This document shows positions 1 through 11,381 of a stretch of 11,381 nt of DNA, one piece after another. Made by a program: the position numbers and the translations under genes. Source of the stretch: an uncultured Candidatus Saccharibacteria bacterium (GTDB taxonomy: Bacteria; Patescibacteriota; Minisyncoccia; Phycocordibacterales; UBA12088); the NCBI GenBank assembly GCA_964568345.1, contig CAZMPG010000033.1, forward strand, positions 1 to 11,381, given 5' to 3'. The notes under the pieces are model-generated. The model was not told where the DNA came from. It searched no databases and saw only the letters and a program-made list of their open reading frames with translations. Numbering within the stretch: the first letter of the stretch is position 1; every line of letters begins with the position of its first letter.

Positions 1-59
1 TGTATATGCCATATGACGCTAGTATAGTGCGTCCAAGCTATTGAACCATTACGACTGAC

Positions 60-88
60 TTGACATACTGATAATATTGTGTATATTA
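60..88 (+). promoter_or_regulatory. Candidate sigma70 promoter driving the small ORF/flotillin cassette
   Basis: TTGACA at 60-65 is followed by a 16-nt spacer and TATATT at 82-87. An alternative reading is a 17-nt spacer with ATATTA at 83-88, preceded by TG. The surrounding 120 bp is AT-rich, about 35-40% GC by hand count. The predicted TSS at about 94-96 gives a ~115-nt leader before the ATG at 211. Confidence 0.5.
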
Positions 89-210
89 GTCATAGTTCTC
101 GAGGGCATTGTATACCGAGATTTTTTGAACCTTAACATAGAGGAGGAATTACGATTGAAAACGTAAGACTGAAAGGCTTCGTTATCGGCTCTGACAGAGT
201 CGGTGACGAT

Positions 211-390
211 ATGGTTTGGAAGGTTCGAGTCAACGATAAAACTAACGGGCTTCACTGGAAAAAGTTTGAAGTTGCCTCCGTTCACGGAGGTATTCAGCTT
301 GCCAAGGGGCTTGAGGTTGAGTTTTTGCTCGGCAACTTCCTGAAAGGCGGATATTCTGTCCAAAAGGCCGTGGACGTCACAATCCTGTGA
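211..390 (+). CDS. Small hypothetical protein (59 aa) upstream of the flotillin gene, possibly 78 aa if initiated at the rare ATT at 154
   Basis: Not in the ORF track, which lists only ORFs of 60 aa or more. ATG at 211 is preceded by GGTGA 5 nt upstream, and the TGA stop is at 388-390. The frame is open back to TAA at 133-135. AGGAGG at 141-146 lies 7 nt before the in-frame ATT at 154. The same SD also sits 8 nt before an out-of-frame TTG (155) that opens a 3-codon ORF, TTG AAA ACG TAA. The product, MVWKVRVNDKTNGLHWKKFEVASVHGGIQLAKGLEVEFLLGNFLKGGYSVQKAVDVTIL, is beta-rich, basic and has no TM segment. It ends 32 nt before the flotillin ATG on the same strand. Confidence 0.4.
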   Translation: MVWKVRVNDKTNGLHWKKFEVASVHGGIQLAKGLEVEFLLGNFLKGGYSVQKAVDVTIL

Positions 391-422
391 CGACACACAA
401 CAGACACAAAGATAGGTGACTC

Positions 423-1808
423 ATGTTAGATATTCCCTTCTTGTCGGTCGGACTCACTCTGGTCGGCATCCTGTTCGTTCTTACCATCATTCTGGCGATC
501 CTCTTCCGCAAGGTCGTGAGCACTAACATGGTGCATATCGTCCAGAGTAGCAGTAAGACCAGGCCCTACGGTACCAACCTCAACGGCGGCAACGTCTATT
601 ACCGTTGGCCAAGCTGGATCCCGAAGTTCGGGGTCACTGTCATCGAACTTCCCGTGTCAAACTTCAATCGTGGCCTCAAAAACTACGAAGCGTATGACAA
701 GGACCGGGTACCGTTCATGGTCGACGTTACGGCGTTCTTTCGAATCGCTGATACAGCGCGCGCTGCACAGCGTGTAGCGAGCATGGCAGACCTCAACGAG
801 CAGCTGGACTTGATCGTTCAAGGTGCTGTTCGTAAGGTGCTTGCCTCTGACGTTATCGACAAGATCATGCTCGAGCGCGCACAGTTCGGTAGCCTCTTCA
901 CTAACGAGGTCACCGAACAACTCGCCGAGTGGGGTGTGGAGCCTGTCAAGGCCATGGAGCTCATGGATATCCGCGACAGTAGCCACGACAGCCGCGTCAT
1001 TGCCAACATCATGGCGAAGAAGAAGTCTCACATCGAGATGGAAAGCCGGAGGGAAGTGGCTGAAAACATGCGCGCTGCCGAAATGGCAGAAATCACTGCC
1101 CGTCGTGAAGTCGACATCCAACGCCAGCAGGCCGAACAGGCTGTCGGTGAACGGACGGCCGAGAAGGAAAAGGTCGTCGGTATTGCGCAGCAGAAGGCGG
1201 CGCAGGAGGTAAAAACCGAAGAAGCCAACACTAAAGCCAAGGAAATGGCAGTCGTCAAAGTCGGTCAGGTGCAACAAGCCGAAATCGACCGCGACGCGGC
1301 CATTGTCGCTGCTGACCAGCAACGCGAGGTAGCCATCCGTGAAGCAGACGGCAAGCTCGAAGCTGCTAAGCGTGAGGCCGAGGGTGTGCGAGTGAACGGT
1401 GTCGCAAGGGGTGAGGCTGAACAGGCGATTCTCATGGCACCGGTCAATGCCCAAATCGCTCTGGCGGAGAAGATCGCTTCGTTGCCCGAGTATCAGGAAT
1501 ACCTGCGGGCTATCGAGGCGATCGGAGCCTATCGGACGGTAGGTAGCGAGCAAGCAAAGGCATTGCAGTCGGCCGACGTCAAAGTCATCTCCAACGCCGG
1601 CAAACCTGGCGAAGGGATGACCAACGTCATGGACCTGTTCACCGCGAGCGGTGGTACCAATCTGGCCTCGGCGGTCGAAGCGTTTGCGCAGAGCCCGCTC
1701 GGCAAGTCCATCGTAGGCAAGCTGACCAGTCCTGCTTCGGCCAATGTCACTGACGCTCCGGCCGAGCTGCAACCTGCTGAAGAAGGCGGGCGAGGCTCGA
1801 AGAAGTAA
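423..1808 (+). CDS. Flotillin-like SPFH/band-7 membrane protein (FloT/YuaG/YqiK family)
   Basis: 461-aa ORF. It has an N-terminal hydrophobic anchor (LSVGLTLVGILFVLTIILAILF). An SPFH core follows (…VPFMVDVTAFFRIAD…). Then comes a long Glu/Ala/Gln-rich coiled-coil 'flotillin' region (AEMAEITARREVDIQRQQAEQA… EAAKREAEG) and a Gly/Ser/Ala-rich C-terminal tail. AGGTGA lies 4-5 nt upstream of the ATG. GC is about 55%, below that of the flanking core genes. Confidence 0.9.
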   Translation: MLDIPFLSVGLTLVGILFVLTIILAILFRKVVSTNMVHIVQSSSKTRPYGTNLNGGNVYYRWPSWIPKFGVTVIELPVSNFNRGLKNYEAYDKDRVPFMVDVTAFFRIADTARAAQRVASMADLNEQLDLIVQGAVRKVLASDVIDKIMLERAQFGSLFTNEVTEQLAEWGVEPVKAMELMDIRDSSHDSRVIANIMAKKKSHIEMESRREVAENMRAAEMAEITARREVDIQRQQAEQAVGERTAEKEKVVGIAQQKAAQEVKTEEANTKAKEMAVVKVGQVQQAEIDRDAAIVAADQQREVAIREADGKLEAAKREAEGVRVNGVARGEAEQAILMAPVNAQIALAEKIASLPEYQEYLRAIEAIGAYRTVGSEQAKALQSADVKVISNAGKPGEGMTNVMDLFTASGGTNLASAVEAFAQSPLGKSIVGKLTSPASANVTDAPAELQPAEEGGRGSKK

Positions 1809-1831
1809 CCCCCCCATCCTCTAACCTGGCC

Positions 1832-1877
1832 AAGTCCCTGGGTACTCGCAAGAGTGCTCGGGGACTTTTCTTTCTTG
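1832..1877 (+). terminator. Rho-independent terminator of the flotillin cassette
   Basis: AAGTCCC…(GTACTCGCAAGAGTGCTC)…GGGGACTT forms an imperfect stem-loop. TTTTCTTTCTT follows immediately. The element lies 24 nt after the flotillin stop. Confidence 0.6.
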
Positions 1878-2098
1878 CATGAATTAAGTATGCCATTCAA
1901 AATAAACACTACAATTACCGTGGCATGATCGTATAGTTCCACTCCCCATGGGACTCGTCACGCATGATGTTGACCTTGGCAAGCTCCTCATCTGATACTT
2001 TGATACACGTCTCGTACGCACGCATGTCGAGCACTGCTTTCACCGTGAGGCCGGTGGTGGTTTTCGTGTTCCCGATCAAACTCACGATTGTTGCAACT

Positions 2099-2131
2099 GA
2101 ACACCCCTCGGCTATAAGCCGAGGGGTGTTC
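2099..2131. terminator. Perfect 15-bp stem / 3-nt loop hairpin at the prfA 3' end and the island boundary (U-tract-less terminator candidate)
   Basis: GAACACCCCTCGGCT-ATA-AGCCGAGGGGTGTTC. The right arm overlaps the prfA stop codon (TGA at 2132-2130 on the minus strand). No T-run follows on either strand. The element coincides with the GC jump between the island and the core. Confidence 0.4.
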
Positions 2132-3134
2132 AGTCCTCTCCGGATTCGTCTCCTGCCCCACTGGCGTCCTCGTGCGCCGCAGCGTCCCGGAGCGCAACGA
2201 GTATCGGTTCGATGGTACCGGCAAAAATACCCTCGATATTGTGCCAACTTTCCTTGATACGGTGGTCGGTGACGCGGTCCTGGAGCACGTTGTACGTCCG
2301 GATTTTCTCGCTCCGATCGCCGGTACCGATCTGGTCTTTCCGCTTCGAGGCGTATGCGCGCGCCTCCTCCTCTTCTTTCTGCTCGGCGAGCTTCGCGATG
2401 AGGTGGCGCATCGCCTTCTCGCGGTTCGCCTGCTGAGTTCGTTCTGAGGTGCAACGTACGTCGACACCTGTTGGTAGGTGGATGAGGCGCACCGCTGTCT
2501 CGACCTTGTTCACGTTCTGCCCCCCTGCCCCGCCGGAGCGGGAAAACTCCATCGCAATATCTGCCGGATTCAGCTCAATGGATGTCTTCTTGCGGAGGGG
2601 GAGGATGGCGACCGATGCGGTCGAGGTGTGGATGCGGCCCGCTTTCTCGGTCGCGGGGATGCGCTGGATGCGGTGCACGCCCGTTTCGTGCTGGAGGAGG
2701 CGGTAGACGTCTTTCCCCCGAATCTCGAAGGATGCCTCTTTGTACCCGCCGACGTCATTTGTTGATTCGTCGAGTGTTCGCCACGACCACCCCGCATGGT
2801 CTGCGTACGCGTGGTACATAGCCGCGAGGTCGGCAGCAAAGAGGGCCGCTTCATCACCGCCAGCTCCCGCGCGAACCTCGAGAATCACTTCGTTCGGGTA
2901 TTCATCCTCCTCGGCGTCTTCTTTGAGGAGCTTGTCCATGTGTGCCTGGAGCTCGCCAAGCTGCGTCATAAGGCGTGTGATGTCAAGGTCGGCAAGCTCC
3001 CGCATCGCGGGGTCTGCGTCAGCGAGCGCTTTCGTCTCGTCGAGCTCACGGGCGAGCGCAGCGTACGACGTCGCGAGGTACGCAGTTTTCTGATTGCCGG
3101 TGTACCGAGCGAGGTCCATGGCGATGCCACACAC
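2130..3134 (-). CDS. prfA: Peptide chain release factor 1 (RF1)
   Basis: GGQ motif ([24 protein letters not shown]). The RF1-type PxT tripeptide is present ([14 protein letters not shown]), not the RF2 SPF motif. The C-terminal block [21 protein letters not shown] is also RF1-like. The track start at 3134 is GTG. An ATG 5 codons downstream, at 3119 (MDLARYTG…), is equally plausible. The gene lies 27 nt downstream of the rpmE stop, so a rpmE-prfA operon is likely. Confidence 0.88.
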
Positions 3135-3161
3135 GCCGTGGTGGCGTGTGTGGCGCAGTAG

Positions 3162-3419
3162 CTACTGCTTCTTGCGAGCAGCAGCGACGCGGCGCTGGAA
3201 TTTCTCCACGCGACCTGCGGTGTCGATCATTGTGTCCTTGCCGGTGTAGAACGGGTGCGATGCACTCGAGATCTCGACCTTGACTGCTGGGTAGGTGACA
3301 CCGTCCACAACCTCCTTTTGGTCGGTCTGGATGGTGCTCCCAAGCACGAAACGCTCGCCGCTCGTCGCGTCGGTAAAGAGTACCTTGCGGTAGGTCTTGG
3401 GGTGGATCTTTGCCTTCAT
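3162..3419 (-). CDS. rpmE: 50S ribosomal protein L31, type B (no Cys, non-zinc-ribbon form)
   Basis: [13 protein letters not shown]…GSTIQTD…HPFYTGK matches the L31 family. There are no cysteines at all, so the CxxC zinc knuckle of type A is absent. The length is 85 aa. Confidence 0.88.
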
Positions 3420-3427
3420 GTGGCACT

Positions 3428-3456
3428 ACTGTACCAGAGCGGAGAGCTGAGCGCAA
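3428..3456 (-). promoter_or_regulatory. Candidate promoter of rpmE-prfA (near-leaderless)
   Basis: On the minus strand, TTGCGC (plus 3456-3451) is followed by a 17-nt spacer and TACAGT (plus 3433-3428). The rpmE ATG starts 8 nt after the -10. No SD is present. Confidence 0.4.
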
Positions 3457-3463
3457 GGGTTAC

Positions 3464-3640
3464 GAGTGAAAAGAGGAAAGAAGATGGCGCGGGAGTTTTC
3501 AGGCGTGGACGATGCGCGAGGCGGAGGTGGTGCAGACTGCTAGGCAGTGCTCACGCACTGCCTACCGTGCTCGCGCTTTGTTGCCTGTGTCTGGAAACTC
3601 CGTCGCTCGTTTCTTTCCTCTTTCTTCTTTTCACTTTTCT
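3464..3640. repeat. ~177-bp long imperfect palindrome (extended hairpin / MITE- or small-repeat-like element) between the transglycosylase stop and the rpmE promoter
   Basis: The outer arm GTGAAAAGAGGAAAGAAG (3466-3483) matches the reverse complement of 3611-3634 (CTTTCCTCTTTCTTCTTTTCAC), with a 7-nt indel. Inner segments also pair: GCGCGGGAGTTTTCAGG with CCTGTGTCTGGAAACTCCGTCGC, and GCGCGAG with CTCGCGC. The apex is a perfect 10-bp stem, TAGGCAGTGC-tcac-GCACTGCCTA (3541-3564), centred at 3552. Confidence 0.5.
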
Positions 3641-3641
3641 C

Positions 3642-5066
3642 TCACTCACCCAACCGCTTGAGCGTATCAATTTGCTTTTGGAAGTATGCCGCGTGGCCCA
3701 TGACGCCGTCACCGTAGAACGCGTACGCGGGGTTGCTCGCATTGCCCCAGCCGGCGAAGTAGCGGAGCGCAGCGAGGCGCTCCGCCTCGTACGTGCCCGC
3801 ACCGGCGCCGTTCTCCTTCATGAGGGTTGCTGCGGCGATGAATGCATCCTGGTTGTCCCACGGGTTCGAAGGGCCCTGCTTGCCGCGGATTACGCGGAGG
3901 CGGTCTGCCTCAGCACGGTATATCCACGGCCCTGCCCAGAACGTGTCCCAACCGAGCGACCGCGCGGTGTTGCCGCAGTCGCCGGTCACCGTGTTCACGT
4001 AGCCGCCGTAGCACGCCCACGTTGAGGGGATAAACTGCGCTGGCCCCATTGCCCCGCCCCACCCGTAGCTCGGTTTTGCGGAGACCGGCATCGTGTCGGG
4101 GTTGAGCCCGAGGTTCTTGGTGATGACCGCAAAGAGTGGCCGATCGCGCGTCGGATGCATGTCTGCCTTCCAGGATCCGTTGCCAAGGAATTCGCCGAGT
4201 CGCGTCTCCTGCTTCAAGACACCGAGGATGAGTGCGGGTCGTATACCGGTCTTTTGAGACGCGAACGTGGCGAATTCGATAGCATCACCGAGGTTGATGG
4301 CCGCGGAGCCGCGGAGCTCGAAGAGCTCGGAGCGTATCTGTGCCGCGCTCTGCTCATTGGCGGCGATGAGCTTTTGGTACCGCTGCTCTTCGCCCTTGGT
4401 AGAGGTGAGGATGCGCGCTTTCTCCTTCTCCTGATCTTTGAGGCGGCCTTGCTGGAGCACTCGGAGCGTTCGAAGCTCCTCCTCTGAAGCCTGGCGATCC
4501 TCGAGCACCGCTTTCGCGTCTGCATGCTCGCTTCGGAGCGCCACGAGCTCGTGGGTTGACTCCTGGAGCCCGGTCTTCACCGCGGCAAACGCATCAAATT
4601 CCTGGAAGAGGTCGGAGAACCGCTTCCCCGAGAGTGCAACCTCGACGAGCGAGAGTTGATCGAGCTCCGCGGTACGCCGCACAAGGCCGGCGAGCGAAGA
4701 GCGCTCTTGGTCTATTTCTTCGGTGAGCCTGAGGATAGAGGCCTCTTTATCAACGATGTCTGCCTCAAGGTTTGCGATGGCAACCTCCTGCGCCCGTATG
4801 GCGAGCTTCGCCTTCTTGATCTCTGCATCGAGGATTCCCATGTCACGCTCGAGCGTCACCCGCTCCCCCTGCTTCCCCTCCAGGAGCTTCTGCTGTTCCG
4901 CAATGAGCGACTCGAGGTGGGCAAGCTGTGCCTCCAGCTCTGCGCGCCGCGCCTGGATCTGGGCTTCGGTCGTCTGTGCGTGGAGCGGCTCCCTGCCGGA
5001 GACGCATGCAACCGCGAACACCATACCGAGCATCGCCCCACACAACACTACCGTACGAACGGACAT
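3642..5066 (-). CDS. Secreted coiled-coil protein with a C-terminal family-3 lytic transglycosylase (MltB/SLT_2-like) domain
   Basis: The signal peptide is MSVRTVVLCGAMLGMVFAVACVSG. A heptad-rich coiled-coil region of about 230 aa follows (EAQIQARRAELEAQLAHLESLIAEQQKLLE…). The C-terminal domain has LKQETRLGEF (catalytic Glu context) and PSYGWGGAMGPAQFIPSTW, which resembles the MltB SWAGAMGQxQFMPS motif. The start is taken at ATG 5066 (residue 19 of the track ORF) because the signal peptide begins there and a -10 lies just upstream. Confidence 0.8.
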   Translation of the reverse strand: MSVRTVVLCGAMLGMVFAVACVSGREPLHAQTTEAQIQARRAELEAQLAHLESLIAEQQKLLEGKQGERVTLERDMGILDAEIKKAKLAIRAQEVAIANLEADIVDKEASILRLTEEIDQERSSLAGLVRRTAELDQLSLVEVALSGKRFSDLFQEFDAFAAVKTGLQESTHELVALRSEHADAKAVLEDRQASEEELRTLRVLQQGRLKDQEKEKARILTSTKGEEQRYQKLIAANEQSAAQIRSELFELRGSAAINLGDAIEFATFASQKTGIRPALILGVLKQETRLGEFLGNGSWKADMHPTRDRPLFAVITKNLGLNPDTMPVSAKPSYGWGGAMGPAQFIPSTWACYGGYVNTVTGDCGNTARSLGWDTFWAGPWIYRAEADRLRVIRGKQGPSNPWDNQDAFIAAATLMKENGAGAGTYEAERLAALRYFAGWGNASNPAYAFYGDGVMGHAAYFQKQIDTLKRLGE

Positions 5067-5072
5067 GCTCTT

Positions 5073-5101
5073 AGTATAGTGCTTCTGTTTCGGTTCGGCA
5101 A
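5073..5101 (-). promoter_or_regulatory. Candidate leaderless promoter of the transglycosylase gene
   Basis: On the minus strand, TTGCCG (plus 5101-5096) is followed by a 17-nt spacer and TATACT (plus 5078-5073). The ATG follows 6 nt after the -10, so the TSS falls at about the A of ATG. Confidence 0.4.
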
Positions 5102-5107
5102 AGGTAC

Positions 5108-5129
5108 AAAAAACACGCATGCGGCGTGT
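5108..5129 (-). terminator. Rho-independent terminator after rplY
   Basis: On the minus strand, ACACGC-cgcat-GCGTGT (plus 5113-5129) is followed by TTTTT(T) (plus A-run 5108-5113). It lies 25 nt downstream of the rplY stop. The stem is GC-rich but only 6 bp long. Confidence 0.5.
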
Positions 5130-5153
5130 GTGGTAGGGACGAAGCGTGCCGTG

Positions 5154-5798
5154 TTACGCCTCGGCTTCGTCCGACTCCTCTTTGCCCTTCTTCTCTACCT
5201 CGATGGTCGAGAGGTCGACCGGTGCCGCGCTCTCCTCAGTCTGCTCGACGACCTCCTGCACGAGAGCCACCACCTCATCGGCATCAACGCATGCGGAAAC
5301 ACCGGTAGGGAGCACAATATCCTTGACCCGCAGCTGGTCGTCGAACGTTGCGAGGGAGGATACGTCAACGGTGAGCTCGTGGGGGAGATCCTTCGGGAGC
5401 GCCTCGATCTCGAGCTCGTGGAGCACCTTGACGAGCGTGCCGCCGAGCTCGCGCTCTGCTGGAGCGGATCCAGAAAAGACGAGCGGTACCGACACCGTCA
5501 CGGTCTGATCCGCGCGCACCGCGTAGAAGTCAGCATGGAGAGGGGTACCGTAGACGGGGTCGAGCGTGACGTCGTGGATGAGCGCGTTCTGCGCAGCGCC
5601 AACCCCCTCGATCGAGACGATCGAGGACTCGCCCGCAACGTGCCACACCTTTTCGAAGTCGCGCGCGCTCACCGAGAGCGACTGTGGCTCGCGCCCAGCG
5701 CCGTACATGACCGCAGGGATGCGGCCGAGCGCGCGGAGCGTCGTGCAGGCTTTGCTGCCCCGCTCTGCTCGCTGCTGTGCAACAAGGGTGAGTGTCAT
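5154..5798 (-). CDS. rplY: 50S ribosomal protein L25 / general stress protein Ctc (long form)
   Basis: MTLTLVAQQRAERGSKACTTLRALGRIPAVMYG… aligns with L25/Ctc N-termini (RxxGKxPAVxYG). An acidic C-terminal extension (EVEKKGKEESDEAEA) is typical of the Ctc form. The start is taken at ATG 5798. The track GTG at 5822 would add 8 unlikely residues, MHCASNFC. Confidence 0.85.
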   Translation of the reverse strand: MTLTLVAQQRAERGSKACTTLRALGRIPAVMYGAGREPQSLSVSARDFEKVWHVAGESSIVSIEGVGAAQNALIHDVTLDPVYGTPLHADFYAVRADQTVTVSVPLVFSGSAPAERELGGTLVKVLHELEIEALPKDLPHELTVDVSSLATFDDQLRVKDIVLPTGVSACVDADEVVALVQEVVEQTEESAAPVDLSTIEVEKKGKEESDEAEA

Positions 5799-5831
5799 AC
5801 AAAAATTGCTGGCGCAATGCACCGTGCGCCC

Positions 5832-5859
5832 AGTATACGTGATTTTCGCACAAGCGCAA
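5832..5859 (-). promoter_or_regulatory. Candidate rplY promoter
   Basis: On the minus strand, TTGCGC (plus 5859-5854) is followed by a 16-nt spacer and TATACT (plus 5837-5832). This gives a ~27-nt SD-less leader containing a GGCGCA/TGCGCC hairpin. Confidence 0.4.
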
Positions 5860-6155
5860 GAGCTGGTACACTGGTGGGTGACGGCACGGGCCGCGTGGGT
5901 AATTGCTCACACTTTCCATAAACAGCCCGATGTCGTTGTCACTGCGAGGAGCCGACCAGCCGGGAGGCGACGAAGCAATCCAGGTATTGTGTTCGCTGGG
6001 GTACCGAAATGCTGCTTATATCATGGACTGCTTCCCGTCACGCTCTGCTCGCGGCTAAAGGCCTGCGGTCCCGCCCCGCCCGCAGACGGGGGCTCGCAGA
6101 GACAAAGTGTGAGGGGTTATGTGAGTGGACTTTATGAGCTAGCAGAGTGTAGCAT

Positions 6156-7151
6156 ATGCAACCGTTCGATTTTATCGCGATAGGCGACATTACGACCGAT
6201 GAGTTTATCCAGCTCCGCAAGGACCGCGCGATGGTGGCGAAAGACCTCGCCGGCCGCGACGTGCTCTCGATGTACTTCGGTGACAAGCTCGAGTTTGAGG
6301 GAGCGGTCAACGTGCCTGCAGTAGGTAATGCGGCGAACGCCGCGGTGTCCGCAACCCGGCTCGGCCTCGCGACGGGCCTCGTGTGCGACGTCGGCGACGA
6401 TGCGGGTGGTGAGGAGATACTCGCGTGGCTCCGCAAGGAGGGCGTCAATACGGCGTTCGTGGATGTGCAGCCCGGCAAGGAGACGAACCACCACTACGTG
6501 CTTCGCTACGGTCCGGAGCGAACCATCCTCATAAAGCATGAGACATACGACTACGTCGTGCCCGATATGGGCACCCCGACCTGGATCTACTTTTCTTCGG
6601 TTGGCGAACACGGCCTTCAGTACCACCACGACCTCGCCGCATACGTCGCAGCGCACCCCGGCACAAAGCTCGCTTTCCAGCCCGGATCGTTCCAGATACT
6701 CCTCGGCGTTGCGGCGCTCAAAGACGTGTACGATGCGTGCGAGCTCTTCTTCTGCAACAGGGAGGAGGCGCAGCAGATTCTCGGCCGCTCTGACGCGGAT
6801 CTCCCCACACTCCTCCACGGCATCGCGGACCTCGGCCCGACGATACCGGTCATCACCGACGGGCCGCGGGGGGCGTACGCGCTCGCCGAGGATGGGGTGT
6901 GGCACATGCCGATGTACCCCGACCCCGCCCCGCCAGTTGATCGCACCGGCGCCGGTGATGCATTCGCGTCAACATTCACCGCAGCGCTCGCGCTCGGCCT
7001 CGACGTACCGACTGCGCTTCGCTGGGGCCCCATCAACTCGATGTCGGTGGTGCAGAAGATCGGGGCACAGGAGGGGCTTTTGACCCGCGCGGCGCTCGAA
7101 GCGTACCTCGCGCAGGCACCCGCCGATTACGTAGCGCGGAAGGTTGCGTAG
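6156..7151 (+). CDS. PfkB-family carbohydrate/nucleoside kinase (ribokinase-like)
   Basis: The N-terminal motif is FDFIAIGDITTDEF. The Gly-rich sugar-binding region is VPAVGNAANAA. The C-terminal anion-hole motif is DRTGAGDAFASTF. The protein is 331 aa. Substrate cannot be assigned from sequence. Confidence 0.85.
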   Translation: MQPFDFIAIGDITTDEFIQLRKDRAMVAKDLAGRDVLSMYFGDKLEFEGAVNVPAVGNAANAAVSATRLGLATGLVCDVGDDAGGEEILAWLRKEGVNTAFVDVQPGKETNHHYVLRYGPERTILIKHETYDYVVPDMGTPTWIYFSSVGEHGLQYHHDLAAYVAAHPGTKLAFQPGSFQILLGVAALKDVYDACELFFCNREEAQQILGRSDADLPTLLHGIADLGPTIPVITDGPRGAYALAEDGVWHMPMYPDPAPPVDRTGAGDAFASTFTAALALGLDVPTALRWGPINSMSVVQKIGAQEGLLTRAALEAYLAQAPADYVARKVA

Positions 7152-7178
7152 AGGGCGTAGTCTGGTCTGCGGGTGAGG

Positions 7179-7484
7179 CTATGAAGCGCGCTGCGTGAGG
7201 GTGAGGAGCGCCTCGAACGAATCGTCCGGCGCGGCTTTGTTGCGCTTCTCGTGGCCACACGCGACGCAGCGGTGCGTGATGGTCCGCCCGTCGCCGCAAA
7301 GCTCAATCGCCACAGGCTCCATCATGCCGCTGCAGCGCGCGAGCCGATCGCCCGGGAACACATCCACATGCCTGCTCCACAGGCATGTGGGGCAGTGGTT
7401 CGTATACCCGTTCCCAACCACTGCCCCGCCGCAGTGGCCGCAGATAAAGTCTTCGCGGGTGCGGGTGAAGCGGGGGGTTGGCAT
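7179..7484 (-). CDS. RNHCP-domain zinc-ribbon protein (uncharacterised family)
   Basis: FICGHCGGAVVGNGYTNHCPTCLWSRHVD contains the eponymous RNHCP motif (here TNHCP) plus CxxC pairs (CGHC, CPTC, CVAC). The ATG at 7484 lies 4 nt after the rdgB stop, suggesting coupling. The track start at 7538 would overlap rdgB by 50 nt. Confidence 0.7.
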   Translation of the reverse strand: MPTPRFTRTREDFICGHCGGAVVGNGYTNHCPTCLWSRHVDVFPGDRLARCSGMMEPVAIELCGDGRTITHRCVACGHEKRNKAAPDDSFEALLTLTQRAS

Positions 7485-7488
7485 ACGC

Positions 7489-8046
7489 CTACGCACGTGC
7501 CTCCGCGCTTTGGTGCAAAAACGTCCGCAATTTCTCAACCGCGATACGCCTCATGCTCACGCTGTTCTTTTCAGTGAACGTCATCTCAGCAAATGTCCGA
7601 TCGTGCCCATCAGGCTGGAAGATCACGTCCCAGCCGAAACCCGACACCCCCGCCCGGACGGGCACGATAGTGCCGGGAACCACACCCTCAAAAAACGCTA
7701 TGTCGTCTCGAGACCTAGCATACCCGATGATCGTCTTTGCCTCTGCCCTCCTATTGCCCAGTCTCTCGACTATGTCCACGAGGCCGCCGGTGCCAATAGT
7801 GGCGAGGAACCACTTGATGAGCGGGCCCGGCAGACCCTTGAGGCTCTCGAGGTAGAGCGAGGTGTCCTCGATGATGCATGCGCCGTCCCGGTGGCGCAGT
7901 GCCTCGAGCAGCTTCGCCCGGACCACGTTTCTCGCGTCCACGTCCTGGATCTCTGGCAGGTCAATATCCACCTGTTCAACCTCGCCGCCGAGTATAGCCG
8001 CTACCTCCTCGAACTTATTCCGATTGCCGGTGATAAAGGAGAGCAT
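7489..8046 (-). CDS. rdgB: Non-canonical purine NTP pyrophosphatase (RdgB/Ham1 ITPase family)
   Basis: LSFITGNRNKFEEV is the family N-terminal signature. The protein is 185 aa. Other family features include FAEMTFTEKNSVSMRRIAVEKL. Confidence 0.85.
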   Translation of the reverse strand: MLSFITGNRNKFEEVAAILGGEVEQVDIDLPEIQDVDARNVVRAKLLEALRHRDGACIIEDTSLYLESLKGLPGPLIKWFLATIGTGGLVDIVERLGNRRAEAKTIIGYARSRDDIAFFEGVVPGTIVPVRAGVSGFGWDVIFQPDGHDRTFAEMTFTEKNSVSMRRIAVEKLRTFLHQSAEARA

Positions 8047-8057
8047 GGGATGGAGCA

Positions 8058-8210
8058 GTGGACGTTACAGGACTCGATGCCTACCGCATCAGTACACCTT
8101 GTGGCTCGTCTGGTTCGTGCTGCGGCACTCCCCAACAAGGCTCACAAGGTTTTCGAGTCCGCGCGACGCTTTTCTGCGAAAAGCTGCGCGTAACGTCCGC
8201 AGCTCGTCGC
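8058..8210 (-). other. Degenerate tRNA-Val-derived copy / recombination scar, bounded by a 20-nt perfect direct repeat of the tRNA 3' end
   Basis: 8058-8077 GTGGACGTTACAGGACTCGA is identical to 8226-8245, which is the tRNA-Val 3' acceptor/T-stem. 8187-8204 (GCGCGTAACGTCCGCAGC) resembles the tRNA 5' end (GAGCTAAACGTCCGCAAC). On the minus strand the copy reads GGACGTT-AC-GCGC…GCGC…CATCGAGTCCTGTAACGTCCA, with about 80 extra nt and no intact anticodon arm. A plus-orientation T-arm-like GGTTTTCGAGTCC is also present at 8149-8161. Confidence 0.4.
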
Positions 8211-8226
8211 TTCGCTGCCTCGCTGT

Positions 8227-8298
8227 GGACGTTACAGGACTCGAACCTGTGACCTCTCCCGTGTGAAGGGAACGCTCTACCAGCTGAGCTAAACGTCC
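8227..8298 (-). tRNA. tRNA-Val (anticodon CAC)
   Basis: Minus strand: GGACGTT TA GCTC AGCTGTA GAGC G TTCCC TTCACAC GGGAG AGGTC ACAGG TTCGAGT CCTGT AACGTCC A. All four stems pair and the T-loop is TTCGAGT. The anticodon loop carries U33 and A37 around CAC. The tRNA is 72 nt, with CCA not encoded. The D-loop is 7 nt with a single G where GG18-19 is usual. Confidence 0.85.
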
Positions 8299-8315
8299 GC
8301 AACACGAAAATCCTA

Positions 8316-8702
8316 TCAGCTCCTCCTGTCTTCCGCAAGGAGAGCTGCTGCCCGCTGCGCTATGTCGTCGAGCGTCACGTCGGTCTTGAGGAGGTAGTGT
8401 GCATTCTTGTCCGCCTCGTGTCCACCTGGTCGTTCGCCCATATTGGTGAGCATGAGGGTCGGCACGGTGGCACCCCACGGATCTTTGCGCACTTCCGCAA
8501 GGAGCGCGACGCCGGTCATGCGGGGCATCATGACGTCGAGGATGAGGAGCTGGGGGCGCGCCTCGAGCGCTCGTGCAAGGCCCGCTGCCCCGTCGTGCTC
8601 GACCAAGACACGCACGCCGAGGTCGCGGAGAACCTCGGAGAGCATGTCTGAAAAGGCTAGGTCGTCATCAACGATAAGCACGGTCTTCTGGTGTTCGTCC
8701 AT
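8316..8702 (-). CDS. Stand-alone receiver-domain response regulator (CheY-like)
   Basis: The acidic pocket is LIVDDD and the phospho-acceptor context is LLILDVMMP. The protein is 128 aa with no output domain. The ATG lies 11 nt after the kinase stop. Confidence 0.85.
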   Translation of the reverse strand: MDEHQKTVLIVDDDLAFSDMLSEVLRDLGVRVLVEHDGAAGLARALEARPQLLILDVMMPRMTGVALLAEVRKDPWGATVPTLMLTNMGERPGGHEADKNAHYLLKTDVTLDDIAQRAAALLAEDRRS

Positions 8703-8713
8703 GGTGTGAAGGG

Positions 8714-10054
8714 TTAGGCTGATAACTCTACTGTAAAGGTGGTGCCTTTGCCAAGGGCGCTCGTGAATTGGAGTGAGCCACCGAGCCCCTCGGCGAGTGC
8801 TTTACACATGTAGAGGCCGATACCATTGCCGTTTGCCTCCATTGCCTGCGCATTCGTTGCGCGGTAGAGCTTCGAGAATATCTTCCCCTGCTCCTCCGGC
8901 GGTATGCCGATACCGGTGTCGCGCACGCTGATAGTGGCGCGTGCGCGAGACACCGCGAGCGTAAGCCCGATCTCACCACCCTGCGGCGTGTAGCGCACCG
9001 CGTTCGAGAGGAGGTTCTGCACAATGACGCGCACCATTCTCCCGTCGGTGTCGAGGGTGGCTGCTTCGGGGAGCTCGACATGCAGGGTGAGCGCCTTCTC
9101 GCGTGCGGCAGCATCGAGCTCCTCGATGACGCCGCGCACCACCGGCACAATATCCGTCGTCGCACGCTCAATCTTGACCCGCCCCATTTCGATGCGCGAG
9201 AGGTTGAGAAAGGTCCCCACGAGGTCAATCATGTCCTCGTTGCGCCGATACATCTTGCGGAGGTATCCCTCTATTTCCGCCTCGAGCTTGTCTTTGCGGC
9301 GGGTGAGGAGGAAGTCCATGTACCACTTCATATTGGCAAGCGGTGCGCGGAGCTGGTGGCTCGCGAGCGAGAGGAATTCCGTCTTGATGCGCTCGAGCTC
9401 TTTCTGCTCATGGATGTCAACGAGCGTGACGAGGCTCGATCTCTCCTGGCCACCGGGCACGGTGAGGTCTTCGATAGATACGAGCGTCCACCGCCGCTGG
9501 CCATCGCCATGGGTGACGAGGAGCTCCTTCTGCTCTATCGGCAGGCGGCGGCTGACGCGCTCCGCGTACATGGCGAGCTCGTCGTCGTGCTCGGGGAGGG
9601 AGAAGTACGAAAAGAGCTCCTTCCCCGCGAGTCCCTCCTCGGTGGTGCCGAAGAAGCGAAGCGCTGCTTTATTGGGGCGCTTGATAGTACTCCCTTCAAG
9701 GAGGAGGTAGGGCACGGGACTGAGTTCATAGAAGCGGCGGAATTGCTCCTTTGAGAAGGATATATCCCGCGAGAGCGTGTACGCGAGCCGCCGTGCCTGC
9801 GCGCGCAGCGAGATGAGGAGGTACACGAGGAGCGCAACGACGAACGCGAATGCCGTGCCGACGACAAGGAGGCGATCGAGCTCGCTCCGCACCATGAGTG
9901 TCGCGTACGCAGCGTCGTTTATCGTGAGCGCGTACCGTGTGTCGTAGTACTGCCAGACATACACCACCCCGAGCCCGAGCACCACAAATGCGCAGAGAGC
10001 AGCGATGAGCCTCATGTAGGAGTAGTATAGCACTGCGCGGATCCGGTACGCCAT
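8714..10054 (-). CDS. Sensor histidine kinase (2 TM, PAS-like, HisKA, HATPase_c)
   Basis: The H-box is LASHQLRAPLANMKWYMDFL. The N-box is QNLLSNAVRYT. The G-boxes are DTGIGIP and GIGLYMCKALAEGLGG. Two hydrophobic helices flank a short loop. The start is taken at ATG 10054 (MAYRIRAV…, with GGTGTGA upstream). An intrinsic terminator at 10133-10160 lies inside the longer TTG-initiated track ORF. Confidence 0.8.
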   Translation of the reverse strand: MAYRIRAVLYYSYMRLIAALCAFVVLGLGVVYVWQYYDTRYALTINDAAYATLMVRSELDRLLVVGTAFAFVVALLVYLLISLRAQARRLAYTLSRDISFSKEQFRRFYELSPVPYLLLEGSTIKRPNKAALRFFGTTEEGLAGKELFSYFSLPEHDDELAMYAERVSRRLPIEQKELLVTHGDGQRRWTLVSIEDLTVPGGQERSSLVTLVDIHEQKELERIKTEFLSLASHQLRAPLANMKWYMDFLLTRRKDKLEAEIEGYLRKMYRRNEDMIDLVGTFLNLSRIEMGRVKIERATTDIVPVVRGVIEELDAAAREKALTLHVELPEAATLDTDGRMVRVIVQNLLSNAVRYTPQGGEIGLTLAVSRARATISVRDTGIGIPPEEQGKIFSKLYRATNAQAMEANGNGIGLYMCKALAEGLGGSLQFTSALGKGTTFTVELSA

Positions 10055-10055
10055 G

Positions 10056-10074
10056 ATCACACCGGTGGTGTGAT
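10056..10074. promoter_or_regulatory. 8-3-8 inverted repeat abutting the kinase start codon (operator or RBS-sequestering hairpin)
   Basis: ATCACACC-ggt-GGTGTGAT has perfect 8-bp arms. It ends 1 nt before the ATG at 10054. One arm contains the SD-like GGTGTGA. Confidence 0.35.
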
Positions 10075-10132
10075 GGCGATACTGCTTTTGATCCGTGGGC
10101 ATGCGTACCACTTGGTGGTACGGCTCGTGTAG

Positions 10133-10160
10133 AAAAAACGGCCAGCTCGGAGGAGCTGGC
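10133..10160 (-). terminator. Rho-independent terminator of the beta-barrel gene
   Basis: On the minus strand, GCCAGCTC-ctcc-GAGCTGGC is a perfect 8-bp stem (plus 10141-10160). CGTTTTTT follows immediately (plus A-run 10133-10138). It lies 21 nt downstream of the TAA at 10181. Confidence 0.6.
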
Positions 10161-10180
10161 CGAATGATAGTCAATGATGC

Positions 10181-11077
10181 TTAGAATGCGTACTGGAATC
10201 GGGCGAAGAGTGTGGCCCCGTCGTTCCCCCCACGTACAGCATCAAGGGTCGCCGATACTCCCTTGCTTCCCGTACGCCAGCCAATCCCAAGGGTCGTTTC
10301 TGTCCCGGTCGGCGCTGCGTCTACCTGCCCGTGCAGGTCTATGTTGCCCCCAAGGCGATAGGTCGCGAGTACGTATCCACCATGTGGTGACCCGTTGCCA
10401 TTGCTACCGAATAGGCCACCGCGGAATGCTACGGCTCCATCACTCCATGCCGTGTCCACACCGAAGCGGCTCAAGCGGTTGCCCTCTTGTACGGTTAGCG
10501 ACCAGCTCCATCCGCCCACCCTCCAGGTGAGCCTGCCTGACGTCTCCACACCGCGCCATGCCTCCCTGCTATCAAACGAAACCCCGGTCTTACCAGTGAT
10601 ATCGGCGACAACAGTTAGTCGCTCCGAGACATCACTCGCCACCTGTGCACCCCAGCCGTAGCTAGCAAAGGGTTTCCAGGGGTAGCGAATGGTGGTGAGA
10701 GTGTTTGGTGGCGGTAGCGCATAGCCAGCAGCCGTTACCACACGTCCCGCAGTGACTTTTGTGCCGCCCAGGTTCCCTGTCGCAAAAAGTGTCCGCAGCC
10801 AATTTGAACCAGGGTGTGAAGCGTCGACGAGTTCTACTTCAGCACCAAAACGTACCGAGGTATTGGCGTAGCCAGGAAGAATGCGAAACTTTGTGAGACC
10901 CCATTCTCCCGGACTTGACTCGACCTGCACGTAGCCTAAAAGGCTGAAGCGTGGATCGTCGAACAGAGCTGGGGACTCATCTTCGGTGGTCTCTTTCTTT
11001 CCTGGGGCCTTGGTAGGTCCACCAGCAGCGCCTGCCGACAATGCTCCCGCGATAGCGTAAGTGACGAACTGCAGCAT
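10181..11077 (-). CDS. Outer-membrane beta-barrel (porin-like) protein; start uncertain, frame open to the window edge
   Basis: The C-terminus ends …ATLFARFQYAF with a terminal Phe. The body has alternating hydrophobic strands rich in Gly/Thr/Ser/Trp/Tyr (YVLATYRLGG, TLGIGWRTG). A candidate signal peptide is MLQFVTYAIAGALSAGAAG at ATG 11077. The same frame continues without a stop through two TM-like helices to position 11381 and beyond. Confidence 0.55.
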   Translation of the reverse strand: MLQFVTYAIAGALSAGAAGGPTKAPGKKETTEDESPALFDDPRFSLLGYVQVESSPGEWGLTKFRILPGYANTSVRFGAEVELVDASHPGSNWLRTLFATGNLGGTKVTAGRVVTAAGYALPPPNTLTTIRYPWKPFASYGWGAQVASDVSERLTVVADITGKTGVSFDSREAWRGVETSGRLTWRVGGWSWSLTVQEGNRLSRFGVDTAWSDGAVAFRGGLFGSNGNGSPHGGYVLATYRLGGNIDLHGQVDAAPTGTETTLGIGWRTGSKGVSATLDAVRGGNDGATLFARFQYAF

Positions 11078-11381
11078 GCGTCGGAGCTGTTCGACTCGCA
11101 CCAGGTCCGTTGGGTATTTCCAGACCATGAAAGGCCACAGGAGTACCGCTAGAGCGATCCTCGGCAGCTCAAGCAGCACTGATGCCTCCTTGCTATGCAC
11201 GCGCACCCCGAAGAAGAGAACGGCAAACACAAGCGACCAGAGATAGCCCTGCGCGAGCAATTCGGTAGCGCGTGTCGTATCCATCTGCTCGCCCCGCAAC
11301 CGACCCTTCCTTTCAAAGGGTAGTCCGTCGTGTGAGCGCTTGTAGCTGTCACGCGCTGCTTCGAACGCGCCAGTATTACCC

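Follow-up and report, generated by a model that had tools for sequence, protein, structure and literature searches.

We have identified, at positions 59-1882 of the window (the whole 11,381-nt stretch of DNA that was analyzed), a cassette that forms a single predicted transcription unit, consisting of a promoter, a 5' stem-loop, an AGGAGG motif, a 78-aa OB-fold gene, a 461-aa SPFH/Band_7 gene and a terminator. We consider with high confidence that this cassette is mobile, belongs to the mobile gene pool of CPR/Patescibacteria and was acquired by HGT. In terms of architecture, it is likely built as a constant chassis with an exchangeable cargo slot. As an explanation of the whole, we find it probable that it is a moron-like or PeSL-like mobile cassette in which membrane cargo is swapped within the chassis; more tentatively, the OB protein may serve as an RNA-binding cis-regulator.

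Organization of the cassette

The left edge of the conserved cassette falls inside the window, and not beyond it as an earlier note on this DNA had assumed: homology to three other loci (L012, L014 and L018) begins at position 59, where a sigma70-type promoter is located on the forward strand (60-87; TTGACA at 60-65, a 16-nt spacing and TATATT at 82-87). This promoter fits at 11 of 12 positions and was the sole near-perfect site in a scan that returned 3 sites in 3.6 kb where 1.1 were expected. Eight related loci have a TTGACA-17-TATAnT promoter at the equivalent place. A few nucleotides past the predicted transcription start, a leader stem-loop begins (97-120, forward strand), and a T-run follows it at 121-126. 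Across eight loci, 86.7% of the alignment cells of this stem-loop are paired and six of the eight pairs have changed on both sides, whereas slid alignments used as a control give 30-40% paired; the stem in the window is a degraded version of a 9-bp stem in L012.

Downstream of the stem, the part from 125 to 146 holds two nearly invariant elements on the forward strand, the leader box TTGAACCTTAACA (125-137) and the Shine-Dalgarno (SD) sequence GAGGAGG (140-146, with AGGAGG at 141-146). Since both segments of the leader box are invariant, the support from covariation is limited to the hairpin. The box is present as a single copy in each locus, and in some of them it lies outside the reading frame or is broken by a stop codon, indicating that it is conserved as a nucleotide sequence and not as a coding sequence. 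No Rfam family was matched in the leader, either with the gathering threshold or with a cut-off of E ≤ 1, and the only Rfam matches were spurious ones on the palindrome near prfA.

The small gene (154-390, forward strand) has an apparent AUU (ATT) start and ends with TGA at 388-390. Overlapping its start, in another frame, is the mini-ORF TTG-AAA-ACR-TAA (155-166, forward strand), which is conserved. A conserved 32-nt spacer (CACACAACAG...ACAAA; 391-422, forward strand) with AGGTGA at 414-419 closes the 5' module, and the cargo gene occupies 423-1808 on the same strand, encoding a membrane-anchored, flotillin-like SPFH/Band_7 protein of 461 aa, which we call type A. It is followed by a conserved 3' module (1800-1882, forward strand) that contains the last two codons and the TAA of the cargo, the CCTCTAACC box (1818-1826), a terminator hairpin (1832-1867), which was recovered by a terminator scan, and a T-rich tail. 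The right edge of the cassette is located at 1882, where homology to L012 and L018 stops.

Composition, host junction and other copies

Between the cassette and the first host gene lies a remnant of an ISAzo13-family transposase (1918-2100, reverse strand; stop codon at 1915-1917). Only about 60 C-terminal codons are left, corresponding to positions 249-308 of the 308 in the Pfam profile PF07592 (E 1.1e-15). This element is a remnant without a complete DDE transposase and not an active IS. The earlier reading of positions 1-2131 recognized the island and overlooked this remnant as well as the cassette's own terminator. It did identify a hairpin at 2099-2131, which proved to be a perfect 18-bp palindrome (2096-2134; arms 2096-2113 and 2117-2134) spanning the stop codon of prfA. 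This palindrome is probably the native 3' hairpin of prfA, and the inserted DNA has its right limit here; in a relative (L027), a GC-rich hairpin likewise follows prfA. The prfA gene (RF1; 2130-3134, reverse strand), assigned by the Pfam domains PCRF and RF-1 and by synteny, is the first host gene and is convergent with the cassette. Judging by the genes that neighbour prfA, the host is probably CPR/Paceibacteria-like.

In the nearest relatives of the host, whose prfA is 70% identical, the gene order PfkB-rplY-SLT-rpmE-prfA is kept, and rpsB-tsf lies 50-100 nt downstream of prfA on the same strand in the place of the cassette genes. Thus the synteny comparison past prfA, which the earlier note had proposed, came out as that note expected: the cassette is inserted between prfA and the site where relatives carry rpsB-tsf, with the ISAzo13 stub beside it. 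Terminal inverted or direct repeats and a bounding recombinase were not found around the cassette within the window. The passage from the cassette through the IS stub into prfA was found at 100% identity in a separate Logan assembly covering window positions 26-2438. An exact look-up of the SPFH protein returned only a 2.4-kb Logan contig, starting at window position 26; the window itself spans the entire 11,381-nt NCBI contig.

The foreign composition claimed for positions 1-2131 was borne out by measurement. The GC content is 0.373 at 1-153, 0.477 in the small gene, 0.572 in the SPFH gene and 0.494 at 1883-2129, compared with 0.585-0.644 in the ten other genes of the window; the contrast therefore stands, and the 65-70% that had been estimated for the core genes is to be lowered to about 59-64%. 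The GC3 is 0.54 in the small gene and 0.68 in the SPFH gene, 0.73-0.79 in nine other genes and 0.60 in the ORF at 10181-11299. In total GC the SPFH gene deviates only mildly from the host, and in GC3 it stands out more clearly. The description of the expression signals was also accurate. The cassette has the textbook promoter and both SD-type motifs given above, while a GGAGG-type motif was found upstream of none of the ten other window genes (0/10), and rpmE looks leaderless (TTGCGC-17-TACAGT-7-ATG).

Outside this genome, the cassette is 88% identical at the nucleotide level to L012 and L014, both from MAGs labelled Nomurabacteria, and to L018, and the rest of the window has no match there. 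In the Nomurabacteria-labelled MAGs, which have a GC content of about 38-40%, the cassette (49-61% GC) keeps its own GC content of about 55% between flanks of 34-40%. The horizontal acquisition that the earlier note had suspected is accordingly supported by this identity in genomes with low-GC flanks. A 5.45-kb island is common to L012 and L014 (99.4% identity), and its flanks in the two loci are unrelated; it has a split serine recombinase, and a tRNA-Ser is located at its end. Other copies of the cassette adjoin IS3, IS66, toxin-antitoxin or PD-T7-5-like genes, and the MAGs in which it was found are labelled Kaiserbacteria, Nomurabacteria and Saccharibacteria. A pattern scan also returned a betaproteobacterial locus (L017, 42% identity), which was rejected as spurious, the match lying on the opposite strand inside another ORF.

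An alternative is that the region was inherited vertically as a native part of the genome, or that it is a chimera from assembly or binning; an AT-rich intergenic region and a coiled-coil-rich gene would then account for its odd composition. The total GC of the SPFH gene is only slightly under that of the host genes, and the MAG contig is short and has the cassette right at its end, both of which would suit such an origin. However, this explanation is already contradicted by the evidence, and we regard it as extremely improbable: rpsB-tsf occupies the position in relatives, an IS stub is present at the junction, the junction is reproduced in a separate assembly, GC3 and SD usage are unlike those of all other window genes, and the 88% identity to unrelated low-GC genomes is confined to the cassette part of the window.

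Exchangeable cargo and the role of the OB-fold protein

Between loci with different cargo, blastn conservation is restricted to 121-427 and about 1801-1878. What is kept across them is the 5' module, from the promoter through the cargo start codon (blastn conservation reaching to within about 10 nt of that codon), and a 3' module of about 65 nt. At its downstream side, the blastn homology of the 5' module ends at 405-427, in agreement with the alignment, and the 3' module, with its final codons and terminator, aligns behind every cargo type in one copy per locus. The loci of these conserved modules are CPR chromosomal contigs. Six cargo sets were distinguished: four SPFH types that do not align with one another and two lipoprotein/TM sets. 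BLASTP finds no match among the four SPFH types except for a marginal one of 112 residues between types C and D (E about 1e-4), while the small gene ahead of them is 73-91% identical at the nucleotide level. At L015, L021 and L022 the small gene heads lipoprotein cargoes that are expected outside the cytoplasm. Several cargoes have phage counterparts: SPFH-B matches phrog_11908 (1e-88), SPFH-D matches phrog_200, and the L021 cargo matches Phage_VG64/phrog_478. A CCTYTAAC motif common to the 5' and 3' boxes was considered as a protein-binding site and rejected, since the 5' box does not fit it and one match falls within chance expectation.

The cargo protein in the window matches Pfam Band_7 (PF01145, E 1.9e-14; 54.6 bits against a cut-off of 23.6) and has one N-terminal TM segment at about residues 6-28. 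It is 89% identical in amino acids to its counterpart in L018 with a dN/dS of 0.15, and purifying selection acts on both cassette genes, with a dN/dS of about 0.15. Over its full length, SPFH-A is 46-50% identical to proteins of Xanthomonas, Brevundimonas and Vibrio jumbo phages, which their depositors annotated as 'flotillin' or 'SPFH domain-containing'; beside the homologues of phages X1, Kabachok and Pontus, neither an OB nor an NfeD partner was found. The earlier note had named this gene a flotillin. The assignment to SPFH/Band_7 holds, and 'flotillin' is a loose label: among Pfam families only Band_7 was matched, no NCBIfam model was matched, and a search of PDB sequences gave PH stomatin and QmcA, and not flotillin, as the closest solved relatives. 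On reading the sequence alone, its length and long Glu/Ala-rich region look flotillin-like.

The small gene is a real gene, having codon-position bias and a dN/dS of 0.06-0.34; these two results refute, for the ORF, the idea that the block 121-427 is a riboswitch or another non-coding RNA. The first 12 codons of the gene show less variation at the third position. The ATT at 154 is conserved and coincides with a family-wide Met position, which points to an AUU start, although translation might mainly initiate at the overlapping UUG mini-ORF. Of the range of 59-78 aa given earlier for the product, the upper value applies, counted from ATT154, and the lower one does not. The protein (pI 9.1) shows a confident OB fold with a five-stranded beta-barrel, matching the CSD fold. 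Its best structural matches are nucleic-acid binders of the cold-shock, S1 and SSB types, all with Foldseek E-values above 1e-3, and a fold search of BFVD gave generic OB matches only (E > 1e-3). Sequence comparisons found no Pfam family at E ≤ 0.01, including NfeD (PF01957) and CSD (PF00313), no NCBIfam match, no NfeD or CSD among the PDB sequences in a profile search at E ≤ 10, and no obvious RNP1 or RNP2 motif. The protein belongs to an unannotated family of 138 clusters at 50% identity, mostly from CPR genomes. Distant members adjoin AAA ATPases and not membrane cargo, and the wider family includes natural fusions of an OB domain, a TM helix and a further domain (P0169, P0193 and P0194), which fit the role of a membrane partner as well as that of a membrane-tethered regulator. 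Relatives of the small gene were not found in INPHARED by tblastn or in IMG/VR, where three scans gave chance matches only; a phage origin of the chassis would thus be suggested by analogy only.

The earlier note regarded the small protein as a non-canonical partner of SPFH. Its adjacency is confirmed, as many loci have the small ORF conserved directly in front of an SPFH gene, but its specificity for SPFH is not, as it also heads lipoprotein cargoes. That it would not be a recognizable truncated NfeD proved correct; truncation is ruled out by the sequence comparisons, by the fold ranking and by TM content, the highest 19-residue Kyte-Doolittle mean being 0.82 with no TM segment. In a broader form of this idea, the small protein would be a functional NfeD analogue without a TM segment, a cytoplasmic subunit docking onto the SPFH oligomer or onto a different partner anchored in the membrane, in a variant NfeD-SPFH scaffold operon. 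In its favour, an SPFH gene directly follows the OB gene both in the window and in L002-L010, L012, L014, L018 and L023, the wider family has OB-TM fusions, and NfeD subfamilies are themselves barely alike in sequence (PMC2636767). Against it stand the missing NfeD match to Pfam and PDB sequences, the missing TM helix and the absence of NfeD from the top 50 Foldseek matches. NfeD trees track their SPFH partners (PMC2636767), unlike the OB protein, which at 64-90% identity or more fronts four SPFH types that have no similarity beyond one marginal match, and which also heads lipoprotein cargoes expected outside the cytoplasm. Accordingly, being unchanged across cargoes that include external lipoproteins, the OB protein is more likely a nucleic-acid binder resembling a cold-shock domain than a cargo-specific partner of the NfeD type, and we consider the NfeD analogue unlikely.

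A different role would be that of a membrane-acting module for anti-phage defence or superinfection exclusion on CPR defence and mobile islands, with the membrane protein as effector and the OB protein as nucleic-acid sensor. The neighbours of the cassette are in line with such a role, since PD-T7-5/PD-T7-1-like genes (at L012, L014 and L015), toxin-antitoxin genes (BrnT/A, PIN, SocA_Panacea and DUF4258) and IS elements occur nearby, and phage-type membrane and lipoprotein cargoes are typical of prophage exclusion morons (PMC3594210). However, PADLOC matched neither the small protein nor any cargo, the four SPFH types included, and only neighbours at L012, L014 and L015; the case is guilt by association from a handful of short contigs, and SPFH proteins are not known to be linked to defence by experiment. 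We therefore hold a defence module to be improbable.

For the OB protein, we tentatively prefer the role of an RNA-binding cis-regulator. It would act on its own transcript, at the leader, the initiation region or the terminator, and thereby set or enable expression of the membrane cargo, which for SPFH would probably be an oligomeric membrane scaffold. The conserved ends may be expression signals and homology arms at once, so that cargo ORFs would be swapped by recombination, in the way that has been suggested for the PeSL motifs of T4-like phages and for phage morons. More speculatively, and with considerable doubt, CPR bacteria (or unseen phages or mobile elements) might carry a plug-and-play chassis in which membrane effectors, among them four SPFH scaffold types, lipoproteins and TM proteins, are swapped exactly from start to stop codon, and a cold-shock-like, AUU-initiated OB protein binds the chassis RNA and autoregulates or licenses the cargo. 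Our results support four extensions of the earlier reading: a flanking IS remnant, a partner that is not specific to SPFH, an SPFH type shared with phages, and a chassis with exchangeable cargo.

The mobile genes of uncultured CPR bacteria are little known, and the cassette offers a concrete example, a unit defined in sequence and found across named CPR lineages. For organisms in which native genes seem to be leaderless or to lack an SD, its conserved ends provide expression signals that can be tested by experiment, and the cassette newly defines the OB-fold family of 138 clusters. The need of SPFH proteins for an NfeD-type partner is to be revisited, as the 'partner' here appears to go with the chassis and not with SPFH. 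Should the OB protein prove to be a regulator that binds RNA, the module would represent a compact natural expression cassette for membrane proteins.

Comparison with known systems

The E. coli genes infC and pcnB are AUU-initiated and autoregulated, and a non-canonical AUU start behind a strong SD is an arrangement used to keep or tune low translation. To judge from the sequence, the small gene has a similar arrangement, with a conserved apparent AUU start behind a strong SD; it differs from infC and pcnB in that a conserved UUG mini-ORF overlaps its start. The fit to an integron gene cassette looks poor: the cassette has its own promoter, its 3' hairpin with a T-run is terminator-like, and no tyrosine integrase was seen in any cassette locus.

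In the NfeD-SPFH operons YuaF-FloT, YqiJ-YqiK, YbbJ-QmcA and PH1510-PH1511 (Hinderhofer et al. 2009, PMC2636767), as in the cassette, a small gene for an OB-fold beta-barrel is directly upstream of, and (by prediction in the cassette) co-transcribed with, a gene for a membrane-anchored SPFH protein, and lateral transfer occurs in both kinds. The OB protein of the cassette is distinct in having neither a TM anchor nor an NfeD sequence match and in being structurally nearer to cold-shock and S1 domains. It also does not co-vary with its SPFH partner, as one near-identical protein accompanies four types, and it accompanies non-SPFH cargo too. Cold-shock proteins of the CspA family act as RNA chaperones or antiterminators and have regulated 5' UTRs; two of them, CspE and CspC, bind the mRNAs of membrane proteins (PMC4520561). 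Unlike them, the small protein has no Pfam CSD match and no recognizable RNP1 or RNP2, and its nucleic-acid binding is putative.

Phage morons are independent promoter-gene-terminator units spread by HGT (PMC3594210). The cassette is similar to them in its predicted sigma70-type promoter and intrinsic terminator of its own, in a composition unlike that of its flanks in both this host and the low-GC hosts, in membrane-protein cargo with phage homologues, and in varied genomic contexts. On the other hand, its copies adjoin IS elements, toxin-antitoxin genes and a serine recombinase and not phage structural genes, no relative of its small gene turned up in the phage collections covered (IMG/VR and INPHARED), and, unlike an ordinary moron, it has a conserved second gene and conserved ends common to different cargoes. 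PeSL promoter/terminator motifs mediate the modular shuffling of ORFs in T4-like phages (PMC2839356, PMC4122927). Each PeSL is one short motif, a composite of terminator and promoter, located between the ORFs of phage hyperplastic regions, whereas the cassette has a 5' module of about 370 nt that includes a protein-coding gene, a separate 3' module and CPR chromosomes as hosts. In both systems, a conserved promoter, stem-loop and terminator bracket otherwise unrelated ORFs, and in the cassette these elements are plausibly the recombination points at which cargo is swapped.

The prfA locus and its foreign cassette

The window has a GC content of about 60% and appears to be a complete MAG contig of 11,381 nt. 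Its left end carries a forward-strand cassette that opens in an AT-rich stretch (1-153, GC 0.373) with a near-consensus promoter, TTGACA-16-TATATT (60-87, 11 of 12 positions matching), a small hairpin followed by T6 (97-120) and an AGGAGG (141-146). These are followed by a small gene encoding a predicted OB fold (154-390), an AGGTGA (414-419), a Band_7/SPFH gene of 461 aa (423-1808) and a terminator-like hairpin with a T-rich tail (1832-1867). Between this terminator and prfA sits a reverse-strand remnant of an ISAzo13-family transposase (1918-2100), consisting of the C-terminal ~60 codons (PF07592 positions 249-308 of 308, E 1e-15). The earlier note missed the ISAzo13 remnant and the terminator. 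The end of the IS stub coincides exactly with a perfect 18-bp palindrome (2096-2134, loop of 3 nt) that overlaps the prfA stop codon. A GC-rich hairpin also follows prfA in the relative L027, so this palindrome is probably native to the host.

From 2130 onward, mostly on the reverse strand, the window contains prfA, rpmE, an SLT-like gene, rplY, pfkB, an RNHCP-domain ORF, Ham1, tRNA-Val, a response regulator, a PAS histidine kinase and an unknown ORF. As listed, the RNHCP-domain ORF (7179-7538, reverse) and the Ham1 ORF (7489-8046, reverse) overlap by 50 nt (7489-7538), and the start codon of one of them is probably mis-assigned. The 372-aa ORF at 10181-11299 (reverse), for which Pfam and NCBIfam gave no match, has a GC3 of 0.60 against 0.73-0.79 in its neighbours, and may be another foreign gene. 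Its C-terminus (...ARFQYAF) resembles an outer-membrane beta-barrel signature, which is odd in a CPR genome.

The closest prfA homologues are just 70-73% identical, and the named ones belong to CPR bacteria (Pacebacteria, Taylorbacteria, Patescibacteria). The order PfkB-rplY-SLT-rpmE-prfA is identical in the window and in two of these relatives, both of which carry rpsB-tsf on the same strand 50-100 nt past prfA and no cassette there. At this place the window has instead the palindrome and the IS stub, then the cassette in convergent orientation, and the cassette/IS/prfA junction is also present in a separate Logan assembly. Window 59-1882, which begins at the -35 hexamer and ends shortly after the terminator, has 88% nucleotide identity to L012 and L014, two MAGs labelled Candidatus Nomurabacteria, and to the metagenome contig L018, while the rest of the window gave no match to these three. 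In those genomes the flanks have 34-40% GC and the cassette 49-61%; in the window, GC3 is 0.54 in the small gene and 0.68 in the SPFH gene, and 0.73-0.79 in nine of the ten other genes. The cassette keeps its own composition in a high-GC host and in a low-GC one alike. The earlier note was essentially right about a foreign cassette beside prfA, although the GC of the core genes is 59-64% rather than 65-70%. A GGAGG-like motif is missing upstream of all ten other genes. The rpmE gene looks leaderless, with TTGCGC-17-TACAGT and then 7 nt to the ATG (3420-3460 region), and rplY has TTGCGC-16/17-TATACT near the gene start (5823-5860 region). Between hosts, the small gene has a dS of 0.32 and a dN/dS of 0.14, and the SPFH gene a dS of 0.43 and a dN/dS of 0.15 at 89% amino acid identity; both are under purifying selection.

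Other copies lie among mobile and defence-like genes. L012 and L014 have in common a 5.45-kb island (L012 4406-9849, L014 4408-9834) of 99.4% identity within unrelated flanks. Inverted repeats of 214 bp (4406-4619, 7742-7956) enclose a PD-T7-1-like ORF and the cassette, and a second inverted pair (7952-8085, 9701-9834) encloses a serine recombinase broken into three ORFs; the L014 island stops at tRNA-Ser(gct). IS3 adjoins the cassette in L002 and L014, IS66 in L023, BrnT/A and PIN in L004, SocA_Panacea in L021 and DUF4258 in L019. PD-T7-5-like genes lie beside the cassette in L012, L014, L015 and L022. The gene immediately upstream of it (L015 1947-2978; L022 3-665; L014 4996-5844, reverse) hits the PADLOC candidates PD-T7-5 (E 3.6e-11) and PD-T7-1 as well as phrog_8571; it seems to be a nuclease-type defence candidate carried along with the cassette. 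Synteny, identity across hosts, composition and mobile neighbours all support the horizontal acquisition proposed earlier: the cassette is a horizontally spread, self-contained unit whose predicted promoter, leader, SD sites and terminator are conserved, inserted at prfA/rpsB beside an IS remnant. The L014 copy (6001-7709 of CP060229.1, the chromosome of the MAG) is frameshifted where the OB gene ends and at either end of the SPFH gene. Unlike it, the near-identical copies of L012 and L018 are intact, and the L014 copy is either a pseudogene or a long-read indel artefact.

Constant ends and exchangeable cargo

Among loci with different downstream genes, nucleotide similarity is confined to window 121-427, which covers the leader, the small gene, the spacer and the cargo start codon, and to about 1801-1878. 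The gene or genes between these blocks differ. SPFH-A (461 aa) is carried by the window, L012, L014 and L018; a 76-aa TM protein with SPFH-B (422 aa) by L002, L003 and L013; SPFH-C (659 aa) by L004-L009 and probably L019 and L020; the HflK/C-like SPFH-D (304 aa) by L010 and L023; a 115-aa TM protein with a 188-aa lipoprotein by L015 and L022; and a 144-aa Phage_VG64 lipoprotein by L021. BLASTP among the four SPFH types at E<1e-3 gave no hit save for one marginal 112-residue C/D match (E about 1e-4), and every cargo starts with a TM helix or signal peptide. The 76-aa single-pass TM ORF (L002 9990-10240, L003 307-537) lies between the OB gene and SPFH-B; in the alignment its ATG falls where the window copy has the spacer SD.

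The 5' module, as described from eight loci, consists of a promoter (TTGACA-17-TATAnT), a stem-loop, a T-run in five of the eight, a box TTGAACCTTAACA, and GAGGAGGAA followed by ATT-GAA-AAC. The stem-loop varies in sequence and keeps its pairing (86.7% paired, with changes on both sides in 6/8 pairs), against 30-40% in slid controls. The 3' module aligns behind all cargo types and comprises the last two codons and stop (NAG-MAG-TAA), a CCTCTAACC box and a hairpin AAGTCCCCGAG...CTCGGGGC with a T-run. Both modules occur in exactly one copy per locus.

Several cargoes resemble phage proteins. Proteins of jumbo phages of Xanthomonas and Brevundimonas and of Vibrio Thalassavirus phages share 46-50% identity with SPFH-A along its entire length (51 records, E down to 1e-126). 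SPFH-B matches phrog_11908 (1e-88), SPFH-D phrog_200 (1.6e-51) and the L021 cargo Phage_VG64/phrog_478 (about 1e-58). No OB or NfeD gene adjoins any of the inspected phage SPFH genes.

The small OB-fold gene

The small protein has 78 aa, not 59 aa. Its N-terminal extension before ATG211 is conserved as protein in distant homologues (e.g., MKGFVIG and YAGFVVGCDNVG), and over eight loci 58/78 third and 16/78 second codon positions vary, with a dN/dS of 0.06-0.34; judged by this pattern, the extension is coding. The window has an in-frame TAA at 133-135 and no ATG, GTG or TTG between it and the conserved part. Since ATT154, 7 nt past AGGAGG and found in 10/10 loci examined, is the sole start candidate common to the loci, and since an alignment of 40 sequences from the wider family puts the initiator Met at the same place, a few residues ahead of a conserved R-x-x-G-[FY]-V, the gene appears to start at a conserved AUU. 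An out-of-frame mini-ORF, TTG-AAA-ACR-TAA (Met-Lys-Thr-stop, 155-166), lies 8 nt past the SD, overlaps this start and is conserved in all related loci; it may compete with or regulate the AUU start. Third-position variation is lower in the first 12 codons, which together with the mini-ORF points to extra constraint on the initiation region.

The AlphaFold2 model is a confident five-stranded barrel (pLDDT 89.8), and Foldseek against PDB and BFVD returned only generic nucleic-acid-binding OB folds, all at E>1e-3. The protein has a pI of 9.1 and no TM segment, and Pfam, NCBIfam, PHROG, PADLOC and PDB sequences gave no match. Among 5.8 billion sequences, close homologues are few and form 11 clusters; the wider family, from a profile search against 1.84 billion representatives, has 138 clusters at E<=1e-3, and its named members are almost all Patescibacteria. 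Most members have 80-100 aa, some add an unknown ~110-aa C-terminal domain, forms of about 190 aa with an unknown C-terminal domain being common too, and in a few fusions (P0169, P0193, P0194) the N-terminal OB domain precedes one TM helix and a ~280-aa region that has no match in Pfam. Distant members, 40-50% identical (L016 71-1361; L035-L042), are followed directly by AAA ATPase genes, whose product is CobS-like (phrog_249) in L016 and 673 aa long (PF00004) in L035; these members do not adjoin SPFH genes.

Possible roles and relation to known systems

The SPFH cargo would, by homology, form a membrane-anchored oligomeric scaffold. For the OB protein, we tentatively favour a nucleic-acid binder acting on the cassette's own RNA. 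In favour of this are the AUU start, the cold-shock-like fold with a basic pI, and a structured leader and terminator that are conserved along with the protein. Cold-shock proteins act as RNA chaperones and as antiterminators. Binding of such proteins to membrane-protein mRNAs has also been reported (PMC4520561). An NfeD-like adaptor or partner of the cargo is compatible with the OB-TM-X fusions, as is a regulator, but we consider it rather unlikely: NfeD trees follow those of their SPFH partners (PMC2636767), whereas here the same protein precedes unrelated SPFH types and exported lipoproteins, which argues against a cargo-specific contact. That the whole unit is a defence or exclusion module seems improbable; the only points in favour of such a role are the neighbouring genes and the phage-type membrane cargo, and no PADLOC model matched.

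The conserved ends of the unit probably serve both to direct expression and as homology arms through which cargo is exchanged, as has been proposed for the PeSL motifs of T4-like phages (PMC2839356, PMC4122927). What we find more interesting are the chassis with its exchangeable cargo, the unannotated OB family, seen mostly in CPR genomes, and the apparently conserved AUU start.

In its layout the cassette resembles an NfeD-SPFH operon. However, the small protein falls outside the NfeD family by sequence and by the TM anchor, no NfeD was among the Foldseek top 50, and the co-divergence of NfeD with its SPFH partner is not seen here. The interpretation given in the earlier note is supported. 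We infer that the whole unit acts as a moron would (PMC3594210): it has the operational features, namely its own signals and a foreign composition. With PeSL cassettes it has a common logic, but unlike them it includes a gene and has separate 5' and 3' modules.

Follow-up and report, generated by a model that had tools for sequence, protein, structure and literature searches.

What is a 177-bp imperfect palindrome doing between two bacterial genes, and how did it come to lie there? The palindrome occupies positions 3464–3640 of an 11,381-nt contig (~60% G+C), analysed here over its whole length and referred to as the window. Homologues of the proteins encoded in the window come from metagenome bins of Patescibacteria (Parcubacteria/Paceibacterota), for which, to our knowledge, little has been published on non-coding or mobile DNA.

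Genomic context

The gene order on the minus strand is L25/Ctc (5822–5154), a CwlO/SLT-like peptidoglycan hydrolase of 492 aa (5120–3642), the palindrome, rpmE (3419–3162), and prfA (3134–2130); both neighbours of the palindrome are on the minus strand, and the first-pass annotation had correctly placed it between two co-directional genes. The rpmE product is an 85-aa L31 protein without cysteines (type B; Pfam Ribosomal_L31, E 4e-25). The upstream neighbour had been named a transglycosylase. This name retains weak backing from Pfam, in the form of a sub-threshold SLT_2 match (19 bits vs the cut-off of 24.3). In their sources, some homologues are called CwlO-like peptidoglycan hydrolase and others lytic (murein) transglycosylase B; the former designation is the safer one. 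The C-terminus of the hydrolase (…QIDTLKRLGE*) stops at the same point as in the orthologues. The palindrome begins 1–2 nt past the hydrolase stop codon (TGA, 3644–3642, minus strand) and ends 9 nt before the predicted −35 hexamer of rpmE.

Anatomy and authenticity of the palindrome

The palindrome forms 76 pairs on the plus strand across 3458–3642. The outer arm nearest to rpmE, GTGAAAAGAGGAAAGAAG (3466–3483, plus strand), is polypurine on the plus strand and gives a U/C-rich tract in minus-strand RNA, and the outer arm nearest to the hydrolase gene (3612–3641, plus strand) is polypyrimidine on the plus strand (TTCTTTCCTCTTTCTTCTTTTCACTTTTCT). The hydrolase-proximal outer arm pairs in two registers because it contains a 7-nt internal duplication. 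The partner of GTGAAAAGAGGAAAGAAG is found at 3617–3634 (minus strand) with two mismatches, and the third register of the pattern is at 3624–3641; in the window, the outer-arm pattern has three matches vs 0.01 expected by chance. The repeat search returned arms of 33 nt (3470–3502/3591–3623; 79% complementary) and of 20 nt (3465–3484/3616–3635; 90% complementary). At the apex, 10 bp pair without mismatch around a loop of 4 nt, TAGGCAGTGC-TCAC-GCACTGCCTA (3541–3564). This apical hairpin is unique in the window, and a 9-nt near-repeat, AGGTGGTGC (~3525–3533), permits an alternative apical pairing on the plus strand. Among the indels that distinguish the arms are the 7-nt duplication already mentioned and, on the rpmE side, a surplus of ~17 nt close to the apex. 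Everything that the first-pass annotation had said of the sequence itself, including the palindrome, outer arm, apex, and indels, is correct.

The palindrome is short and non-coding: only one frame is open throughout its 177 nt, and the translation of this frame has no relatives. Within the rpmE-proximal arm, the plus strand has a Shine–Dalgarno-like GAGG followed, after 7 nt, by an ATG (3484) and a 19-codon open reading frame, MAREFSGVDDARGGGGADC (3473–3543); the other arm has ACG where this arm has the ATG. A mini-ORF of 27 aa also starts from a GTG at 3634 on the minus strand. Both mini-ORFs were taken as chance occurrences, having no relatives and being buried in the stem.

Logan assemblies of other sequencing runs supplied three contigs in which the spacer sequence is identical to that of the window. 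Since the sequence is the same in four independent assemblies and its symmetry is imperfect, an assembly artefact or fold-back was ruled out. One of the Logan contigs (L003) ends inside the outer arm at ~3628. Apart from these identical copies from the same strain, no homologue of the palindrome was found.

Orthologous junctions and the predicted rpmE promoter

Orthologous junctions were reached via homologues of the hydrolase. Three of them (L005, L006, and L127), distant from the window at 68–71% protein identity, have the same order of L25, hydrolase, rpmE, and prfA. In these relatives, the spacer from the hydrolase stop to the rpmE ATG measures ~41 nt (L005 and L127) or 53 nt (L006), vs 222 nt in the window, and contains only the promoter described below. 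The extra DNA of the window corresponds approximately to the palindrome alone, filling the distance from the TGA to 9 nt before the −35 hexamer. Comparison of orthologous intergenic regions, which the first-pass annotation had proposed, shows that the palindrome is missing from relatives; given their spacers of 41–53 nt, as against 222 nt here, the palindrome is, on this alignment of junctions, a lineage-specific insertion, or an inverted duplication that arose locally, in a spacer otherwise kept to a minimum.

Three further junctions from another lineage (L125, L126, and L132) carry at the same place an unrelated filler of 455 nt with its own hairpins, and the hydrolase–rpmE spacer is therefore evidently tolerant of insertions. 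This 455-nt spacer (1596–2049 in L125, 1574–2027 in L132, and the same in L126) contains a 12-bp hairpin without mismatches as well as an inverted repeat of 14 nt that is 93% complementary, has a fold z-score of −2.7, and gave no match in Rfam.

The junctions also define a short conserved stretch before rpmE. An alignment of five orthologues, comprising the window (3428–3456), L005, L006, L125, and L127, shows an invariant cTTGnnn, 17 nt, TnTGnTAnnnT, and 8–11 nt to the ATG, without a Shine–Dalgarno sequence. From this conservation, the stretch is predicted to represent the −35 and extended −10 elements of an rpmE promoter. In the window, the predicted −35 hexamer is TTGCGC (3456–3451, minus strand), its cTTG being invariant in all five, and, read in the direction of the genes, follows the palindrome after 9 nt; the predicted extended −10 element, TGGTACAGT (3428–3436, minus strand; −10 hexamer, 3433–3428), is 8 nt from the ATG (3419). 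A generic promoter scan did not flag this promoter because TTGCGC matches the consensus at only three of six positions. As the conserved promoter is downstream of the palindrome, rpmE would have a promoter of its own past the element. The short distance to the ATG suggests, as far as the aligned sequences can indicate, that the rpmE mRNA is leaderless or nearly leaderless across this Paceibacterota clade; a literature search on leaderless promoters in Patescibacteria/CPR returned nothing relevant. The −10 heptamer of the window, TACAGTA, is symmetric, reading TACTGT on the plus strand (3427–3432), and this symmetry is missing in four of four orthologues without the palindrome.

Search for further copies

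The first-pass annotation had suggested a MITE or other small repeat element, which predicts further copies. No second copy of the palindrome is present within the 11,381-nt window. Distant-setting blastn against phages and plasmids gave only 31–51-nt matches with E ≥ 0.2. In JGI metagenomes, the apex with any loop had four matches, all of which are unrelated A+T-rich terminator hairpins. Viral contigs had no match to the mid-stem pattern and three to a 19-mer, the latter in G+C-rich contigs with ≤28 nt alike and attributable to chance. Across genome contigs, the low-complexity outer-arm pattern GTGAAAAGARGAAAGARGA had at least 118 single chance matches in unrelated phyla, and BLASTN of the palindrome against all fetched loci aligned only the 20–40-nt purine tract. 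The translation of the open frame was also used as a query, a search that would detect spurious ORFs called over other copies; a word-indexed search of predicted proteins gave nothing, and the match from exhaustive HMMER, a 780-aa repeat protein aligned in five stretches at 29% identity, was rejected as spurious. Terminal inverted repeats are present as the 18–20-nt outer arms, 90% complementary, but these are low-complexity purine runs, and no target-site duplication was found in any register (flanks, ...GAGTGAGAGAAAA and TCGTAACCC...). A full-text literature search for MITEs in Patescibacteria found nothing relevant.

The repeat-family suggestion thus draws positive support from the presence/absence pattern alone, with one copy only in all collections searched and none in the orthologous spacers; a MITE family for the palindrome is neither shown nor excluded. 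In form, the palindrome resembles Correia/NEMIS (Neisseria), ERIC (enterobacteria), and RUP (pneumococcus) elements, being a non-coding element of 100–200 nt that is an imperfect palindrome as a whole, located in a transcribed spacer by a gene end, present or absent among related genomes, and expected to form, once transcribed, a long RNA duplex of the sort that RNase III typically cleaves. High copy number within a genome is a defining property of these families, as are target-site duplications for Correia and RUP, whereas the palindrome has one known copy, no visible duplication, and no sequence similarity to anything in the collections searched.

Two weak hints of mobility are the break of L003 in the outer arm and a nearby transposase fragment of the ISAzo13 family, which is located downstream of prfA where relatives have rpsB–tsf. 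The fragment represents the C-terminal ~60 aa of a DDE transposase (~1918–2100, minus strand) directly after prfA and is followed by a 45-nt A+T-rich stretch. Its homologues, found in many metagenomes, are all stand-alone fragments of 44–104 aa with ≤73% identity, an unusual pattern if the fragment were merely what is left of a dead IS. Derivation of the palindrome as a MITE from this neighbour was considered and dropped, as the homologues are only fragments and no full-length IS with ends was recovered; also, the presumed A+T-rich IS end (~1868–1917) is unlike the palindrome arms. At the break of synteny with relatives (prfA–rpsB–tsf), an inverted repeat (2096–2134), whose 18-bp stem is free of mismatches and closed by a loop of 3 nt, contains the prfA stop (TGA, 2132–2130) and has no U-tract after it; Logan contig L001 ends within this inverted repeat, 7 nt beyond prfA.

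Elsewhere in the window, pieces of the tRNA-Val gene (8225–8298, minus strand), the only intact tRNA found by ARAGORN, recur a short way downstream, within the ORF 7195–8193. The pieces (8055–8077 and 8182–8206) comprise 23 nt of the 3' end (96% identical) and 25 nt of the 5' part (80%), respectively, at different offsets, and look like an att site or a pseudo-tRNA remnant.

Folding and strand asymmetry

The hairpin structure is real and strongly non-random. Folded as RNA, 221 nt containing the palindrome reach −109.9 kcal/mol on the plus strand (z, −6.8) and −89.1 kcal/mol on the minus strand (z, −5.2), with none of 200 dinucleotide shuffles folding as well; as DNA, 193 nt give z-scores of −7.8 (plus) and −6.4 (minus), and again no shuffle reached the observed energies. 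The comparison with shuffled controls that had been proposed at the outset is thus passed by a wide margin (z, −5.2 to −7.8). On the minus strand, i.e. the gene strand, a 200-nt window over the palindrome folds with −77.7 kcal/mol, ~0.6 SD better than the average of −71 ± 11 for the whole window. The most stable 200-nt fold of the contig is found elsewhere (7226–7450; −111 kcal/mol, minus strand; G+C, 0.66), inside a 332-aa ORF without a Pfam match, and is probably a composition effect.

The two strands are not equivalent. The same 193 nt as RNA fold with −102 kcal/mol on the plus strand vs −75.8 kcal/mol on the minus strand, and along the whole stem the plus strand forms 12 G·U pairs vs one for the minus strand (two-sided binomial estimate, ~0.003). 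In a strand-neutral alignment of the arms, all eight transition mismatches are of the plus-strand wobble type and none is of the opposite type. The plus strand, on which folding is better, is antisense to all nearby genes. The one-sided G·U bias possibly reflects selection on a plus-strand RNA or single-stranded DNA, or possibly a C-to-T mutation bias on the plus strand. The palindrome region is G+T-rich on the plus strand. Examined for a replication-strand mutation bias, skews at four-fold sites mostly track gene orientation, with a residual GC skew of ~0 and a residual AT skew of ~−0.15, and a T excess remains on the plus strand after codon bias is averaged out.

Possible roles of the palindrome

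We tentatively favour the reading of the palindrome as an inserted palindromic element that acts as a terminator or insulator of the A-tract/stem/U-tract type. For both its origin and its part in termination or insulation, we infer the following course from structure and position. A MITE-like element, short, palindromic, and without coding function, or else an old inverted duplication, would have entered a spacer usually of 40–50 nt, between the hydrolase stop and the rpmE promoter. As polymerase leaves the hydrolase gene, the RNA would fold into a long stem with a purine-rich tract paired with a U/C-rich tract at its base, and this layout of A-tract, G+C stem, and U-tract would be that of a two-way intrinsic terminator. 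Transcription may then stop or pause at the stem, or the stem may serve as a long double-stranded substrate for RNase III, for which a stem of 60–76 pairs would be an obvious target. The upstream L25–hydrolase unit would thereby be separated from the rpmE–prfA unit, and read-through polymerases would be kept off the leaderless rpmE promoter. Ending, pausing, or processing transcripts from the L25–hydrolase unit is the most economical function that we can assign to the palindrome.

The likeness to two-way intrinsic terminators extends to the A-rich tract, G+C-rich stem, and U-rich tract on either strand, to the location directly after a stop codon, and to the resemblance of the outer arms to the Band_7 terminator. 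Read on either strand, the outer arms supply a purine run at the 5' side and a U/C run at the 3' side of a G+C-rich stem made up of several segments. The tracts after the inner G+C-rich stem are U/C-rich on both strands (AUCUUCUUUCCUCUUUUCAC on the minus and GUUUCUUUCCUCUUUCUUCUUUUCACUUUUCUCUC on the plus strand). The Band_7 terminator (1832–1867) is the only predicted terminator-like site after a gene end in the window, and its style, AAGAAAGAAAAG, a 16-bp stem, and UUCUUUCUUG, is that of the outer arms of the palindrome. Unlike such terminators, however, the palindrome has ~60–76 pairs instead of 5–20, several-fold more than needed, C residues break up its U-tracts, and the flanking genes are co-directional, not convergent. 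Further counter-evidence is that relatives do without any terminator at this junction, and that the gene strand folds only slightly better than the window average, the antisense strand folding much better. The inserted origin has the mobile DNA nearby in its favour and, against it, the lack of a visible target-site duplication and of a second copy in the collections searched. A scan with a simple terminator consensus did not call the site. Of the options first envisaged, a complex terminator/insulator upstream of the rpmE promoter fits the anatomy best, and the promoter is indeed downstream and conserved in relatives.

It is also possible, though doubtful, that the palindrome is neutral selfish or junk DNA, a decaying MITE or a template-switching inverted duplication sitting without use in a tolerant spacer. 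Relatives with the same gene order and no palindrome, the unrelated 455-nt filler in the same spacer of another lineage, arms decayed to ~79–90% complementarity with indels, the IS remnant 1.3 kb away, and the break of L003 at ~3628 in the outer arm, as can happen at repeats, are all consistent with such an origin. It is weakened by the lack of a second copy in any collection searched and of a target-site duplication, and by terminal repeats that are low-complexity purine runs; moreover, the one-sided mismatches (12 G·U vs 1) are unlike what unbiased decay predicts.

A function on the plus strand is unlikely. The palindrome would then belong to a structured RNA of ~200 nt whose divergent transcription sets out from the symmetric −10 of rpmE, or its hairpin would terminate such transcription before the hydrolase gene. 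The more stable plus-strand fold and the G·U excess noted above argue in this direction, as do a long U-rich run after the stem on the plus strand, the TACTGT (3427–3432), which would put a transcription start (~3440) ~20–25 nt before the hairpin, and the absence of the −10 symmetry from all four orthologues without the palindrome. Against these stand the lack of a credible −35 element or TG motif on the plus strand, where the promoter scan found nothing, and the fact that a directional C-to-T bias on this strand would yield the same G·U excess; there are no homologues, hence no covariation, and one symmetric heptamer is a coincidence with n = 1. That the G·U pattern was itself selected, in a divergent hairpin RNA of ~200 nt with its own U-rich tail or in a terminator shielding the hydrolase gene from divergent promoter noise, seems rather improbable; the former would be a lineage-specific antisense or divergent small RNA of a reduced-genome bacterium. 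The proposal of a conserved structured ncRNA is unsupported, as no Rfam family and no homologue, hence no covariation, was found.

Very improbable is an element that works as DNA, its cruciform or single-strand hairpin being recognised by a recombinase, transposase, or regulator, with the apex GGCAGTGC-N4-GCACTGCC as an operator. In its favour are the mismatch-free 10-bp inverted repeat of the apex and the good folding of both DNA strands. On the other side, the window has no gene for an integrase, TnpA, Rep, or a reverse transcriptase, the ends are unlike the R'/R'' boxes of attC, and the apex recurs four times in JGI metagenomes as unrelated A+T-rich terminator hairpins. Hairpins of the attC, IS200, and retron kinds were each rejected, with no integrase, TnpA, or reverse transcriptase in the window and with ends that do not fit.

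A cis-regulatory rpmE leader is barely credible and close to refuted: the palindrome is highly structured and upstream of rpmE, as are the leader of E. coli rpmE, which is autoregulated via its 5' UTR, and the L31 leaders of Rfam, for which autoregulation has been proposed, but the conserved promoter lies between the palindrome and the ATG, leaving a leader of 0–4 nt and placing the palindrome upstream of the promoter and not in a 5' UTR, the spacers of the orthologues are too short to contain a leader, and no covariance model of Rfam, L31 leaders included, matched either at its gathering score or with E allowed to reach 10 (matches far below threshold to plant miRNA-precursor models reflect the generic hairpin shape and were discarded).

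Implications

The palindrome belongs with palindromic intergenic insertions and oversized terminator-like hairpins. The stakes are modest, for it would be a one-off curiosity unless many copies came to light, in which case it would found a new MITE family. The predicted rpmE promoter, 8–11 nt from the ATG, is a by-product of the analysis that is perhaps more generally useful than the palindrome. Still, a 177-bp palindrome that fits precisely into the space from one gene's stop codon to a promoter adjoining the next start codon indicates that such compact genomes continue to acquire and keep sizeable non-coding structures, and it may offer a simple test case for the insulator action of such structures.

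What the first reader, a model, noticed from the sequence alone, without database searches (positions are those of the whole stretch)
8058..8245. tRNA-Val 3' end duplicated 168 bp away, with a degenerate tRNA-like copy in between: recombination scar
A 20-nt perfect direct repeat (GTGGACGTTACAGGACTCGA) brackets a 150-nt segment. The segment starts like the tRNA 5' end and ends like its 3' end, but it has about 80 extra nt and no anticodon arm.

This is the classic footprint of tyrosine-integrase insertion and excision at a tRNA gene (attL/attR-like repeats). Here an element has been lost or reduced to a stub, or else it is an unusual tRNA-derived small RNA. The rdgB start codon lies 11 nt beyond the distal repeat, so the scar may supply rdgB expression signals.
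Basis: seen in the sequence. Interest (0 to 1): 0.6.

Follow-up and report, generated by a model that had tools for sequence, protein, structure and literature searches.

The report
Small tRNA-matched insertion element, not a scar
The "stub" behind the tRNA-Val gene is an intact copy of a previously undescribed family of ~130-250-nt non-coding elements in Patescibacteria that sit behind many different tRNA genes, each carrying both a copy and a split antisense of its own tRNA's 3' end, and that come and go between close strains.

Summary
GTGGACGTTACAGGACTCGA occurs exactly twice, at 8058-8077 and 8225-8244. The second copy is the 3' end of a minus-strand tRNA-Val(CAC), and rdgB starts 11 nt past the distal copy.

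The 147 nt in between are not debris. On the tRNA-sense strand they hold an antisense of tRNA positions about 54-74, split in two by a hairpin. Two more hairpins follow, then the sense copy. The ends pair, and the unit folds as a closed double three-way junction (-70.6 kcal/mol, z = -5.5).

A covariance model built only from four other loci finds the window copy full-length (77 bits, E about 2e-16). I found members behind tRNA-Val, Arg, His, Tyr, Lys and Leu genes, always with stems matched to the neighbouring tRNA. Across 12 distinct members, 39 of 49 pairs show compensatory changes, and G-U outnumbers A-C 17 to 2.

Copies form tandem arrays and decay. They differ between 99.9%-identical strains, and one identical tRNA-His gene carries different subtypes. 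No cargo, integrase, Rfam family or paper matches.

Best reading: a non-autonomous, base-pairing-guided insertion element specific for tRNA 3' ends. The mobilising enzyme is unknown. The "scar of a lost island" reading is not supported.

The parts
8226..8298 (-). tRNA-Val(CAC), intact, no encoded CCA. It is the gene the element is matched to.
   Evidence: ARAGORN; Rfam RF00005 at 69.3 bits.
8225..8244 (-). Proximal repeat copy (core 1): tRNA positions about 55-73 plus 1 nt, TCGAGTCCTGTAACGTCCAC on the minus strand.
8199..8224 (-). Spacer AGCGAGGCAGCGAAGCGACGAGCTGC. In low-GC family members this position holds an intrinsic-terminator-like hairpin; here there is none.
8190..8198 (-). Guide L: GGACGTTAC, the antisense of tRNA positions 64-72. 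It forms the 5' strand of terminal stem P1 and is why the stub 'starts like the tRNA 5' end'.
8161..8189 (-). Hairpin A: GCGC-A-GCTTTTC-GCA-GAAAAGC-GTC-GCGC. It splits the antisense in two and sits at the first three-way junction.
   Evidence: Folds. It was the seed motif that retrieved the family. Variant hairpins sit at this position in other members.
8152..8160 (-). Guide R: GGACTCGAA, the antisense of tRNA positions 54-62 (T-loop plus start of the T-stem 3' strand). It forms the 5' strand of P2.
8097..8149 (-). Hairpin B. It is variable in sequence and length between members, but the stem is kept by compensatory changes.
8091..8096 (-). Junction TGTACT. It is part of the UACUG motif shared by all type I members except the divergent L038 copies.
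   Evidence: Alignments.
8076..8090 (-). Hairpin C: GATGC-GGTAG-GCATC. The stem covaries and the loop is GUA-like.
8058..8077 (-). Distal repeat copy (core 2). It pairs with guide R (P2) and guide L (P1), leaving U63 unpaired, and so closes the element.
7489..8046 (-). rdgB/Ham1 gene, the downstream neighbour. It is not part of the element and the linkage is not conserved in relatives.
   Evidence: Pfam; synteny lost.

Best explanation
Window 8058-8224 (minus strand) is one intact copy of a family of small non-coding, non-autonomous insertion elements of Patescibacteria (Paceibacteria / Parcubacteria group). These elements lie immediately 3' of tRNA genes.

Each unit is built around its own tRNA's last ~20 nt. 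It begins with an antisense of tRNA positions about 54-74, usually split by a hairpin into guide L and guide R. It then contains variable structured modules. In the subtype present here (type I) these are hairpin B, a UACUG junction and hairpin C. It ends with a sense copy of the tRNA's last 17-23 nt.

Sense and antisense pair. P1 mimics the acceptor stem and, where guide L is long enough, the stacked T stem. P2 pairs the T-loop region. The single strand of tRNA polarity therefore closes into a double three-way junction.

Shown: the architecture, its covariation, matching to about ten tRNA species, tandem arrays, decay, and gain or loss between near-identical strains.

Inferred: the element inserts at the tRNA 3' end in a way that leaves a complete tRNA gene and duplicates its 3' end. 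The site is specified by base pairing between the internal guide and the tRNA 3'-end sequence, in an RNA or single-stranded DNA form. An enzyme supplied in trans, not identified, carries out the reaction.
For: (1) Family membership. Model R1 was built from four other loci only (A3). It hits window 8060-8198(-) over its full length at 77 bits, E about 2e-16.

(2) Structure. All 8 first members fold alone into P1 - hairpin A - P2[B, C], with z from -3.3 to -9.0. On 12 distinct members 96.2% of cells are paired, 39 of 49 pairs have compensatory changes, and 0 of 500 shuffles reach this. The 4-sequence seed gives the same picture.

(3) Strand. G-U/U-G occurs 17 times against A-C/C-A 2 times in helices. 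The tRNA-sense strand folds better in 8 of 8 members.

(4) tRNA matching. Sense and antisense copies of the neighbouring tRNA's 3' end lie downstream of Val(CAC), Arg(GCG), His, Tyr, Lys, Leu(TAA), Arg(TCT) and Val(TAC) genes. No tRNA in the non-Patescibacteria and Saccharibacteria control loci shows this.

(5) Scaffold reuse. Near-identical scaffolds carry wholesale-different guide and core sequences: L033 Arg, L039 His and L037 Leu.

(6) Dynamics.
- Tandem identical units occur in L018 and L038.
- Decayed copies occur in L034, L037 (Lys) and L040 5091-5209.
- A clean 157-nt unit starting at the last base of tRNA-Leu(GAG) is present or absent between 99.9%-identical strains.
- A 256-nt insertion holding an R1 hit is filled in L058 and empty in L054.
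- One identical tRNA-His gene carries a type I element in L039 and two type II elements in L054/L055.
- Distribution is patchy: none in about 100 kb of other Patescibacteria loci.

(7) No cargo. Nothing coding lies inside any unit. Neighbours checked by Pfam are housekeeping genes.
Against: No transposase, integrase or reverse transcriptase was found linked to any copy, so mobilisation in trans is assumed.

No empty-site allele of the window's own tRNA-Val locus exists in the data. The nearest rdgB relative is 76% identical and not syntenic.

The two clean polymorphisms involve atypical or type II-like modules, not a canonical type I unit. The 157-nt one could be a deletion between 97-nt repeats.

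Strong purifying pattern on guide-hairpin-guide also fits a host function: 47 nt with a single change between window and L018, while hairpin B is unalignable.

In L034 and L037 (Lys) the guide stays matched to the tRNA while the distal copy decays. 'Guide-only' forms also exist. Both fit a host function equally well.

Transcription is not demonstrated. In low-GC members a terminator-like hairpin lies between the tRNA and the element.

How guide and core are re-templated together when the target tRNA changes is unexplained.
Confidence: 0.6

Rival explanations
1. A host-serving structured small RNA. The unit is read through from the tRNA promoter. Its closing stem copies the neighbour tRNA's acceptor / T-stem minihelix and discriminator, so RNase P and RNase Z could cut it out like a tRNA and the CCA-adding enzyme could tail it. 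It would then act as a tRNA-specific mimic, decoy or regulator. The copies spread by duplication.
For: The fold is strong and covarying, with G-U bias on the tRNA-sense strand.

P1 reproduces the acceptor stem, plus the T stem where guide L is long, and ends exactly at the discriminator or one base beyond.

Many low-GC copies are followed by their own terminator-like hairpin.

The guide segments stay matched to the tRNA where the distal copy decays (L034, L037 Lys).

Guide-only forms persist.

In the window there is no terminator between tRNA-Val, the stub and rdgB.
Against: Distribution is patchy even within Patescibacteria.

Copies are decayed or truncated. Tandem arrays occur. Different subtypes sit behind one identical tRNA-His gene. 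Presence differs between 99.9%-identical strains.

One related copy is not next to any tRNA.

No expression data exist. No Rfam family matches.

A trans-acting RNA would not need to sit next to its tRNA.
Confidence: 0.25
2. attL/attR-like repeats were left by a tyrosine-integrase element, a prophage or island, that integrated into the tRNA-Val T-loop. It was later deleted down to about 150 bp of arm DNA.
For: The direct repeat starts in the T-loop and runs to the tRNA end, which is the classic sublocation for tRNA-targeting integrases (own knowledge, Williams 2002).

A complete tRNA is retained.

Tandem accretion at one tRNA is also typical of integrase sites.
Against: None of more than 15 loci has cargo or an integrase between or beside the repeats.

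All loci share one compact, covarying fold. Random deletion would not reproduce that.

The att model gives no role to the split antisense of the core.

The 20-mer and three family motifs are absent from 2.9 M viral contigs; the three exact matches to one motif were not confirmed by the model.

The same scaffold serves about ten different tRNAs.
Confidence: 0.08
3. A degenerate tandem duplicate of the tRNA-Val gene (pseudogene), or an intron-containing or permuted tRNA.
For: The order of helices is cloverleaf-like: terminal stem, hairpin A, hairpin B, hairpin C.

The 25-nt 5' similarity to the tRNA is 80% (D5).
Against: ARAGORN finds nothing with or without introns at relaxed thresholds, and nothing in tmRNA mode.

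The Rfam tRNA model gives no hit in the stub even at E <= 10.

The 5' similarity is explained by complementarity to the 3' strand, and that complementarity runs past the acceptor stem into T-stem and T-loop positions.

Internal modules are shared with elements behind unrelated tRNAs.

Patescibacteria tRNA introns described so far are group I introns in the anticodon loop (PMC13011429).
Confidence: 0.03

Closest known systems
Integrative elements at tRNA genes (tyrosine-integrase att sites) and their non-autonomous derivatives such as cis-mobilisable elements
   Same: They sit at the 3' end of a tRNA gene. A direct repeat runs from the T-loop to the tRNA end. The tRNA stays intact. Units can accrete in tandem.
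   Different: This element is only 120-250 nt, with no genes and no integrase nearby. It has a conserved single-strand fold. It carries an internal split antisense of the core. One scaffold is retargeted to about ten tRNAs.
IS200/IS605 transposons and their gene-less derivatives (PATEs, REP/BIME)
   Same: These are small, hairpin-rich and strand-specific. In IS608 a short 'guide' next to the foot of a subterminal hairpin base-pairs with the flanking target or cleavage site (own knowledge; Guynet et al. 2009). That matches the layout here: tRNA end, linker, guide L, hairpin A.
   Different: Guides there are 4 nt, against 17-23 nt in two halves here. Those elements have no terminal complementarity and no target duplication. 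No Y1 transposase was seen.
Folded single-strand recombination sites: integron attC and CTX-phage attP(+)
   Same: Each is an imperfect palindrome of about 60-150 nt whose single strand folds to recreate a duplex recombination site. Structure is conserved and sequence is not.
   Different: No GTTRRRY/RYYYAAC boxes, no cassette, integron or dif context. The stem sequence here equals a tRNA 3' end.
Guide-RNA-directed mobile elements: group II intron EBS/IBS pairing and IS110 bridge RNA
   Same: A bipartite internal guide is complementary to the insertion target. The target can be changed by changing the guide.
   Different: Both guide halves pair with the same strand and are occupied in cis by the element's own core copy. 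No intron domains, no recombinase and no reverse transcriptase are present. There are no Rfam hits.
tRNA-like structures and minihelix mimics (tmRNA tRNA-like domain, bacterial Y-RNA-like YrlA, viral tRNA-like structures)
   Same: The closing stem reproduces an acceptor stem with its discriminator.
   Different: The T-loop is paired rather than presented. There is no match to those Rfam families. The identity follows whichever tRNA is adjacent.

Membership tests
tRNA, including intron-containing tRNA (Rfam RF00005 / ARAGORN) | A cloverleaf with an anticodon arm, scoring above threshold | tested here: not met
   Only 8226-8298 scores. The stub gives no tRNA hit at E <= 10. ARAGORN with introns and relaxed thresholds finds nothing.
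tmRNA | A tRNA-Ala-like domain plus a tag reading frame | tested here: not met
   ARAGORN in tmRNA mode finds nothing. Rfam finds none.
Integrase att scar / remnant genomic island at a tRNA | Direct repeat of the tRNA 3' part, from T-loop or anticodon loop to the 3' end | tested here: met
   20-nt exact repeat from T55 to the discriminator plus 1.
Integrase att scar / remnant genomic island at a tRNA | An integrase or cargo genes between or beside the repeats, here or in relatives | tested here: not met
   There is no ORF inside any unit. Neighbours are housekeeping genes. No cargo-bearing variant appears in more than 15 loci. Viral scans are negative.
MITE (miniature inverted-repeat transposable element) | Terminal inverted repeats and small non-coding size | tested here: met
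   The ends are complementary over 15-23 nt and units are 120-250 nt.
MITE (miniature inverted-repeat transposable element) | Many near-identical copies with the same termini, short fixed target duplication, and a parent IS with a transposase | tested here: not met
   The termini differ with each tRNA. The 'duplication' is 17-23 nt of tRNA. No parent element was found. Whole genomes were not available.
IS200/IS605-type gene-less elements (PATE / REP) | Subterminal hairpins with a guide-to-cleavage-site pairing, and strand-specific | tested here: inconclusive
   The layout is analogous and there is strand bias. However, guides are about 5 times longer, the ends are complementary, and hairpins A and C are unlike each other.
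IS200/IS605-type gene-less elements (PATE / REP) | A cognate Y1 (HUH) transposase in the genome | not testable with these tools
   Only 2-20-kb pieces of the carrier genomes could be fetched. None was seen in them.
Integron attC | R''/L''...L'/R' boxes with GTTRRRY, next to gene cassettes or intI | tested here: not met
   The sequence lacks the boxes (T-loop GTTCGAG). The context is tRNA and housekeeping genes.
IS110 bridge RNA | Two internal loops guiding target and donor on opposite strands, encoded beside an IS110 recombinase | tested here: not met
   Both guide halves complement one strand contiguously. There is no recombinase gene.
Group I tRNA introns of Patescibacteria | Inserted inside the tRNA (anticodon loop), with a group I catalytic core | tested here: not met
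   The tRNA is uninterrupted. There is no Intron_gpI hit. See PMC13011429.
Any Rfam 15 family | Score at or above gathering threshold | tested here: not met
   Only tRNA reaches the gathering score in the window and in the seven loci scanned. In E-value mode the window stub and the L039 unit give only sub-threshold, apparently chance hits.

The most novel reading that the evidence does not exclude
A programmable, nucleic-acid-guided homing element with no genes of its own. A bipartite 17-23-nt internal guide, split by a hairpin, reads the 3' end of a tRNA or tRNA gene and directs insertion of a ~150-nt RNA or ssDNA unit exactly there. Guide and terminal copy are re-templated together when the element moves to a new tRNA. 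That would be a new class of guided mobile element, or a tRNA-minihelix-mimicking RNA that hijacks tRNA-processing enzymes, in the reduced genomes of Patescibacteria.
Probability: 0.3. Interest if true: 0.9.

Novelty: new variant of a known kind. Interest (0 to 1): 0.78.

Why it matters
If the family is what it appears to be, Patescibacteria carry a very small site-specific element. It has no protein gene, and its target seems to be written in a bipartite antisense segment that can be swapped to suit at least ten different tRNAs.

This bears on how tRNA genes became the favoured landing sites of mobile DNA. It also bears on whether base-pairing guides are used for insertion outside group II introns, IS200/IS605 and IS110.

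On the practical side, these units create spurious ORFs. One example is the 104-aa ORF over the two L038 units; others are the window ORFs 8058-8252 and 7862-8266. They may also account for assembly breaks at tRNAs in Patescibacteria metagenome-assembled genomes (one contig set breaks at this tRNA's 3' end).

Even if it is instead a host RNA, a covarying ~140-nt fold that mimics the acceptor / T-stem helix of whichever tRNA is adjacent is a new structured-RNA class, absent from Rfam 15.

Tried and rejected
(1) rdgB as a synteny anchor. The closest homologues (76-68% identical) are not next to a tRNA. Three more rdgB loci (about 100 kb) had 5 distinct tRNAs and no element.

(2) Viral-contig scans. 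I searched for the 20-mer, the hairpin A 20-mer and two B/C motifs. There were no true hits. Three exact 17-mer hits were chance, with no R1 match and no tRNA.

(3) Finding more members through spurious ORFs. That search was wasted.

(4) Known ribozymes. Mapping the conserved UACUG and GAA junction strands onto a hammerhead fails because the GAAA would sit in the wrong junction. Rfam finds no hammerhead, twister, pistol, hatchet or HDV-like match.

(5) H/ACA-like pocket. This is rejected because the junction leaves 0-1 unpaired nucleotide, at a variable position 61-64 (derived).

(6) Retroviral-type primer-binding site. This is disfavoured because the guide complements the gene sequence (discriminator plus C) and not a CCA tail.

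(7) The terminator as part of the element. I first argued this from similar A/T tracts, then withdrew it. The similarity is generic to bidirectional terminators in that lineage. Only the L033/L034 spacers share a specific TTTTTACGTG end.

(8) Assembly break in SRR20718477 at 8224-8253 as evidence of an empty-site allele. This is rejected because the 30-mer overlap includes a stub-specific base. A tRNA shared with a related organism explains it.

(9) Literature. Six searches found no description of the motif or architecture. One further query failed on a term-length limit.

Full report
**1. The observation**

The 20-mer GTGGACGTTACAGGACTCGA occurs exactly twice in the window, at 8058-8077 and 8225-8244. 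Allowing 3 mismatches adds no further copy, and none of 200 dinucleotide shuffles gave two matches. With one mismatch the repeat extends to 23 nt.

The copy at 8225-8244 is the 3' end, from T-loop position 55 to the discriminator plus one base, of a minus-strand tRNA-Val(CAC) at 8298-8226 (ARAGORN; Rfam 69.3 bits). The rdgB/Ham1 gene (Pfam E = 3.6e-41) starts at 8046, 11 nt beyond the distal copy.

Five Logan contigs of the same organism match the window at 99.95-100% identity overall. Four of them span the stub with 100% identity, and the fifth ends at the tRNA 3' end. The organism is a Patescibacteria (Parcubacteria group) bacterium, judged from its rdgB relatives.

**2. Anatomy of the stub**

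Read on the tRNA-sense (minus) strand, the order is as follows:
- 26-nt spacer (8224-8199)
- GGACGTTAC (8198-8190)
- a 29-nt hairpin, GCGC-A-GCTTTTC-GCA-GAAAAGC-GTC-GCGC (8189-8161)
- GGACTCGAA (8160-8152)
- a 53-nt hairpin B (8149-8097)
- TGTACT (8096-8091)
- a small hairpin C (8090-8076)
- the repeat copy (8077-8058)

The two 9-mers are the exact antisense of tRNA positions 64-72 and 54-62. I call them guide L and guide R. Guide L therefore looks like the tRNA 5' acceptor strand.

In isolation the 143-nt unit folds to -70.6 kcal/mol (z = -5.5; 0 of 200 shuffles fold as well). The fold is a terminal stem P1 (guide L with the acceptor strand), hairpin A, and a stem P2 (guide R with the T-loop region) that encloses hairpins B and C. 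With DNA parameters the fold is similar on both strands.

No second tRNA, intron-containing tRNA or tmRNA is present. No Rfam family matches.

**3. It belongs to a family**

A scan of one genome per species for the 20-mer returned ordinary tRNA-Val genes and one two-copy locus, L018 (Candidatus Paceibacterota). L018 has two tandem stubs 157 nt apart. Its first 47 nt (guide L, hairpin A, guide R) differ from the window by one base, and its last 20 nt are identical. Hairpin B is a completely different sequence that still forms a hairpin.

A metagenome scan with the hairpin A 20-mer found six further loci. In each, the unit lies just downstream of a different tRNA: Arg(GCG), His (three loci), Tyr (two tandem copies) and Lys. 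In each, guide L, guide R and the terminal copy match that tRNA rather than tRNA-Val. All eight units fold on their own into the same architecture, with z from -3.3 to -9.0.

I built covariance model R1 from four of these loci, excluding the window and L018. On that seed, 96.4% of cells pair, 18 of 49 pairs show compensatory change, and 0 of 500 shuffles reach this. R1 finds the window stub full-length at 77 bits, E about 2e-16. It also finds further copies with variant hairpins A behind tRNA-Leu(TAA) and tRNA-Arg(TCT).

On 12 distinct members, 96.2% of cells pair and 39 of 49 pairs have compensatory changes. The register is sharply defined, with 37-47% pairing when partners are slid. That alignment is fitted to the model and so leans towards it, but the independently folded single sequences agree.

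As a control, no tRNA in the non-Patescibacteria and Saccharibacteria loci fetched has both a sense and an antisense copy of its 3' end within 500 nt downstream. Most tRNAs in the carrier contigs do.

**4. Variants**

- A 253-nt form lies behind tRNA-Val(TAC), and 'type II' forms lie behind tRNA-His in L054/L055. These replace hairpins B and C with other modules. They keep guide L, a hairpin, guide R and a 19-23-nt terminal copy, and they fold closed.
- Two short 'guide-only' forms consist of a terminator, guide L, a hairpin, guide R and a further terminator-like hairpin. They have no distal copy. They lie behind tRNA-Leu(TAG) and tRNA-Ser(TGA).
- In one type II unit the antisense is contiguous, with no hairpin.

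The invariant logic across all forms is an antisense of tRNA positions about 54-74, usually split near position 61-64. In full-length forms there is also a sense copy starting at about position 54-57 and ending at the discriminator or one base beyond it.

**5. Which strand, and what kind of molecule**

In the helices, G-U/U-G pairs outnumber A-C/C-A 17 to 2. One G-U is conserved in all four seed sequences. The tRNA-sense strand folds 1.7-10.4 kcal/mol better than its complement in 8 of 8 units.

So the folded form has tRNA polarity. RNA is the simplest reading, although single-stranded DNA with G-T pairs is not excluded. In the window nothing resembling a terminator separates tRNA-Val, the stub and rdgB, so co-transcription is plausible. 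In low-GC members a terminator-like hairpin precedes the unit and often another follows it.

The minimum-energy fold of the whole tRNA-plus-stub transcript is a domain-swapped one. In it the guide pairs with the tRNA's own 3' half, and the tRNA 5' strand pairs with the distal copy. That shows the guide can pair with either copy.

**6. Evidence for turnover**

- Scaffolds that are about 90% identical carry entirely different guide L and core sequences: L033 Arg, L039 His and L037 Leu(TAA).
- Identical tandem units occur in L018 and L038.
- Decayed copies occur in L034 (deletion in hairpin B, mutated distal copy), L037 Lys, and L040 5044-5210 (a tRNA-Arg 5' fragment fused to a degenerate unit).
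- Using L19 relatives of L040, which place that lineage in Candidatus Paceibacteria / Nomurabacteria, I fetched orthologous loci.
- L058 and L060 are 99.9% identical but differ by a clean 157-nt unit. It begins at the last base of tRNA-Leu(GAG) and is bounded by 97-nt direct repeats.
- L058 has a 256-nt insertion holding an R1 hit (46.7 bits). It is absent from L054, which has a clean empty site, and this copy is not next to a tRNA.
- One identical tRNA-His gene is followed by a type I unit in L039 and by two type II units in L054/L055.
- About 100 kb of other Patescibacteria loci hold none.
- No unit encloses an ORF with a Pfam domain. The neighbours checked by Pfam are housekeeping genes, and no transposase-like ORF stood out beside the other units (not Pfam-checked).

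**7. Interpretation**

The stub is not the random residue of a lost island. It is an intact member of a compact family under structural constraint. The most economical account of the tRNA-matched ends, tandem accretion, decay, patchiness and strain-level gain or loss is this: a non-autonomous insertion element specific for tRNA 3' ends, mobilised in trans.

The split antisense is present in every subtype, so I infer that it specifies or checks the target by base pairing. That is analogous to the guide-to-cleavage-site pairing of IS200/IS605, to folded single-strand sites such as attC or CTX attP(+), and to the EBS/IBS pairing of group II introns. These comparisons rest on my own knowledge of those systems. 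None passes a membership test here.

Several things remain unknown:
- the enzyme
- whether the intermediate is RNA or DNA
- where the crossover lies. In L039 the tRNA has A57 while the distal copy and guide R keep G57/C, which suggests the junction is 3' of position 57.
- how guide and core are replaced together on retargeting

The main rival is a host-serving tRNA-minihelix-mimicking RNA. It is favoured by the strong constraint on guide, hairpin and guide, and by guides that outlast the distal copy. I give it 0.25.

**8. The rdgB idea**

On the insertion reading, the 11 nt between the distal copy and the rdgB ATG are native sequence that originally followed the tRNA. The linkage of the element is to the tRNA, not to rdgB. 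L018's Val-type units sit in a different context, and rdgB relatives lack the arrangement. There is no evidence that the stub supplies expression signals.

**9. Novelty**

There is no Rfam 15 match in the window, in L039, or in seven carrier loci. Six full-text literature searches found nothing, including a search for the motif sequence itself. The only related paper concerns group I introns in Patescibacteria tRNA anticodon loops, which is a different thing.

I rate it a new variant of a known kind, namely small site-specific non-autonomous elements at tRNA genes. There is a substantial chance, about 0.3, that it is a categorically new guided element or RNA class.

Noticed in passing
window 8224-8253 (contigs L001 and L004): In sample SRR20718477 the assembly breaks exactly at the tRNA-Val 3' end, with a 30-nt overlap between two contigs. 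This is probably a tRNA k-mer shared with a related organism rather than an empty-site allele, because the overlap includes one stub-specific base.
   Followed up: partly
window 8047-8298 (minus strand): The predicted minimum-energy fold of the whole tRNA-plus-stub transcript is domain-swapped. The guide pairs with the tRNA's own 3' half, and the tRNA 5' strand pairs with the distal copy. It could act as a conformational switch or could simply be a thermodynamic artefact.
   Followed up: no
window 7519-7530 and 8291-8302: The 12-mer AAACGTCCGCAA (tRNA 5' end plus 4 upstream nt, plus strand) recurs at the 3' end of rdgB, inside a terminator-like hairpin (7544-7525). Several 12-mer repeats are expected by chance in 11 kb.
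   Followed up: no
L040 5044-5210 (same as L058 7270-7440): A 5' fragment of tRNA-Arg(TCT), running up to the T-stem 5' strand, is fused to a degenerate element (hairpin, B, TGTACTG, C, GATTCC). It lies just upstream of the intact tRNA-Arg(TCT), which has its own element.
   Followed up: partly
L058 10802-11055 versus L060 1405-1501: A 157-nt unit (97-nt repeat plus a 60-nt 'Y' module with two ACTTAGTA repeats) is present or absent between 99.9%-identical strains. It begins at the last base of tRNA-Leu(GAG). Y-like modules also flank the Lys element in L037 and occur in type II units.
   Followed up: partly
L058 13533-13789 versus L054 about 5893: A 256-nt insertion holds a family-related unit (R1, 46.7 bits) bracketed by ACAGTTCCTGTA direct repeats. 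It is not adjacent to any tRNA. The empty site in L054 reads GGATTGCTTCgtaGCGACTCG.
   Followed up: partly
L054 1514-1680: A composite unit lies behind tRNA-Leu(GAG), with two 'right halves' in a row. It looks like a tandem pair that lost the palindrome formed by one unit's acceptor-strand copy, the spacer and the next unit's guide L.
   Followed up: no
L037 about 915-975 and L033 about 1325-1385 (minus strands): 'Guide-only' forms: a split antisense of the upstream tRNA's 3' end, preceded by a terminator and followed by a terminator-like hairpin, with no hairpin B or C and no distal copy.
   Followed up: partly
L033 about 2318-2331: Guide L of the Arg(GCG) element differs from a perfect antisense only by an un-complemented central dinucleotide (GA where TC is expected). 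This gives tandem G-A/A-G mismatches in P1.
   Followed up: no
window 7862-8266 (+), 8058-8252 (+); L038 2343-2657 (-): Open reading frames of 64-134 aa run through the elements and the tRNA antisense. The hairpin A region translates to AFLRKAA or LFCEKL. Such ORFs are likely to be miscalled as hypothetical proteins in metagenome-assembled genomes.
   Followed up: partly
L048 10882-11841 and L049 5710-6669: A XerC/D-type tyrosine recombinase gene lies two genes from the rdgB homologue in a Kaiserbacteria genome. There is no tRNA or element nearby, so it is probably unrelated.
   Followed up: no
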